IMG/VR virus record: IMGVR_UViG_3300027779_002770
Location: 18,660-82,659 of that record
Direction: 5' to 3' (one strand)
Source of the DNA: a virus
Length of the DNA: 64,000 nt
The position numbers and the translations under genes were made by a program. Every line of letters begins with the position of its first letter. The stretch's first letter is position 1. The notes under the pieces are model-generated. The model made no database searches, was not told the origin of the DNA, and saw only the letters and a list, made by a program, of their open reading frames with translations. Shown in pieces: positions 1-64,000 of the stretch.

Positions 1-81
1 GTTAAGAAGCGGGAAACCAAATAACAAAGTACCATCTAGATTTCATAATCAAAAGAGAGATGCTGAAGGAAATTTGGTTGA

Positions 82-489
82 TTGTTAATGATTAAATTGA
101 AAGACATATTATACGAAGAAAAAATTACAGATACTGCTGGAATTATATTAAGAGATAAGCTAGCAGGCATTGTACTGGTTAAAGAAACAGAATGGTGGGG
201 TATTCCAAAAGGAAAAGTGGATCCTGGAGAGACGCCCATACATGCAGCATGTCGTGAAACGCTTGAAGAGGTATCAATTTTAGTTAGTGTTAGCGGATCA
301 CATATTAATGAGCCTATTAGGCTGCTTACAAAAGAAAAAAATTCTAGAGGGGGCGATTTCTATATTTACGAATCAAAACTCAAAATGGCTGTTGTTCCAG
401 TTAAAAGTCATGAGCATGAAGAGGTCCGATACTTTACAAAATTTGAGTTACCTGACAACATAGATCCACGCATTAAGGGGCTACTATAA
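82..489 (+). CDS. NUDIX hydrolase
   Basis: Nudix box GKVDPGETPIHAACRETLEEV (GX5EX7REUXEE). Confidence 0.85.
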   Translation: MLMIKLKDILYEEKITDTAGIILRDKLAGIVLVKETEWWGIPKGKVDPGETPIHAACRETLEEVSILVSVSGSHINEPIRLLTKEKNSRGGDFYIYESKLKMAVVPVKSHEHEEVRYFTKFELPDNIDPRIKGLL

Positions 490-878
490 TGAAGACACAA
501 TTATTATGCACATTTTGTTCAAAAGATGAACTAGATGATTGTACAGAATTAATAAAACTAGGTACATCTGTTGTATTTAATAAAATTTATGTATTTGAGA
601 GTTTAGATGAAGAAAATTATTTAATATGTACCTACAATGTAGAGAAGACAGATGATTTTGTACAAAATTCAAAGACAATGGCAATACATCGTAAAAAAGA
701 AACAAATACACTATACACGATTAATGCCTTAAACGAGGCAATAAGAAAAGCCAACAACGGCCTACTAGATAAGCAATACTCACTAGAATGGTCAGAATAT
801 CAAAATAGCTTATTATTGACAAATGATCAAGGACTCAATGTAGTGAAAACAAAGCTTTACAAAATAGTTGAAATATAA
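489..878 (+). CDS. hypothetical phage protein
   Basis: 129-aa ORF coupled to the upstream stop; no motif recognised. Confidence 0.6.
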   Translation: MKTQLLCTFCSKDELDDCTELIKLGTSVVFNKIYVFESLDEENYLICTYNVEKTDDFVQNSKTMAIHRKKETNTLYTINALNEAIRKANNGLLDKQYSLEWSEYQNSLLLTNDQGLNVVKTKLYKIVEI

Positions 879-904
879 AGCAAATAATAGGGAAAAGAAT
901 CAAA

Positions 905-1456
905 GTGGAAAACATCAAAATAAAAGACGTTATAAGTAAAGAGTACAAGACAAAGTTAACCGAATACCACAGTAGTAATAAAAAGTGGGGCGGCGCAGTA
1001 ACAAGTAAAACAGCTGAAATTCATAAATTAATGATCTTAACAGATTCTAAATCAGTATTAGATTATGGTGCTGGTAGCAGTGCTTATCTTGACACAATGA
1101 ACGCATATAATATGGATCTTCCGTATAGCATACATGAGTATGAACCCGGAAGAGAAGAATTATCAGGAGATCCCCCAGTTGTAGATTTCACAGTTTGTTG
1201 TGATGTACTAGAACATGTTGAACCTGCGAAAGTAGATATCACCTTACAGCACATTGCTAATAAAACAAGAAAGTTTGCGTATTTTACAATATGTCTTGTT
1301 CCTTCAAGTGGCACATTTTCTGATGGAACTAACTTACACTTAACTATACATCCAGCAGATTGGTGGCTGAAGAAATTAGAAGCTGATTGGGAAATTATAA
1401 CCAATACCACTACATGGGCACATCTAGTACTGTGTCTTAAGAGAAAATCTAAATAA
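905..1456 (+). CDS. class I SAM-dependent methyltransferase
   Basis: VLDYGAG motif I and CCDVLEHV motif. Confidence 0.8.
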   Translation: MENIKIKDVISKEYKTKLTEYHSSNKKWGGAVTSKTAEIHKLMILTDSKSVLDYGAGSSAYLDTMNAYNMDLPYSIHEYEPGREELSGDPPVVDFTVCCDVLEHVEPAKVDITLQHIANKTRKFAYFTICLVPSSGTFSDGTNLHLTIHPADWWLKKLEADWEIITNTTTWAHLVLCLKRKSK

Positions 1457-1486
1457 TATTAAAGTTAACGTATAAAGGAAAATGTT

Positions 1487-2389
1487 ATGAAAGTAATTGT
1501 TACAGGAGGCGCAGGCTTTATAGGCAGCGCATTAGTAGATAAATTAATAAAAAAGAAGCATGAAGTAATAATTTTAGATAATTTATCAACAGGAACAGAA
1601 AAATACTTAAATCCAAAAGCTAGATTTATAGAGTGCGACATTTCAGATGACAAACAGTTTGAATATGCAGAGTACTTTTTTGACGGTGTAGATGTAGTAT
1701 TTCATACAGCTGCAATGCCAAGAGTACAACCATCAATTGATGATCCTATTCGATATCATGAAGTAAATGTTTTAGGGACATTAAAGTTATTAATGGCGTG
1801 TAGAGATAACAATGTAAGAAGGTTTGTATTTAGTTCATCTTCTTCTGTATACGGAAATCCAAAAATACTTCCAGCTTTGGAAGATCATGAGTTGAATCCA
1901 TTGAGTCCCTATGCATTGAATAAACAAATGGGAGAACAGTATTGTAAAATTTTTAGTGAGCTCTATGGCCTTGAAACTGTCGCGTTAAGATACTTTAATG
2001 TGTATGGCGATAGACAACCGACTGAGGGTGCTTATTGCTTGGTCATGGGTGTATTTTTAAATCAGCTTCTTAATGGTAAAAAATTAACAATCAATGGTGA
2101 TGGAGAGCAGCGAAGAGATTTTACTTATGTTGGTGACGTTGTTGATGCAAATATAAAAGCAGCCTATACATCTTTAGATAAGTTTGAGGTCTTTAATATT
2201 GGGGCAGGAAGTAGTAAATCTGTAAATCATGTTGCTGATCTATTTGATTGTGACAGAATACATAGAGATCCTGTTATAGAACCAAGAGAGCTACAGGCAG
2301 ATGTTACTAAAGCAAAAAATATTCTAGATTGGAAGCCAACAGGTGATTTTGATAGTTGGTGTAAAAATTGGATAAAAAAGTATATATAA
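1487..2389 (+). CDS. NAD-dependent nucleotide-sugar epimerase/dehydratase
   Basis: VTGGAGFIGS, SSSSVYG, YALNK (YxxxK), LRYFNVYG. Confidence 0.92.
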   Translation: MKVIVTGGAGFIGSALVDKLIKKKHEVIILDNLSTGTEKYLNPKARFIECDISDDKQFEYAEYFFDGVDVVFHTAAMPRVQPSIDDPIRYHEVNVLGTLKLLMACRDNNVRRFVFSSSSSVYGNPKILPALEDHELNPLSPYALNKQMGEQYCKIFSELYGLETVALRYFNVYGDRQPTEGAYCLVMGVFLNQLLNGKKLTINGDGEQRRDFTYVGDVVDANIKAAYTSLDKFEVFNIGAGSSKSVNHVADLFDCDRIHRDPVIEPRELQADVTKAKNILDWKPTGDFDSWCKNWIKKYI

Positions 2390-2461
2390 ACTAACTTTTG
2401 AAAGTCTTGCATAATATATATTAACGTATTAAATGAACAATGAACACTTAACGAAGGAGAA

Positions 2462-3229
2462 ATGATAATGGACTTAAGCGTAATAAAATCCAGGTTATCA
2501 CAACTACAACAATCAAATCAAAGAACTACAAATCTATGGAAACCCTCCCCGGGTAAGACTCAAATCCGAATTGTACCTTATAAATTTAACAAGGACAATC
2601 CGTTTATTGAACTCTATTTCCATTATGATATGGGTGAGAAGAATTATCTTTCACCAATTTCATTTGGTCGTCCAGACCCAATGGAAGAGTTCGCAACTAA
2701 GTTAAAGACTTCCGGTAATAAGGAAGACTATAAGCTTGGTAGGAAAATAGAAGCTAAGATGCGTACCTACGCTCCTGTCATCGTTCGCGGTGAGGAGAAT
2801 GAAGGTGTAAAATTCTGGGGCTTCGGAAAAATGGTGTATCAGGAATTACTTTCTGTTATAGCTGATCCAGACTACGGTGACATCACTGATCCAGTAAAAG
2901 GTCGTGATATTGTCGTTGAGTTTAAGACTAGCGAAGAGACAGGACGTGCTTTCCCGATGACGACTATTAGGGTTAAACCTAATCAGACGGCACTCACAGA
3001 GAACACTGAAGTTATGAAAGTAGTAAAAGATACTCAGCGAAACATTACTGATATCTATTCAGAATTAGAGTATGATGATCTTCAAAAGGCATTAGAGGCT
3101 TGGCTAAATCAAGAAAATGATGTTAAAGAAGGTGAGATATCTGATCCTGCAAAAGCTGCTGATTCAAAAAAGAATGGTCAAGTGACTGAAGATGTTTCTT
3201 CAGCTTTCGATGACCTATTTAATTCTTAA
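2462..3229 (+). CDS. T4 gp32-like single-stranded DNA-binding protein
   Basis: LWKP..G..QIRIVP, FWGFGKMVY, DITDPVKGRD, acidic C-terminus AFDDLFNS; directly upstream of recA/uvsX. Confidence 0.8.
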   Translation: MIMDLSVIKSRLSQLQQSNQRTTNLWKPSPGKTQIRIVPYKFNKDNPFIELYFHYDMGEKNYLSPISFGRPDPMEEFATKLKTSGNKEDYKLGRKIEAKMRTYAPVIVRGEENEGVKFWGFGKMVYQELLSVIADPDYGDITDPVKGRDIVVEFKTSEETGRAFPMTTIRVKPNQTALTENTEVMKVVKDTQRNITDIYSELEYDDLQKALEAWLNQENDVKEGEISDPAKAADSKKNGQVTEDVSSAFDDLFNS

Positions 3230-3246
3230 GTTATAGGAGAACCACT

Positions 3247-4350
3247 ATGAGCGCAAGACGTGATGTTCTTGCTAGTGAGCTAGCAGAAAGTCTAAACTCG
3301 AAAGTAAAAGGGCAAAAAGTAGCATTTTTCTTAGATGGAACAGATGACACGCCAACTGATATTAAAGATTTCATATCTACAGGATCATCTTTACTTGACT
3401 TAGCAGTATCAAACAGACCGAATGGTGGAATAGCAGTGGGAAGAATCACGGAGATCAATGGTCTTCAGGCTTCCGGAAAATCACTGCTTGGTGCACATAT
3501 TCTTGCTGAGACACAGAAAAAAGGTGGCATCGCAGTTTATATTGACACAGAAACTTCTGTTAGTAAGGAATTTCTAGATGCAATTGGTGCTGATACTAAG
3601 AATATCCTGTATCTTCATATGGAAACTGTTGAAGATATATTTCAAGGAATCGAAGATATTGTAACTAAAGTAAGAGAATCTGACAAAAACAAGTATGTTA
3701 CCATACTGGTCGACAGTCTTGCTGGAGCATCTACTAAGGTTGAAATGTCATCTGATTATGAAAAAGATGGATGGGCTACATCCAAAGCAATCATAATCTC
3801 TAAGGCAATGCGTAAGATTACACAGATGATTGGTAGACAAAAAATCACACTTGTGTTTACAAATCAATTGAGACAGAAATTGGGTGTTATGTTTGGTGAT
3901 CCATATACGACTAGTGGTGGTTTGGCATTGCCATTCCACGCTTCAACTCGTATACGATTATCGAATATGGGCATGATTAAGGACAAAGAATCAAATGTAA
4001 TCGGACATAAATGCCGTGCTAAAATTATCAAGAATAGAATCGGACCGCCACTGCGAATATCAGATTACGAGATGTATTTTGATCGTGGTATTGATGATGC
4101 TGGTGGCTGGCTGCTAACTCTTAAGAATATTAAGGTAGCGCAAGGTGCTGGAGCTTGGTATACTATTGACTACAACGGTACACCTGTAAAATTCTTATCA
4201 AAAGACTTCAAAGATAAGCTAGAAGAAATAGACGGACTCAAAGAATATCTCTATGATAAAATCTGTGAAGCTAACATCTTGAAGTATGATGACAAGAGAG
4301 GCATTGATGATGTTGAATTTACAGATGAAGTAGTCGGCGAAGATGCGTGA
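3247..4350 (+). CDS. uvsX: UvsX/RecA recombinase
   Basis: GRITEINGLQASGKS Walker A, VDSL Walker B, NQLR, TSGGLAL.FHAS.R. Confidence 0.92.
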   Translation: MSARRDVLASELAESLNSKVKGQKVAFFLDGTDDTPTDIKDFISTGSSLLDLAVSNRPNGGIAVGRITEINGLQASGKSLLGAHILAETQKKGGIAVYIDTETSVSKEFLDAIGADTKNILYLHMETVEDIFQGIEDIVTKVRESDKNKYVTILVDSLAGASTKVEMSSDYEKDGWATSKAIIISKAMRKITQMIGRQKITLVFTNQLRQKLGVMFGDPYTTSGGLALPFHASTRIRLSNMGMIKDKESNVIGHKCRAKIIKNRIGPPLRISDYEMYFDRGIDDAGGWLLTLKNIKVAQGAGAWYTIDYNGTPVKFLSKDFKDKLEEIDGLKEYLYDKICEANILKYDDKRGIDDVEFTDEVVGEDA

Positions 4351-5356
4351 GAGGTACAAAGAGATACTTTCTCAAATTAGTGAACATGTAAGAAAAGAGC
4401 ATAGTGTTGATGACCACGTCCTGATAATAGACGGTTTAAATAACTTTATCAGGACGTGGGCCGCATCACCTGCTACTAATTCCGATGGTCAACATATCGG
4501 TGGCATTGTAGGTTTTTTACAGACAATTGGTTTAGCAATTAGAACTCTTGGCCCCACAAGAGTTATTATTACATTTGATGGTAAAGGCGGATCAGCTCGA
4601 AGAAAGAAACTCTACCCAGAATATAAAGCTGGAAGGAAGCCCCTTAAGCGACCGAATAGAGTTGAAGGAATGACAGATGAAGGTGAAGCTGAGAACATGC
4701 GCAGGCAGTTTAGACGCTTAATTGAGTACCTAGACTGTCTGCCTGTTGGAGTAATTACAATTGAAAATATCGAAGCTGATGACACGATAGCTTATATTTC
4801 AAAGCAGATACTCAAAGATTCAAAAGTAACAATAATGAGTACAGATAAAGATTTTTATCAAATTATAAATGATAGAATTTCAGTATGGTCACCAACAAAA
4901 AAAGTTTTATATGATAGAAAAAAGCTTGAAGAAGAATTTGAAATACTTGCTGAAAATTTTGTATATTATAGAATAATTGATGGTGATAAGTCTGATAATA
5001 TAAGCGGAATCAGAGGCTTAGGTCTTAAAACAATTCGAAAGAAATTTCCATTTTTAGAAAATAAAGTAATAGCTGACATTGATAATTTTTTAAATGTTAC
5101 AAAGCTACATGAACATAAAGAAGTTCTAGAACGTAATTATAAATTAATGCAATTACATAATGTCGATATTCCTGGAAATGCAAAGTTACAAATAATAGAC
5201 CAAGTAAGAGATGGATCTTCAAGATTAGTAAAATATAAGATCCATAAAATGTTTTTAGAAGATACAATTGATCATGCAATTAGAAATCCTGATGTCTGGT
5301 TGCAAGACAGTTTTAACAAATTAGATTTGATACTAAATAATGTCCCCAATAAATGA
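4343..5356 (+). CDS. 5'-3' exonuclease / flap endonuclease (T4 RNase H / Pol I N-terminal type)
   Basis: IIDGLN, FDG, YKAGR, EADD, STDKD, GDKSDNI.G..G.G.KT. Confidence 0.9.
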   Translation: MRERYKEILSQISEHVRKEHSVDDHVLIIDGLNNFIRTWAASPATNSDGQHIGGIVGFLQTIGLAIRTLGPTRVIITFDGKGGSARRKKLYPEYKAGRKPLKRPNRVEGMTDEGEAENMRRQFRRLIEYLDCLPVGVITIENIEADDTIAYISKQILKDSKVTIMSTDKDFYQIINDRISVWSPTKKVLYDRKKLEEEFEILAENFVYYRIIDGDKSDNISGIRGLGLKTIRKKFPFLENKVIADIDNFLNVTKLHEHKEVLERNYKLMQLHNVDIPGNAKLQIIDQVRDGSSRLVKYKIHKMFLEDTIDHAIRNPDVWLQDSFNKLDLILNNVPNK

Positions 5357-6749
5357 TTCACTAACAAAATACGGATCCGTCTTTCAGACTAAGATCATAA
5401 CATCATTATTAACTGATCAGCAGTTCGCAATAACAGTGTATGATATGATATTGCCAGAACTTTTAGATACAGAAGCAAAACAATGGTTAGTTAGGCAGGT
5501 TAAAGAGTACTATTACGAATATAAAGTTACGCCAACACTAGCAGCATTAAAAGTGAAAATAAATGAAGTATCAACAGAGCTATTAAAAGATGCAATTGTT
5601 GATGAGCTTCGTGAAGTTACAAAAAATATTGAAGCACCTGATCTTCAATTCGTTAAGAATGAAACAGTTATCTTTTGTAAAAATCAAATGTTAAAATCTG
5701 CAATTATTAAGTCTGTTGATCTGCTACAATTAGGGCAATATGATGAGATAAAGCGTGTTGTTGATGATGCATTGCGTGCCGGGACACATAGAGACATTGG
5801 CTTAGAATATGTAAAAGATTTTGATTCAATTTTAGATGATATTGTTAGAGACACTGTTAAAAGTGGCTGGGAGCCAATTGATGAAATAATGGATGGCGGC
5901 CTTGCGGGAGGAGAACTCGGAGTTGTAGTAGCGCCTTCAGGAATTGGAAAGAGTTGGTGCTTACAAGCACTCGGAGTAAATGCATTAAAAGCAGGAAAAA
6001 ATGTCGTACATTACACATTAGAATTAAATCAAGCTTATGTTGGAATGAGATATGCAACAATTTTTGCAGGTGTGCCTGTTGCAAATATCAAAGATAATAA
6101 AGAAGAAGTTAAGACAGTAATTACAAATGAGTGCAAAGGTGAATTAATTATAAAATATTTTCCAACAAGATCAGCAACTGTGCAAACAATTCACACACAT
6201 TTAAAGACAATAGAATTAATGGGTCATAGCCCTGATGTAATACTTCTAGATTATGCAGACTTATTACGAGATGTTGGATCAAATAAGGATGCAGCTGTTC
6301 GACATATGTTAGGAAATATTTATGAAGATTTACGCGGCTTAAGCGGAGAATTTCAAATACCGATTTGGACAGCATCACAGTCTAATAGGTCATCATTAGA
6401 AGATGAGGTAATCGGCGCAGACAAAATTGCAGAATCATATGCAAAAATAATGACGGCTGATTTCGTTATGTCATTATCTAGAAAGATAGAGGATAAGATC
6501 GCAAATACAGGACGTATTCATATTATAAAAAATAGATTCGGTCCTGATGGCATGACTTATCCAACAACTATGAATACATCAATAGGCCATATAGATGTGT
6601 ATGACACCGCATCTGTTAGTGGAAAAGCTGAACAACAAAAGCAAAATAACGGCGCTGAATATACCAGAAAGCTGCTTGCTAAAAAGTACGATGATTTTAA
6701 ACCAACAAATAAAGATGATCAAAAACATAAAGATTTTGTACAAAATTAA
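5340..6749 (+). CDS. dnaB: DnaB-like replicative helicase
   Basis: APSGIGKS Walker A, LDYADL, TASQSNR, KNRFG. Confidence 0.9.
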   Translation: MSPINDSLTKYGSVFQTKIITSLLTDQQFAITVYDMILPELLDTEAKQWLVRQVKEYYYEYKVTPTLAALKVKINEVSTELLKDAIVDELREVTKNIEAPDLQFVKNETVIFCKNQMLKSAIIKSVDLLQLGQYDEIKRVVDDALRAGTHRDIGLEYVKDFDSILDDIVRDTVKSGWEPIDEIMDGGLAGGELGVVVAPSGIGKSWCLQALGVNALKAGKNVVHYTLELNQAYVGMRYATIFAGVPVANIKDNKEEVKTVITNECKGELIIKYFPTRSATVQTIHTHLKTIELMGHSPDVILLDYADLLRDVGSNKDAAVRHMLGNIYEDLRGLSGEFQIPIWTASQSNRSSLEDEVIGADKIAESYAKIMTADFVMSLSRKIEDKIANTGRIHIIKNRFGPDGMTYPTTMNTSIGHIDVYDTASVSGKAEQQKQNNGAEYTRKLLAKKYDDFKPTNKDDQKHKDFVQN

Positions 6750-6818
6750 TGTATATCTTGTTATTTAAAGTGGCAGTATGAGATCAAGTTTTAATAATTT
6801 TGCAAAGGAGAAGTTTTA

Positions 6819-8789
6819 ATGCAACAAAAGTTCAAGTTATCACAGGCATTTATAGACAAGTTCAAACGAAAAAAACCGCCTTTTGGCTTTAACGGATTAG
6901 GTGAGCTGGTTTACATGAGAACATACTCACGCCTTAAAGAAGATGGAAAAAATGAAAAATGGTGGGAGACAGTAAGGCGAGTTGTAGAAGGCACATATTC
7001 AATGCAAATGAATTGGATTGACTCACATCAGTTAGGATGGAATCCCTGGCGCGCTCAAAAATCTGCACAAGAAATGTATGACCGTATTTTCAATATGAAA
7101 TTCTTGCCGCCTGGTAGAGGTTTATGGGCAATGGGATCACCAATAACAGAAGAAAGAAATTTATATGCAGCACTAAACAATTGTGCCTTCGTTTCTACAG
7201 AAACAATTAAAGATGATGGTTCAAAACCGTTTACATTTTTAATGGATGCCAGTATGTTAGGTGTTGGTGTAGGCTTTGATACAAAGGGTGCAGAAAAAAT
7301 TATGGTCAAGGGACCTTCACTAAAAAGAGATCCTGAACTTTTTGTAGTACCAGATACGCGTGAAGGCTGGGTTGAAGCAGTAGCTGCTTTAATTGATTCT
7401 TATTTTCACGGAACATCTGACTTATCATTTGATTATACAAAAATAAGACCAGCGGGTGTACCAATCAAAGGTTTTGGAGGGCAATCAAGCGGCCCGGAGC
7501 CATTAAAAGAATTACATGATACAATCAGAGAAGTACTAGATAGAAATATTGGAGCACCAATTACTATTACAACAATTGTAGATATAATGAACCTCATCGG
7601 CAAGTGTGTAGTAGCAGGAAATGTACGTAGAACAGCTGAGATTGTATTCGGTGACCCATATTCTGATGAATACATGGACCTCAAAAACTACGATCAAAAC
7701 CCCCACAGAGATCAATATGGATGGACATCAAATAATTCTATATTTGCAGAGTTAGGCATGGATTATTCAGAGCCCTGTAAGAGAATTATAAAAAATGGGG
7801 AACCAGGCTTTGCTTGGCTAGAAAATATGCAAGGCTATTCTAGAATGAAAAATGGGAAAGATGATAAAGATCATAGAGCAGCTGGCGGCAATCCGTGCTT
7901 GGAACAAACGCTTGAAAGCTATGAGCTATGTTGCCTCGTAGAAACATTTCCGTTTGCGCATGATTCATTAGATGATTATAAAAGAACATTAAAATATGCT
8001 TATCTGTATGCCAAAACCGTAACATTAGGAAAGACACACTGGCCAGAAACAAATAGGGTAATGTTAAGAAATCGCAGAATCGGCTGTTCAGTTAGCGGAG
8101 TTGCACAATTTTTAACTTATAGAGGCATTGGTGAGCTAAGAGATTGGTTAGAATCAGGATACGATGAAATCCAAAGATTAGATCATGTCTATTCAGATTT
8201 TTTTGCAATCCCAAAGTCAATTAAAACAACATCAGTAAAACCAAGCGGAACAGTATCCCTGCTTGCAGGTGCTACACCAGGAGTACATTATCCTGAGTCA
8301 AGATTTTATATTCGTAGAATGCGACTATCAAATCAGTCAGAATTATTGCAGCCACTAAGATCTGCAGGTTATAAAATTGAACCAGCATACGGATCTGAAG
8401 ATTCTACAGTCTGTGTAGAGGTACCAATTGATGTTGGTGATGGAGTTAGAACAGCTAAAGAATTGACTATTTGGGAACAATTTAGTCTTGCTGCATTTAT
8501 GCAAAGACACTGGGCAGATAATCAAGTAAGCTGTACTGTGACATTTGATCCTGAAAAAGAAGCTGATCAATTAGAACAAGCACTTAATTATTTTCAATAT
8601 CAATTAAAAGGTATTAGCTGTCTTCCAAGATCTGACACCGGTGCATACAAACAAATGCCTTATGAGGCGATTGATGAGAAAGCATACAATAAAATAAGTA
8701 AAAAACTCAATAAATTATCATTTGCCAAGATGAAAGGTGAAGATGCAGAGGTAGAATTATTTTGTGATGGAGATGTTTGTATTATTTAA
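6819..8789 (+). CDS. nrdJ: class II (adenosylcobalamin-dependent, monomeric RTPR-type) ribonucleotide reductase
   Basis: PPGRGLW, NNCAF, GNVRRTAE, NPCLEQ, KPSGTVS, C-terminal CDGDVC; no small-subunit gene nearby. Confidence 0.92.
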   Translation: MQQKFKLSQAFIDKFKRKKPPFGFNGLGELVYMRTYSRLKEDGKNEKWWETVRRVVEGTYSMQMNWIDSHQLGWNPWRAQKSAQEMYDRIFNMKFLPPGRGLWAMGSPITEERNLYAALNNCAFVSTETIKDDGSKPFTFLMDASMLGVGVGFDTKGAEKIMVKGPSLKRDPELFVVPDTREGWVEAVAALIDSYFHGTSDLSFDYTKIRPAGVPIKGFGGQSSGPEPLKELHDTIREVLDRNIGAPITITTIVDIMNLIGKCVVAGNVRRTAEIVFGDPYSDEYMDLKNYDQNPHRDQYGWTSNNSIFAELGMDYSEPCKRIIKNGEPGFAWLENMQGYSRMKNGKDDKDHRAAGGNPCLEQTLESYELCCLVETFPFAHDSLDDYKRTLKYAYLYAKTVTLGKTHWPETNRVMLRNRRIGCSVSGVAQFLTYRGIGELRDWLESGYDEIQRLDHVYSDFFAIPKSIKTTSVKPSGTVSLLAGATPGVHYPESRFYIRRMRLSNQSELLQPLRSAGYKIEPAYGSEDSTVCVEVPIDVGDGVRTAKELTIWEQFSLAAFMQRHWADNQVSCTVTFDPEKEADQLEQALNYFQYQLKGISCLPRSDTGAYKQMPYEAIDEKAYNKISKKLNKLSFAKMKGEDAEVELFCDGDVCII

Positions 8790-8857
8790 AAAAAATATAT
8801 ATTTTGAATAATTAGCACTATATATATATTAAATGGTTATACATAAAGGAGTTATAA

Positions 8858-9292
8858 ATGTACGATTGCTATATTGCTAGTGGTTGGTTCAATGAGAATC
8901 AAGCACGAGACTTAGAAAACATAAAATCTACACTTGATGAAATGGGTGTTAAATATTTTTCACCAAAAGATGAAATCGTTGCCAAGCGTGATGCCACATT
9001 GGAAGAGCAAGAAATGATTTTTAAGGGAAATGTTGATGCTATCACAAGTGGAAAATTTGTTGTTTGTAATACACGTGATAAAGATCTGGGAACAATATTT
9101 GAGGCAGGATTTTCATATGCATCAGGTATTCCGCTAATCTATTATGCTGAAGGGCTACAAGGTAATTTCAATCTTATGCTTTCTCGTAGTGGAAGGGCTG
9201 TTGCAACAAATGTAGATGAATTAAAAGAACACGTAAAAGGAATAATGGAAAATCCAAAATATGAAAAAGAATACGTCGGTTTCGTTGAGTGA
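8858..9292 (+). CDS. nucleoside 2-deoxyribosyltransferase / dNMP N-glycosidase family protein
   Basis: YIASGWF, FSP, D.GTIFEAG.SYA, NLML motifs of the NDT fold. Confidence 0.8.
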   Translation: MYDCYIASGWFNENQARDLENIKSTLDEMGVKYFSPKDEIVAKRDATLEEQEMIFKGNVDAITSGKFVVCNTRDKDLGTIFEAGFSYASGIPLIYYAEGLQGNFNLMLSRSGRAVATNVDELKEHVKGIMENPKYEKEYVGFVE

Positions 9293-9794
9293 TTTTGTAG
9301 ATAATATCTATATTTTAAAAGCACTTACAAGATATAATAATAAATTTAAAATAATTAATGAATCAGTAGCAGAACATTCTTATTTTGTTGCTGTATTAAC
9401 ACTTAAAATGCATGATGATTATAATTTTGATCTAGAAGAGGCGCTCAAAATGGCACTAATTCATGACATTCCGGAATTACATTTATCAGATGTCACACAT
9501 GATGTAAAGCGTAATTTTCCAAAGCTTGCACAAGAAGTAACTAATGCTGAATATGTCATTATGAAGCAAAAATATCCGCAATGGTTCACAGAATTCAAAA
9601 AATTTGAAGATCAGGAGTCAGTTGAGGCATTAGTTGTAAAGATGGCAGATAATCTTAGTTGTGTGCAATATGCAACTGCAGAAATGTTGCTTGGCAATAA
9701 GGGTTATATGAAAGAAGTCGCTGAAAATGCCGCTAAAAGAGTTATGCAATGTGAAAGAAAATTAAAAAAATGGAGAAAAATAAATGCCAATTAA
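9261..9794 (+). CDS. HD-domain 5'-deoxynucleotidase / dNTPase (YfbR-like)
   Basis: R..ESVAEHSY, ALIHDIPE..SD, VKMAD; start codon uncertain. Confidence 0.85.
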   Translation: MKKNTSVSLSDFVDNIYILKALTRYNNKFKIINESVAEHSYFVAVLTLKMHDDYNFDLEEALKMALIHDIPELHLSDVTHDVKRNFPKLAQEVTNAEYVIMKQKYPQWFTEFKKFEDQESVEALVVKMADNLSCVQYATAEMLLGNKGYMKEVAENAAKRVMQCERKLKKWRKINAN

Positions 9795-10749
9795 CAATGA
9801 TTTACCAGTAGTTGAACTTCCAACTGGTCTGGGATTTAACGAACCAATAAAAACAGACTTCCATGATCATCTGGACTCTGTAAAAATAAAGCTAGTAAGC
9901 AGCCCTTCAATAGAAGAATTAAGAAACTATATACCTGACTTTTGTACTGCTACATGGGCAGAACAGCCTTTCAATAAAGCCGGACTGTCAAATTATGAAA
10001 AAGATAAAATGATTTGGATGTTATTTGATGGAAAGCTATTGCCAACAGCATTCGAAACAATAAACTGTACGTTTACCATAGAGGGTATTGACACTCAATT
10101 TGTAACACACTTAATCAGACATCGTACATTCAGCTTTTCAGCGCAATGTACAGGTGACAGATCACAAAGAAATGATAATGCTGTCATACCCCATGCAATC
10201 ATTAACACACCTGAGATGGCTGAACGCTATAAACAATTAGTCAATGACACAAAGCAGCTTTACGCTGACATGGTTGACACAAAGCAAATTTCTGTTATGG
10301 ATGCCAGGCATATTTTGCCAAAATGCCTAAGTACATTTTACTGGGCAAGAGGTAACATAAGAGATGTAATGGCTTTTATCAAGACCCGCATCGATAAACA
10401 AATCCAACCAACAGAAGATAATTTAGTTGCATACTACATGTGGTTAGAACTGGTAAGGCAATATCCAATGCTTATTGACTGTATCGACATCCACACGCCT
10501 GCAAGATATTATATTTCTACAGCAAGAACAGGTACAGGCACAAATCTTTACTGGCCAGATGAAGACTCTGATCTGTTTGACTATAATGAAGATGATTTTT
10601 TATATCAGTCTATACGTGAAGATCTTAACGGAACTAAAGACTCTGGTAGAAATACATTCATTGAAAAGCTAATAGAAGTAGATAAAGAATTAGAAGAAAT
10701 AAGACAAGTCGCATATGAAAGATATGATTTTTTAAAAGAAGGAAAATAG
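9784..10749 (+). CDS. thyX: divergent flavin-dependent thymidylate synthase homologue
   Basis: THLIRHRTFSFSAQC and DARHILP motifs; RHRX7S Ser replaced by Cys. Confidence 0.75.
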   Translation: MPINNDLPVVELPTGLGFNEPIKTDFHDHLDSVKIKLVSSPSIEELRNYIPDFCTATWAEQPFNKAGLSNYEKDKMIWMLFDGKLLPTAFETINCTFTIEGIDTQFVTHLIRHRTFSFSAQCTGDRSQRNDNAVIPHAIINTPEMAERYKQLVNDTKQLYADMVDTKQISVMDARHILPKCLSTFYWARGNIRDVMAFIKTRIDKQIQPTEDNLVAYYMWLELVRQYPMLIDCIDIHTPARYYISTARTGTGTNLYWPDEDSDLFDYNEDDFLYQSIREDLNGTKDSGRNTFIEKLIEVDKELEEIRQVAYERYDFLKEGK

Positions 10750-11102
10750 TGGAACGGCTAGAAGAAATATACGAACTACAGAAACATTTTACAGAAAGAT
10801 TCTTTAAAGAAAAACAAGGGTTAACATTAGATGAAGTAAGATCTGATAAAGAACAACTTGTAAAATGGAACAAAGAATACATACTCGCTTTAATAGCTGA
10901 GGCGACTGAGGTTTTAAACGAAGTTGATTGGAAGATGCATAAAAAAATGAATCTTCCAAATGATGCAAGAGAACGATTACTGGAAGAAAGTATTGATGTC
11001 ATGAAATTCTTATTGGGACTGATGATAGTCAATGGATTCAGCCTTGAAGACATCTATACTATGTTTGTAAAGAAATCAAAAATAGTTGAAAAAAGACTAT
11101 AA
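10749..11102 (+). CDS. all-alpha dimeric dUTPase/dCTPase (T4 gp56 / MazG-like superfamily)
   Basis: AEATEVLNEVDWKMHK and EESIDVMKF motifs; GTG start. Confidence 0.78.
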   Translation: MERLEEIYELQKHFTERFFKEKQGLTLDEVRSDKEQLVKWNKEYILALIAEATEVLNEVDWKMHKKMNLPNDARERLLEESIDVMKFLLGLMIVNGFSLEDIYTMFVKKSKIVEKRL

Positions 11103-11108
11103 AAAGCC

Positions 11109-11137
11109 TTTACACTTAAGCGAAAAAGGCTTAGATT
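11109..11137 (+). promoter_or_regulatory. sigma70-like phage promoter TTTACA-N17-TAGATT upstream of dnaE
   Basis: One of nine intergenic copies of CCTTT(AC/CA)W-N17-TA(G/T)ATT. Confidence 0.7.
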
Positions 11138-11162
11138 CTAATACAATAAAAAAGGTAATAAT

Positions 11163-14100
11163 TTGTCATTAAAAAATATAACACCACCAGATAGATTCAC
11201 CGGGTTACATTCACACACAACATTTAGTACATTCGATGCAATAGGCTACCCATCAGATCATATTGATTTTATTACAAGTGATCCGCAAGGCGGCGATTCA
11301 TGGGCAATTACTGATCATGGAAATGGTAACGGATTAGGCCACGCAAATGCGCATGCCAATATAGTTAAAAAGTCTGGTAGAAAATATCGTCAGTTATACG
11401 GTGTTGAATTTTATTTTATACCCTCAATAAAAACTTGGCAGCAACAATATGAAGCACATCGTGCAACTGTTCAAGCAGAAAGAGATGCTAAAAAACAAGA
11501 GAAGCTAGCAAATACACCAGTTATTATTGATGCTGAAAAAGAAGTAGAGGCAGGCGGCCATGTGTTAGAGGACGAATCTGAAACAAAGGGCTCTGCAAAA
11601 GGTAAACCGGCTTGGAAGAGGTATCATCATCTAGTTGTTGTTGCAAAAAATAGGCAAGGATTAGCTAATCTATTTACACTTGTTAAGAAGTCTTATAAAG
11701 ATGGATTCTATAGATTCCCTCGTATTGATTTTGAAATGCTTAAAGCACATGGTGATGGGCTAGTTGTATCAACAGCATGTGTTGGAGGCCTGGCATCGGG
11801 TATAATTTACAATGAGTTTCAAGATTTAACTTTTGATCAATTCCATCCTGATCTATTAAATAATTCATTGAAATACAATACAATCATGAAAAGATTAACA
11901 AATATGACTGATTATTTTGTTGATTGCGTTGGGCCAGAGAACTTCTTCCTAGAAATACAATTTAATAAATTAACAGCACAACAAATGACAAATCGTATGT
12001 TGCTTGATTTATCTAAAAATACAGGTATCAAATTAGTTGCAACTGCTGATTCACATTATCCATCACCTGATGTTTGGGAGGCAAGAGAACTTTATAAAAA
12101 ATTAGGTTGGTTTAGCAACGATCCTAAAAAGATGATACTCCCAAAAGAAGAAGAACTAAAGTGCTTATTATACCCTAAAAATGCACAACAGATGTGGTCT
12201 GAATTTACAGAAAATTATAATGAATATGATTTTTATAAAGGTCATGAAACTGAAGTTCGCGATGCGATAAATAGAACACATGATATTGCGTGGGATCTAT
12301 GTGAAGATACATGGATTGATCAATCAGCAAAGCTACCAATTCACGGAACAACAGAAAAACCTGCATTTAATATGCTTGTTGATTTAGCTAGAGAGGGCTT
12401 GATCCGTGAAGGCTTAGATAAAAAACAGGAATATATTGATCGTACAAAAAAAGAGTTAGCAGATATAAAGACACTTGGTCATGAATCATATTTTATAACA
12501 ATGTATCAGATCTTTGACAAGTCTTCCAAGCGGACATTATTGGGCCCCGGTCGTGGTTCAGGCGCAGGTAGTCTTGTAAACTTCTTATTAGGAATAACTC
12601 AGCTTGATCCACTTGAATATGGCTTATTATGGGAAAGATTTTTAGGACCGCATAAAGTATCCTGGCCAGATATTGATACTGATGCAGGTGATCGCGATGT
12701 CCTAATTGAGGTATCAAAAGAGCTGTATGGCGAAGAATCAGTTATTCCTGTATCAAATTTCAATACACTAAAATTAAAATCACTTCTTAAAGATGTATCA
12801 AAGTTTTATGGCGTACCATTTGCAGAAGTAAACAATCTTTCAAACGGACTCCAGGAAGAAGTCATGCCTTTTGCACGTGGTGATAATGAAGAAAAATCAA
12901 TGTTCATGCTTAAACATGAAGATTGTATGGAACATTCCAAACGTTACAAAGATTTTATGGAAAAATATCCTAATGTTGCAAGACAAATCAGTTCTTTATT
13001 TTTACAAAATAGAAGTATTGGACGACATGCAGGCGGTGTTATAATAGCACCTGAAAAAGATCTCACAAGCTGTATGCCTATTATATCAGTTAGAGGTGAA
13101 TTACAAACACCGTGGTCTGAAGGCATGAATGTTAGAAATTTAGAACCTAATGGATTCCTTAAATTTGATTTCTTAGGTTTAACATTGTTACGAGATGTAG
13201 AAAATTGTATTAGACGTATTCTTAAAAAACAAGGTAATTCTGATCCAACATTTTTAGAAGTAAAAGAGTTCTTTGATAAAAAATTAAATTGTCGAAATGC
13301 AAAGATGGATGACCCAAAAGTCTGGAAACATGTGTATGAAGATGGAAAGTTTACAGCAATCTTCCAGTTTACTGCAGATGGTGCAAGACGATTTTGTCTA
13401 GACGCAAAGCCAACCGACATTGAAACACTTGGAGCGATAACAGCAATCTACAGACCTGGTCCGCTTAAAGCTAATGTACATCAAAAATTTGTTAAAAATA
13501 AACGACAAGCAGCGATGATAGACTATGATCATCCTTTAATTGAAAAAATATTAGGACCAACATTCAATAATATTGTATTTCAAGAACAGTTCATGTTGCT
13601 AGCACAAGATCTTTCAGGCTTTACATTAGGTGAGGCAGATAAGCTTAGGAAGACATTAGTTAAGATGTCACATGATTCTCTTAGCGGTAAGAAAAATGAA
13701 AGACAATTTGCAAAAGAGAAGTTTATTTCTGGTGCTAAGAAGCTTAATGGCATTGATGAAAAAATTACAACTGATTTGTGGGAAAAAATTGAAGCATTTT
13801 CTACGTATGGATTTAATAAATCACATGCAATTGCTTACGCAATTGACTCTTACTATGGTGCATGGTTACACACATATTATGAAGTAGAATGGTTAGCAAC
13901 AATACTTGATTCTGAAAATAATAATCCCAAAGGCTTAACAAAAACAATTTCTGAAATAAAATCTTATGGCTACCAAATTATTGATGCTGATATAAACTAT
14001 TCTGGTATACAATGGGAATATTCAACTGAAATAGATGCATTTGTTCCTCCGCTATCTTCAATCAAAGGTGTAGGTGCTGCAGCAATGAATGAAGTTATGG

Positions 14101-14798
14101 GAGCTAGACCCTTTAGAAATATTAAAGAATTGTTATATGATTCTGAAGGTAGCTGGAGATGGTCAAAGTTTAATAAGTCTGCAATTAAATCACTGTGTAC
14201 TGTTGAGGCATTAGGCTCGATTGCGGAATTCAATAATGGAACTTTAAATAATCATAATCAATTACTCCACGTGCTAACAGATGATAAAAATTATGAAACA
14301 CTTAGAAAGCACATAAGCGGTTTAACAAAGACACAACGTCAGAAACTTGAAAAGCAAAATGAATACCCAACAGACTATATTGATGGATTATTTAGTAAAT
14401 ATGCAGATATTCCTGATTGGTCTAGAATGGAAAAGATCGAGAATTATGCTTCAATGACAGCAACAATAAAAAATGATCTTGTATTTCCGGAAGAAGTTAT
14501 GGACCAAATTGGCTTACATAATGTAATATGTGCTTTTGATATACCTGAAGGGACAAGGAAGCAAGGATGGTTTTCTGTTATTGAAAAGACTAAAAAGAAA
14601 TCAAAAAATAATAGAGTTTTCTGGAGTCTAAAGATAATCGATAATCAAAATAATACAGGCTGGTTACGTGTTTGGGGCGATTTTTACGAAGATAAAGAGC
14701 CAGGTAAATATACATTTTGTCTTGCTGATATTCACAATGATTCACAATGGGGAATGTCAACAAATGCAGCAAAATTTAAAATAATACCTTTACAATAA
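11163..14798 (+). CDS. dnaE: DNA polymerase III alpha subunit (family C)
   Basis: PHP domain (HSH..FS..D, ITDHG, ADSHY), GRGSGAGS, PDIDTD, HAGGV, KFDFLGL, YGFNKSHA; TTG start. Confidence 0.95.
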   Translation: MSLKNITPPDRFTGLHSHTTFSTFDAIGYPSDHIDFITSDPQGGDSWAITDHGNGNGLGHANAHANIVKKSGRKYRQLYGVEFYFIPSIKTWQQQYEAHRATVQAERDAKKQEKLANTPVIIDAEKEVEAGGHVLEDESETKGSAKGKPAWKRYHHLVVVAKNRQGLANLFTLVKKSYKDGFYRFPRIDFEMLKAHGDGLVVSTACVGGLASGIIYNEFQDLTFDQFHPDLLNNSLKYNTIMKRLTNMTDYFVDCVGPENFFLEIQFNKLTAQQMTNRMLLDLSKNTGIKLVATADSHYPSPDVWEARELYKKLGWFSNDPKKMILPKEEELKCLLYPKNAQQMWSEFTENYNEYDFYKGHETEVRDAINRTHDIAWDLCEDTWIDQSAKLPIHGTTEKPAFNMLVDLAREGLIREGLDKKQEYIDRTKKELADIKTLGHESYFITMYQIFDKSSKRTLLGPGRGSGAGSLVNFLLGITQLDPLEYGLLWERFLGPHKVSWPDIDTDAGDRDVLIEVSKELYGEESVIPVSNFNTLKLKSLLKDVSKFYGVPFAEVNNLSNGLQEEVMPFARGDNEEKSMFMLKHEDCMEHSKRYKDFMEKYPNVARQISSLFLQNRSIGRHAGGVIIAPEKDLTSCMPIISVRGELQTPWSEGMNVRNLEPNGFLKFDFLGLTLLRDVENCIRRILKKQGNSDPTFLEVKEFFDKKLNCRNAKMDDPKVWKHVYEDGKFTAIFQFTADGARRFCLDAKPTDIETLGAITAIYRPGPLKANVHQKFVKNKRQAAMIDYDHPLIEKILGPTFNNIVFQEQFMLLAQDLSGFTLGEADKLRKTLVKMSHDSLSGKKNERQFAKEKFISGAKKLNGIDEKITTDLWEKIEAFSTYGFNKSHAIAYAIDSYYGAWLHTYYEVEWLATILDSENNNPKGLTKTISEIKSYGYQIIDADINYSGIQWEYSTEIDAFVPPLSSIKGVGAAAMNEVMGARPFRNIKELLYDSEGSWRWSKFNKSAIKSLCTVEALGSIAEFNNGTLNNHNQLLHVLTDDKNYETLRKHISGLTKTQRQKLEKQNEYPTDYIDGLFSKYADIPDWSRMEKIENYASMTATIKNDLVFPEEVMDQIGLHNVICAFDIPEGTRKQGWFSVIEKTKKKSKNNRVFWSLKIIDNQNNTGWLRVWGDFYEDKEPGKYTFCLADIHNDSQWGMSTNAAKFKIIPLQ

Positions 14799-14817
14799 CA
14801 TGAAAAAGTATTAGATT
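14789..14817 (+). promoter_or_regulatory. sigma70-like promoter, probably giving a leaderless mRNA
   Basis: TTTACA-N17-TAGATT; ATG at 14823 only 5 nt after the -10 box; no SD. Confidence 0.6.
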
Positions 14818-14822
14818 CTATT

Positions 14823-15731
14823 ATGCTATTATTAAATAATATTACACTTGAAGGTGCAGATTTGGCAGGAAAAACTACGCTAATGAAAAGACTTCACAAA
14901 GAGACAAAAAATAAATACAATATTATTGACAGATCTCTTATGTCAGCGCTAGTTTATGCTAGGTTATATAAACGACCAAATATCTCACTTCTAGAAAAAC
15001 AACTAAGAGATGATTTAAATAACTTAAATAATCGGACAATCGTATTAATGCCAGATTTAGAGTTATTAGGAGAGCGATACAATAAAAGAGGTGATGAGAT
15101 TCAAAATTGGCATGGAATTATAAAGATAAGAGAAGCATACGAAGAAGTATTAAATATTTATGAATCATTTAGCACTGTCCATGTTGTTAGAAACTCATCT
15201 GAACTCCCATGGGAACCACATGATGAAGTATTGAAATATCTTGCGAATAGTGAGACTAGTGATATTCCTTATCAAGTTAGACAAAATGCTATTGCTTCTG
15301 ATAATGAAGCATTTCCGGTAACATTTGAAGTTAATCTTAGCGCTAGTTTTATGACATCACATGCTGATGCATTAGAACATCAATCTGAAAAAGCTTATTA
15401 TACAAAAATACTTTCTAAGATGTTGACAACAATTACAAAAGAAAATATTGGTGATAATCCTTACGGCAAACCACAAGATCCAAAAGCTACGAGACGATAT
15501 ATTTATGCAGATGATTCTTGTATAGCATTATTTCATATGATGTATCGCAAAGATAGATTAAATTTCTATGCAACGTTAAGGTCATCAGATGTTGTAAATA
15601 TATTTGAACACGATTATAAATTCTTATTGTATTTATGTGGTCAATGTGCAAAAGCCGTGGGAATAAAAGATTATGAAATACCAAAAGAAAATACGTTAAC
15701 AATTACGCTACATTCAGCACACATAACATAA
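14823..15731 (+). CDS. dNMP kinase fused to a thymidylate-synthase-fold (dCMP hydroxymethylase-like) domain
   Basis: N-terminal EGADLAGKTT and IIDRS; C-terminal SC..., RSSDVVNIFEHDY, LHSAH. Confidence 0.75.
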   Translation: MLLLNNITLEGADLAGKTTLMKRLHKETKNKYNIIDRSLMSALVYARLYKRPNISLLEKQLRDDLNNLNNRTIVLMPDLELLGERYNKRGDEIQNWHGIIKIREAYEEVLNIYESFSTVHVVRNSSELPWEPHDEVLKYLANSETSDIPYQVRQNAIASDNEAFPVTFEVNLSASFMTSHADALEHQSEKAYYTKILSKMLTTITKENIGDNPYGKPQDPKATRRYIYADDSCIALFHMMYRKDRLNFYATLRSSDVVNIFEHDYKFLLYLCGQCAKAVGIKDYEIPKENTLTITLHSAHIT

Positions 15732-16165
15732 TGCCAAATTATAACAAGTACTTTAAACAAATATTAAAAGAGACAGCTGCTATGTCAACATGTGCAAGGG
15801 TACAAGTTGGTTGTGTAATTGTAAGAGATGGAAGAATAATATCAACAGGATGGAACGGTGTACCTGCTGGACAAGAGCATTGTAAAGATGAGTATGTATT
15901 TGGTGGTTTGCCAATTGAATCACATCACACATGGTCAACAAAGCATGAAGTTCATGCTGAGACAAACGCAATAGGCTATGCTGCGAAAAATGGGGTAGCT
16001 ACACAAGGTGCAACAATTTACACGTCAGTCTCACCTTGTATTGACTGCGCAAAATTAATAATAGCAGCAGGTATAAAGTGTGTTTATTATATAGACGAGT
16101 ATGATAGAAGTAATACTGGAGAAGCATTTTTACGTAGAAATAAAATAGGTTGTACAAAATTATGA
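15731..16165 (+). CDS. dCMP deaminase
   Basis: STC.R.QVG, GWNG, HAETNAI, SPCIDC. Confidence 0.92.
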   Translation: MPNYNKYFKQILKETAAMSTCARVQVGCVIVRDGRIISTGWNGVPAGQEHCKDEYVFGGLPIESHHTWSTKHEVHAETNAIGYAAKNGVATQGATIYTSVSPCIDCAKLIIAAGIKCVYYIDEYDRSNTGEAFLRRNKIGCTKL

Positions 16166-16572
16166 AAAGAATAAATAGAAATCTTTACAAGATAGAAGAA
16201 GATGATAGAGACAGTGCTGAAAGCAAGAACTGGAACAACAGCATAAATACTTTTATAGGTAATCTTTCTGAGATAGCAGCATGCAGTTATTTGGGAATTG
16301 ACTGGTCAACAGCAGATAAAGCTACAGCTGATATTATCGATGATGATGGGCTAAGGTATCAAGTAAAAGGGACAAAAGAAGGGTTCAATAAAAAAAGATA
16401 CTGGCTAGAACAGGGTATAACTAAACAATTTGATAGGTACATATTTGTTGTAGTTGATGAAGAAGAAAAGTTTGCTAAAATAGAAATGGATGTAGTTAAG
16501 CAAATACCACACCAAAACGTGCATGAAGTCACATTAAGTGGTAAAAGGCTTCAAGCTATATTTAGAAAATAG
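16150..16572 (+). CDS. putative PD-(D/E)xK endonuclease
   Basis: G..SE, ADIID, YQVKG pattern; start may be ATG 16162. Confidence 0.45.
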   Translation: MYKIMKRINRNLYKIEEDDRDSAESKNWNNSINTFIGNLSEIAACSYLGIDWSTADKATADIIDDDGLRYQVKGTKEGFNKKRYWLEQGITKQFDRYIFVVVDEEEKFAKIEMDVVKQIPHQNVHEVTLSGKRLQAIFRK

Positions 16573-16580
16573 GAGTTGTA

Positions 16581-16997
16581 ATGAGTATCAGAGAGAGTGA
16601 TATGACAATAAAAAAGAGTTTAAAGAAGAATGCAAGAACGCAGGCTGGGAGACAGAAAAGTAATGCAGAATCAGTACTTAGACAAGCTTACCCTCAAATG
16701 ATCAATGAATTTAGACAAATTCAAGAAGAACAATTTGATTTATTTTGTAAAAAGCAGCATGATTACGGCCCAGGGAATATTTCAGTTGGAACACAATTAC
16801 AGACAGAAGAAGAAATAAAATTATCTCTTACAGGATTATGGTTCAGAATTAATGACAAATGCCAGAGACTAAAAACTTTGTTAATGAACAACCGAGAAAG
16901 TGCAGTTAAAGATGAACCATTAGAAGATACATTTCTTGACATTTCTAATTATGGAATTATGGCAACTATTGTCAGTAGAGGGAAGTGGGGTAAATAA
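16581..16997 (+). CDS. nucleotide modification associated domain 1 (DUF1599/Nmad1) protein
   Basis: KKQHDYG, FRINDKCQRL, EPLEDTFLDISNY. Confidence 0.8.
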   Translation: MSIRESDMTIKKSLKKNARTQAGRQKSNAESVLRQAYPQMINEFRQIQEEQFDLFCKKQHDYGPGNISVGTQLQTEEEIKLSLTGLWFRINDKCQRLKTLLMNNRESAVKDEPLEDTFLDISNYGIMATIVSRGKWGK

Positions 16998-17000
16998 CTA

Positions 17001-17864
17001 ATGGGAAGAATTAGCTGGTCGCAAGTCCAAACATATACACAGTGTCCTTATAAGTGGAAGTTAAATTATATTGATGGGCACAAAACATTCACAGATTCAA
17101 TATTTACAGTGTATGGTAAGGCACTTCACGATACACTACAAACATACTTAACAAAAATGTATTCTGTGTCTATTAAAGAAGCTGACGAAATAGATTTGTC
17201 AAATATGGTCGTTGACAGGCTTAAGTATCATTATGGTGAAGGTGTTAAAAATGCAAATGGAGTTCATTTTTCTACACAATCACAACTAACTGAGTTTTGT
17301 ATTCAAGGAGCAAAAGCACTTGATTGGTTTAAACGACATAGATCTGATTATTTTAACAAGAAAGACTGGGAATTATTGGGTGTTGAGACACCGATAGAGA
17401 CACATTATAAGACTGTAGACGTGCTGGGCTATATTGATGTATTAATGAGAAATACAAAGACAGGTCGAATTAAGGTTATTGATATCAAGACATCAACTAG
17501 AGGCTGGAAAAAAGAAAAGACAGACCAAATGAAGCGAGGCCAACTTTTATTTTATAAAAAATTCACAGCTGAAAAATATAATGTCGATATTTCAATGGTA
17601 GATGTAGAATTCATTATCGTAAAACGAATGGTGTGGGAAAATTCAGACTTTCCAGTAAAATATATTCAAAGATTTGAGCCACCGTCTGCAGGTGTATCAA
17701 TTAATAGAATTTTTGATAAAGTTGACCTATTTATTAGTGAATGTTTTAATAAAGATGGAAGTTACAAGGTAGAAACAAAGTATGAAAAACTTGGCGTACA
17801 AAATAAATGTAAGTGGTGTGAATTTGCGGACAAGCCAGCACTATGCGATAAGGGCAAATCATGA
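17001..17864 (+). CDS. PD-(D/E)xK (Cas4/RecB-like) exonuclease
   Basis: SWSQ...QCP, G.ALH, GYIDVL, IDIKT, QL.FY, CKWCEF..C. Confidence 0.85.
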   Translation: MGRISWSQVQTYTQCPYKWKLNYIDGHKTFTDSIFTVYGKALHDTLQTYLTKMYSVSIKEADEIDLSNMVVDRLKYHYGEGVKNANGVHFSTQSQLTEFCIQGAKALDWFKRHRSDYFNKKDWELLGVETPIETHYKTVDVLGYIDVLMRNTKTGRIKVIDIKTSTRGWKKEKTDQMKRGQLLFYKKFTAEKYNVDISMVDVEFIIVKRMVWENSDFPVKYIQRFEPPSAGVSINRIFDKVDLFISECFNKDGSYKVETKYEKLGVQNKCKWCEFADKPALCDKGKS

Positions 17865-18289
17865 TACCAACTGTTAGAATACCAGCAAATTTTATAATGT
17901 CTGAATATAGAGATCCAGTTTGGAAATATATTTCTAATACAATTGATGAAACTAAAGACTTTATACTGTGTATTTATTGTGACACTACACATGATATGGC
18001 AGAAGTTGCAAATTTTGTTGATAGCCATAGTGAAAAATTAAGAATAAAGACAACAATAAAGGTTTGGGATGTATGCAAACAAGAAAGAGTGTTCTTGGAT
18101 GTACCAAATGGCAACAAAACAGACGCTAGATTTGTTGTAGGACGACATAATGTTGATGGAATTATAGCAGCTATGGTTTTTTTAAGAAGTCATTTTGAAT
18201 TTCTTAGTCGCGAGAAAACAGGACATCCTGTTATAAAACATCAAAAAAGGAACGATTCAAAGAATTATGATGGTATATATAAAAAGTAA
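17861..18289 (+). CDS. hypothetical protein
   Basis: ATGA-coupled 142-aa ORF. Confidence 0.55.
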   Translation: MIPTVRIPANFIMSEYRDPVWKYISNTIDETKDFILCIYCDTTHDMAEVANFVDSHSEKLRIKTTIKVWDVCKQERVFLDVPNGNKTDARFVVGRHNVDGIIAAMVFLRSHFEFLSREKTGHPVIKHQKRNDSKNYDGIYKK

Positions 18290-18307
18290 TTTTTTATCTC
18301 ATTTCTT

Positions 18308-18341
18308 GATATATATTAAAAATAGATATATATTAAAAATA
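18308..18341 (+). repeat. perfect 17-bp tandem repeat GATATATATTAAAAATA x2 containing the ATATATATTA motif
   Basis: Copies at 18308-18324 and 18325-18341. Confidence 0.85.
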
Positions 18342-18350
18342 AAGGATGTT

Positions 18351-18566
18351 ATGATGATAAAACAAACACATGATTTTTGGAAATTGACATCGATTAAAGT
18401 GCTAGTAGAACTATACACGGACTTTCGAAAAAGCAGTAAATCAGAGAATATGACACTACAAAAACTAGTTAATAGATCAATGTATCTTTTTCTAAACGAT
18501 CCAGATTTTAAAAGTACTATAAAAGATGTTAATGAATTAAAAGAAAACTATAAAAAAGGTTATTAA
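18351..18566 (+). CDS. small putative DNA-binding (ribbon-helix-helix-like) protein
   Basis: LTSIKV..ELY..FR...TLQKLVNRSM pattern; start moved to ATG 18351 after AAAGGA SD. Confidence 0.5.
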   Translation: MMIKQTHDFWKLTSIKVLVELYTDFRKSSKSENMTLQKLVNRSMYLFLNDPDFKSTIKDVNELKENYKKGY

Positions 18567-20045
18567 ATGCTTAAGCTAGGTGACGTTCGTAATGGATACG
18601 AAGTTCTCCCGCATAACAAAAGAAAAACAGTCCTGCTATTAAGTGACGATTTAAGAATGACGTCAGGTGTCGGGAATATGTCAAGAGAATTTGTTATGGG
18701 AACTTTGCATCAAATTAATTGGATTCAAATTGGTGGTGCAATAAACCATCCAGACGCTGATAAGGCGATAGACATGAATGAAGATGTGCAAAAAAGAACT
18801 GGAATTGAAGACGCATATTTAAAAATACATCCAGTAAATGGTTATGGAAACCAAGAGATTGTTCGACAATGTCTAAATTTTTATAAACCTGATGCAATCA
18901 TGATCTATACAGATCCAAGATTCTGGGGATGGTTGTTCCAAATGGAAAATGAAATACGTCAAAATCTGCCTATTTTTTATTACAATATATGGGATGATCT
19001 TCCGTACCCGATGTGGAACCAAAAATATTATGATTCTGTAGATGCATTATTTAATATATCACGACAAAGTGTTAATATTGTAAAGCAAGTAAGATCATCA
19101 TACGAAGATTGGCAAGCAACATACATTCCGCATGGTATCAATGAAGATGATTTTTTTCCATTACCTAAGAAATATGAGAAACAAAAAGAATACGAAGAAT
19201 TTAAAAAAGATGCATTGCAACACAGTAAAAAAGATTTTGTACTTTTCTATAATGCTAGAAATATTAGAAGGAAATTACCAGCAGATATTGTTTATGCGTA
19301 TAGAACATTTTGTGATTCTATTCCAAAAGAAGATGCTGCTAGGTGTTTATTATTAATGCATTGTGCACCAGCAGATGAAAATGGAACTGATCTTCCTGAA
19401 GTTGTAGCAAATTTATGCCCTGATTATTCTGTTGGCTTCTCTTCCGGAAAGCTTGAAAGAGAACAAATGAATTGGTTATATAATTTATCAGATTGTTCGA
19501 TACTAATAAGTTCTAATGAAGGATTTGGCTTAATGGGTGCAGAATCATTAATTACTGGCACGCCATTAATTGTAAATGTTTCAGGCGGAATGCAAGATTA
19601 TTGTGGATTTAAAAAAGAAAACGGAGAGTATCTAACAGTTGATGATTACACTCTAGAGTGGGGATCAAATCATGATGGACGATATAAGGATCACGGTGAG
19701 TGGGTATTTCCTGTATATCCAATGTCGCGATCAATTCAGGGCTCAATACCAACTCCATATATTTCTGATGATAGACCTGATTGGCAAGATGTTGCAATAC
19801 AAATTAAAAAAGCATGGTCTATGAGAGGTAAGAAATTACAAGAAGCAGGTATGAAAGGAAGAGAATTTATTCTTGATCCGGAAATAGGAATGACATCATC
19901 AGAAATGTGTAGAAGGTTTGTACATGATATGCATCAAGTATGGGAAAACTGGAAACCAAGAGCAAGAATGACAATAGATAATGCTACATTATGGAATCCA
20001 AGAAAGATAAAATTTAACGGTCTAACATTAAACAAGGAGATATAA
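18567..20045 (+). CDS. GT-B (GT4-like) glycosyltransferase
   Basis: SGVG, YIPHG, RNIRRK, SNEGFGL..AES..GTP. Confidence 0.85.
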   Translation: MLKLGDVRNGYEVLPHNKRKTVLLLSDDLRMTSGVGNMSREFVMGTLHQINWIQIGGAINHPDADKAIDMNEDVQKRTGIEDAYLKIHPVNGYGNQEIVRQCLNFYKPDAIMIYTDPRFWGWLFQMENEIRQNLPIFYYNIWDDLPYPMWNQKYYDSVDALFNISRQSVNIVKQVRSSYEDWQATYIPHGINEDDFFPLPKKYEKQKEYEEFKKDALQHSKKDFVLFYNARNIRRKLPADIVYAYRTFCDSIPKEDAARCLLLMHCAPADENGTDLPEVVANLCPDYSVGFSSGKLEREQMNWLYNLSDCSILISSNEGFGLMGAESLITGTPLIVNVSGGMQDYCGFKKENGEYLTVDDYTLEWGSNHDGRYKDHGEWVFPVYPMSRSIQGSIPTPYISDDRPDWQDVAIQIKKAWSMRGKKLQEAGMKGREFILDPEIGMTSSEMCRRFVHDMHQVWENWKPRARMTIDNATLWNPRKIKFNGLTLNKEI

Positions 20046-21337
20046 TGGGAAAACCGAGTGTTTTAGTTACTGCACCTGTTGCAACAAGATCAGGATACGG
20101 GGCAAGATCAAGAGACGTTGTGCATGCATTATTAAAATTAGATAAGTATGACGTCAGTGTATTTCCTGTACCGTGGGGAACAACAGCACAAAATGCTCTA
20201 GTCATTGATAACCCTAGAGATAAAGCAATATTTGATTGTATAGTAACAAGTCAAGATGCGCTACCAAAGAATCCTGATGTTCATATACATATCGTTGTTC
20301 CAAATGAATTTATGCCAGTTGGAAAATATAATATTGGAATAACAGCCGGCCTCGAGGCAACAGCAATTCCGCAATCTTGGATCGAAGGTATTAATCGAAT
20401 GGACTTGACACTGGTAAGCTCAGTATTTAGCAAGGATGTTTGTCTGCTAACAGAGTACACTGACAAGGCTGTAAACAAAGTTATGAAAGTTGAAAAGCCA
20501 GTTGAGGTTTTATTTGAAGGAACAGATACTGATATATTTCATAAGAAAGCTTCAGGGTCAAGCTTCTCAAAGCCTATTGTTGATGTAATGAAACAAATTA
20601 AAGAGAACTGGTGCTTTTTATTTGTTGGCCATTGGCTTCAAGGACCAGAAGGACATGATAGAAAAGATGTTGCAAATCTTATTAGATCTTTTATGACAAC
20701 TTTTAGAAATAAAAAAGATACTGCGCTAATACTAAAGACATCTGGCGCAACAAATTGTGTATTAGATAGAGAAGAGTTATTACGAAAAATAAGAAATATA
20801 AAAATATCACTTGATCTCCCTGAGAGCGCGCTACCAAGTGTTTATCTATTACATGCAGATTTATATGATGATGAAGTGAATGATTTGTACAACCATCCAA
20901 AGGTAAAAGCTCATATTACATTTACACACGGAGAAGGATTTGGAAGGCCATTGCTAGAAGCAAGTCTGTCAGCTAAGCCAATTCTTGCTACAGGGTGGTC
21001 CGGACACACAGATTTTCTTAATAAAACCAATACAGTTTTATTGCCAGGCAGCATGATAGATGTTCATCCTGCTTCACTTCCAGAGAATATTTTTGTCAAA
21101 GGACAACAATGGTTTTGTGTTAATTATCCTGAGGCAGCAAGACAAATGCTAAGTGTTCGAAAAAATCATAAGGTATTTAAAGCAAAGGCTGCAAAACAAG
21201 CAATGTGGAACAAATCAAAATTTAGTTTTGATAGTATGACGAAGAGGTTAGGCAGTATATTAAATGATAATCTTCCAAAATTTACAGAAACAGTTATACC
21301 AAAGATTAACTTACCAAAATTAGAAAAAACATCATGA
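20045..21337 (+). CDS. GT-B (GT4-like) glycosyltransferase
   Basis: SGYG, FLFVG, DRK, GEGFGRPLLEA, WSGHTDF. Confidence 0.85.
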   Translation: MGKPSVLVTAPVATRSGYGARSRDVVHALLKLDKYDVSVFPVPWGTTAQNALVIDNPRDKAIFDCIVTSQDALPKNPDVHIHIVVPNEFMPVGKYNIGITAGLEATAIPQSWIEGINRMDLTLVSSVFSKDVCLLTEYTDKAVNKVMKVEKPVEVLFEGTDTDIFHKKASGSSFSKPIVDVMKQIKENWCFLFVGHWLQGPEGHDRKDVANLIRSFMTTFRNKKDTALILKTSGATNCVLDREELLRKIRNIKISLDLPESALPSVYLLHADLYDDEVNDLYNHPKVKAHITFTHGEGFGRPLLEASLSAKPILATGWSGHTDFLNKTNTVLLPGSMIDVHPASLPENIFVKGQQWFCVNYPEAARQMLSVRKNHKVFKAKAAKQAMWNKSKFSFDSMTKRLGSILNDNLPKFTETVIPKINLPKLEKTS

Positions 21338-21546
21338 TGCAACTAGGCTCATCAATTGTGAAAGCTATAAGAAAAAAGCTTGAAGGCGAAATTGAAACTC
21401 ATAAAGTTAACATTCAAATTATGCTTGAAAACACGGTTGGCATTGCTAACCATCCTAATGTTATAGAGACAATTGAAGATAAGCTTAGCATTATGGCTGC
21501 TTGTGAAGATAAAATATTAGTTTTAGAAAAATACTTTGAGGTATGA
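21334..21546 (+). CDS. hypothetical phage protein
   Basis: Coupled 70-aa helical ORF with VGIA.HP. Confidence 0.55.
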   Translation: MMQLGSSIVKAIRKKLEGEIETHKVNIQIMLENTVGIANHPNVIETIEDKLSIMAACEDKILVLEKYFEV

Positions 21547-21652
21547 ATATGATGTTAGCTATAATACCAAGCTTTATGCAAAATTGGGAAATGATCTACT
21601 TTTGTATGTTTTGCTTATTAATGATGGATTTTACAGATTGGATAGATAGAAA

Positions 21653-22099
21653 ATGGAAAAAGTAATACAATGTTTTGTGTGTGAAGATCTAGACCACTGC
21701 TTCGAAGAAGTACAAGAAGCATATAGCAGTTTTATGTGTTTTAAATGTGGCTTCATGAGTGATACAAGATTCAATAATGATCATGATAGAGAGTCTGAAC
21801 AAAATATGGCGTTGTTAATGAATAAGATTAAAGTCTTTGATGAAGTAAGAAGAATCTGGTGGTATCCCTCTGTTGTTAATATGGGTAAGTTGGGTATGAT
21901 TTTTCCTGAAGGCTCTAGCAAATATGACTGGCAATGGAAATTTGCTAAGGTCGTACCTGTTTCACAAGGTGATACTGCGGCAGAAGGTTATACTGAAAAA
22001 TTAGATATTGAAAATGCAGATACCTATAACAAAGCTGATTTTATATCAGCTATCAAAGATATGGGAATAACAAAGGATCTAAGAAATGCGAAGAATTAG
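21653..22099 (+). CDS. hypothetical protein with zinc-ribbon-like Cys pairs
   Basis: CFVC and CFKCG. Confidence 0.6.
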   Translation: MEKVIQCFVCEDLDHCFEEVQEAYSSFMCFKCGFMSDTRFNNDHDRESEQNMALLMNKIKVFDEVRRIWWYPSVVNMGKLGMIFPEGSSKYDWQWKFAKVVPVSQGDTAAEGYTEKLDIENADTYNKADFISAIKDMGITKDLRNAKN

Positions 22100-22580
22100 T
22101 TGGGCATCTTCACAGCCAGGCCAAGTTGTAAAATTTAGATACAAAGGCAAACGTCCAGGCGCAAAAGCTCGTCTTCGTGAGTGTTTTATTTTAAACCCAC
22201 AACACATGTATAAACGAAAAGATGGAAAAAGAGTAAGATTAGTTCACGCAGTGCAATTTAGTGCAGTACCTCCCAAAAAAGGAACAAGAAATCTACAAAC
22301 AAATCAAATTAGCATGATCTTAGAAGGACTATCAGATGAATTATTACTTCTAGAAAGCGGTGAAGTGGAAGCTCTTGTAAAAAACCCACCAAGAGTGACA
22401 TACCAAAAAGTTCAAAGATTGCTCAAGCAGATATCATCACCAATATACAGAACTTTTTCTTGGCAACTTCTTCAGAGAAGCGCTGTATTTGTTGTTGACG
22501 ATCTTGAGTTGACACCTGCCCTTCAAAGCAAGCTAATTTCATTCAGCCCTGATCCAAATGTTGATGAGTCTGACATATGA
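22086..22580 (+). CDS. hypothetical protein
   Basis: 164-aa ORF overlapping both neighbours. Confidence 0.55.
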   Translation: MRRISWASSQPGQVVKFRYKGKRPGAKARLRECFILNPQHMYKRKDGKRVRLVHAVQFSAVPPKKGTRNLQTNQISMILEGLSDELLLLESGEVEALVKNPPRVTYQKVQRLLKQISSPIYRTFSWQLLQRSAVFVVDDLELTPALQSKLISFSPDPNVDESDI

Positions 22581-23212
22581 TTTCAATAAGTTACGCGGTT
22601 ACAACACATAATGAACATAAAGAGATAGAAGAGCTTATACCTTTTATACTAAATAATAAAGATAAAGAAGATGAGCTAGTTATCCTTGATGATTATTCCA
22701 GCTATGAGACATGGCGAGTATTTGATGAGTACATTCATATTCCAGATGCAAATATTAAATTTGTAGAACGTGGATTTCATGGAGACTTTTCTACACATAA
22801 AAATTTTATGAATGATCAATGCAGTGGAGATTGGATTGTTAATATTGATGCCGATGAAATGCCAAATAAATTTTTAATGTCAAATATTAAGGGTTTACTA
22901 GAGGCGAATCCAGAAGTTGAATTATTTTGGGTGCCAAGAGTGAATACTGTCAAGGGTATAACACCACAACATGCAAGACAATGGCATTATAAGATAAATG
23001 AACAGGGATGGGTTAATTGGCCAGACCCACAACAAAGAATTTATAAAAATAAAGATGATATTAAGTGGACAAGAAGAGTTCATGAACGATTAATTGGTGC
23101 AAAAAAAGATGCATTCTTGCCGTATGAAGAACAATGGTGTTTTTATCATCATAAGACAATAGAAAAACAAGAAGCACAAAATAAGTTATATGGAGACATA
23201 CAAGCTAATTGA
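22577..23212 (+). CDS. GT2 glycosyltransferase
   Basis: ISYAVTTHNE, ILDDYS, IDADE, VHE. Confidence 0.88.
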   Translation: MISISYAVTTHNEHKEIEELIPFILNNKDKEDELVILDDYSSYETWRVFDEYIHIPDANIKFVERGFHGDFSTHKNFMNDQCSGDWIVNIDADEMPNKFLMSNIKGLLEANPEVELFWVPRVNTVKGITPQHARQWHYKINEQGWVNWPDPQQRIYKNKDDIKWTRRVHERLIGAKKDAFLPYEEQWCFYHHKTIEKQEAQNKLYGDIQAN

Positions 23213-23984
23213 GTTTATAGTTCCAGAACCTTTTCGTTTTGGAAATAGAACTAATACAACAGCAGATGATTTAAGATCTGTTCGAGGTGATGTGAAAATA
23301 TCATCTAGATTAAATGAGCGTTTAAAGGGCAAGTCAGTTATTATAATAGGTCCTTCTCCATACTTACAAGGGTTAGGCAGAGGAAAAGAAATTGATAAAT
23401 TTGATGTGGTTATTAGGCTAAATAAAGGCTGGAATGTTAGCAAAGAACTACAAGCTGATTATGGAAAAAAGACGACAATGAGGTATCATTGTATGATGGA
23501 ACATGAAAGTAATGGTGGAAAATACGACATAAGTGGTATGAAAGACTATGGCGTAGAATGGTTGGCATCCCAATTTCCATATAATCTAGACTATTTCCAT
23601 GAAGATAATAAAAAATTTAGAGATCTAAATGAAAATCAAATTAATTTTCATGTTCCAGCTGATTTATTATATCACTTAAACTTACATGAAATGATGGAGA
23701 CAAGAGCAAATGTTGCAACGTCAGCAGTCTTTGATTTAATCAATTATGACATAGATCATTTACACCTATCAGGTATCTCATTTTATAGAGATGGATGGGT
23801 TGGTAATTATAAAGACGGTGCTGAAAATACAGATGATGAGGGCAATTATAAAATGGACATGAAACATATGCAGAAAGAAGGTCACGCACAGGAAGCACAA
23901 ATGCATTTACTTAAACTTTTATTATCAACGGACGACAAGTTTTCTGTTGATAATGAGATACAAAATATACTGGAGTCAAAATGA
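23190..23984 (+). CDS. GT29-like (sialyltransferase-type) glycosyltransferase
   Basis: Sialylmotif-L-like IIGPS..L...GKEIDKFDVVIRLN...DYGKKT, plus G.SFY and C-terminal H...E. Confidence 0.65.
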   Translation: METYKLIEFIVPEPFRFGNRTNTTADDLRSVRGDVKISSRLNERLKGKSVIIIGPSPYLQGLGRGKEIDKFDVVIRLNKGWNVSKELQADYGKKTTMRYHCMMEHESNGGKYDISGMKDYGVEWLASQFPYNLDYFHEDNKKFRDLNENQINFHVPADLLYHLNLHEMMETRANVATSAVFDLINYDIDHLHLSGISFYRDGWVGNYKDGAENTDDEGNYKMDMKHMQKEGHAQEAQMHLLKLLLSTDDKFSVDNEIQNILESK

Positions 23985-24955
23985 ATTCTTTAAACATACA
24001 TGATCAGAAAATATTAATTACAGGTGGCGCAGGTTATATTGGAACGGAGCTCACGAAGTTACTATTAGAAAGCGGATACTATGTCACAGTGTACGATAGG
24101 TTAATGTACGATGGTGCAGTTTTAATTCCATTTTTCAGCGATCCAAATTTCAACTTTATAAAAGGAGACATCCTAGACAAAGACAAATTATCAGATGCAA
24201 TGACAGATAAAGATGTTATTATTCATTTAGCAGCTGTTGTGGGCTATTTTGCATGTGACAAGAATAAGAACATGTCAACAGATATTAATGTACAAGGTAC
24301 ACAAAATGTACTTGACGCAATTGAACCATCTCAACTGCTATTATTCGGATCAACAGGATCAAATTACGGCAAAGTTGATGGTATATGTCTCGAGACAACG
24401 CCGTTAAACCCATCAACACTTTATGGAAGAACAAAAACAGAAGCAGAAGATATTGTAATGAATCAACATAATAATTCAATTGCGTATAGATTTGCAACAG
24501 CATTCGGTATTTCACCAAGACTTCGTATGGATTTATTAATAAATGATCTTGTGTATAAAGCTGTAACTGAGGGAGCATTAGTAATCTATCAATCAAGCGC
24601 AATGAGAACATTCATTCATGTTAGAGATATGGCGATGTCATTTTTATTTGCAATTGTAAATCATGATAAAATGTCAGGTGAAGTATACAATTGCGGATCT
24701 AATGACTTAAACTATTCAAAACGTGATATTTGTGATATGATTAAGGATAAGACTGGGTGCTATATACACTATAATGATTTTGACTATGACAAAGATAACA
24801 GAGATTATGAGGTATCGTATGACAAGTTATATGATTTGGGCTATGATATCAGTGTAAGTATTGATGAAGGGATTGATGAATTATTAAATGTTTACAATGT
24901 ACTAAATTTTGTTGATAAGAGATATTTGAATACTGGATTTCCAGAAATAAATTAA
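23981..24955 (+). CDS. NAD-dependent nucleotide-sugar epimerase/dehydratase
   Basis: ITGGAGYIG, YGRTK, RFATAFG.SPR.R.DL. Confidence 0.9.
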   Translation: MNSLNIHDQKILITGGAGYIGTELTKLLLESGYYVTVYDRLMYDGAVLIPFFSDPNFNFIKGDILDKDKLSDAMTDKDVIIHLAAVVGYFACDKNKNMSTDINVQGTQNVLDAIEPSQLLLFGSTGSNYGKVDGICLETTPLNPSTLYGRTKTEAEDIVMNQHNNSIAYRFATAFGISPRLRMDLLINDLVYKAVTEGALVIYQSSAMRTFIHVRDMAMSFLFAIVNHDKMSGEVYNCGSNDLNYSKRDICDMIKDKTGCYIHYNDFDYDKDNRDYEVSYDKLYDLGYDISVSIDEGIDELLNVYNVLNFVDKRYLNTGFPEIN

Positions 24956-24964
24956 GGAGTTATA

Positions 24965-26209
24965 ATGAAAACAATAGAGACATATTGGCCGCTAATGAAA
25001 GACTGCATAACACAGGAAGATAAAGATGAAATGCTACAGTTTATTAGCACATCAAATAGATTTACAAATGGACCTCATGTAAAAGAATTTGAGAAACAAT
25101 GGTCTGCGTGGCTGGGTGTTAAAAAATCATTATTTGTTTCCTCAGGTAGCACAGCAAATTTTTTATTGTTAGCTTCGCTTAAAGAATTATATGGATTAAA
25201 AGATGGAGATAAAGTTGTTGTTCCTGCTATAACATGGGTAACTAATATTTCACCAGTGATTCAACTAGGACTTAAACCAATTTTTTGTGATGTAGATAAA
25301 AGAACATTTTCATTTGATAAAAAAGCACTTTATAAAATTGCAAAAGAACATGATGATATAAAAGCATGTTTTGTATCACATTTATTCGGCGTCCCTGCAG
25401 AAATAGAAGATTATAAATCCATATTTAAAGATGCAGGATATGACTATGAATATGTTAAATGGATTGAAGATGTATGTGAATCACATGGAGCAGTCTGTGA
25501 CGGCCAGATGGGCGTAGCAAATGCTGGTACACTGAGTGAGGGATCAACATTTAGTTTTTATTTTGGGCATCACATGACAACAGTTGAAGGCGGAATGGTA
25601 TCAACTGACAATGAAGAGTTGTATCAAGTAATGAAAGCAAAAAGATCACATGGAATGGCGCGTGAATTAGATGAAGAATATTATGAAGCAGCTAAGAAGA
25701 AGAATCCTAAAATTCATCCAATGTTCTTATTTGTTACAGATGGCTATAATTTTAGAAATACAGAAATATATGCTGTTCTTGGCAAAAGTCAATTAAAAAG
25801 ATTGAACTCGCAAAATTTCCAACGTAAGCAAAATTATAACCGATTTTTAGAAATAATCTCTGAGTATAAGTCTTTTATACATAATGATCTTATTAAAGAA
25901 GGCGTTTCATCATTCTGTTTACAATTTATTTGTAAGACAGAAGCAATCAGAAATAAGCTTGAAAAATCTTTACAAGAAGCTGGTGTTGAAACAAGGCCAC
26001 TTTGCAGTGGAAATTTATTACGTCAACCATTTTTAACAGAATATGGTTATAAGCCAGAAGACTTCCCAAATGCAGAATATCTAGATGCGCATGGCTTTTT
26101 TATAGGAAATAATCATTTAATAACAGATGATGATTTTAATAAACTTCATGCTAATATTGATGCTGTATGCAAACAGATGTCAGAAAAAGTTACAAAATTA
26201 AACAAATAA
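24965..26209 (+). CDS. DegT/DnrJ-fold PLP enzyme, ColD/RfbH-type sugar 3-dehydratase
   Basis: SSGSTAN, EDVCESHGA, FSFYFGHHMTTVEGG with His in place of the Schiff-base Lys. Confidence 0.85.
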   Translation: MKTIETYWPLMKDCITQEDKDEMLQFISTSNRFTNGPHVKEFEKQWSAWLGVKKSLFVSSGSTANFLLLASLKELYGLKDGDKVVVPAITWVTNISPVIQLGLKPIFCDVDKRTFSFDKKALYKIAKEHDDIKACFVSHLFGVPAEIEDYKSIFKDAGYDYEYVKWIEDVCESHGAVCDGQMGVANAGTLSEGSTFSFYFGHHMTTVEGGMVSTDNEELYQVMKAKRSHGMARELDEEYYEAAKKKNPKIHPMFLFVTDGYNFRNTEIYAVLGKSQLKRLNSQNFQRKQNYNRFLEIISEYKSFIHNDLIKEGVSSFCLQFICKTEAIRNKLEKSLQEAGVETRPLCSGNLLRQPFLTEYGYKPEDFPNAEYLDAHGFFIGNNHLITDDDFNKLHANIDAVCKQMSEKVTKLNK

Positions 26210-26214
26210 AAGCC

Positions 26215-26243
26215 TTTACATTTAAACAAAAAAGGGTTAGATT
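26215..26243 (+). promoter_or_regulatory. sigma70-like phage promoter TTTACA-N17-TAGATT
   Basis: Flanks AAAAGCCTTTACA and TTAGATTCTAATACAATAA are shared with the dnaE promoter. Confidence 0.7.
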
Positions 26244-26270
26244 CTAATACAATAATCAAAGGAATACAGA

Positions 26271-26453
26271 ATGACAAGAAGAGAAGAGCTAGACACAAAG
26301 CATGAATTTTCAATTTACGGAGTGTTTAGATTTGCAGCGTACTTACTGGCTTCAATGGCCATGTACTTAGATAATTTACAAATAGCTGCAATAGCATTTG
26401 GATTTGGAGCCACACTTGGCTTTATTCGTAGGCTAGCAAGGATTTGGGAATAA
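26271..26453 (+). CDS. small membrane protein
   Basis: Two hydrophobic segments; SD AAAGGA. Confidence 0.55.
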   Translation: MTRREELDTKHEFSIYGVFRFAAYLLASMAMYLDNLQIAAIAFGFGATLGFIRRLARIWE

Positions 26454-26493
26454 TAATTACCATGAAAATAAAATACAAAAAGGAAACAACAAA

Positions 26494-26709
26494 ATGAAAT
26501 ACTATGTTGCAACAGTTATACAGGAAATAGAAGTACCGGTTGGTAACAAAGGCCAGGTGAAGACAAAGAAACTAAAAGAAGAAATTCTTGTAGGTGAATC
26601 TACATCTGTATCTATTGTCGAAAAGAAAGTTGGCGAATTGATGTCTGCTAATCCCAATGAGTGGGAACTAACGTCAGTAAGAGAATCACGCATTGTAGAA
26701 GTAATTTAA
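26494..26709 (+). CDS. hypothetical protein (DUF4494-like pattern)
   Basis: G..K.KK.KE.ILV...S...E and SV.ES.I.EVI; SD AAAGGA. Confidence 0.5.
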   Translation: MKYYVATVIQEIEVPVGNKGQVKTKKLKEEILVGESTSVSIVEKKVGELMSANPNEWELTSVRESRIVEVI

Positions 26710-26724
26710 CAAAAAGGAATTAAT

Positions 26725-26961
26725 ATGCCAAGAATGAAAAAATATGTAAGAGAGACAATAAGAAGAAAATGTCATCATTGTGGAAAGATGGCGACAAATC
26801 CGCTTGTCCACCATACAGTCCCGGGATTAATGGTTATCGGTGAGGCACCACCTACATATTCTAGAAATGCAGTGAAAACTAATCGAGTTGATTTGCGGGG
26901 TGATATGAAGATAATAACTAAAAATTATTGTAATAGAGAATGTAAACGGCTGGCAACGTGA
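26725..26961 (+). CDS. hypothetical zinc-finger protein
   Basis: CHHCG ... YCNREC. Confidence 0.5.
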   Translation: MPRMKKYVRETIRRKCHHCGKMATNPLVHHTVPGLMVIGEAPPTYSRNAVKTNRVDLRGDMKIITKNYCNRECKRLAT

Positions 26962-27977
26962 TTCACAAAGACAAATACGTAATTTATCTTTGTGGTTATA
27001 CACAGTTTGGGCATACAAATTGGTATCCGTGGAAAAAATTCTATGATGTTTTCAAGCATTTAGGCTATGAAGTATACTGGACAGAAAAAGAACAAATAAA
27101 AAAGCACACAGGAAAAAATAGAGTTTTTATTACTTGGTGCAATCCTGATACTATTGAACTTTTGAACGATAGCATTTATGAAGAAGGTGATGTAATTTTG
27201 CATAAGTTAGTTGCATTTGGTCAATATGATTCTGGCATAGAGTGGGGAAATAACATGGATGAGTGTCTAGAATTTTTTAAAAATTTTAGATGGTCGTTAT
27301 ACCAAGTTTTAGAACAAGCTTATGATGCAGGTGTTAATATATGGGGATTCGGCGCAAAAACAGAACATAAAGGTTTTGGTGAGAAAGAAAGAATTGTAGA
27401 GAAATTAAAAGATAGAATCTTTTGGATCCCATGGGGATCTAGTCTATGTACATATGATGAGGTTTATAACTCAAAACCGATTATGGACGGATTTACACAA
27501 GATCTGGGTTTTGTTGGCTCAATATGGGGAACGCCAGGAAGAGGAAATATAATGTCAGTTCAAGATTATATGGTTCCTCTTTTAGATGATCCAGAAATAA
27601 CGTCAGATCTTGGAGGTCCAGGAACAGCTAGAGGACATGTTGATGATGCAACACACATGCATATTCTAAGACATTCGCGTGTTTGTCCAATTATTAATGC
27701 ACCATCTTTTAAGGTTGAAAAAGGTGTCATGGACAGATTTTGGACAATTCATACAATAGGGAGATTTGGCGTTGCAGATACAGAAGGCGTCTATGAATTT
27801 TTTAATGAAGATGAGGTTGTATATGCAGCAACACCTGAAGAATGGAGAGATAAAGTAAAATATTACATAAAGAATGTTGATAAGCAACTTCCTTTTATAG
27901 AAAAGATACAAAAAAGAATTAGAGAAGAGTACAATTATTATCACACATGGGAAAATATTTTAAATTCTGCAAATTGA
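26958..27977 (+). CDS. putative GT-B glycosyltransferase
   Basis: LGFVGSIW, DRFW, R...EYNY C-terminal GT-B-like pattern; inside the glycan island. Confidence 0.65.
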   Translation: MIHKDKYVIYLCGYTQFGHTNWYPWKKFYDVFKHLGYEVYWTEKEQIKKHTGKNRVFITWCNPDTIELLNDSIYEEGDVILHKLVAFGQYDSGIEWGNNMDECLEFFKNFRWSLYQVLEQAYDAGVNIWGFGAKTEHKGFGEKERIVEKLKDRIFWIPWGSSLCTYDEVYNSKPIMDGFTQDLGFVGSIWGTPGRGNIMSVQDYMVPLLDDPEITSDLGGPGTARGHVDDATHMHILRHSRVCPIINAPSFKVEKGVMDRFWTIHTIGRFGVADTEGVYEFFNEDEVVYAATPEEWRDKVKYYIKNVDKQLPFIEKIQKRIREEYNYYHTWENILNSAN

Positions 27978-28012
27978 ATACTATATATATTAATGTAAAA
28001 TAAAAAGTTATA

Positions 28013-28435
28013 ATGAAATCAGAAACAGATGTTGTAAAAGTGTTGCAAGATGATGGTCTAAAAGATATAGACTGGAATACTTTAGAAAAGTATCAAAATG
28101 CAACAACCACTAATTTAGATAACCTTAGAGATGAGTTCGGATGGCATGATTCATGGGCAGTGAGAATCGCTTACAATGATGCCTTTGGTGGCGTCATAAT
28201 AAATCAACAGTCAGGAGAAGGCAATAGAAAGCATTACCATCCAGATGCAGATGAAAACTGGGTCATTCTTGATGGTGAATGGGAGTGGTGGATAGATGGA
28301 CAAGGCACAAAAAAAGTATGGCAGAATGATATCATAGTGGTTCCAAAAGGAGTACCACACCTAATAAAATGCATTAGAGGCCCAGGAGCTAGATATGCAA
28401 TAACAAAACCGGATGTAAATCATGTATACGCTTAA
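28013..28435 (+). CDS. cupin-domain protein
   Basis: HYHPDADE.W.ILDG and VP.G.PH. Confidence 0.82.
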   Translation: MKSETDVVKVLQDDGLKDIDWNTLEKYQNATTTNLDNLRDEFGWHDSWAVRIAYNDAFGGVIINQQSGEGNRKHYHPDADENWVILDGEWEWWIDGQGTKKVWQNDIIVVPKGVPHLIKCIRGPGARYAITKPDVNHVYA

Positions 28436-29171
28436 AGAAGAAAATATTGGAATGCCATATAAAAAAGCATTAGTTGTAGGTGGCAGTAAAGGAATTGGGA
28501 AAGGTATTGTAAATGCATTTCAAGGGCTTGGATACGATACATACTATTTTTCTAGAACAGAAAAGCCAAAAGAAAGAGTTCCAAGTCAAAGACCCTATCA
28601 CCATTCAACTCATATTAAAGTAGATCTAAGTTCTTCAGGAAATATCATGGCAGGATTTAAGCAATATGATAAATATGAAAGCTCGCTTGACATACTAGTC
28701 AATGCTGCAGGAATAAACTACTGTAAGCATAATGAAGAAATTTCAAATAATGAATGGGATGAAGTTTTAAATACAAATTTAAGATCGTTCTTTATTACAT
28801 GCAGAGAAGCAATAAATAGAATGCCCGCCGGCGGAAAAATAGTGAATGTATCATCAATTGCAGGGCGAAATAAAAGTATCGTTAGTGGCGTCCACTATAC
28901 AGCATCAAAGGCAGGAATCATTGGGTTAACACGCCAATTGGCACATGAAGTAGAGGACATTAATATTAATTGCGTGTGTCCGAGCCAAACACTGACTAAA
29001 ATGCTAGATAAATCAATGAATGAAAAACAAAAGAAAGAATTAGCATCAAAAATACCGCTTAAAAGATTGGCAACAGTTGATGAAATTGTTAAGCCAATTC
29101 TATTTTTATGTTCTAATGATGCAGCATATATTCACGGCGCATGTCTGGATATAAACGGAGGTCAATTATAA
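28422..29171 (+). CDS. short-chain dehydrogenase/reductase
   Basis: GGSKGIG, NAAG, SSIAG, YTASK. Confidence 0.92.
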   Translation: MYTLKEENIGMPYKKALVVGGSKGIGKGIVNAFQGLGYDTYYFSRTEKPKERVPSQRPYHHSTHIKVDLSSSGNIMAGFKQYDKYESSLDILVNAAGINYCKHNEEISNNEWDEVLNTNLRSFFITCREAINRMPAGGKIVNVSSIAGRNKSIVSGVHYTASKAGIIGLTRQLAHEVEDININCVCPSQTLTKMLDKSMNEKQKKELASKIPLKRLATVDEIVKPILFLCSNDAAYIHGACLDINGGQL

Positions 29172-29815
29172 TGATAGCTGTTATTGCTGTTAGAGCCGGC
29201 TCACAAAGAATTAAAAATAAGAATTTACAAAAATTAGGTGAGCTAACATTGTTAGAGCATAAGATTAATACTTTGTTAAAAGTCCGCGCAGCAGGATTTA
29301 TAGATAGTATTGTTGTCAATAGCGATAGTGAAGAAATGTTAAAGATAGGAGCTGATGCCGGCATTGAGACACAGAAGAGGGACGCTTATTTTGCTAGCTC
29401 AGACTGCACAAATTCTGAATTTCATAGACATATTGGTGAAGTAACAAAAGCAGATGATATATTTTTAGCGCCTGTTTGCTCACCATTTGTTACTGTAGCA
29501 ACGCATATTACTGCAATAAAATATTATCATGATAAGTCATTCGATTCACTAACATCAGTTACTGACGTAAAAAATCATTTGTGGATGGGTGGACATCCTC
29601 TAAACTATGAATTAGATAATGTACCAAATAGTCAGGATCTTCCTGATGTTGTAAAATTAAATTATGGTGTTACAATAGTAAAGAAAGAAATTATGAGAGC
29701 TCTAGGGCGAGTTGTTGGAGATAATCCTGGATTTTTAAAAATTGATGAAAAAGAATCAATTGATATTGACACACCATTTGATCTCGCAATTGCAAGGGGA
29801 ATTTTAAATGCTTAA
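29171..29815 (+). CDS. CMP-sugar synthetase / acylneuraminate cytidylyltransferase (NeuA-like)
   Basis: IAVRAGSQRIKNKN, NSDS, SPF, IDIDTPFDL; start placed at ATG 29171. Confidence 0.85.
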   Translation: MIAVIAVRAGSQRIKNKNLQKLGELTLLEHKINTLLKVRAAGFIDSIVVNSDSEEMLKIGADAGIETQKRDAYFASSDCTNSEFHRHIGEVTKADDIFLAPVCSPFVTVATHITAIKYYHDKSFDSLTSVTDVKNHLWMGGHPLNYELDNVPNSQDLPDVVKLNYGVTIVKKEIMRALGRVVGDNPGFLKIDEKESIDIDTPFDLAIARGILNA

Positions 29816-30773
29816 TATGGAAAGTATAGAACAGAAGTTTTATAATACTATTGAATCAGAAGAGTGGCTAGCACTTCAAGAGAAGTTTAATAACTGTAAT
29901 GACATATTTGTTTTGGGTCACGGCGGCAATTTAGCTGTTGCAAGTCATGCTGCAATTGACATTACAAGGTTGAGTAATGGAACAAAAAATGCTACTTGCC
30001 CTGACAGTGCTACAGTTGTTACGTCACTAATCAACGACACAGATTTTGATCATTGGATGCATCAATGGCTTAAACAGGTAACATCAACAAAGACACAGGA
30101 ACAGAAGAAAAAATGTTTAATTCTTGGAATATCATCATCAGGGACATCACGTGATTTAATTAAGGCATTACAATGGGGTTATTCAAATGATTTCCAACTG
30201 GGTTGCTTGACAGGAAGATCAATGGTTGAAAAAATACCAAAGGTAACAGAGATCAATTTAGATTGCCAATACTATCACACAGTTGAATGCTTATCTCTCA
30301 TGCTACAATATGAGTTAACTCATGGCAGCGGGAAGGTTTGTCCACCCATTGGCGGAAATAAGCCAGAAGATATTGCACATTATAATGCAAATCAAGAGAT
30401 AAGAGAGCATAGCTTTCTTGATGAATCAAAAAATATAGCAGTTGATTTTGATGGCGTCATCCACAACAGCAACAAAGGCTATCATGATGGTACAGTTTAT
30501 GGTGATGTTATAGAGGGCTCAAAAGATTCATTGAAAAAGTTATCTGAGAAGTACGATGTCGTAATATTTACAGCAAAAGCAAAGCCTGATAGGGGATTAA
30601 TAAACGGAAAGACAGGCACACAGTTAGTATGGGAATGGTTAAAGCAACATGATATGGACCAATATGTAACAAAAGTTACTGCTGAGAAACCAAGAGCTGT
30701 TGCATATATTGATGATAAAGCTATAAAATTTAAAACATGGAAAGAATATTGGAAGACTCACAAAAAGATTTAA
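29808..30773 (+). CDS. SIS-domain phosphosugar isomerase fused to a HAD phosphatase
   Basis: GHGGN.A.ASHAA.D and ISSSGTS (GmhA-like); VDFDGVI, FTA, YIDDK (HAD). Confidence 0.82.
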   Translation: MLNMESIEQKFYNTIESEEWLALQEKFNNCNDIFVLGHGGNLAVASHAAIDITRLSNGTKNATCPDSATVVTSLINDTDFDHWMHQWLKQVTSTKTQEQKKKCLILGISSSGTSRDLIKALQWGYSNDFQLGCLTGRSMVEKIPKVTEINLDCQYYHTVECLSLMLQYELTHGSGKVCPPIGGNKPEDIAHYNANQEIREHSFLDESKNIAVDFDGVIHNSNKGYHDGTVYGDVIEGSKDSLKKLSEKYDVVIFTAKAKPDRGLINGKTGTQLVWEWLKQHDMDQYVTKVTAEKPRAVAYIDDKAIKFKTWKEYWKTHKKI

Positions 30774-31414
30774 TAATATTTGTTGCACATGCTGATGATG
30801 TAGAGCTTTCATCTTTTGGTTACATAGCAAAGCATTACGATGAGTACGAATCAATTAAAATTATTTTAGCTACAGAATGGGAGCCTAAAGAAGCTACGTG
30901 GCTTGAAAATTTAGCACAAATAAACAATTATCTTTCATGCACAACAATACCTCATAGGTTTGATATTATAGAATATACAAATTTGGGTTATCCAGCAAGA
31001 CGACTTCATAGTGAATTTGATAATTTAAAAGATGATTTCTATAAGTTGATAGACTTTAAGAAAAGGTTTGACATTTTGACACATGATAGTAAAGATTGTC
31101 ATACTGATCATTTGGCAGTGAATCAAATCGCGATGGGCATGTATAAGTACGCGAATAGATTCTTGACAGCATACTCTCCAAGCTCTGCACATTTTGATGC
31201 AAATTATTTTGTCCCAATGGATGAGGGTGCTTACTCTCTTAAGAAAGAAATGTGTATGAAATATGATATTGCCAAAGAGCAATCGTATTCAAAATTAGGA
31301 TACTATCTTGAAAGTGAAGAACATTGGAATATTGGAAAAGCTTACCAAATGGAAAATTTTGTACATACAGATTATGAACATTACGAAGTATATAGGATTA
31401 TAAAATGGCTTTAA
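30737..31414 (+). CDS. PIG-L family deacetylase
   Basis: AHADD.E and D.HTDH. Confidence 0.8.
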   Translation: MERILEDSQKDLIIFVAHADDVELSSFGYIAKHYDEYESIKIILATEWEPKEATWLENLAQINNYLSCTTIPHRFDIIEYTNLGYPARRLHSEFDNLKDDFYKLIDFKKRFDILTHDSKDCHTDHLAVNQIAMGMYKYANRFLTAYSPSSAHFDANYFVPMDEGAYSLKKEMCMKYDIAKEQSYSKLGYYLESEEHWNIGKAYQMENFVHTDYEHYEVYRIIKWL

Positions 31415-32073
31415 TTGATATAGCAAATAGAGACAGAGGCACTATGATTAATAGGACACATGGTACTAGAAGTGTCGTAAAGTACTTACAAGATAATGCT
31501 GTAATAAATGAAGTATTAGATGTGTTTGCAGGTGACGGCAGCTTCTGTAGTTATTTATTATACAGGCTTAACAGCGCGCTATCCCTTCCAAGCATAACAC
31601 ATTTAGAGCAGGATGCTGTAAAGTGGAAAAAACTAAATAATCAGTTTGGTAGAAATAGAAATAATTGTTTGAATGTTGATTCATATGATTGGATGAGTAA
31701 TAAATCTGAACCGAATAAATATGATTTAATTTTTTGTGACAACGGAATGAATTCAAATGAGTATTTTGATATTATCCCATTATTGGGAGCAAATTTAAAT
31801 AATACATCTGATGGAATAAACTCTTGGTTTGTGCATAATATAAACGTAAGACCTTATGGCAATTTTTCAAGTAACGTAGCTTGGCAACAACAAAGATCAC
31901 ATTTTTATGAAATGGATGATACATCAGATTGTGACCCTGAAGATTTATTAGAAGCAACAGCAAAGAGAATAAAGGAGCATTATGGGGATGTTGTTAACTA
32001 CGGAACATTATTTCCACGTGAGCTATACAATGGCCACACTTATTTATATCATGCTGTATGGAGTCTTAAGTGA
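31405..32073 (+). CDS. class I SAM-dependent methyltransferase
   Basis: VLDVFAGDG, YDLIFCD. Confidence 0.7.
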   Translation: MALIDIANRDRGTMINRTHGTRSVVKYLQDNAVINEVLDVFAGDGSFCSYLLYRLNSALSLPSITHLEQDAVKWKKLNNQFGRNRNNCLNVDSYDWMSNKSEPNKYDLIFCDNGMNSNEYFDIIPLLGANLNNTSDGINSWFVHNINVRPYGNFSSNVAWQQQRSHFYEMDDTSDCDPEDLLEATAKRIKEHYGDVVNYGTLFPRELYNGHTYLYHAVWSLK

Positions 32074-32639
32074 TAGTATCAATACACCAACCAGAACATT
32101 TTCCTTACTTAGGCTACTTCCAAAAAATGGCTGATGCTGACATGTTTGTATTCTTAGACAATGTAAATTATAGGAAAAATTATTTTCAAAATAGAAATAG
32201 GTTTCTTAATAAAAACGGTATTGAAGAATGGTTTACAATACCAGTGCCAAAAGACTCAGTTAAAAAACACATAAAAGATGTTGTTCCTATTGAAAGTAAC
32301 TGGAGAAGAAAAATTATAAAGCAACATAAACAACACTTTGGACTAGACTTAAGCTTTGTATATGATATGGAAACATTGACTAAAATCAATATAGCAAGTA
32401 TAGTATATTGCATGCATAGATTACATATCACTACGCCCTTTATCAGGGTATCGACGCTATCTGTGACAGGAACAAAATCAGAATTGTTAGCTAACATATG
32501 CAAAGAGCTCAAAGCTACAAAATATATCAGTGGTCCTTCTGGTAAGGATTATTTAGAAATGAAATATTTTGAAGGAATTGAAGTAGAATTTTTTAAACCA
32601 AACGTACCAGATATTTACACAACATTGAGCCACATATGA
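32070..32639 (+). CDS. WbqC-like protein
   Basis: IHQP..FPYLGYF.K, QNRNR, Y.SGPSGKDYL. Confidence 0.88.
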   Translation: MIVSIHQPEHFPYLGYFQKMADADMFVFLDNVNYRKNYFQNRNRFLNKNGIEEWFTIPVPKDSVKKHIKDVVPIESNWRRKIIKQHKQHFGLDLSFVYDMETLTKINIASIVYCMHRLHITTPFIRVSTLSVTGTKSELLANICKELKATKYISGPSGKDYLEMKYFEGIEVEFFKPNVPDIYTTLSHI

Positions 32640-33601
32640 AAATAAATTATTGTACTACAGAGATGGGAATAATAGGCAAAATGCCTAAAGACAATCCTAA
32701 CATGAGAGTTTTAGAATCACAAATACTTGCGTGGGATGCTGAACACATTCCAATAACCAAACTGCTAAGTGAGGATACAGTATACGATGGCAATGTTGTT
32801 GTTGTTCTTCCAAAAGGCGGTGCAGATAAAGAACTTATTGGCTGGTTAGTAGAAAAGTATTTTAATACGTTCAAAAGTATAAAATCAAAATTCACAGGAG
32901 AAGTATGGTTTTATCAAGATGGCGAAGCAGGATATTGGAATCAACATACAGCTACACTACAAGTTTGGTGGTATAATAATGTAAGCCAATGTGATAAAAT
33001 TTTATGTCCTAACGAAACAGATGTAAAATATTATAAAGGGATGTTTCCTGATATTCCAGTTGCAGTAATGAGAAGTATAATGGCACATGTGCCCGATGTG
33101 TCTGTTGCTATGGAAGAAAAAGTTATTATTTCTGGTCCGCTAACCAGAGAATACAATGGATTACAGCAGATTATTGTTGCAAAACAATTTGATGTACCTA
33201 TTTTTATTCCACCCATGGGACTAGAAAGAATGCCAGCTGATTCATGGACAACAGCTAGCTCACTTGATGTTAAATATTTAGATTATACAGACTGGAATAC
33301 CTGGATGAAGAATTTGGGAACATATAAATATGCAGTTAATCTCCCGGGTGTGACAGCAGCTGCAAGTTTTAGTTTAAATTGTGCTTGGCATGGAATTCCA
33401 TGTATTGGCGATAGAAAAGCAGATACACAATCGATATGTTACCCGTGGACATCTGTTGATTATAATGATATTGATTCTGCAGTTAAGATAGCAAGAGGAT
33501 TAAAGACAGATAAAAAGTTTTATAATAAGTGTGCAGATTATGCACAAAAATCAGCTAGAAAGCACTTTACAAATGAAACATTTCTAAAAGGGCTTATATG
33601 A
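32636..33601 (+). CDS. putative GT-B glycosyltransferase
   Basis: C-terminal F.LNCA..GIPCIG; inside the glycan island. Confidence 0.55.
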   Translation: MKINYCTTEMGIIGKMPKDNPNMRVLESQILAWDAEHIPITKLLSEDTVYDGNVVVVLPKGGADKELIGWLVEKYFNTFKSIKSKFTGEVWFYQDGEAGYWNQHTATLQVWWYNNVSQCDKILCPNETDVKYYKGMFPDIPVAVMRSIMAHVPDVSVAMEEKVIISGPLTREYNGLQQIIVAKQFDVPIFIPPMGLERMPADSWTTASSLDVKYLDYTDWNTWMKNLGTYKYAVNLPGVTAAASFSLNCAWHGIPCIGDRKADTQSICYPWTSVDYNDIDSAVKIARGLKTDKKFYNKCADYAQKSARKHFTNETFLKGLI

Positions 33602-35592
33602 CACAACGCAAAAGTGGGATACAGCTTACCAATGCAACGGTAGGCAAAAAAGGAAACGCGAAAATACTATGTACAGGTGCACCGAGATCTGGAACTAGTA
33701 TGCTTACTTTGTTAATGACATATTTTAAAGGCATTAATGTATTTACACATGGCACACCAAGCGACCTTTGGAAAAAGCATGATTGCTTTACAACACAGCA
33801 AAGACCTGATGGTTTAATTTGGAATGACTTCATTCAAAAAACATCATTAAGAGAGATCGCAGATGACAATGTAAAGGTTGTTTGCATTTACAGGGATGGA
33901 AGAGATTCACTAATTTCAAAAAGAAAGCAATTCGTAGAAAGCTCATTAGGAAAAATAGAAAGCAAAGTGGATGATGCTTATTGGTACGGGCCTGAGATAC
34001 ATCACACTAAAAAATGGATAACATCAATTGATGTTGTTTTAGATATTATTGAAAACCCTCATGACAATATTTTTCTTATAAAGTACGAAGAACTAGTATC
34101 AAATCATAGTAAAGTAATGCCAGAGTTAGCAAAGTTTTTGGGACTAGAATTAAGAAAAGGATACACAGAATTTTATAAAGACTACTCGGGCAAATATAAT
34201 TTATCAACTGAGGGCGCGATTGGTGCAGAGCATGATGGGCTGAGACCTTTAGCACCAAATTCTGGCAATTGGAAAATGCAAAAGCATTTTGAAAGAATGA
34301 CAGAAATTGTGAATTATATTCCAGAGATTTCTGATAGATTAATTAAACTAGATTATGAAGATGATGATAAATGGAGGGAAAGATTTGGTCCAATTACATT
34401 CGTCATACCCAGTAGAAATAATTTAGAACTTTTACAGTTAGCATATAAATCAATAAAGCAGTTAGGAAATAATCATCACATTTTAGTTTTAGATGATGCG
34501 AGTGAAGATGGAACTGATAAATGGTTAAAACGATCCGAAATAGCTTCAGATGAAAATCTTCATGTTTATACAAATCCAGGGCCAGAAAGAGTTGGAATAG
34601 TCGGCATGTTTGATAAGGGTATTGAGATGGCACCAACATCAATAATAATGGCATTCCATTCAGATATGGTTGCTGGCAGAAATTTAGACATGCATGTATT
34701 GAAACACCTTAAAAGAGGAAATGTTGTAACTGCAACAAGATTAGAGCCACCACTACACCCACCCGGCCCAGAAAAAATTATAGTAGATTGTGGTGTTGAG
34801 CCAGCGGATTTTAATACAAATCTATTTCACACGACTGTTTATGATTTGCAAACAAAACCTGAACTGAGGTATAACAGAGACGTGACAAGTGGAATATTCG
34901 CACCGTGGTGTATGTACAAAGAAGATTTCTTAGCAATCGGCGGCCATGATGAATTATTTGCACCTCAGTCTAGAGAGGATTCAGATTTATTTAACCGGTT
35001 TTTATTAAACGGTTATAAGTTAATACAAACTTGGGAAGGATTTGTATATCATTTTACTAGTAGAGGAAGTAGGTTTAATACGTATGCAGGTGGTGATATT
35101 GGAAAAGATTCACCAGAATGGCAACAAACAAATGAAAAGAATATGAGAAATTTTATTCGTAAATGGAAATCTACTGTATTACATGATGAGCTAATGTTGC
35201 CAGTAGTGGCGCCAATATATAACATAGGCTTCGTAGTACATAACTGTTCAACAGAGCATCTTGCAGCCTTAGAGATATGGTGTGATGATATTTATGGCGA
35301 TTGGGTTGGTCATAAAGGGTATGGTGTAAATGGTTATATCGAAGAAGAACAAAAGAAGACAACAATAGACCTCAGCAAAAAGATACATTCACAGTACTAT
35401 GAAGACTACAAAAATGATGTTGTTCTAGAATTTGATGTGACAAGGCTGACAGACGATGATTACAAGGTAATTCAAAATTTAGGGTCGATTTTAGAAGATA
35501 GCGGTTCTGTTGGTAATTTTAAATTAGGAAATTTAAAATTTATAATTAATAAGTTAGAACAACTTCAAAATAATAATATAAAATCTAAGTAA
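33598..35592 (+). CDS. sulfotransferase fused to a GT2 glycosyltransferase
   Basis: GAPRSGTS (5'-PSB), YRDGRDS (3'-PB), KYEEL; then FVIPS.N, LDDAS.DGT, GG.DE.F...EDSD. Confidence 0.8.
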   Translation: MTQRKSGIQLTNATVGKKGNAKILCTGAPRSGTSMLTLLMTYFKGINVFTHGTPSDLWKKHDCFTTQQRPDGLIWNDFIQKTSLREIADDNVKVVCIYRDGRDSLISKRKQFVESSLGKIESKVDDAYWYGPEIHHTKKWITSIDVVLDIIENPHDNIFLIKYEELVSNHSKVMPELAKFLGLELRKGYTEFYKDYSGKYNLSTEGAIGAEHDGLRPLAPNSGNWKMQKHFERMTEIVNYIPEISDRLIKLDYEDDDKWRERFGPITFVIPSRNNLELLQLAYKSIKQLGNNHHILVLDDASEDGTDKWLKRSEIASDENLHVYTNPGPERVGIVGMFDKGIEMAPTSIIMAFHSDMVAGRNLDMHVLKHLKRGNVVTATRLEPPLHPPGPEKIIVDCGVEPADFNTNLFHTTVYDLQTKPELRYNRDVTSGIFAPWCMYKEDFLAIGGHDELFAPQSREDSDLFNRFLLNGYKLIQTWEGFVYHFTSRGSRFNTYAGGDIGKDSPEWQQTNEKNMRNFIRKWKSTVLHDELMLPVVAPIYNIGFVVHNCSTEHLAALEIWCDDIYGDWVGHKGYGVNGYIEEEQKKTTIDLSKKIHSQYYEDYKNDVVLEFDVTRLTDDDYKVIQNLGSILEDSGSVGNFKLGNLKFIINKLEQLQNNNIKSK

Positions 35593-35645
35593 ATACTAAT
35601 ATCTATAAATGCAAATTTCACATATGCAGTAAGAAGAACCAGCGG

Positions 35646-35679
35646 ATAGGCAGTTGACGCACCTATAGAAAAATGCGTC
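35646..35679 (+). promoter_or_regulatory. candidate H-type RNA pseudoknot in the 5' leader of the TonB-dependent receptor
   Basis: ATAGG/CCTAT and GACGCA/TGCGTC interleaved helices with A-rich loop AGAAAAA. Confidence 0.45.
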
Positions 35680-35708
35680 TTAAACGTAATAACAAAAGGA
35701 GAACGTTT

Positions 35709-38477
35709 ATGAATAAGCGTAACCTAGTAATATCATTATTAATGATGACAGGATTGTTCGCGCAATCTATTGTTGGAGTTGTTAATAGTGGTACTGAACC
35801 ATTGATTGGAGCAAATGTTGCTGTCGAAGGAACTGACAAAGGTGGTGTAACAGATGAATCTGGTAAATACACTATCGATGTTGGGGCTGAAGGCACATTC
35901 ACATTGACAGCTTCATTCATTGGGTACTCATCTGCAACATTAGATGTTGTGGTGGGTGATATAGTTGGAACACTCAACTTCAATTTAGAAGAAGATGTTC
36001 TAATTATGTCAGCATTAGAAGTCTTGGCTTCTAGAGCTGATGAAAATACACCTGTTGCACACACTACAGTTGGCAAAGCCGAAATGGAAATGCGTCTTGG
36101 ATCTCAAGACCTTCCAATGGCACTTAACATGACGCCAAGTGTGTATGCAACTCAACAAGGCGGCGGCGCAGGTGATGCACGTATCAATGTTCGTGGGTTC
36201 AACCAGAATAACGTAGCTGTTATGATAAATGGTGTTCCGCAAAATGATATGGAGAACGGATGGGTCTACTGGTCTAACTGGGATGGTGTAGCTGATGCTG
36301 CTCATTCTATTCAGATGCAAAGAGGATTAAGTGCAGTTAACTTAGCAACACCCTCAATTGGTGGAACGATGAACATCATTACAGATCCTGCTGCTTATGA
36401 AAAAGGCGGCAAGGTAAAACAAGAAGGTGGTGCAGGTGGTTTTTTAAAGACTACACTTAACTACAATTCTGGTCTTATGATGGGCGACAAGTTAGCTTTA
36501 AGCGGAACAGTCGTGCGCAAGACAGGTGATGGAATCATTGATGGTACTTGGACAGATGCATGGGCATACTATTTTGGTAGTAGCTATGCAATGAATAATG
36601 ATCATCGCTTTGAGTTGTATGCAATAGGTGCACCGCAACGTCATGGACATAACTTATACAAACAGAACATAGCTACATATTCACAAGAATTGGCTGGTGA
36701 TGTTAGTGGCTACGATGTAGCGGCTTTTGCAGATAGTGCAAAATTCGAAACTGAAGCTGGTAGGTTATTCAATCAAAATGTTGCAAATGTCGACGCATCA
36801 TACACTGGAAAACAGTACTACTATATGTACGGTGAAAATACTGTTGACAGACATGATCCCAATTCTCTAAACGAAAGAGAGAATTATTTTCATAAACCGC
36901 TTGTTAACTTAAACCATTTCTGGACAATAAACGATAAGGCACGATTAAGTTCAGTAGCTTATTGGTCCGGCGGATCTGGTGGAGGTACTGGTACTTATGG
37001 AAGCGTTAAACGATTCGTTGCCGCAGGTGCTTCAGATCAAGATTTATCTTGGTACAAGAGCTCTCCGTGGACTTGGGATTGGAATGGCGAAATTGCTGAA
37101 AACTCAGCAAACGTTGATTCAGCCTGGTCAGACACAGAGAACAGATCAACGGGTATTCTTCGTAATAGTATCAATCGTCAAAATACTTACGGCTTGATTT
37201 CTAAACTTAACTATGACATTAGTGATGAGTTTGAAGTTCAAGTTGGTATTGATTGGAGAACTGCTAGTATAGAACACGCACGTGAAGTTCGTGATCTACT
37301 CGGTGGTGACTACTATGTAGATTATGCTGATGACAATACACCTGATGGTAAAGTAGTTAAGTTAGGTGATGAGATCGCTTATCACTATGATACTTCAGTT
37401 GATTGGTTTGGTACATTTGCGCAAGGTAAGTATACCACTGATAAGTTTAATGTGTATGGTATGGGCGGTTTGTCCACAATCGCATACTCTTATGAGGACC
37501 ATTTTGCAGCAGATACTGATTCTCTTGGTGAAACAATCGACAACTATGACGAAGCTGATGCTATCACTACTTTTCAATTGAAAGGTGGCGGTACCTATAA
37601 CTTGGATGATCGTATGTCTGTATTTGCTAATGCTGGATACGTTCAAAAACCACCAATTATGGATAATGTAATTGGCTCCGGGTATGTATCATCAGATCCA
37701 GATAATGAGAAGTTTAAAAGCTTTGAGTTAGGTGGAAAGTACAACAGCGACTTGGTTAGCATTAAGTTGAGCACGTATGCTACACAATGGATTGATAGAA
37801 ACGTTGTTAAAAATGTATCTACTGGACAAGGTGATAGCGGTGATTCAGACATAATTTTCTTACGCGGTGTACAACAAGATCATTCAGGCTTTGAAGTCGA
37901 AAGCAAAATCGCACTTCATGAAATGGTTGATCTAGATCTTGTAATCAGTAAGGGAAAATGGGAATTTGTTGGTGACGCAGATGGTTCGTATAAAGAGCAG
38001 GAGTTTAATGAAGCAGACGAAGTCATTGGTATGACATCAACTGAGTATTCTTATGCACTTAACGGGCTTATGGTTGGCGATCAACCACAAACATCATATG
38101 CCGGCGGATTAACAGTTAAACCAATTAAGGGACTCAACATACAGGGTATTTACAAAATGTATGATGACAACTACGCTGATTGGTCTCCCGATTCTCGTGA
38201 GATTGGTAGTGATGACTACAATGATGCTCCAGTTTGGCAAGCTCCTAAGTATGGAAGATTAGATATTCATGCTTCATACAAGCTGCCAGAAGTTGCTGGG
38301 CTAGATGTAACAGTATCAGCACATATTTTCAATGCACTTGATGAAGTATACATTCAAGATGCAGTTGATAATAGTCAATACAATGGGTTTGGTGATGGAA
38401 ATCACTTGGCTCATAACGCGGAAGTATTTCTTGGGACACCAAGATATGCTAACGTAGGAATTTCAGTTAATTTCTAA
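35709..38477 (+). CDS. TonB-dependent outer-membrane receptor with N-terminal carboxypeptidase-regulatory-like domain
   Basis: Signal peptide, EPLIGANV..GT..G..TD..G.Y, plug motifs INVRGF and V.INGVP.N, C-terminal N..D..Y and PR......SVNF; start at ATG 35709 after AAGGAG. Confidence 0.92.
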   Translation: MNKRNLVISLLMMTGLFAQSIVGVVNSGTEPLIGANVAVEGTDKGGVTDESGKYTIDVGAEGTFTLTASFIGYSSATLDVVVGDIVGTLNFNLEEDVLIMSALEVLASRADENTPVAHTTVGKAEMEMRLGSQDLPMALNMTPSVYATQQGGGAGDARINVRGFNQNNVAVMINGVPQNDMENGWVYWSNWDGVADAAHSIQMQRGLSAVNLATPSIGGTMNIITDPAAYEKGGKVKQEGGAGGFLKTTLNYNSGLMMGDKLALSGTVVRKTGDGIIDGTWTDAWAYYFGSSYAMNNDHRFELYAIGAPQRHGHNLYKQNIATYSQELAGDVSGYDVAAFADSAKFETEAGRLFNQNVANVDASYTGKQYYYMYGENTVDRHDPNSLNERENYFHKPLVNLNHFWTINDKARLSSVAYWSGGSGGGTGTYGSVKRFVAAGASDQDLSWYKSSPWTWDWNGEIAENSANVDSAWSDTENRSTGILRNSINRQNTYGLISKLNYDISDEFEVQVGIDWRTASIEHAREVRDLLGGDYYVDYADDNTPDGKVVKLGDEIAYHYDTSVDWFGTFAQGKYTTDKFNVYGMGGLSTIAYSYEDHFAADTDSLGETIDNYDEADAITTFQLKGGGTYNLDDRMSVFANAGYVQKPPIMDNVIGSGYVSSDPDNEKFKSFELGGKYNSDLVSIKLSTYATQWIDRNVVKNVSTGQGDSGDSDIIFLRGVQQDHSGFEVESKIALHEMVDLDLVISKGKWEFVGDADGSYKEQEFNEADEVIGMTSTEYSYALNGLMVGDQPQTSYAGGLTVKPIKGLNIQGIYKMYDDNYADWSPDSREIGSDDYNDAPVWQAPKYGRLDIHASYKLPEVAGLDVTVSAHIFNALDEVYIQDAVDNSQYNGFGDGNHLAHNAEVFLGTPRYANVGISVNF

Positions 38478-38487
38478 CATGAAATTA

Positions 38488-38560
38488 GGGGCTGTAGCTC
38501 AGTTGGGAGAGCGCCGCACTTGCACTGCGGAGGTCGTAGGTTCGATCCCTATCAGCTCCA
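38488..38560 (+). tRNA. tRNA-Ala (anticodon TGC)
   Basis: Cloverleaf GGGGCTG/CAGCTCC with G3:U70, CCGCA-CTTGCAC-TGCGG anticodon arm, TTCGATC T-loop; CCA not encoded. Confidence 0.95.
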
Positions 38561-38583
38561 CTTAAAATTATAGAGGTCTACTC

Positions 38584-39288
38584 ATGAAAATTATAGCAGG
38601 ACCATGCGCAATAGAAGGCAGAGAAATGGCCTTCATAACAGCAGAACAAGTTGTACTACAACAGGAAATATTCCCATATTTTGATTTTGTGTATAAGTCA
38701 TCGTATGATAAAGCAAATCGTACAAGCATCAATTCAAAACGTGGAATAGGGCTTGATGAAGGACTCAAAATACTTCAAGAAGTTAAAGATAATTTTGGCC
38801 TTAAGCTCACAACTGATGTACACGAAACATATCAAGTAGAAGCTGTTGCTGAAGTAGTAGACGAAATCCAAATTCCAGCACTATTAAGTAGACAGACAGA
38901 TTTAATACGTGCAGCTGCAGATACTGGAAAATATGTTAATATAAAACGATCTCAATCAGCATCAGGAATGGACGCAAATACGATGATTGAAAAGTGTTGG
39001 CCGAATACAAAAGTACAGATGATTGAAAGAGGAAGTTCAGTTTTAAATGATATAGTTATAGACTGGAGAAATGTAATTGATATGATGAATTTCGATTGTA
39101 AAGTCATAGTGGATATTACTCATCCTCACGGCCCAACATACGCAACTCAATACGCAATGATGGCAGAATCTATAGGCTGTGATGGTTTATTTATGGAAGT
39201 TCATCCCGATCCGTTAAACGGACATTCTGATGGAAGTAAAATGATAGATTTTAAACAATTTTCTGAAATACTTAACACTGTAGCATAG
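38584..39288 (+). CDS. kdsA: KDO 8-phosphate synthase
   Basis: IAGPC.IE, YDKANRTS, TDVHE, QIPA.L.RQTDL, E.HPDP....SDG. Confidence 0.85.
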   Translation: MKIIAGPCAIEGREMAFITAEQVVLQQEIFPYFDFVYKSSYDKANRTSINSKRGIGLDEGLKILQEVKDNFGLKLTTDVHETYQVEAVAEVVDEIQIPALLSRQTDLIRAAADTGKYVNIKRSQSASGMDANTMIEKCWPNTKVQMIERGSSVLNDIVIDWRNVIDMMNFDCKVIVDITHPHGPTYATQYAMMAESIGCDGLFMEVHPDPLNGHSDGSKMIDFKQFSEILNTVA

Positions 39289-39344
39289 AAAGTACAACTT
39301 ATAAATAATGCTAGCTATATTTAATAATATAAAGGAGCAACAAC

Positions 39345-39446
39345 ATGATACACGAAACTCATGAATGCGATTGTAAAAAATGTAAATGTAAAGAATCGGA
39401 ATCTTGCAAATGTAAATGTTGTAATTGTAAAAATATAAATGCGTAA
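39345..39446 (+). CDS. metallothionein-like Cys-rich peptide (33 aa, not in the ORF track)
   Basis: MIHETHECDCKKCKCKESESCKCKCCNCKNINA with 9 Cys and 2 His; SD AAGGAG 7 nt upstream. Confidence 0.6.
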   Translation: MIHETHECDCKKCKCKESESCKCKCCNCKNINA

Positions 39447-39458
39447 TGGAGAAAAGTT

Positions 39459-39974
39459 ATGCCACAAAAGCCGGCGTCGTTTGAATATAACGGCACACTC
39501 ATTAAAGTTTTAGATGGAGATACAATAGATTGTTTTATTGATTTAGGTTTCGATTTAAAAATAAAGAAAAGAATTAGATACATGGGTATCGATACTTGGG
39601 AAAGTAGAACAAGAGATTTAGATGAGAAAGCAAAAGGACTGTTAGCAAAAGCTCGTAATAAAGAATTGCTAGAGGCTGGAGTTTTTAAAATCATATCTCA
39701 TGGAACTGGTAAATTTGGCAGAGTACTTGGTGAAATATTTGTATCGCCAGATGCAGTAGGACATGCAGTATCAGAAGACATAGATAGAAGCTCAGATGGT
39801 CTTGTAAGCATCAATGATATTTTGATTGCTGAAGGTCATGCTTACGAATACTCAGGTGGAAAGAAGAAAGACTTTAAAGCTGAAATAGCAAAAGAAAAGG
39901 CAGCTAAGAAAGAAGACTTAATTGACAAGCCAGCAGAAGAAGCAGAATCGAAAGACAATTCACAAGAGGTATAA
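39459..39974 (+). CDS. thermonuclease (SNase)-fold nuclease
   Basis: VLDGDTID, RIR..GIDT.E, GKFGRVLG, L..EGHA. Confidence 0.85.
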   Translation: MPQKPASFEYNGTLIKVLDGDTIDCFIDLGFDLKIKKRIRYMGIDTWESRTRDLDEKAKGLLAKARNKELLEAGVFKIISHGTGKFGRVLGEIFVSPDAVGHAVSEDIDRSSDGLVSINDILIAEGHAYEYSGGKKKDFKAEIAKEKAAKKEDLIDKPAEEAESKDNSQEV

Positions 39975-39989
39975 AAGCAAACAAATACC

Positions 39990-40018
39990 TTTCATTTGTG
40001 GCAAATAAGTATTAGATT
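39990..40018 (+). promoter_or_regulatory. sigma70-like promoter TTTCAT-N17-TAGATT, probably leaderless
   Basis: 35-bp identity with 63042-63076; ATG 5 nt after the -10 box. Confidence 0.65.
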
Positions 40019-40023
40019 CTTAT

Positions 40024-40269
40024 ATGACAACATATTACATTAAGATGGAAGGTGACTCTAATCATGAGTTACAATTCGATAGCAATATATTAGGCAATGA
40101 AAGCTTTGGTACATTTTATACTGAAAGAGGTGTGAAAGCATTAATTAATATAATAGCAACTCAACCAGAGGTTATTGACACTATAAAGATAGTCACTGAC
40201 AAAGGTGAGGAATTTACAATTACAGAGTTCATTGATAAGTTAAATGAGCTCAAGGTTTTGTTTAATTAA
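40024..40269 (+). CDS. hypothetical protein
   Basis: 81-aa ORF directly after the promoter. Confidence 0.6.
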   Translation: MTTYYIKMEGDSNHELQFDSNILGNESFGTFYTERGVKALINIIATQPEVIDTIKIVTDKGEEFTITEFIDKLNELKVLFN

Positions 40270-40414
40270 GGAGCGGTAGCTGTGAGTCAACATTGGACAA
40301 GATATATTGAAGATATAGAGCATGAAAATGATCGTGAACACGTTAAATCACGTAAACACAAAAAACAAAAACTTAATCATAAACAAGCCAAGCAGCTCAA
40401 GGAGGCTAAGCGAA

Positions 40415-40936
40415 ATGGTATTAAATACCCTAAAAAACATAAGCGTTAGTGCGCTTTTAATATTAATAGTTGGTTGTGAATTACCAACTACACCGAATGA
40501 ACCAGTTGATGATTTACATGGCACAACTTTTGTTGAAGTTGAAGCCATTGATGAAATCGAATTGCATGATGGTACATATCAAACTCTTTATACGATGTGG
40601 GGACTCATGTGGTCAGAGTCTTATGATGTAACACATACTCGAATTGAATGGGAGTCTAATATGTACTGGAAGGTATATGATACAGATGGATATTTTAAGG
40701 TAGACTGCCGAGGATGTACGTCTGGAACTTGGTATGATGGTGATGGCAGCACTGCGCAAGAGACACTTGATTTACATACAATGGCTCCTGTTACAAATCA
40801 AGTTTCTTTAGTCAATGGGGATGGTGAATTTTATAATGTGCTAGCACCTGTAACTTCTATGAACGGAAAATATATGTTACTTTGGTGGTCAACAGCTGAT
40901 GCTGTAATTGACTCACAAATGATATACATAAATTAG
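40415..40936 (+). CDS. putative lipoprotein
   Basis: Start moved to ATG 40415 after AAGGAGG; hydrophobic stretch and lipobox IVGC. Confidence 0.6.
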   Translation: MVLNTLKNISVSALLILIVGCELPTTPNEPVDDLHGTTFVEVEAIDEIELHDGTYQTLYTMWGLMWSESYDVTHTRIEWESNMYWKVYDTDGYFKVDCRGCTSGTWYDGDGSTAQETLDLHTMAPVTNQVSLVNGDGEFYNVLAPVTSMNGKYMLLWWSTADAVIDSQMIYIN

Positions 40937-40942
40937 AGAGGA

Positions 40943-41497
40943 ATGCTAATGAAACAAATAGGCAGTGGAATAATATGTGCATGCATTTTTGTATTTATAT
41001 CATATTCTATAATGCACATGTCAAAGATAAATGATAAAGTAGATGAATGGGAAAAGTCTTATAAGCTCATAGAGCAAGATGTGTCTGCATTTATTAAAGT
41101 TTCAGATCCAAAAACAATTCGATTGTATGTTAATGAATTAAATAAGATATTAGATGAGATACATTTTCTTGGAAAACTTATTGAGAATGGACAGTTAGCA
41201 GATGACGGACTTACAGCGATATTAAATCAGCAGTCCGAACTGAACAAGAAGATTCTAGAGATGGTAACACTGAAAGCTCATAATAAAACTAGAGATGAGA
41301 TTGAAGATCTATCCGATCGAACTGTAGGTGCCTTAGATCAGACATATGAAGACATGATGGACATTGATAACAAGTTAGATAAGACAAATAAAAAGATTCA
41401 TAAACAATTAGATGGTATACAGGATGAGATTAATGATATCAAAGGTATATTAAAGACTATGAGCAAAAAGAAATTTTTTCATACGCATAAGGATTAG
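40943..41497 (+). CDS. membrane-anchored coiled-coil protein
   Basis: N-terminal TM segment and heptad-rich body. Confidence 0.6.
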   Translation: MLMKQIGSGIICACIFVFISYSIMHMSKINDKVDEWEKSYKLIEQDVSAFIKVSDPKTIRLYVNELNKILDEIHFLGKLIENGQLADDGLTAILNQQSELNKKILEMVTLKAHNKTRDEIEDLSDRTVGALDQTYEDMMDIDNKLDKTNKKIHKQLDGIQDEINDIKGILKTMSKKKFFHTHKD

Positions 41498-41504
41498 GTA
41501 AAAA

Positions 41505-41651
41505 ATGGCAAAAGCAAAATCAATTACAACAATAGGAAAACCAACTACAACCAAAAAAAAGACACGACAAGGCATGGGTAGAGGGACAAAATTTAATACA
41601 ACTCCTACAAGTAAAAGATTCAAAAAAAAATATAGAGGACAAGGAAAATAA
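41505..41651 (+). CDS. small basic phage protein (48 aa)
   Basis: MAKAK...KKKTRQGMGRG...KKKYRGQGK; fills the intergenic gap. Confidence 0.6.
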   Translation: MAKAKSITTIGKPTTTKKKTRQGMGRGTKFNTTPTSKRFKKKYRGQGK

Positions 41652-41652
41652 A

Positions 41653-41844
41653 GTGGAAAAATTAATTAAAGAATTTCTAGACAAATATAAGAAAACTGAT
41701 GTGCCAAACGATCAATTAGCTAAACTATTAATGACAACTATAAGAACAAATAAAGGTGGATGGCTAATGGATTTAAATAGACTTGCCGGAAGACCAGAAG
41801 CTGATGCGGCATTTATACAGATGGCTGAGGAGGACTGGCGATGA
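41653..41844 (+). CDS. hypothetical protein
   Basis: GTG start after AAGGA; coupled to the next ORF. Confidence 0.45.
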   Translation: MEKLIKEFLDKYKKTDVPNDQLAKLLMTTIRTNKGGWLMDLNRLAGRPEADAAFIQMAEEDWR

Positions 41845-42098
41845 AGTATGTGTTAGTGGATAATCATGACAATATCGTCCACACAGTTAGCTTACCTACT
41901 GAATATACTCAAGAAGAAGCACGATTATATTTTTTAAATTTAAAAAAAATAGATGACAAGTCCTTTGATGAGTTGTGGAAAGTTCATTCTTCAGAAGAAT
42001 GGAAAAATATTCAACATGCTCACCAAAGACCTCCATCATCATCTCCAAACAGGGATTGGTGGAAAGAAGAAGAGCCATGGTTAGATTTAGAAAAATGA
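41841..42098 (+). CDS. hypothetical protein
   Basis: SD GGAGG; ATGA-coupled at both ends. Confidence 0.55.
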   Translation: MKYVLVDNHDNIVHTVSLPTEYTQEEARLYFLNLKKIDDKSFDELWKVHSSEEWKNIQHAHQRPPSSSPNRDWWKEEEPWLDLEK

Positions 42099-42985
42099 TG
42101 AAAACATTTATAAGAAAACTCATATTTTGGTTTTGTATTTGTACAACATTTGTAGATGCTCAAACCTACACAGTAGGTGATATTGTAGATAATTTTGGTG
42201 CAGAGGCATGTGTTAACGGAGAAGGTTACTGGGATTACGATACAGATGGTTTAAACAAAATTGTATGGTTAAACTTATTCACATCATGGTGACCAAGTTG
42301 TCAAGCGGAGGCTCCGTTGTCAGAATTTATTCACCAATCATATCAAGACTTACCAGTAACAGTAATAGCCGCCGGAAGTGATTGGTCAACTTATAGTTGT
42401 GAGGGATGGGCAAATGCATTTGGAATAACGTATCCGATATTGGATGATGATGTTGGTACTATCTATCCCTTGTTTGGAACTGGATACATACCACACAATA
42501 TTGTAATCGATGGAAGCGGTGTAGTTTTATATTCCCAATCAGGTTTTAATCAAGATGCCATTCTTGCTGCAATACAAGAGGGATTATCTTATCTTGAAGT
42601 GGATACTGATAGTGATGGTCTATTAGATGAGTACGATAATTGTCCAGAAGATTACAACCCGAACCAAGATGATATTGATAATGATGGAGATGGAGATGCT
42701 TGTGATCAATGTAATAACTTAATATTTACTGGTGGTAATATTGATGGTAACGAAAGTATAGATATAATAGATGTACTAATGTTAGTAGATGTTATTTTAG
42801 GTGAGAATGAATATATTTGTTCATTCGAGGCGGGTGATATAACACAAGACGGATTTTTAAATGTTATGGATGTTATAGGTTTAATTCAAATAATAATGGG
42901 TAGTACTGAATCTCAAGCGATGATATGGATAGAAAAGAGCTTCGAATACATCCCAATGAACACAATCACTATTGATACACTTTGA
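42095..42985 (+). CDS. secreted thioredoxin-fold (TlpA/AhpC-like) selenoprotein with UxxC, TSP3-like Ca-binding repeats and dockerin-like domain
   Basis: In-frame TGA at 42290 gives FTSW-U-PSCQAE and joins two ORF-track ORFs; YIPHN.VID..G; DTDSDG..D..DNCP...NP.Q.D.D.DG.GDACD; GNIDGN..IDIIDV and GDITQDG.LNVMDV. Confidence 0.85.
42299..42322 (+). promoter_or_regulatory. bacterial SECIS-like hairpin
   Basis: TG-T-CAA-G-CGGA[GGC]TCCG-TTG-T-CA; G-led apical loop 17 nt after the TGA. Confidence 0.6.
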
Positions 42986-43116
42986 ATCATATTGTTACAC
43001 TAATAACACAATGTTACACTATATGTTATACTATAAAATATTTAAAATCAAAAGTTATGTTCAATAATATTGATACTTATAGAGTATTTTAAAATACTTT
43101 ACAAAATCAGCAGGGT

Positions 43117-43132
43117 TTGGCATAGTTTTTTC
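43117..43132 (+). promoter_or_regulatory. sigma54-like -24/-12 promoter upstream of the pilin operon
   Basis: TTGGCATAGTTTTTTC: -24 GG matches, -12 is TC instead of GC; TGTTA-N6-TAACA at 42993-43008. Confidence 0.45.
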
Positions 43133-43177
43133 CTTATATAGTATGTAAACACTAATTAATTCTTAAAGGAGAAGAAA

Positions 43178-43834
43178 ATGTTTAACAATTTAATGAAAAA
43201 AATAAAGAATAACAGAGGTAATTCACTTGCTGAATTCGCTGTTGTTACTGCAATGATGGCTACGATGGCTACTACTGCCGCCCCAAAATTTGGTGCTGTT
43301 GGTGATTCTGCTAAATCTAAAACATCAATTGCTAATCTAGATAAAATCAAGTCTGCAGCTAATAACTTTTATAACGCTGCTGTGTCTGAAGAAGGTCGTG
43401 GAAGATTTCCAGGACAAACTAAGTATGATGTAAAAGTTGGTGGATTTGATTTACCTGCTGAGACTACTACGGATATGGCATTGGAATTGTATTTAGAAAC
43501 TATTCTAAATTCTTATGAAGGATATGAAGCTGACTTAACTGATTTCGTATATGTATTCTCAACTTCAATAACTGATGAAGATGCTCTACAAGGTGATTGG
43601 ATGAGTGTTGATAATGATGGTGCACACCAGATAGATGCTGGATTTGATGAAGATGGTGCTTTAGATTTCAAAGAAAACTTTGGTAACTCAGGTATCTCAT
43701 CTCCGTTTCAGGATGGTGCTTACATCTATCTTGTTATACCAGGAAGTGGTAGTGGTTCAGACGCTCAAGCTCCTTGTATGATTATAGCAGATGCTGAGAA
43801 TCCTGCTGAAATGTACAAAGTATTAACACCTTAA
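43178..43834 (+). CDS. atypical type IV pilin-like protein
   Basis: Basic leader then G|NSLAEFAVV with E5, hydrophobic helix, Pro22, later GRFPG. Confidence 0.75.
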   Translation: MFNNLMKKIKNNRGNSLAEFAVVTAMMATMATTAAPKFGAVGDSAKSKTSIANLDKIKSAANNFYNAAVSEEGRGRFPGQTKYDVKVGGFDLPAETTTDMALELYLETILNSYEGYEADLTDFVYVFSTSITDEDALQGDWMSVDNDGAHQIDAGFDEDGALDFKENFGNSGISSPFQDGAYIYLVIPGSGSGSDAQAPCMIIADAENPAEMYKVLTP

Positions 43835-43849
43835 TTTTGTGAAAGGAGA

Positions 43850-44281
43850 ATGACAATGAGAAATAACAAAGGATTTACCCTTATTGAATTAATAATGGTT
43901 ACAATCATATTAGGTATTCTTGCTGCTGTCGCTATCCCTCGGTACATGACAACAGTTGCTAAAGCCGAATCGGCTGCAGAAAATGCAGTAATAGGTTCTA
44001 TATTGGCTGGTTTAGAAGTCTTTGCTACAGAACAATTGATGGATAATGGTCGAAGATCATGGCCTGATAATCCATTTGACGGTTTGGACACAAAGCCAAA
44101 TGGTTACACTACAGATGCAACTGATGCTAATGTTGACGGGGAGTGGACATTTAATACCACTTCACTAAAAATTACACATCAACGTCTTGATAATTCACGT
44201 GTTGGCTGGGTTTATGCTAAAGGCACACAAACAGGAGATGCTGCTAACGTGGGTACTCTCGGTGCTAGAGCAACTTTGTAG
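43850..44281 (+). CDS. type IV pilin
   Basis: KG|FTLIELIMVTIILGILAAVAIPRY class III signal peptide. Confidence 0.92.
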   Translation: MTMRNNKGFTLIELIMVTIILGILAAVAIPRYMTTVAKAESAAENAVIGSILAGLEVFATEQLMDNGRRSWPDNPFDGLDTKPNGYTTDATDANVDGEWTFNTTSLKITHQRLDNSRVGWVYAKGTQTGDAANVGTLGARATL

Positions 44282-44293
44282 AGGAGACTACTT

Positions 44294-44731
44294 ATGAATA
44301 ACTCTGCTGGATTCACTTTAGCGGAATTAGTCGTAACTATCGTATTGGTGGGGATACTTGCAGCAGCAGCTATCCCCACTTTTAATAATGTGATGGTATC
44401 AACTCAACTCCAAATAAACAAATCAAATATGGAAAGTATAAAGAATGCCTTTATGCGGTATTATTTTGTAACTCAAAATGATCCTCCACCAATACCAGAA
44501 AACCATTTGCTAGATTCAGAATACAAAGATTTAGTTTTACCTGACGGTAGAACACCCGATAATTTATTTAATGGTAAAGCTGGTTTACCTTATAATAGCA
44601 ATGGAGACCCTTATAGTTATTACCTAGAGAACGACACAAATTCCACAGGATTTGTAACACGGACAATAATAATAAAAGATATGAATACAGATAGCCCGTC
44701 ATACGAGGAATATGTAATCGGAGGGATTTAA
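44294..44731 (+). CDS. type IV pilin / pseudopilin
   Basis: AG|FTLAELVVTIVLVGILAAAAIP. Confidence 0.9.
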   Translation: MNNSAGFTLAELVVTIVLVGILAAAAIPTFNNVMVSTQLQINKSNMESIKNAFMRYYFVTQNDPPPIPENHLLDSEYKDLVLPDGRTPDNLFNGKAGLPYNSNGDPYSYYLENDTNSTGFVTRTIIIKDMNTDSPSYEEYVIGGI

Positions 44732-45126
44732 TGAACAGAGGATATACGCTGATCGAAATGGTCGTAGTTATTCTCATAATTGGTATTATGAGTGCAGTAG
44801 CAGTACCGAGATACCAAAGAATAATTGAATTAAAAGAATTAGAAGCTGAAACAGAATTTGTACATCAGATGTGGAAAGAATTAGAATTATATGCTGAAGA
44901 ACGATTTGTAGCAACAGGCACAGAGAGCTGGCCGGTAAATCCACTTTCTGTTTTAGGTCGCACAAGAGGTGTCATCGTTACTATGGACTTGGGAATACCC
45001 GATGAAGATAATGAATGGCAATTTGATGGAACTGACTTATTTCATAGGAGAAGGAACAATGAGACTTGGTATTTCAATTACACCCCTAGTAATTTTCATT
45101 TGTCTGAACTTCCAGTTAAGTTTTAG
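44731..45126 (+). CDS. type IV pilin / pseudopilin
   Basis: RG|YTLIEMVVVILIIGIMSAVAVPRY; WP.NP and W.F shared with the 43850 pilin. Confidence 0.9.
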   Translation: MNRGYTLIEMVVVILIIGIMSAVAVPRYQRIIELKELEAETEFVHQMWKELELYAEERFVATGTESWPVNPLSVLGRTRGVIVTMDLGIPDEDNEWQFDGTDLFHRRRNNETWYFNYTPSNFHLSELPVKF

Positions 45127-45442
45127 TCAAGATGAAGTTGACTTGGATTTTGATGCCATGTGGGATAATACTATATGGAACGAAATCGAAGATATAGCAG
45201 ATGAAGAAATACAAGAGGTAGATAACATAACAGCAACAGCTGGTGTTCGTGGAGCTGAAGCAGAAGATGAAGCGTTAGCACTATTGTATTATAGACGAAG
45301 TATGAAAGGACTATCCAAATTAGATTTACAAAAAGCATTAGGTAAGTTAATCATCAAGCGACAAAAGATGTCCGATGATAGCAATACAAAAAAGATAGAT
45401 GGTTATATTTTACAATTAAAAATAAAAATAAAGAAAGTATGA
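45059..45442 (+). CDS. secreted hypothetical protein
   Basis: Signal peptide from ATG 45059; TATAGVRG motif. Confidence 0.55.
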   Translation: MRLGISITPLVIFICLNFQLSFSQDEVDLDFDAMWDNTIWNEIEDIADEEIQEVDNITATAGVRGAEAEDEALALLYYRRSMKGLSKLDLQKALGKLIIKRQKMSDDSNTKKIDGYILQLKIKIKKV

Positions 45443-45882
45443 AAATTAATGAAGTTATAGAAGTTGGAATTGGTACATTAATCATTGTAATATTAAGCTC
45501 AGTATTAAACAAACATTTGAACACTGAAGCTGACAATAAGCCTGAAAATATAGAAGCTGCTTTTGATGATTATCCGTTAGTAGCATGGCCATCTACTCAA
45601 AAAAAATGGAATGGCGAAGAGGGTGATGTTATAAAAATTAAATATAGGGCTCAACATGAGAAGACGTTCATACAGGTACTAGATATTAATGGAAATGTCG
45701 TTCATAAGCAACCATACACTAGAAACCCATGGGAAGATGGCAGATACAGAGATTTTACATATCACTGGATGTTATATTATACAGAAGACTATGGACCTGA
45801 CATTCCACCGGGAGATTATCAAATACAGGTGTGTCACACCAATTCACTCAATGTTGATATGGTTCTGGATATATCAATTTAA
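45439..45882 (+). CDS. membrane-anchored protein with FlgD-like Ig domain
   Basis: N-terminal TM; I.V.DING.VV...W...PPGDY.I.V. Confidence 0.55.
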   Translation: MKINEVIEVGIGTLIIVILSSVLNKHLNTEADNKPENIEAAFDDYPLVAWPSTQKKWNGEEGDVIKIKYRAQHEKTFIQVLDINGNVVHKQPYTRNPWEDGRYRDFTYHWMLYYTEDYGPDIPPGDYQIQVCHTNSLNVDMVLDISI

Positions 45883-45892
45883 TCTTACAGAA

Positions 45893-45924
45893 ATGGGCCG
45901 CATTACACGGCCCATATCCTTTTT
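45893..45924. terminator. intrinsic terminator between convergent genes
   Basis: ATGGGCCG-CATTACA-CGGCCCAT 8-bp stem, then ATCCTTTTT. Confidence 0.7.
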
Positions 45925-45946
45925 AAACAGTTATACTGTTATTCCT

Positions 45947-46168
45947 TTATTTGCGGAACAATCCAACTAATACTAACATAGCAACTAAGCCAGCAAATCC
46001 GGAGGATCCGAATTTACTTATAATATTTGTTAGATTTCCAATAACATTTACACCGAAGATACCATTGCCGAAGAGGACTTCTGACATAGCACCAACCGCC
46101 ACAAAGGACATTAGTAGATGAACAAAGTCATCTATCCAATCCTTGACCATTGTGATAGTTTCTCTCAT
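45947..46168 (-). CDS. small membrane protein (only credible minus-strand gene)
   Basis: SD AAGGAG before ATG 46168; two hydrophobic segments; no + strand gene here. Confidence 0.7.
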   Translation of the reverse strand: MRETITMVKDWIDDFVHLLMSFVAVGAMSEVLFGNGIFGVNVIGNLTNIISKFGSSGFAGLVAMLVLVGLFRK

Positions 46169-46302
46169 GATGTTATTCTCCTTTTGTTCCAAAGAAAAAG
46201 AGGACTAACATAGCCCTCTTATGTTATCAATAAATAGTGTTATATATGTAAAAAAGTCTCCTGGACATTATCTTTTGCAATTAGGTTTAGATATATATTA
46301 AT

Positions 46303-46575
46303 ATGAAACATCACGATAATACTGAATTATTTTTAATTGATGGAAAACAATTAAATTTATCAATATGGTCAATTGAGCAGATGATGGACTTGTTCCAAGA
46401 AAACGAGAATATGCTTATTAAGCTTGGAAGATTAAGAGAATGCTTGATCAATAAAACTAGTTATACTGAGTTGCTTAATATACTAGGCATACCGCAAGCA
46501 CCATCTGCAAATGACGTATCTTGGACAGAATTCTTAAATGATTTTGGAATCAGCCCAGCAGAAAAGAATACATAA
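46303..46575 (+). CDS. hypothetical protein
   Basis: ORF directly after an ATATATATTA motif. Confidence 0.5.
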   Translation: MKHHDNTELFLIDGKQLNLSIWSIEQMMDLFQENENMLIKLGRLRECLINKTSYTELLNILGIPQAPSANDVSWTEFLNDFGISPAEKNT

Positions 46576-46589
46576 GTGAAAAAAGGCAA

Positions 46590-46658
46590 AAAAAAGCCTT
46601 TACTTTGTCGCGGATTATGCGTAGATTGTAACTCAATAAACAAGAGGTTACAATGAAA
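46590..46658 (+). repeat. promoter+RBS cassette repeat (similar copies at ~48991-49062 and ~60288-60356)
   Basis: AAAAAAGCCTTTACTTTGTCGCGGATTATG..TAGATT...ACAAGAGGTTACA near-identical in three places. Confidence 0.85.
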
Positions 46659-46997
46659 GCAGGATTAGACTATAGAACAATTGGAAGAAATGCAAAGGGA
46701 GAGCTGGAGTTTTTTTCTTCAAAACCAAAATTATCAATCACACCTAAAAGGGCTAATGGTAAGGGCTTGACCAGAGACGAAAAAGAGTACTCTTGGAATT
46801 GGTACCAAAACAATGCCAATCGCGTAAATGTTACAGATGCATTCATCAGGGCATTAAGAGAATTTTCAGGTAGAAAGGATGGCAAATCTACAGACTTGAA
46901 GATATTAAAGAGTTATTTTAGTTATGGTAATAATGAACAATCACGAGATGCATACATGAATCTTACATCATTAAGCTTGCTAGCTAATGCAAAATAA
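46653..46997 (+). CDS. hypothetical early protein
   Basis: First ORF after the repeated promoter cassette. Confidence 0.6.
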   Translation: MKAGLDYRTIGRNAKGELEFFSSKPKLSITPKRANGKGLTRDEKEYSWNWYQNNANRVNVTDAFIRALREFSGRKDGKSTDLKILKSYFSYGNNEQSRDAYMNLTSLSLLANAK

Positions 46998-47235
46998 AAT
47001 GAATTTAGCTGACTTACTTATGGAAAAATTCAATGGCACATTGATAGATGAGTACGGTATAGAACATTATAAGCTAAAAGGAAAGAAGCATGATATACAG
47101 AGGAATGACAGAAGAGACTGGTCATGCTCCTGTCCAGCATTCAGATGGCAAAAGAAATCTAAGAAATTAGGTTGTAAACATGTAAAAGAAGCAAAAATGA
47201 TGAGGTTCAATTGGCTAAGTACGCACCAGTATTAA
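46987..47235 (+). CDS. SWIM zinc-finger protein
   Basis: WSCSCP....CKH. Confidence 0.75.
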   Translation: MQNKMNLADLLMEKFNGTLIDEYGIEHYKLKGKKHDIQRNDRRDWSCSCPAFRWQKKSKKLGCKHVKEAKMMRFNWLSTHQY

Positions 47236-47711
47236 AAAAAGATCACAAGAACTTTAAGCTCGACAGGAAATGGCAGCAGTTGAGTCATATCTTAGATGAT
47301 GCAGCCTATTGGCCAGAGGGGTTAAGCGTAACATCGCTACGCCCTACTCGTGATGCACACACAACTAGTTATAAAAAATTTGTTATCGCTATGATGGTAG
47401 CAATTAAAAATGGCAGAAAAATTACTCCAAAAATGTCATCAGCGATTGATGGTATTATTAAGAGATACGTTAACAGTAAAGCACCAAATCCTGAACGTGA
47501 AGAAAGAATTGAAAAAATAATAAAAAAGTTAGATGCAGTAAGAAGGGAAATGTTTGAGGCAAGATATAAAGACCAATATCATAATTTCCTCTCAGGTCTT
47601 GCAACTTCAGCAATGAAGTTTGGTCAATTAACAAACAATCAAAAAATAGCCGTCAACAGACTTTATAAGAAGGCACGAAAGAAAAATGAAAAAGAACACA
47701 GTTATATTTGA
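47211..47711 (+). CDS. hypothetical basic protein
   Basis: TTG start after GAGGT. Confidence 0.5.
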   Translation: MAKYAPVLKKDHKNFKLDRKWQQLSHILDDAAYWPEGLSVTSLRPTRDAHTTSYKKFVIAMMVAIKNGRKITPKMSSAIDGIIKRYVNSKAPNPEREERIEKIIKKLDAVRREMFEARYKDQYHNFLSGLATSAMKFGQLTNNQKIAVNRLYKKARKKNEKEHSYI

Positions 47712-48189
47712 CTTAGATGGAACACTTGCTACTATTGAAGCTAGGAGAGCTAAATCCTTAACCAATGATAAAATGGATTGGGATGTATTTTTTAATGCTG
47801 AGAATATTCAACTTGACTTACCTAACAAACCAGTTATTAAGATGGCTCAATTGCTTAAACAAGATGGGTTTGAAATCGTTATCTTCTCCGGAAGAAATGA
47901 TAGAAGTTTCTTTGCTACTAAAGATTGGTTGAAGGTCAACAAAGTTCCATTTGATTTGTTAGTTATGAGACCTGATAAATTTCAATCAAATTCATGGCCT
48001 GTTGCTGATGGAAATCCAGCTACTAAAGAAATGAGGTTTATGCCTGATGAGCTTCTCAAAAAAGAAATGTTAGATACTTTTGTAAATATAGATGAAGTTT
48101 TTCTTGTGGTTGATGATAGAGATAAGGTTGTCAAGATGTGGAGAGATCTAGGATTAAATACTTTTCAGGTCAATTTTGGGAATTTTTAA
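47686..48189 (+). CDS. HAD-family phosphatase (T4 PseT/PNK 3'-phosphatase-like)
   Basis: IFDLDGTLA, FSGR, LVMRP, VDDRDKVV.MW. Confidence 0.85.
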   Translation: MKKNTVIFDLDGTLATIEARRAKSLTNDKMDWDVFFNAENIQLDLPNKPVIKMAQLLKQDGFEIVIFSGRNDRSFFATKDWLKVNKVPFDLLVMRPDKFQSNSWPVADGNPATKEMRFMPDELLKKEMLDTFVNIDEVFLVVDDRDKVVKMWRDLGLNTFQVNFGNF

Positions 48190-48392
48190 AATGTCCAAAG
48201 TAAATATAAAATTATTAAATATTTCAGAAGAACAATATAATCACTATTATCAAAAGTGGTTGTATACCTTTGGAGGTGCACCGGATATTGTTTCATTAGA
48301 AAATTATATTAAAGCTTATAATGATGAGTTAGATGGCGATGTAGATATTTATTCCTCTTCTGTATGTCCGTGTATAATATGTGTAAATATTA

Positions 48393-48542
48393 ATGAGTAA
48401 GAAACCAAAAATTAAAAAAGAAAAATCAAAACCAAAAAGTAAGTATTCTGATGCCGGTAAGGGCGACAAAAGCAGAGTAGATAACCTTAGCAAGTACGCT
48501 GAGAATTGGGAAAAGATTTTTGGAAAAAAGGATGACAAATGA
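48393..48542 (+). CDS. small phage protein (49 aa)
   Basis: ..AGKGDKSR....YAENWEKIF; fills the gap, ATGA-coupled to the next ORF. Confidence 0.5.
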   Translation: MSKKPKIKKEKSKPKSKYSDAGKGDKSRVDNLSKYAENWEKIFGKKDDK

Positions 48543-48724
48543 AAGACAAATGTGTAAGTTGTAATGTTGAAACTAAATATAGTAAACACGATCATATAGA
48601 TTATAGGCTTGGGTATGTTAGTGGTGCCGGCCAGCTATGTTTGGAATGTTATGATAAAATTTATATAAGAAAGGAAACTAGTTATGCAAAAAATCATAAA
48701 AGCAGTCTTAGACGATCTAGCTGA
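48539..48724 (+). CDS. small zinc-finger protein
   Basis: CVSC...GAGQLCLEC. Confidence 0.55.
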   Translation: MKDKCVSCNVETKYSKHDHIDYRLGYVSGAGQLCLECYDKIYIRKETSYAKNHKSSLRRSS

Positions 48725-48980
48725 AGGGCAAATCAATCTTGGCTCTAATGCTGCAAGAAAAACAATAGCAGATCTTATAACAGTAGCATTAAAAACTAGA
48801 GGGATCTATACCGCCGTAGGTAAAAAAGAAGATCAAAAGGCAATTGATTCTTGGGTATGTGAAATTTGTGGCAAAAATACATGGGATGTTGATTGTGATT
48901 ACATTGGATCAGGAACAAATCACTTAGGTTGCGAACTCAGTGATGACGCGTCACAGTTGCTAAACCTTGTAAAAAAGTAA
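48684..48980 (+). CDS. hypothetical protein with zinc-binding motif
   Basis: CEICG...HLGC. Confidence 0.55.
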   Translation: MQKIIKAVLDDLAEGQINLGSNAARKTIADLITVALKTRGIYTAVGKKEDQKAIDSWVCEICGKNTWDVDCDYIGSGTNHLGCELSDDASQLLNLVKK

Positions 48981-49059
48981 AAAAAGGCAAAAAAAAGCCT
49001 TTACTTTGTCGCGGATTATGCCTAGATTAGAGTATCAATTACAAGAGGTTACACATCAA

Positions 49060-51090
49060 ATGACAAAAATAAATCAAAACTCAAACTACTGGACTGGAAA
49101 TCTTACTGGATCTTTAGACATGTGGTGGAGGGAAGATGCAGAAGAAACACAAAAAGGACGTGATGTTGTTGCGCTAGCTTCCTATCGTGCTGCAATCGCA
49201 AATTATGTAAATATCGTTACAGGTCGTACAGACATTCCAGTTACTTATAATTCAGCTGATGAATCATTTACTGATGGTAAAAAAGTTTACCTTTCAGGTA
49301 ACATGAATGAAAAGAATTTTGATCCTAATGTTGGACTTGCTCTTCATGAAGGCAGTCACATTGTTCATAGTGATTTTGATCTTATTAAAGATCTTTGGAG
49401 ATATGTTACAGAGAAATACAGTCTCACCACTAATGATTATAAAGAATCATCTGCCGCAGAACAAACAACTAAGCGCATTAAAAATTTACTTAACTACGTT
49501 GAAGATCGTCGTATTGATTACTTGACTTTTAAGTCAGCTCCTGGGTATAAAAATTATTATCACGCAATGTATAATAAATATTTTAATTTTAGTGTTATTG
49601 ATAAGGCACTCAAATCAAATACACATCGTGAAGCCGATTGGGACAGCTATATGTTTCGTATCATGAACTTTACAAATGAGAACACTGATCTTGATGCACT
49701 CCCAGGTTTAAGAGAAATTTATCGTACAATTGGTTTTCAAAATATTTCTAGACTTAGAACAACTAACGATGCACTTGATGTTGCCTTTGAAGTTTATGAT
49801 CTTATTCTTAAACATGCTGATATTGATGCTATCAAGGACAATGATGAAGAAGCAGGAGATAATGGTGAAGGCGCTGAGGGGAACGAAGACGACGAATCTT
49901 CAGAAGGCACAGGTAGTGGTTCAGGAGAATCTGGTGATGCAGATCCTAATCAGGAAGCTGCACCTAGCTCTGATGATTCAGGTGAAGGCACAACAATTGA
50001 TTTACCTGAATTAACACCTAATCAAGAAAGGTCACTTGAAAGTGCTATTAAGAAACAAGAAGAATTACAAAATGGCAAATCTAAAAAAGTTAAATTGACA
50101 AAAGCTGAAAAGGGATCTGTAAAATCTGTTGAAGATTCAGGCGCTTATCAGGTTGAAGTTGGCACAGGTTCACATTCAACTCAAAAAACACATGTTGTTA
50201 TTTATCCTAGACTTACTGATTCAATGGTTAAATCATGTCAATCTTGGGAAAATAGAGAGCTGTATCCTTTCATGAGAACAAACAGCTATCATGGAGATAC
50301 TACAGCGGAGGCAATCAATAGAGGCCTTCTTCTTGGTAAGATTCTTGGTAAAAAACTTAAAGTTCGTAATGAGGAAAGAGTTACAAAGTGGTCACGCCAA
50401 GAGTCAGGAAGACTTGATAAAAGAATTATTGCAGAGCTAGGTTTTAATAATGATCGTGTGTTTAAAACACAATTGATAGAAAAATATAATGATGCATTTA
50501 TCCATATTTCAATAGATGCTTCTGGCTCAATGAGTGGTGAAAACTTTAATAATGCTCTTAAATCAACGGCTGCTATTTGTCAGGCTGCTTCAATGGCTGG
50601 AAACATACATGTTCAAGTTACATTGAGAACCACACTAACAAATAAAGGAATTGGCAGACCATTAATGGCCATTCTTTATGATTCAAAAGTTAATAAGATC
50701 GTTCACATTAAGAAATTTTGGAAGTACTTAACAGCATCAGGAACTACACCTGAAGGATTATGTTTCGAGGCTATTTCAAATCAAATCATTACTGATTCAG
50801 CTGGTCGTGATGCATTCTTTTTAAATTACTCTGACGGCATGCCATACTTCAGTGGTAAAGATTTTTACTACTCAGGTCATACAGCTGTTAAGCACACAAG
50901 AAGAGAGATCGAAAAATTTCGTAACGTTGGAATTGAAGTACTATCATTTTATGTTACTGATGGTTGGACTAGAGACGGTGCAATGTTAGATTTCAAAAAA
51001 ATGTATGGCAAAGATGCAACAACTATCGATCCCACAAAAATGGTTGCATTAGCAAAAGAATTAAATAAAAAATTCCTTCAAAAGTCATAA
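49060..51090 (+). CDS. vWA-domain protein with N-terminal HExxH domain (CobT-like partner of a MoxR AAA+)
   Basis: HEGSH, NYVEDRRI, acidic linker, MIDAS DASGSM, TPEG, SDG; start moved to ATG 49060. Confidence 0.82.
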   Translation: MTKINQNSNYWTGNLTGSLDMWWREDAEETQKGRDVVALASYRAAIANYVNIVTGRTDIPVTYNSADESFTDGKKVYLSGNMNEKNFDPNVGLALHEGSHIVHSDFDLIKDLWRYVTEKYSLTTNDYKESSAAEQTTKRIKNLLNYVEDRRIDYLTFKSAPGYKNYYHAMYNKYFNFSVIDKALKSNTHREADWDSYMFRIMNFTNENTDLDALPGLREIYRTIGFQNISRLRTTNDALDVAFEVYDLILKHADIDAIKDNDEEAGDNGEGAEGNEDDESSEGTGSGSGESGDADPNQEAAPSSDDSGEGTTIDLPELTPNQERSLESAIKKQEELQNGKSKKVKLTKAEKGSVKSVEDSGAYQVEVGTGSHSTQKTHVVIYPRLTDSMVKSCQSWENRELYPFMRTNSYHGDTTAEAINRGLLLGKILGKKLKVRNEERVTKWSRQESGRLDKRIIAELGFNNDRVFKTQLIEKYNDAFIHISIDASGSMSGENFNNALKSTAAICQAASMAGNIHVQVTLRTTLTNKGIGRPLMAILYDSKVNKIVHIKKFWKYLTASGTTPEGLCFEAISNQIITDSAGRDAFFLNYSDGMPYFSGKDFYYSGHTAVKHTRREIEKFRNVGIEVLSFYVTDGWTRDGAMLDFKKMYGKDATTIDPTKMVALAKELNKKFLQKS

Positions 51091-51120
51091 TGAAATATTT
51101 ATTAAAAATAGGAATTTCAT

Positions 51121-51402
51121 ATGAACACGAAAGACAAGCAAGATCTAGAATTGGTGCACTACAGGCTAGATGAGATGGATAAGAAGATTGATGAGCTAAA
51201 GTACACAATGAGAGATGATCACAAGAAGGTGGCTGAAAGCTTGAGTTTTATAAAAGAAAATTTATTTAATCCGAATGAAGGATTATGGGCAGAAACTAAA
51301 CAAAACACGCTATTCAGAGACAATACAACAAAGTGGCGAAGTGTCATTGGAGTTGGTTTTATTGGATTAATGATAGATAAAGTATGGAATATGTTTAATT
51401 AA
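51121..51402 (+). CDS. small coiled-coil protein with C-terminal membrane segment
   Basis: Heptads, NP..GL, hydrophobic C-terminus. Confidence 0.55.
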   Translation: MNTKDKQDLELVHYRLDEMDKKIDELKYTMRDDHKKVAESLSFIKENLFNPNEGLWAETKQNTLFRDNTTKWRSVIGVGFIGLMIDKVWNMFN

Positions 51403-51426
51403 TTAAAAAAGCAAAGGTTATTAAGT

Positions 51427-52014
51427 ATGCAAGACAAGAACACATTGGCAGCAAATAGTAATGAGAACAATAATGTTGTATTATCGGATGACAGCAAACA
51501 ACATCCTAATTTTAAAAATACAAGGCATCATATAAGTTGGCCTAGCTGGGAAGAAGATGTTGCTGAGTTAACAACACAGCTAAACTTCCATGGAAATCCG
51601 CTAGATAGAGATTACCAATTTGTTTATGGCATCCCAAGAGGCGGTCTAACACTCGCGACACAACTTTCACATAGACTCGGAATTCCACTAGTTTCAGATG
51701 CTCCTGGCTATTGGATGCTAGACTGGTATCACTGGCGTATGAAACAAGGTATAGAGCTTAAAAGCAATTGTAAAAATATCTTAATAGCAGATGCAATATG
51801 TGATACAGGAGCTACAATAGATTATGTAGTTAAAGATTTCATGAATGCGATAAGACAAACAAAAGATCCTGATCAGTGGAGCATAACATTTTGTGCTGTT
51901 GACGTAGATCCTTCTGTTATTGATAAAGTCGACTACTACGTAAATATAAAGAACCCAAAACAGTGGTATGTATATCCCTGGGAGATTGGTTCACAAGAAT
52001 TATTAAGTTTATAA
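51427..52014 (+). CDS. phosphoribosyltransferase-fold protein (Gpt-like)
   Basis: GIPRGGL, ILIADAICDTGAT, W.VYPWE. Confidence 0.8.
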   Translation: MQDKNTLAANSNENNNVVLSDDSKQHPNFKNTRHHISWPSWEEDVAELTTQLNFHGNPLDRDYQFVYGIPRGGLTLATQLSHRLGIPLVSDAPGYWMLDWYHWRMKQGIELKSNCKNILIADAICDTGATIDYVVKDFMNAIRQTKDPDQWSITFCAVDVDPSVIDKVDYYVNIKNPKQWYVYPWEIGSQELLSL

Positions 52015-52026
52015 TGGAGAAGTATA

Positions 52027-52272
52027 ATGAGTATAGATAAATTCATGAAAGCAATCGAAGATGTAACATCTTTTATTGGTGCTAATAATGATGGTGACCA
52101 TTGGGGAACTATAACGTGGCATGATTCTGGGTGGGATAGAAAATGGAATGAAATAGGTACTGTGATCTCTCCCGATCACATTCAAAAAAGATCAGGTAGC
52201 GAGCGTAGAGATGAGATAAAAAAAGTACCAAAAAACGTTAAAGCAAAAAGAAAATCAATACGAAGAAAATAA
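52027..52272 (+). CDS. hypothetical protein
   Basis: SD GGAG. Confidence 0.5.
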   Translation: MSIDKFMKAIEDVTSFIGANNDGDHWGTITWHDSGWDRKWNEIGTVISPDHIQKRSGSERRDEIKKVPKNVKAKRKSIRRK

Positions 52273-52394
52273 TATGAAACAAAAAGAAAGTAACAGAAGT
52301 GCTAAAATAATTAGTGTATTGAGAAGTATGAATGACACTGCTCAAAAGACAATAGAAATATTAGAAAGAATTGAAACTAAATTGGAGAAGATAA

Positions 52395-52655
52395 ATGGCA
52401 ATTAAAATAATGGCTGAACGTCAGGCCCCTGGAGACCGATGGCTGCTAACTGAAGAGGCGATTGATAACTATGATGATCAAATCGTGCAAACTAGTCTAA
52501 CATCATGTCTTAATGAAATATTTAAACATACGGGCGAGACAAATTTTATTGTTGATGCTAAAGCTGGTGAAGTAAGAGTTGAAACTGAGAAGACTAAAGG
52601 CCCACAAATTTGGGACTTATATGGCGAAAAACAACAACAAGTATTGCGAGGTTAA
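52395..52655 (+). CDS. hypothetical protein
   Basis: SD GGAG; PGDRW motif. Confidence 0.55.
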   Translation: MAIKIMAERQAPGDRWLLTEEAIDNYDDQIVQTSLTSCLNEIFKHTGETNFIVDAKAGEVRVETEKTKGPQIWDLYGEKQQQVLRG

Positions 52656-52658
52656 AGT

Positions 52659-52898
52659 ATGCAAAATCTAAACAAACCTGCACAATTAAACATTGATCCA
52701 AAAGATTTAGATGATATTGCGTGTAACGGACGTGGACATTTAAGCTGTGGCAGTATAAACTTCAAACAAGTCTTCCAAATGAAAAAGCTATCAGCCCTTA
52801 TGGCACCTGATGGCCGTGATCAAATGATTACAATACCAGTTTTTATTTGTGATGACTGCGGACTACAATTAAACTGGGGTACAGAAGCAACAACATGA
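52659..52898 (+). CDS. small zinc-ribbon protein
   Basis: C..CG....F...CDDCG. Confidence 0.55.
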   Translation: MQNLNKPAQLNIDPKDLDDIACNGRGHLSCGSINFKQVFQMKKLSALMAPDGRDQMITIPVFICDDCGLQLNWGTEATT

Positions 52899-53248
52899 CA
52901 AAACGAATTATCTCAGCAATACACATAGTGATAGTTTCTGTAGCATTGTTATACTGTTCACTAAGGGCACAAAAGATTTATTCTGTCAAGTATCGTAATC
53001 AATCTGATTTATCAGTTTACGTGACTGATTATCCTGCACAGGCAGATTTATTAGTATACAAAGTAAAATACCGTGATAGAGCTGGTGATAAAAGTGGTTG
53101 GTGGTATTTTGAAAAATATTCTAATACAGCAGACAAGAAGATTTATTTTGAAAAATATCCTGTAAGTGCAGACTTGAAGATTCATTTTGTACAATACAAG
53201 AGTAACGCAGGCTGGAGAAGGCCACATAGACAATACCTACTACAATGA
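52895..53248 (+). CDS. secreted protein with internal ADL.VY repeats (DUF6150-like)
   Basis: Signal peptide; SDLSVYV, ADLLVYKV, ADKKIYF, ADLKIHFV. Confidence 0.65.
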   Translation: MTKRIISAIHIVIVSVALLYCSLRAQKIYSVKYRNQSDLSVYVTDYPAQADLLVYKVKYRDRAGDKSGWWYFEKYSNTADKKIYFEKYPVSADLKIHFVQYKSNAGWRRPHRQYLLQ

Positions 53249-53639
53249 AATTAACTGACATCATATTCTTTTATACCAATCTAGTATTCACTGGTATTGT
53301 AATACTAACCACAGTATTAGCAGGACTATTCATATACTCCCTATTCTGGTTGCTAATAGTGCCACCAATGTTTTTATCAGATGTGTTTACTACACTCATA
53401 CGCAATAGACGATGAAGAATCTATTTATATTTGTATTCCCATTCTTAAGAACACCAACTGAGGAAGAGATGGAAGGATTTAAAGATTACATAATAATGTT
53501 CTATGAGTTTAGGTATGAGCTTATAAGTTTCGAGTTGGCATATGCATAACATCACGCGCGACCCGGCCGAGGACACTGAACGCCGGCTGCCGCGCGCGAC
53601 GCGCGGCGCCGCCGAAATTTCTCACGTGCCCGAACTTTC

Positions 53640-54015
53640 CGGATCTAACAGTAATGAAGGCAAAGCGAGAGCTCTCATATCAGGTGACCTCCCCGCGGGG
53701 CGGGGGCCTAACGGCGATCCAACCAACCAGAGTAATAATGACAACTGGTTCCATGCATTTGCATGGACCTCAATGCGGATGTTGAACCCCCATTATCTCC
53801 ATGGAGATATAGATGGAAAAAACTGGATACACCGAGAGGGGCCAGAACTCTTGCAAGGGACATCCGCAAAAACATCGGCTAGCTCCGCAGGTAGTTATAT
53901 GGATGCCTTGAGACTGCAGACTCGCGTAAAGCGAGTCCAATATGACTCAACACCAGGATATAACGCGCCATCCCTTTGGGATGGCTGCTTAGTAAATCCT
54001 CGGAGCAGCCGATCC
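53640..54015 (+). ncRNA. candidate large structured non-coding RNA, family unassigned
   Basis: At least ten helices including nested long-range pairs, GNRA loops, directly 5' of tRNA-Gly; strand inferred from the tRNA and GNRA loops. Confidence 0.6.
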
Positions 54016-54037
54016 ACATCTATTCACGAATTGATGT

Positions 54038-54108
54038 GCGAGTATCGTATAGCGGTAATACCCCAGCCTTCCAAGCTGGTGACGTCAGTTCGATTCTGTC
54101 TACTCGCT
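54038..54108 (+). tRNA. tRNA-Gly (anticodon TCC)
   Basis: GCGAGTA/TACTCGC acceptor stem, U73, GTAT/ATAC D-stem, CCAGC-CTTCCAA-GCTGG, TTCGATT T-loop (one T-stem mismatch); CCA not encoded. Confidence 0.9.
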
Positions 54109-54319
54109 CAAACTCCTATTCCAGGTAACCACTATAGCAATGGTCTACCGGACAGTAGACCTGCAGAGGCCTCCTATCATATGCTAACACCATAAGATAC
54201 TTTGCAGAGACATACTATATAATATAATACATGGGATAGGAGTAATTTGACTAAGTCATAGTCACAGTGACCATGCTAATGACCAAGGTACATGTATTCA
54301 CATGATACCAATAAACTAG

Positions 54320-54372
54320 TCTTTCAGGAAGATAACTGATCCTACGAATGTATCTTTCAGGAAGATAACTGA
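54320..54372. repeat. 20-bp direct repeat TCTTTCAGGAAGATAACTGA x2, 33-bp period
   Basis: Exact copies at 54320-54339 and 54353-54372. Confidence 0.9.
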
Positions 54373-54770
54373 CCCCCCACCCAATACAATATAAACGGTA
54401 CATGTATACAAGTACATCCATCCATGCCCACATGGATACCCCGCAAGTATCATTTAAGGCTCTCCGCTACCCTGTAATATACATCAATGCACTATGTAGC
54501 ATAGATGATACACTGATGGTAGAGTGTTATGGGTGCTGTTGTATATGACCACGTCACACATCCTCCAGTACTTGGCAGCTATCGTAGAAGCTTACTCACG
54601 TATTTATCAAGTTAATGCCTATTTATTGGTATGAAGTATCAGAATCAACATATCCCTACTATGCTCACGCGCGCGTCGCTTTTTCTTTTTCCGCCCGGCA
54701 GTGTAAGTGAGGCTAAGTATATATGACATAATGACATACCCAGTATATACAGAAACATTAAAGGAATTAC

Positions 54771-55121
54771 ATGATGGACTCGTTTAAGCATAATGGACAA
54801 TTAGAGAACAACCAGAGGTATATTACCAAGAAGCAGCTAGCAGAGAGACTCGGGGTAACTGAGGTAAGCATCGACAATTGGCGGAGGACCGGGGCTCTAC
54901 CGTATATCAAGATGGGTGCTAGTACTAATAGCAGGGTTTTGTTTGATATGAATGATGTTGAAGACTATATGGAGAGGCGTAAGCTGAATGTGGGTGAGAG
55001 ACGACACCTTCAGGGGTTACATAGGGCTAATGGTTCTTTTAAGCCTAAGCATGAGGATGAAGCTGATGATAGTCACGTAGAAGATACAGCTAATTGGGAT
55101 GCACCGCCAGACATATACTAA
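54771..55121 (+). CDS. excisionase/MerR-like winged-HTH DNA-binding protein
   Basis: YITKKQLAERLGVT..SIDNWRR.G.LPYIK.G...VLF....V. Confidence 0.82.
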   Translation: MMDSFKHNGQLENNQRYITKKQLAERLGVTEVSIDNWRRTGALPYIKMGASTNSRVLFDMNDVEDYMERRKLNVGERRHLQGLHRANGSFKPKHEDEADDSHVEDTANWDAPPDIY

Positions 55122-55294
55122 ATAGCACGTCTAGCAAGACGTCGGTTTTACCTCGAGGGCCGCAGCCTAGAGCCCTACGGCTCAGAATCAGCAGTTACTA
55201 AACAAAAATACTTTCACTTTTAGCAAAAAAAGCCTTTCATCTTAAGCTTAGAATGCTTATATTAGGGCATCAAATACAAGAGGTTACACATCAA

Positions 55295-56485
55295 ATGAAA
55301 CAATACAATTTAACACCAGACACCGTCGTAGTAAAAATCGAGGCACGTGGTACGCGACTCGTAGCTATTGACGCTAAGGGTAACAAGGTTAACGGTCCTT
55401 CCAAAAAGTGGAAGACTACTGCCTTCGATACTAACTGTGCGCTAGCAGAGATCATAGGTTCAACCGGCAGGGGCTACTGGAGACCGGTAGAGATGGATGA
55501 GTTCAACAGCCGGGCTAACATACCTGCTCCAATGGAGCCGATTGAAGTACCCAACGATCATGGTGAAGTACTAGATTTTATCCATTCATCTTATAAGCTT
55601 AAACCGGCTAGCCTGGTTATGAATGAGTTGAAGTGGAAGTACCTTGTACGCTCTGCTGTACGTGGTAAGAATATTATGATGACCGGTCCTGCTGGTTGTG
55701 GTAAGACTATGGCTGCTAGAGCACTGGTTAAATCACTAGACAGACCGGACTTCTATTTTAATATGGGTGCTACCCAAGATCCCCGAGCTACCTTAATCGG
55801 CAACACACACTTTTCAAAGGACACTGGGACTTATTTCACTGAGTCAGCCTTTGTTAAAGCGATTATGACATCTAATGCCGTTATACTAATGGATGAGTTA
55901 TCCAGGGCTCACCCAGACGCATGGAACATCCTAATGACCGTGTTAGACGAAGGACAAAGATATCTTCGGTTGGATGAGGCAGAAGGACAGGCAACTATTA
56001 AGGTAGCTGAAGGGGTAACATTCATCGCGACTGCTAACGTTGGTAATGAGTACACCTCTACCAGAGTTATGGATAGAGCGCTAGTTGATAGGTTCACACA
56101 GATCGAGATGGATGTACTGAATAAAGATCAAGAAGCTGGACTACTTAAAGCACTCTACCCAGACGTAGACTTTAATATACTTGAGAACCTTGCTGAACTA
56201 TCCCATATAACTAGGGTAGAGTCACAAGGCGACGATGGTAAGTTATCAACCCACGTATCTACTAGAACATCAGTAGAAGCGGCAAGTCTAATACATGATG
56301 GCTTCACCCTTAGTGAAGCAGCCGAAGTAACAGTGCTACCCCGATTCGATAGTACAGGTGGGCTAGAATCAGAGAGAACCTACGTAAAGCAGGTCCTCCA
56401 GAAGTTCCTTAACGATGGCTCCTCCGATGAGTTATTCTCCGATGTAGAAGAAGATGCTGAAAATCTAATGGACTCCAGCATATAG
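55295..56485 (+). CDS. MoxR/CbbQ-type AAA+ ATPase (CobS-like)
   Basis: GPAGCGKT, ILMDELSR, IATAN.G.EY, DRALVDRF, STR; start moved to ATG 55295. Confidence 0.88.
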   Translation: MKQYNLTPDTVVVKIEARGTRLVAIDAKGNKVNGPSKKWKTTAFDTNCALAEIIGSTGRGYWRPVEMDEFNSRANIPAPMEPIEVPNDHGEVLDFIHSSYKLKPASLVMNELKWKYLVRSAVRGKNIMMTGPAGCGKTMAARALVKSLDRPDFYFNMGATQDPRATLIGNTHFSKDTGTYFTESAFVKAIMTSNAVILMDELSRAHPDAWNILMTVLDEGQRYLRLDEAEGQATIKVAEGVTFIATANVGNEYTSTRVMDRALVDRFTQIEMDVLNKDQEAGLLKALYPDVDFNILENLAELSHITRVESQGDDGKLSTHVSTRTSVEAASLIHDGFTLSEAAEVTVLPRFDSTGGLESERTYVKQVLQKFLNDGSSDELFSDVEEDAENLMDSSI

Positions 56486-56506
56486 CAATCGCAAGATATG
56501 TAACCT

Positions 56507-56548
56507 CGTGGGGCGAAGGGCTGGTCTTTACTGATCAGCCGCCCCATG
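56507..56548 (+). terminator. strong hairpin 3' of the AAA+ gene (terminator or stabiliser)
   Basis: CGTGGGGC-[GAAG]-GGCTGGTC-TTTACT-GATCAGCC-GCCCCATG; the T-tract comes only ~25 nt later. Confidence 0.5.
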
Positions 56549-56876
56549 AACTCTCTGCCGAAATCGAAAACGGTTTTTTCTTTTTTTCATGGCTCAAGTC
56601 TATTTTTATATCAAGCATGCTTTTCAACCCTAGGAACAATATATATTAATAATGGCAGGCCATTACAGTTATATCAAATACATTGGTTATTAGCATGAAA
56701 ACAATAAGACATAGCAGACTACCTATCACACTAACTAGCTCAGATCGCCTTACACCTGATTTTTTAAGGGCTATAACTTTAGATCTTGGATGGTATGGTT
56801 GGGATAAATGGATAGACGAGTATGGGGAATGGTTCAGACCTAATAAGCAAAATAAAAATCAAATGGAGTTATTTAA

Positions 56877-57182
56877 ATGAGACTTATACTACTAATGCTT
56901 GCTAGCATACTATACAGCCAAGAGCTGCCAGAGATGGTACCGTACAGATTACTACCTTGTGACTATAGCCCAGATGAATGGTTAGAACTAGAGATAGAGA
57001 TCATAGCACCCATAACAACAGATGGGTTTCCCGCAGTGCACAAGGCAGAGACGTTAGAGATACTCTATGAAAGAATTAACTTTGAAGTTATTAACCCAGA
57101 GATGCGCAATGAAATGTTTAAGATAGATGGACAACAGTATTATTTAATTAGACTACCGTTTAATGGAGTACCATGGCAATAA
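56877..57182 (+). CDS. secreted hypothetical protein
   Basis: Short signal peptide; SD GGAG. Confidence 0.5.
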   Translation: MRLILLMLASILYSQELPEMVPYRLLPCDYSPDEWLELEIEIIAPITTDGFPAVHKAETLEILYERINFEVINPEMRNEMFKIDGQQYYLIRLPFNGVPWQ

Positions 57183-57532
57183 GAAAGAATACTATAATAT
57201 CAGATGCATCAGAAGTTACGTACAGCGTAGTTGAGAATTATGGATGGGATGCTCGCGATAAGAAACAACGAAAGGTTGGTACGATTACACAACTACAATT
57301 TATAGATTTAAAGGCAGAGGAAGCAGGTAAGCTCAGCAGGGCAGCATTGCTTGAGGAACTAAACTCAGAAAGGCAACATCCAAAGGTGGGGTCCGAGCGG
57401 CAGACCGATGACACGTTTTTGAAAAGTGGTAGAGTAATTGGAGAATGGCTTGAGTATCCACACAACAGAATAGTTTCTAACCCTCCCTTTTCTACCCGCA
57501 ATCCTTTCAGCTCTAGCAAAGATGACATTTAG
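57173..57532 (+). CDS. hypothetical protein
   Basis: SD GGAG; overlaps both neighbours. Confidence 0.5.
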   Translation: MAIRKNTIISDASEVTYSVVENYGWDARDKKQRKVGTITQLQFIDLKAEEAGKLSRAALLEELNSERQHPKVGSERQTDDTFLKSGRVIGEWLEYPHNRIVSNPPFSTRNPFSSSKDDI

Positions 57533-58034
57533 ATTCGGTGGTTTCGGTAAGGGCAGTTGTGCTAGCCCACGATGCAGTGGGACACGTAAGGGTAAAGCTA
57601 GCATCCGCCAGCCGGACAAAACGTATAAGAAGACAGCATCACCATTATGTCCCAGATGTACAAGGTACTACCAGGGTAAAGGTACACTTAAGGAAAATGT
57701 TGGTTTAGTTAAAAAAACGTTTTGTGAGAATTATGGTTGGTATGGCAGCATTGATGAATGGGGTGTAATACAGAGAGCTAATAGAACTGGACGTGATATG
57801 GCTGGTGGAGTTAATAAGGGCGCACTGTTTCCCTTCCTATGCCGCACAATACACGATGCTGATGGTACTATTCCGAATGGTTTATTACACTTAGATCATA
57901 TAGTCTCTGAAAGAGATAACGGTCCCAATACAGCAGATAATCTTAGAACATTATGTAGTCACTGTCACAGTACAATATCACTGTCAAGCGGTGATTATGT
58001 GAACCGACCTATACATATTAATAAAGAGGAGTAG
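57522..58034 (+). CDS. HNH endonuclease-like protein
   Basis: LHLDHI....NG.N..DNLRTLCSHCH plus N-terminal Cys pairs. Confidence 0.8.
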   Translation: MTFRFGGFGKGSCASPRCSGTRKGKASIRQPDKTYKKTASPLCPRCTRYYQGKGTLKENVGLVKKTFCENYGWYGSIDEWGVIQRANRTGRDMAGGVNKGALFPFLCRTIHDADGTIPNGLLHLDHIVSERDNGPNTADNLRTLCSHCHSTISLSSGDYVNRPIHINKEE

Positions 58035-58036
58035 TC

Positions 58037-58279
58037 ATGAGTGATATAGTTATGTGTGCAGTTATTACATTTTTGCTTGTTAAAAGCTTTTATCAGAATA
58101 GACTCAGTTACTACCGTCGTGAGGTAGCAGAGTTACGAGAGGAATCTGAGCAATTAGCAGTACTTGTACAATCATTGCAAGTTAAACTTGGATCTCATGA
58201 TATTGACTGGGATTTAAATGATTTCCTAGATGATGAAGACGAGTGGACGCAGTTTGACGATAGACGCAATGAAGCATGA
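58037..58279 (+). CDS. small membrane-anchored protein
   Basis: SD GAGGAG; N-terminal hydrophobic segment. Confidence 0.5.
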   Translation: MSDIVMCAVITFLLVKSFYQNRLSYYRREVAELREESEQLAVLVQSLQVKLGSHDIDWDLNDFLDDEDEWTQFDDRRNEA

Positions 58280-58607
58280 TACGGTATATAACAAACCCAA
58301 TAATGCGATTATGGTCCGTACGCGTGGGAACGAGATACACATTATATGTGATACCGAGGATAAAGTGGATAGCGTAGTTAAGAGACTTAGTACACCAAAC
58401 TGCTTTCTTGCAGGGTATGAAGAGTGGGATGATGGTCCGGATAAGAAGTGGATCCTTACTTTTCTAGTGGGTACCGAAGATTTTGAGATCACTCCGGTGT
58501 TAAATTGAGTGTAACACCACGGTCCAATGCTAGTAGGAGCGGGCAAAAAAAAATTTTTCTCAAAAGGCAATGGATATGTATACACATGAAAGAAAAGATT
58601 ACAAACA

Positions 58608-58829
58608 ATGGAGGTTATAATGAAAGTAACAAGACAAACTTGGTTAGATGAAAAAGTCACATGTGATGAGTGGGGAAGACCACCATCATTAGCAGATGTG
58701 CCTATAGCAGTAATGACAAGAGGTGAAGCTTTTGTAAAGCAAGGTGGCTCTAAACACGACATAGATTCAATGTGGAAACAGAAACAGCAGTCATTAAAAG
58801 AAAATGCACACCTGACTATATCAATCTAG
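58608..58829 (+). CDS. hypothetical phage protein
   Basis: DEWGRPPSLADVP; start probably the second Met after GGAGG. Confidence 0.55.
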   Translation: MEVIMKVTRQTWLDEKVTCDEWGRPPSLADVPIAVMTRGEAFVKQGGSKHDIDSMWKQKQQSLKENAHLTISI

Positions 58830-58835
58830 AACATA

Positions 58836-59093
58836 ATGAAATATACGTTATCACAGTTATACACCAATAATAAAACTAAGCCATTCGTTAACGTCACAGA
58901 TATTGATGTTGAAATACAATGGGATGAATGTAACTTAGAAGGTATGCCTGACAAGGTAACAGGTACTTCTTATCACAACATGGGTAAGACTTCCAAGGTG
59001 TCGTATGATGAGCTGCCTAAAACATTTAAAGCCATAGATGGTAATGAATACCTTATTGAAGATATACACACGATATGGGGTGGCAGTAAATGA
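58836..59093 (+). CDS. hypothetical protein
   Basis: 85-aa ORF in the gene run. Confidence 0.5.
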   Translation: MKYTLSQLYTNNKTKPFVNVTDIDVEIQWDECNLEGMPDKVTGTSYHNMGKTSKVSYDELPKTFKAIDGNEYLIEDIHTIWGGSK

Positions 59094-59192
59094 ATTTAAG
59101 TTTAGAATACTTAACCCTGTATTGGAAAGTAGTCCTTTGTATAGGATTATTAATGATGTTATTGTCAGTTAATTTAAACAAGGAGAAGTAAA

Positions 59193-59519
59193 ATGAACAA
59201 GCGGTTATTACCTATACTACTACTTATATCAGCATTAGCGTCTCAAACTCATACAGCAGGTGACACGCTGATGTTTAAAGTTAGTGGTCTTGTTTGCTCA
59301 TTTTGCGCACACGGCCTCAATAAGGGCATCGGCAATATGAAGTATACAGACAAGGATAAGGTGTTCGTTGATATCAACAACCAGATTGTTAAGGTGGCGC
59401 TCAATAAGAAGCATAAGCATCTGCCTTCATTAATCATAAATGAAACTATTGCAGTAATAATAGAAAGTGGGTATGAAGTTAACAAGGTCTTCTTTAACGG
59501 AAGGCCATTGATAAAGTAA
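59193..59519 (+). CDS. exported heavy-metal-associated (HMA, MerP-like) protein
   Basis: Signal peptide; V.GLVCSFCA and ..SGYEV. Confidence 0.8.
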   Translation: MNKRLLPILLLISALASQTHTAGDTLMFKVSGLVCSFCAHGLNKGIGNMKYTDKDKVFVDINNQIVKVALNKKHKHLPSLIINETIAVIIESGYEVNKVFFNGRPLIK

Positions 59520-59533
59520 ACAGGAGAAGTAAA

Positions 59534-60283
59534 ATGGATAACAAAAAATTTGGGTGGGCAATGGCTAAATGCTCAGAAGCCGCCTATATGGATGGTAAGA
59601 CAGCTAAGCCCCTGTACAAAGGATTAGGGTTTAATAGGCATAAGTACTTTGATGTCAAAGGTGCACAGTGCCATGCTGCTTATAATAAGGAGTATTTTGT
59701 CTTAGCGTTTAGGGGCACTGAGGTTAAATCTTGGTCCGATATAAAAGCGGATTTGAATGTTAGTTCAACTCCTGCTAAGCATTCTTATGGTAAGGTCCAT
59801 GAGGGGTTTGAGAAAGAAGTTGATAAGCTCTGGACACAGATAAGGGATTATGTATTAAAGCAATGTAAGGATAGAAAGTTGATCGTTACTGGTCACTCAC
59901 TTGGAGCATCGATGGCTACTATAGTTGCGGCTAGATTGAAAACGGCTGGATGGAATGTTAACGGACTATACACATACGGTTCCCCTCGAGTAGGGAATGC
60001 ATCGTTCAAGAAGAGCTTAGATATATCACACTACAGATTTGTCAACAACTCTGATGATGTAACCAAGATGCCGTTCTACCATTGGGGCTATAGGCACCAC
60101 GGTGAGCTACGTTATATTAACTCTAAGGGCGCTGTTGAACTCGGCACTAACGTGATGCGTAGGACACTAGATCGACTGGCTGGCAGGTGGAGTGGCTTCA
60201 AGAACAAGGACTACTTCGATGGATTATCAGATCACAGTATCACAGGATACGCAGATAACTTACTTGAATATATTGAAAAATAA
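59534..60283 (+). CDS. class 3 lipase
   Basis: AFRGT, VH.GF, TGHSLGA, TYGSPRVG, D.V, DH. Confidence 0.92.
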   Translation: MDNKKFGWAMAKCSEAAYMDGKTAKPLYKGLGFNRHKYFDVKGAQCHAAYNKEYFVLAFRGTEVKSWSDIKADLNVSSTPAKHSYGKVHEGFEKEVDKLWTQIRDYVLKQCKDRKLIVTGHSLGASMATIVAARLKTAGWNVNGLYTYGSPRVGNASFKKSLDISHYRFVNNSDDVTKMPFYHWGYRHHGELRYINSKGAVELGTNVMRRTLDRLAGRWSGFKNKDYFDGLSDHSITGYADNLLEYIEK

Positions 60284-60350
60284 ATGAAAAAAAGCCTTTA
60301 CTTTGTCGCGGATTATGTGTAGATTGTAGTACAATAAACAAGAGGTTACA

Positions 60351-61694
60351 ATGAAAAGACAACAACTACATCCGGATATAAAATTACTTGGGAAGCTTAG
60401 TTCACTTCACACCAAGCTTCATAAATCAAATAGTAGCAATGATAAGATTGCTATACTTGAGGCTGTTGTCGGCGGTGAAATGGATTTGCTACGACTTTTA
60501 AGTTATATGTATGATCCTTATAAACAGTACTATTCATCTTGGAAGAATATTCTTAAGCGTGATGATTTACACAGACATTTTACTGGTACTATATTTAATT
60601 TACTTGACATGCTTAGCAATCGCGCAGTAACAGGGCATGATGCACTTGGCTTGATTAATGATTATCGTTCTAAAATGAATAATGATGCTGCTATTGAATT
60701 GATATTCGAACGTAGTCTTAAGGCACGCATTGATTCAAAACTAATTAACAGAGTATTTCCTGGTCTTATCCCAACATTTGATGTTGCTCTTGCAACAAAG
60801 TATGAAAACTATGCTGATAGGTTTAATCCCGAAGAAGAGCGATGGATGTGGTCTAGAAAGCTAGACGGTGTAAGAGTTATAATGCGTATTGAAAATGGTA
60901 CAATCAAGTACTTTTCACGTCAAGGTAAGGAATTCAATACATTAGACAGGATAACACAAAGTCTTAAAGCACACAGCATCATGAAGGAGAATATCGTGCT
61001 AGACGGAGAGCTGTGCATCGTAGACGAGAACGGAAATGAAAACTTCCAATCAGTTATTAAAGAGATCAGACGTAAAGATCACACAATAAAAAAGCCAAGA
61101 TTTAAAGTATTTGATTGCCTTACAATAGAAGAATTCGATTCAGGTGTATCAAGCGAACACAGAGCTTTCGCTGCTAGATATGATGATATACAGTGGAAGC
61201 TTGGCAATCCTTTATGGGATGCAGACTTTCCAATTGATCTCGTAGTACATGAATTTGTGCTGTCAAAAGGAGAGATTCCTATCTTACTTGATAATGCTGA
61301 TGACAGCGGCTGGGAAGGAATCATGCTTCGTAAAGATGTACATTATAAAGGCAAACGTTCAAATGATATCTTAAAAGTAAAGAAGATGCACGATGCAGAG
61401 TATGTTGTTGAAGATGTAGAATATGGTCCATTTAGAATGATCGATCCAAAGACAGGGTTAGAAACTACAATTGAGACAATGACAAATGTCATTATTAAAC
61501 ACAAGGGCAATGTTGTGTCAGTCGGCTCAGGATTCTCATTGGCTCAAAGGGCTAGATACTTTGGCTATCCAGAAAGAATTGTTGGTAAGGAAATCACCGT
61601 TCAGTACTTCGAGGAATCACAGGACAAGACAGGTAAACACTCACTTAGATTTCCTGTTTGTAAAGCAGTGTGGGAAGATGGAAGACAAGTATAA
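60351..61694 (+). CDS. ATP-dependent DNA ligase
   Basis: KLDGVR, LDGEL, FD, EGIMLR, KVKK, VGSGF, SLRFP. Confidence 0.93.
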   Translation: MKRQQLHPDIKLLGKLSSLHTKLHKSNSSNDKIAILEAVVGGEMDLLRLLSYMYDPYKQYYSSWKNILKRDDLHRHFTGTIFNLLDMLSNRAVTGHDALGLINDYRSKMNNDAAIELIFERSLKARIDSKLINRVFPGLIPTFDVALATKYENYADRFNPEEERWMWSRKLDGVRVIMRIENGTIKYFSRQGKEFNTLDRITQSLKAHSIMKENIVLDGELCIVDENGNENFQSVIKEIRRKDHTIKKPRFKVFDCLTIEEFDSGVSSEHRAFAARYDDIQWKLGNPLWDADFPIDLVVHEFVLSKGEIPILLDNADDSGWEGIMLRKDVHYKGKRSNDILKVKKMHDAEYVVEDVEYGPFRMIDPKTGLETTIETMTNVIIKHKGNVVSVGSGFSLAQRARYFGYPERIVGKEITVQYFEESQDKTGKHSLRFPVCKAVWEDGRQV

Positions 61695-62500
61695 TGAAAA
61701 ATAAAAAGATGAAGGTGAATAGCCGAACATTCCAAGACGGCACTGTTATAAAATTTTCAGTACCAGATGGTGCTGGTATGCTGCGTTACCGCGCTGAAAC
61801 CTTGATGACTAAAGAGCCGGAAACTATTATGTGGTTAGATCGGATGAATAAAGAAGACGTGTTGTGGGACGTCGGTGCGTGTATCGGAAGCTATAGCATA
61901 TACGCCGCTGTAAGGCGGGGTGTAAATGTATGCGCATTTGAACCTGCGAGTTATAATAATGCTGTGTTAGAAACCAATATACAATTAAATAATGTGAGTG
62001 ACAAAGTTATATCGTATCCTATAGCTATAGGCACAGAATTTGCGTATACTCAATTAGCACATATCAATGATACAGACACAGGAAGTAGTTGCAACGATAT
62101 TGTGACGTCAGGTTATAGTAAGGCAAGTAATTATAGGAACGTAAGTTTGACAGGTTGTGTAGTTGATAGTATTGATAATTTAGTAGAACATGGATTGCCG
62201 TACCCAACACATCTAAAAATAGATGTAGATGGAGCAGAGCCTGATGTGATCAAAGGGGCAATGAAAACTTTACCTAATCTGAAGTCGATACTGATTGAAC
62301 TATGGCCCGACCCGCCCAAACACCTCGCTCATTATCACTATAGAAAACAACATAAAAAAGTAGACAAAGATTTACAATCTATGGGATGGGTATTAGACGA
62401 AGAGTTATTTGAACTCTCAGTAAAAGAAAACGACGAATCAAATGGATTCCCTGGACAACGAAATTTTATATATTATATGGGAGACAAGCATAATGTCTGA
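61694..62500 (+). CDS. FkbM-family methyltransferase
   Basis: WDVGACIG.YS, AFEP, LKIDVDGAE; start placed at ATG 61694. Confidence 0.88.
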   Translation: MKNKKMKVNSRTFQDGTVIKFSVPDGAGMLRYRAETLMTKEPETIMWLDRMNKEDVLWDVGACIGSYSIYAAVRRGVNVCAFEPASYNNAVLETNIQLNNVSDKVISYPIAIGTEFAYTQLAHINDTDTGSSCNDIVTSGYSKASNYRNVSLTGCVVDSIDNLVEHGLPYPTHLKIDVDGAEPDVIKGAMKTLPNLKSILIELWPDPPKHLAHYHYRKQHKKVDKDLQSMGWVLDEELFELSVKENDESNGFPGQRNFIYYMGDKHNV

Positions 62501-62852
62501 TTTTGAAAATATTGCATGTAAAGTTTTAGGTATTATTTTGTTTATAGTACTTTGTATACTAACACTTCAATTGAATGGATGTGCTACTGGTGGCACTATG
62601 ACAGGCTGGACAGATAGTGGGGCACCGATTGTTGTTAAGCGAACTTATCCTTTGCTTGATTATAATGGGATAGAACATCAATACAAAGGTGATGTATCGA
62701 ATTTTATTTTTCCCAAGCACAACAGAGAATTAACACAGTATTGTAGTATTCATTTTTGTTGGGAAGATATTCAAGCCAGGTGGTCTCAAGATAAACAAGC
62801 TGAGCCGGGCAATCATAGATGGAATTATTTCGTTACAGAGAATAAAAGATGA
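62493..62852 (+). CDS. putative lipoprotein / membrane protein
   Basis: Hydrophobic helix then LNGC; start at MSDFEN after GGAG. Confidence 0.5.
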   Translation: MSDFENIACKVLGIILFIVLCILTLQLNGCATGGTMTGWTDSGAPIVVKRTYPLLDYNGIEHQYKGDVSNFIFPKHNRELTQYCSIHFCWEDIQARWSQDKQAEPGNHRWNYFVTENKR

Positions 62853-63016
62853 CAAACATAGACTACAGAGAAACTATACTATACTGGCTTCATCGCAAAA
62901 TAAAATGGCTACCGTTCTTGCCGCCTTTCCCTTATGGGTTTTGGGCCTCATTAGCATGCCCCGATAAAGAACCGTTACATTTTCACCATGACGGCTGTCC
63001 GCATTGCGATATGTAA
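62849..63016 (+). CDS. small His/Cys-rich protein (55 aa, not in the ORF track)
   Basis: ATGA-coupled; ends C...EPLHFHHDGCPHCDM. Confidence 0.55.
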   Translation: MTNIDYRETILYWLHRKIKWLPFLPPFPYGFWASLACPDKEPLHFHHDGCPHCDM

Positions 63017-63118
63017 TGTATAAAAAATAAGTTAAAATAGTCCTTTCATTTGTGGCAAATAAGTATTAGATTCTTAAATGAATGGTGTCCCGGAAATAGG
63101 AGTTACAGAAAATAAAAG

Positions 63119-63484
63119 ATGACTAGAATAAATGCAGGAATAAAACCAGCCGAGTTAACAGATAAACATTTGTTAGCTGAGGCACGTGAAATAAAACGAA
63201 TACCCAACTGTATCAATAAAGGGCGTTATTCTATGGATGACAGACCCTCTATGTTCAAGTTAGGTACAGGACATGTAAAGTTTTTTTATGATAAACTATT
63301 ATACTTGAAAAAACGATATGACACAATCTACAATGAGTGTGTTAAGCGTGGTTTTAATGTGACATACTTTGGTGGTGCATGGAGTAATGTGCCAAATGAT
63401 TTAATGAACGACTACACCCCTACAGAGGCTGATAGGTTAATAGTTCAGGAACGAATAAGTGAGAGATTAAATAAAACAAAATGA
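63119..63484 (+). CDS. denV: pyrimidine-dimer DNA glycosylase (T4 endonuclease V)
   Basis: MTRIN....LTDKHLLAE.REI.R, F.LG.GHV.FFYDKL.YL..R. Confidence 0.93.
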   Translation: MTRINAGIKPAELTDKHLLAEAREIKRIPNCINKGRYSMDDRPSMFKLGTGHVKFFYDKLLYLKKRYDTIYNECVKRGFNVTYFGGAWSNVPNDLMNDYTPTEADRLIVQERISERLNKTK

Positions 63485-63912
63485 AATTTAAAACAATAAA
63501 ATTAGATGGCGAGTACCCAAGTGATTTTAAACCATCAGTATCAGTACAGGAAGTACAACTATTTTTTGAGGCGTACAAATTCTTTGATGGAAGAATGATA
63601 GGCGGCAGTAAAACTGGATATAGAGATCAACATCCAGATGATTTAATAGTTTTTAATGCTAATATATTAATGCCAGGTTATGGTAAAGTATGGTATGGTG
63701 ATTTAAATCTTACTGAAGATTATTTAGCATTAAGAGAAATTGCTCAAAATTTAAATACAGAGTTATATGTGTTGTGGGAGAGTGATGGAAGATTTGGAGA
63801 TGAGAATAAACCATTTGATTCGTTGATTAAAAAAGCAGTATGGAATACGGATGAACTTAAACCAACTAAAGAATGGTATTTAAACAAACAGGATAAAAAA
63901 TACGATAGTTGA
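63481..63912 (+). CDS. hypothetical phage protein
   Basis: GRMI.GSK..Y, FNAN, WYGDL, E.DGRF. Confidence 0.6.
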   Translation: MKFKTIKLDGEYPSDFKPSVSVQEVQLFFEAYKFFDGRMIGGSKTGYRDQHPDDLIVFNANILMPGYGKVWYGDLNLTEDYLALREIAQNLNTELYVLWESDGRFGDENKPFDSLIKKAVWNTDELKPTKEWYLNKQDKKYDS

Positions 63913-64000
63913 ACCAAGCAAGATCAGTTATGGATAAAACTAAGAAACTACATATAACAATGTTGAGTGACTCACACAACAGTACTCACGATGTAATCAT

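What the first reader, a model, noticed from the sequence alone, without database searches (positions are those of the whole stretch)
53640..54108. Unassigned ~375-nt highly structured RNA candidate abutting tRNA-Gly
Seen: a GC-rich stretch almost tiled by helices. Long-range pairs: GGATC(53641)/GATCC(54011), AAGGCA(53657)/TGCCTT(53904), TGCGGATGT(53774)/ACATCCGCA(53860) closing a multibranch junction, TTGAG(53908)/CTCAA(53946), AGGAT(53955)/ATCCT(53996). Hairpins: CCCCGC/GCGGGG(53691), AACCAG/CTGGTT(53725), CCATGC/GCATGG(53751), TATCTC/GAGATA(53794), GACTCGC/GCGAGTC(53919), GCCATCCC/GGGATGGC(53967), with GNRA loops (AGC-GAGA-GCT, CC-GAGA-GG). It ends 22 nt before tRNA-Gly. Known: large ornate phage ncRNAs such as GOLLD and ROOL often sit beside tRNAs. 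UGCGG/CCGCA, GAGACU and GAUAUA echo group I intron P/Q/R/S elements, but I could not build a canonical P7. Inference: a new or divergent large phage RNA co-transcribed with the tRNA.
Basis: partly seen in the sequence, partly recalled or inferred. Interest (0 to 1): 0.85.

Follow-up and report, generated by a model that had tools for sequence, protein, structure and literature searches.

The report
Phage gene-end hairpin RNA beside tRNA-Gly
The supposed 375-base phage RNA is a patchwork: its start belongs to a small protein gene and its last 150 bases are an enlarged copy of a conserved, uncatalogued hairpin that marine phages place at gene ends and next to tRNA genes.

Summary
It is not one 375-nt RNA.

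- **Where the folding excess sits:** in 53868-54019 (z -7.15). The 5' 235 nt is marginal (z -1.86).
- **53542-53736:** this encodes the conserved N-terminus of a small phage protein family, with four relatives of 64-146 aa.
- **53737-53867:** specific to this lineage and unresolved.
- **53868-54019 ("H1"):** an expanded member of a hairpin family found in about 30 marine-phage contigs. It sits directly after stop codons or next to tRNA-Gly. The basal stem covaries at 13 of 16 pairs, and the distal part varies from about 20 to 105 nt.
three of the five long-range helices clash with the conserved H1 stem.
- **Known families:** Rfam 15 has no match for any part except the tRNA.

My best reading is that H1 is a cis-acting RNA processing or 3'-end-protecting hairpin that separates an mRNA from the tRNA. 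That function is inferred, not shown.

One fact remains unexplained. ORF 53542-54195 stays open through H1 and the tRNA (P about 5e-4).

A second uncatalogued motif, E2, turned up in relatives.

The parts
53412..53549 (+). Small upstream ORF (45 aa). Its stop overlaps the ATG of the next ORF (ATGCATAA).
   Evidence: Read from sequence. A homologous small ORF lies in L002.
53542..53736 (+). Conserved N-terminal coding part (65 codons) of a small phage protein family with no Pfam or PHROG match. Invariant motif DPAxDxERRxPRATRGxxE, then PELSGSNS.
   Evidence: Relatives P0002 (64 aa), P0003 (121 aa), P0004 (130 aa) and L002 ORF146. Four synonymous third-position changes against L002. No family match.
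53590..53606 (+). GC-rich palindrome CCGCGCGCGACGCGCGG inside the conserved N-terminal coding part (encodes PRATRG).
   Evidence: Identical in L002. Coordinates checked.
53692..53706 (+). CCCGCGGGGCGGGGG hairpin: a 5-codon insertion specific to the window lineage.
   Evidence: Absent from P0002, P0003 and P0004 in alignment A5.
53737..53867 (+). Lineage-specific stretch, still inside ORF217, with local hairpins (53725-53750, 53751-53766, 9-bp helix 53774-53782/53860-53868). Status unresolved: coding tail or spacer.
   Evidence: No homologue beyond near-identical copies. P0002 diverges and stops just after the residues matching 53736. z only -1.86 for 53636-53870.
53794..53809 (+). 16-nt perfect palindrome TATCTCCATGGAGATA, replaced by a different short block in the 97%-identical relative P0001.
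   Evidence: That the replacement is also a hairpin is inferred from back-translation only; the DNA could not be fetched.
53868..54019 (+). H1 hairpin, expanded copy. 5' flank AAAAAC; P1a 53874-53880/54007-54013; bulge A 53881; P1b 53882-53887/54001-54006; bulge C 53888; P1c 53889-53891/53998-54000; 99-nt distal insert with hairpins 53919-53937 and 53967-53985; A-rich 3' loop AGTAAAT 53991-53997; tail CCAC.
   Evidence: CM R1/R2 hit of 58-60 bits, E ~1e-13. z -7.15. Family covariation. Coordinates checked.
54038..54109 (+). tRNA-Gly(UCC), no encoded CCA.
   Evidence: ARAGORN. Rfam tRNA 61.4 bits. The identical tRNA occurs in L004, L233, L235, L256, L268, L295 and L301.
54201..54228 (+). Sigma-70-like promoter candidate (TTTGCA-16-TATAAT) that starts the next unit. 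The counterpart in relatives is TTGATACTAACGGACTACGTAATATAAT.
   Evidence: Relatives' sequences.
53542..54195 (+). ORF217, open through H1 and the tRNA. Only its first 65 codons have protein homologues.
   Evidence: P(open) ~5.5e-4 for the last 152 codons. Flat GC at the three codon positions, 0.56/0.52/0.53. No such ORF in L004.

Best explanation
The region is a composite on one transcript of an uncultured marine phage, not a single large RNA.

(1) 53542-53736 encodes the conserved N-terminus of a small, fast-evolving phage protein that is translationally coupled to the upstream small ORFs.

(2) 53737-53867 is a lineage-specific, hairpin-containing continuation of unresolved status.

(3) 53868-54019 is an expanded member of a conserved hairpin RNA family, called H1 here. 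Its layout is a 15-17 bp three-part stem with two single-base bulges on the 5' strand, an A-rich 5-6 nt loop on the 3' strand, a variable distal hairpin and a 3' tail N-YCA. These phages place H1 immediately after stop codons, next to tRNA-Gly or other small RNA modules, and upstream of terminators or promoters.

(4) tRNA-Gly follows 24 nt later.

Shown: the family exists, its stem covaries, its position is constant, and the window copy carries a 99-nt distal insertion.

Inferred: H1 acts in cis on the RNA as punctuation. It would be a double-stranded processing signal and/or a 3'-end protecting hairpin that separates the upstream mRNA from the tRNA once the tRNA is cut out. Because its sequence is repeated, it would also serve as a junction at which RNA-gene cassettes are swapped.
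For: **H1 family.** The scan with its 5' arm and CM searches found copies in L004/L266 (two), L309 (two), L270, L252, L256/L268, L274, L295, L301, L345, L069, L081, L070/72, L075, L065 and L073, plus 13 from a pattern scan. P1 has 13 of 16 pairs changed on both sides and 94-95% of cells paired. None of 500 shuffles reaches this, and slid controls give 35-50% paired. G-U pairs occur in P1c and P2, and the + strand is more stable in 14 of 18 copies.

**Position.** 12 of 13 pattern-scan copies start 0-6 nt after the stop codon of the MoxR-like ATPase gene, and one starts right after a tRNA. Several are followed by a canonical terminator. In L252, L295/L301 and P0003 the upstream ORF ends in the TAG of the H1 5' arm. 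H1 lies 5 nt before tRNA-Gly in L295, L301 and L274.

**Cassette behaviour.** L270, L309 and L004 differ exactly by material lying between two H1 copies.

**Window copy.** 58 bits and z -7.15.

**Coding 5' part.**

**No known family.**
Against: No experiment or read-end data show processing at H1. The contigs of RNA libraries laid on the region give no usable ends.

Within subfamily 1, all 32 stem bases are invariant in contigs whose interiors differ and whose ATPases are only 60-74% identical. A purely structural hairpin does not need that. It points to a sequence-specific partner or to recent spread.

P1 has no G-U pair in 19 copies.

There are only about six independent stem versions, and the alignments used for counting were fitted to the model.

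ORF217 stays open across H1 and the tRNA (P ~5.5e-4). The composite reading treats this as chance or as a recent frame change.

The protein evidence for 53542-53736 rests on protein-level matches, which can only find in-frame conservation. DNA exists for one relative only (L002).
Confidence: 0.55

Rival explanations
1. H1 is released as a stable small RNA that acts in trans. It would be a mimic of the tRNA acceptor/T-stem stack (6-bp stem, one unpaired base, then YCA) cut out by RNase P and 3' trimming, like the unexplained stable RNAs of the T4 tRNA cluster. It could bind a tRNA-handling enzyme or carry an amino acid.
For: H1 sits in arrays with tRNAs and another small RNA, E2. The outermost pair is not conserved, which leaves a 6-bp stem + N + (C/U)CA in all subfamilies. 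P1a + P1b is 11-12 bp, the length of an acceptor/T stack. The invariant stem sequence of subfamily 1 fits a sequence-specific protein partner. In subfamily 1 the register U1:A72, C2:G71, G3:C70, U73, CCA resembles bacterial tRNA-Gly identity elements. That comparison rests on my own knowledge of GlyRS identity and was not tested.
Against: There is no T-loop, D-arm or cloverleaf, and no tRNA or tRNA-like Rfam match. Subfamily 2 has UCA, not CCA. Most subfamily-2 copies sit at the end of a protein gene with no tRNA nearby. No abundance or end data exist.
Confidence: 0.15
2. H1 matters mainly at the DNA level. It would be a conserved imperfect inverted repeat serving as a recombination or mobility junction (PeSL-like homologous exchange, or a single-strand hairpin site for a recombinase) that moves tRNA-Gly, E2 and other cassettes between phage genomes.
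For: Identical arms flank cassettes, and L270/L309/L004 differ by what lies between two copies. The same H1 with near-identical interior lies behind unrelated genes (L274, L345, L295, L270, L252), while the neighbouring tRNA-Gly of L274 has diverged by ~12%. There is no G-U in P1. Extrahelical bases and a variable distal part recall integron attC sites; that comparison is from my own knowledge.
Against: One or two copies per contig, and one in the 82-kb record. No recombinase, HUH or integrase gene was seen nearby. attC core sites are absent. G-U pairs in P1c/P2 and the strand asymmetry favour RNA. The constant placement right after stop codons and before terminators is what an RNA element would show. 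Exchange at repeats may be a by-product.
Confidence: 0.12
3. ORF 53542-54195 is a real 217-aa protein gene, and the hairpins are incidental to, or tolerated within, coding sequence.
For: The frame is open for 152 codons beyond the conserved N-terminus (P ~5.5e-4) while the other two frames carry 11 and 8 stops. The start overlaps the upstream stop. The hairpin swap in P0001 and the 15-nt insertion both keep the frame.
Against: The ORF runs through a bona fide tRNA gene (61 bits). It also runs through H1, which lies outside or at the very end of ORFs in every other context. Relatives' proteins end after 64-146 aa, at or before H1. L004 has stops in all frames around the same tRNA. GC is flat over the codon positions, the codon-model score is 0 to 0.15 bits/codon against 0.24-0.48 for real genes, and there is no Pfam or PHROG match.
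Confidence: 0.08
4. One reading: one new ~375-nt ornate ncRNA (53640-54015) closed by long-range helices and co-transcribed with tRNA-Gly.
For: Overall z -4.8. GC-rich island in an AT-rich phage. Every listed helix exists. A 9-bp helix 53774/53860 is in the predicted fold. There is no Rfam match, so it would be new.
Against: The folding excess is confined to the H1 domain. Three closing helices compete with the covarying H1 stem. The 5' 100 nt is conserved as protein. Relatives keep H1 but none of the 5' hairpins, and two of those hairpins are indels or swaps between close relatives.
Confidence: 0.07

Closest known systems
RNase III processing signals and gene-end hairpins of T7-group phages (my own knowledge of Dunn and Studier's T7 R sites; not tested here)
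   Same: Hairpins of roughly two helical turns placed right after stop codons inside polycistronic phage transcripts. They have an asymmetric internal loop between a lower and an upper stem, and the copies resemble one another in sequence. After cleavage they leave a protective 3' hairpin on the upstream mRNA.
   Different: No sequence relation is known. H1 has two single-base bulges and a variable distal part that can grow to 100 nt. It also flanks tRNAs. Cleavage by any nuclease is unproven, and the host is unknown.
PeSL cassettes of T4-type phages (PMC2839356, PMC4122927)
   Same: Short conserved stem-loop-containing repeats in the variable regions of large phages. Indels and gene swaps between relatives occur at them, as at H1 in L270/L309/L004.
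   Different: A PeSL is a composite of an early promoter and a terminator stem-loop. H1 has no promoter hexamers inside it and no U-tract. The promoter-like element is a separate block downstream (54201-54228).
T4 rnaC/rnaD (species 1 and 2 stable RNAs of the tRNA cluster; my own knowledge, and also named in earlier scan note e1-5760964)
   Same: Non-tRNA structured RNAs encoded among phage tRNA genes and co-transcribed with them. Their function has been unknown for decades.
   Different: H1 is a plain long hairpin and is more often at the end of a protein gene than in a tRNA cluster.
GOLLD and ROOL large ornate RNAs (Rfam; PMC5737381; bioRxiv 10.1101/2024.12.08.627333)
   Same: Phage-associated, often near tRNA genes, GC-rich relative to their surroundings.
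   Different: GOLLD and ROOL are large multi-domain RNAs conserved as a whole. Here only a 60-90 nt hairpin core is conserved, the rest is coding or lineage-specific, and there is no covariance-model match even at E<=10.
Bacterial REP elements (my own knowledge)
   Same: Imperfect palindromes just downstream of stop codons, in sequence subfamilies, thought to protect upstream mRNA and to be mobile.
   Different: REPs occur in tens to hundreds of copies per genome and are tied to RAYT transposases. H1 occurs once or twice per contig, and no such gene was seen.

Membership tests
GOLLD, ROOL, group I intron, RNase P RNA, tmRNA, Y RNA/YrlA, SRP RNA, 6S (any Rfam 15 family) | Match to the family covariance model at or near its gathering score | tested here: not met
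   cmscan of the window at gathering thresholds and of 53200-54500 at E<=10 gave only tRNA. Relatives' loci gave the same result. ARAGORN found no tmRNA.
tRNA (54038-54109) | Cloverleaf with anticodon; covariance-model score above 29 bits | tested here: met
   61.4 bits; tRNA-Gly(UCC).
H1 hairpin family (defined here) | Match to model R2 over its full length (flank, P1a-bulge-P1b-bulge-P1c, A-rich 3' loop, N-YCA tail) | tested here: met
   Window 53868-54019: 58.3 bits, E 2.5e-12 over 1 Mb, model positions 1-88. The arms are identical to subfamily 1.
H1 hairpin family (defined here) | Stem supported by compensatory changes among members | tested here: met
   13 of 16 P1 pairs change on both sides, with 0 of 500 shuffles as high. 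Caveats: only ~6 independent stem versions, and the alignment was fitted to the model.
H1 hairpin family (defined here) | Upstream ORF ends within ~10 nt of, or inside, the 5' arm | tested here: not met
   In the window the TAG of the 5' arm (53880-53882) is out of frame (offset 2), and ORF217 reads on to 54195. The feature is met in L252, L268, L270, L295, L301, P0003 and 12 subfamily-2 copies.
PeSL (promoter-early stem-loop) | Early promoter hexamers joined to a terminator-type stem-loop within ~60 bp | tested here: not met
   No promoter-like or terminator-like site falls in 53868-54019 on the + strand. The 3' tail has no U-tract.
RNase III processing signal | Cleavage by RNase III at a defined site in a ~20-bp helix | not testable with these tools
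   Only the architecture can be compared. The 82-kb record holds no phage RNase III gene.
Integron attC site | R''/R' core sites (RYYYAAC ... GTTRRRY) at the ends of the imperfect palindrome, with an integrase nearby | tested here: not met
   The H1 ends read AAAAAC-ATCGGCT ... AGCCGAT-CCAC, with no GTTRRRY. No integrase lies among the neighbouring genes.
Protein-coding gene (ORF217 as a whole) | Homologous proteins over its length and gene-like composition | tested here: inconclusive
   Homologues cover only residues 1-~65. GC is flat by codon position and the codon score is intermediate, yet the frame is improbably open.

The most novel reading that the evidence does not exclude
H1, together with the E2 pseudoknot motif that accompanies it in relatives, is a new class of phage small RNA rather than passive punctuation. 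It would be a scaffold with an invariant, protein-recognised stem and a freely variable distal module. One possibility is a tRNA-Gly acceptor-arm mimic that is processed and perhaps charged. Another is a carrier whose variable distal part specifies a target. The window's open frame across H1 and the tRNA would then reflect coupling between translation and RNA maturation.
Probability: 0.15. Interest if true: 0.7.

Novelty: new member of a known kind. Interest (0 to 1): 0.4.

Why it matters
Large phages carry RNA-gene islands whose non-tRNA members are mostly unexplained. This analysis removes a false candidate for a large ornate RNA. In its place it defines two small uncatalogued RNA motifs supported by covariation: H1, present in the window, and E2, present only in relatives.

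It also shows that H1 marks the points at which tRNA-Gly and other RNA cassettes are gained and lost between related marine phages.

If H1 proves to be a processing signal, it would show how these uncultured phages separate mRNAs from tRNAs. If it proves to be a stable RNA with a protein partner, it would join the small set of phage tRNA-associated RNAs of unknown role, such as T4 rnaC/rnaD.

Tried and rejected
- **Rfam.** Gathering thresholds, and E<=10 on the region and on relatives' loci: tRNAs only, plus a tmRNA on an unrelated part of L365.
- **GenBank phages.** blastn found only the tRNA. The nearest isolate for the ATPase is 52% identical, so there is no cultured relative.
- **IMG/VR scans.** The 14-mer GGAGCAGCCGATCC and the leader palindrome gave chance hits only. 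The 18-mer arm gave L004 plus one chance hit. The translated 5' part gave nothing.
- **Genome scan of 185,579 species.** Six chance hits, none with the 3' arm; H1 was not found in cellular genomes at exact-word level.
  - Contigs from two RNA libraries cover 53371-53749, 53543-53730 and 54113-54316 at depth 2.6-4, which does not prove transcription.
  - No contig from either the RNA or the DNA runs covers 53795-53983, so nothing can be said about H1 expression or RNA ends.
  - The breaks may reflect strain variation.
- **Codon-usage model.** Ambiguous, because even the homology-supported N-terminus scores near zero.
- **Subfamily 1 alone.** All 16 P1 pairs are invariant, so it gives no covariation evidence.
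- **Phage genes for RNase III, TROVE/Ro and CCA-adding enzyme.** None in the 82-kb record, which is only ~41% of a genome.
- **SRP, Y RNA, tmRNA tRNA-like domain, attC and REP.** Considered from my own knowledge and set aside, for lack of model matches or defining features.

Full report
**Setting.** The window is part of an 82.6-kb IMG/VR virus record, estimated 41% complete. It has ~35% GC and genes on one strand. It comes from seawater: the stretch is held by 15 marine DNA runs. No cultured phage is close; the best ATPase identity is 52%. The finding lies in a ~1.2-kb stretch (53550-54770) between a chain of overlapping small ORFs and an HTH gene. That stretch has no ORF with a recognisable family.

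**Observation.** The stretch 53630-54037 folds to -140 kcal/mol, z -4.8. The opposite strand gives z -4.2.

Split into parts, the excess belongs to the last 152 nt. 53868-54019 gives z -7.15, 53636-53870 gives z -1.86, and the GC-rich leader 53545-53640 gives z -0.79. Rfam 15 matches nothing but the tRNA, even at E<=10.

**The 3' third is a member of a hairpin family (H1).** The closest relative with this tRNA, L004, has an ATPase 74% identical to the window's. It shares a 20-nt and a 28-nt block with the window. These blocks are the two strands of the basal stem. In L004 they occur twice, before and after the tRNA, around shorter and different interiors.

One metagenome scan with the 5' arm returned true relatives among chance hits. 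These are L241 (identical over the RNA region), L252, L256/L268, L270, L274, L295, L301, L309 and L345. All carry an ~85-nt hairpin with this layout:
- 5' flank AAAAAC
- stem strand ATCGGCT, bulge A, GCTCCG, bulge C, AGG
- a variable 30-45 nt interior
- TAAAT, then CCT, CGGAGC, AGCCGAT
- tail CCAC

Within this subfamily all 16 stem pairs are invariant, which says nothing about structure either way.

A covariance model then found diverged copies in L069, L081, L070/72, L075, L065 and L073. A pattern scan of IMG/VR added 13 more. In these copies the stem strands are different sequences that still pair:
- P1a: TCGGCT/AGCCGA, CGAGCT/AGCTCG, TCGCCC/GGGCGA, CCACCC/GGGTGG, TCACCC/GGGTGA
- P1b: GCTCCG, GCTCT, ACCTC, ATCTC and GCCTC, each with its complement

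On 19 copies, 13 of 16 P1 pairs change on both sides and 94% of cells pair. None of 500 shuffles reaches the observed values, and slid registers give 35-50% pairing. There are two caveats: only about six independent stem versions exist, and the alignment was fitted to the model.

G-U pairs in P1c and P2 make the + strand the more stable in 14 of 18 copies, which favours an RNA read in the direction of the genes. The window copy scores 58 bits. It differs by a 99-nt distal insertion that forms two further hairpins.

**Where H1 sits.** Twelve of the 13 true pattern-scan copies start 0-6 nt after the stop codon of the MoxR-like ATPase gene. One starts directly after a tRNA. A canonical terminator often follows within 20-60 nt.

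In subfamily 1 the upstream ORF ends in the TAG of the 5' arm (L252, L295/L301, and P0003, which ends ...NQNIG) or in a TGA 6 nt before it (L268, L270). Downstream lies one of several things:
- tRNA-Gly, 5 nt away in L295, L301 and L274, and 24 nt away in the window
- a second small motif, E2
- a tRNA-like piece
- a promoter-like block

L270, L309 and L004 differ exactly by what lies between two H1 copies (nothing, E2, or E2 plus tRNA-Gly), so exchange happens at H1. The same tRNA-Gly also occurs without H1, behind an Hsp20 gene, in more distant phages. The exact 5'-arm 18-mer was found in none of 185,579 prokaryote genomes other than by chance.

**The 5' part is at least partly coding.** ORF 53542-54195 has one near-identical protein relative, P0001 at 97%. 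Searching its 5' part found P0002 (64 aa), P0003 (121 aa) and P0004 (130 aa). L002 encodes a 146-aa counterpart at the same position, also overlapping the upstream stop.

The five proteins share DPAxDxERRxPRATRGxxE. Four of them also share PELSGSNS and further conservative matches up to about residue 65. P0003 and L002 also share a C-terminal block, 46% identity over 94 residues. Against L002, the four single-base differences inside conserved residues are all synonymous third positions.

So 53542-53736, which includes the first 97 nt of the proposed RNA, is best read as coding.
- The AGC-GAGA-GCT hairpin lies in this coding part.
- The CCCGCGGGGCGGGGG hairpin is a 5-codon insertion absent from the relatives.
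- The 16-nt palindrome at 53794-53809 is replaced in P0001 by a different block one codon shorter. That the replacement is also a hairpin is only inferred from back-translation.

Beyond ~53737 the relatives differ entirely. Nothing similar to 53737-53867 was found anywhere.

**What does not fit.** ORF217 stays open for 152 codons past the conserved part, through H1, the tRNA and 86 nt beyond. Shuffles give P ~5.5e-4, and the other two frames carry 11 and 8 stops.

Evidence against a real 217-aa protein:
- The frame contains a tRNA gene.
- H1 is outside ORFs everywhere else.
- GC is flat over the codon positions.
- The relatives' proteins are shorter.
- L004 has stops in all frames around the tRNA.

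A codon model cannot decide. I leave this unexplained. It may be a recent frame change with a lucky long read-through, or translation may be coupled to maturation of the downstream RNA.

**Mechanism.** Shown: H1 is a conserved, covarying hairpin on the coding strand, at the boundary between a translated region and the next RNA unit. Inferred (about 0.4 for this specific function): it works in cis on the transcript. It would be a double-stranded processing signal and/or a hairpin that protects the 3' end of the upstream mRNA once RNase P has freed the tRNA, by analogy with gene-end RNase III signals of T7-group phages.

The invariant stem sequence of subfamily 1, the conserved A-rich loop and the N-YCA tail suggest a sequence-specific partner. 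That keeps two rivals alive: a released stable RNA that mimics a tRNA acceptor arm, and a DNA-level recombination site. Contigs from RNA libraries cover only the 5' coding part and the stretch after the tRNA, and give no ends.

**Comparison and novelty.** There is no membership in any Rfam family. PeSLs (PMC4122927) share the role of exchange point but are promoter-terminator composites, which H1 is not. GOLLD and ROOL are whole-molecule conserved large RNAs, and this is not.

The finding is therefore a new member of a known kind, a phage cis-acting hairpin or small RNA motif, not a new large RNA. The scan's earlier notes on this genome mention the GC-rich zone (e1-6107833) but not H1.

Noticed in passing
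L004 70-147; L309 4552-4629; L252 5085-5162; L274 636-713; L345 1752-1829; L008/L009 7517-7594; L024 471-548; L029 5087-5164; L265/L314: A second uncatalogued RNA motif (E2, ~65 nt) made of two abutting hairpins: S1 (5 bp, loop UCCAUCC) and S2 (10 bp, loop UUGGAUGGCUCNGUUGAGU). Both stems covary in five versions with several G-U pairs. The loops are invariant and complementary to each other (CCAUCC/GGAUGG), which suggests a kissing-loop pseudoknot. E2 sits next to H1 and tRNAs and has no Rfam match. It is not present as such in the window.
   Followed up: partly
window 53967-53985: The distal insert of the window's H1 holds GCCATCCC-TTT-GGGATGGC(T). These are the two words that form the loop-loop pairing of E2, joined here as a plain hairpin. 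It may be a collapsed E2 derivative or a coincidence.
   Followed up: no
window 53737-54195: ORF217 remains open for 152 codons through a conserved hairpin RNA and a tRNA gene (P ~5.5e-4 by shuffling), while the other two frames have 11 and 8 stops. Unexplained.
   Followed up: partly
L268 (reverse strand) and L256 ~400-440 and 690-750; L252 4900-4960 and 5065-5090: Small hairpins with a 5-bp covarying stem and loop YTACRC (CTATG-CTACGC-CATAG, CCGTG-CTACGC-CACGG, ACGTG-TTACAC-CACGT). They are swapped in and out between otherwise near-identical contigs. They resemble boxB-type protein-binding hairpins, and the adjacent small ORFs start with an arginine-rich peptide.
   Followed up: no
L256 525-616 (= L268); L009 7330-7525: tRNA-like pieces with a good T-arm (GGTTCGAGCCC / GGTTCGAGTCC) and a paired acceptor-like stem. 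Neither ARAGORN nor the Rfam tRNA model calls them. They lie between H1 or E2 and real tRNAs.
   Followed up: no
window 54201-54228; L004 320-350; L233 4655-4690: A conserved promoter-like block (TTGATACTAACGGACTACGTAATATAAT in relatives, TTTGCA-16-TATAAT in the window) always follows the tRNA-Gly/H1 module. In the window it precedes ~540 nt without an ORF before the HTH gene at 54771.
   Followed up: partly
window 54321-54373: Direct repeat TCTTTCAGGAAGATAACTGA, two copies 33 nt apart, in the ORF-free stretch after the tRNA.
   Followed up: no
window 55225-55295; L004 1140-1210; L301 535-600: Conserved motif CCTTTCATCTTAAGC...GAATGC..A.ATT...AGAGGTTACA directly upstream of the ATPase gene and, in L301, of another gene. 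It is a candidate phage-specific promoter plus ribosome-binding region.
   Followed up: no
L233 4559-4630; L234; L235 2934-3005: The same tRNA-Gly (identical, or one base different in L234) sits right behind a small heat-shock protein (Hsp20-like) gene in more distant relatives. The tRNA therefore moves between contexts with its downstream promoter block.
   Followed up: partly
L365 10938-11357 (- strand): A marine phage contig carrying an H1 copy also encodes a full-length tmRNA (Rfam 96 bits).
   Followed up: no
window 53590-53606 and L252/L268/L270 leaders: The start of the small protein gene is unusually GC-rich, with CG-alternating palindromes: CCGCGCGCGACGCGCGG in the window, and CGCGAGCGATCGCGCGAGCG in other lineages. 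Arginine codons there are CGN in a 35% GC phage. A nucleic-acid-level constraint may overlap the coding one.
   Followed up: no
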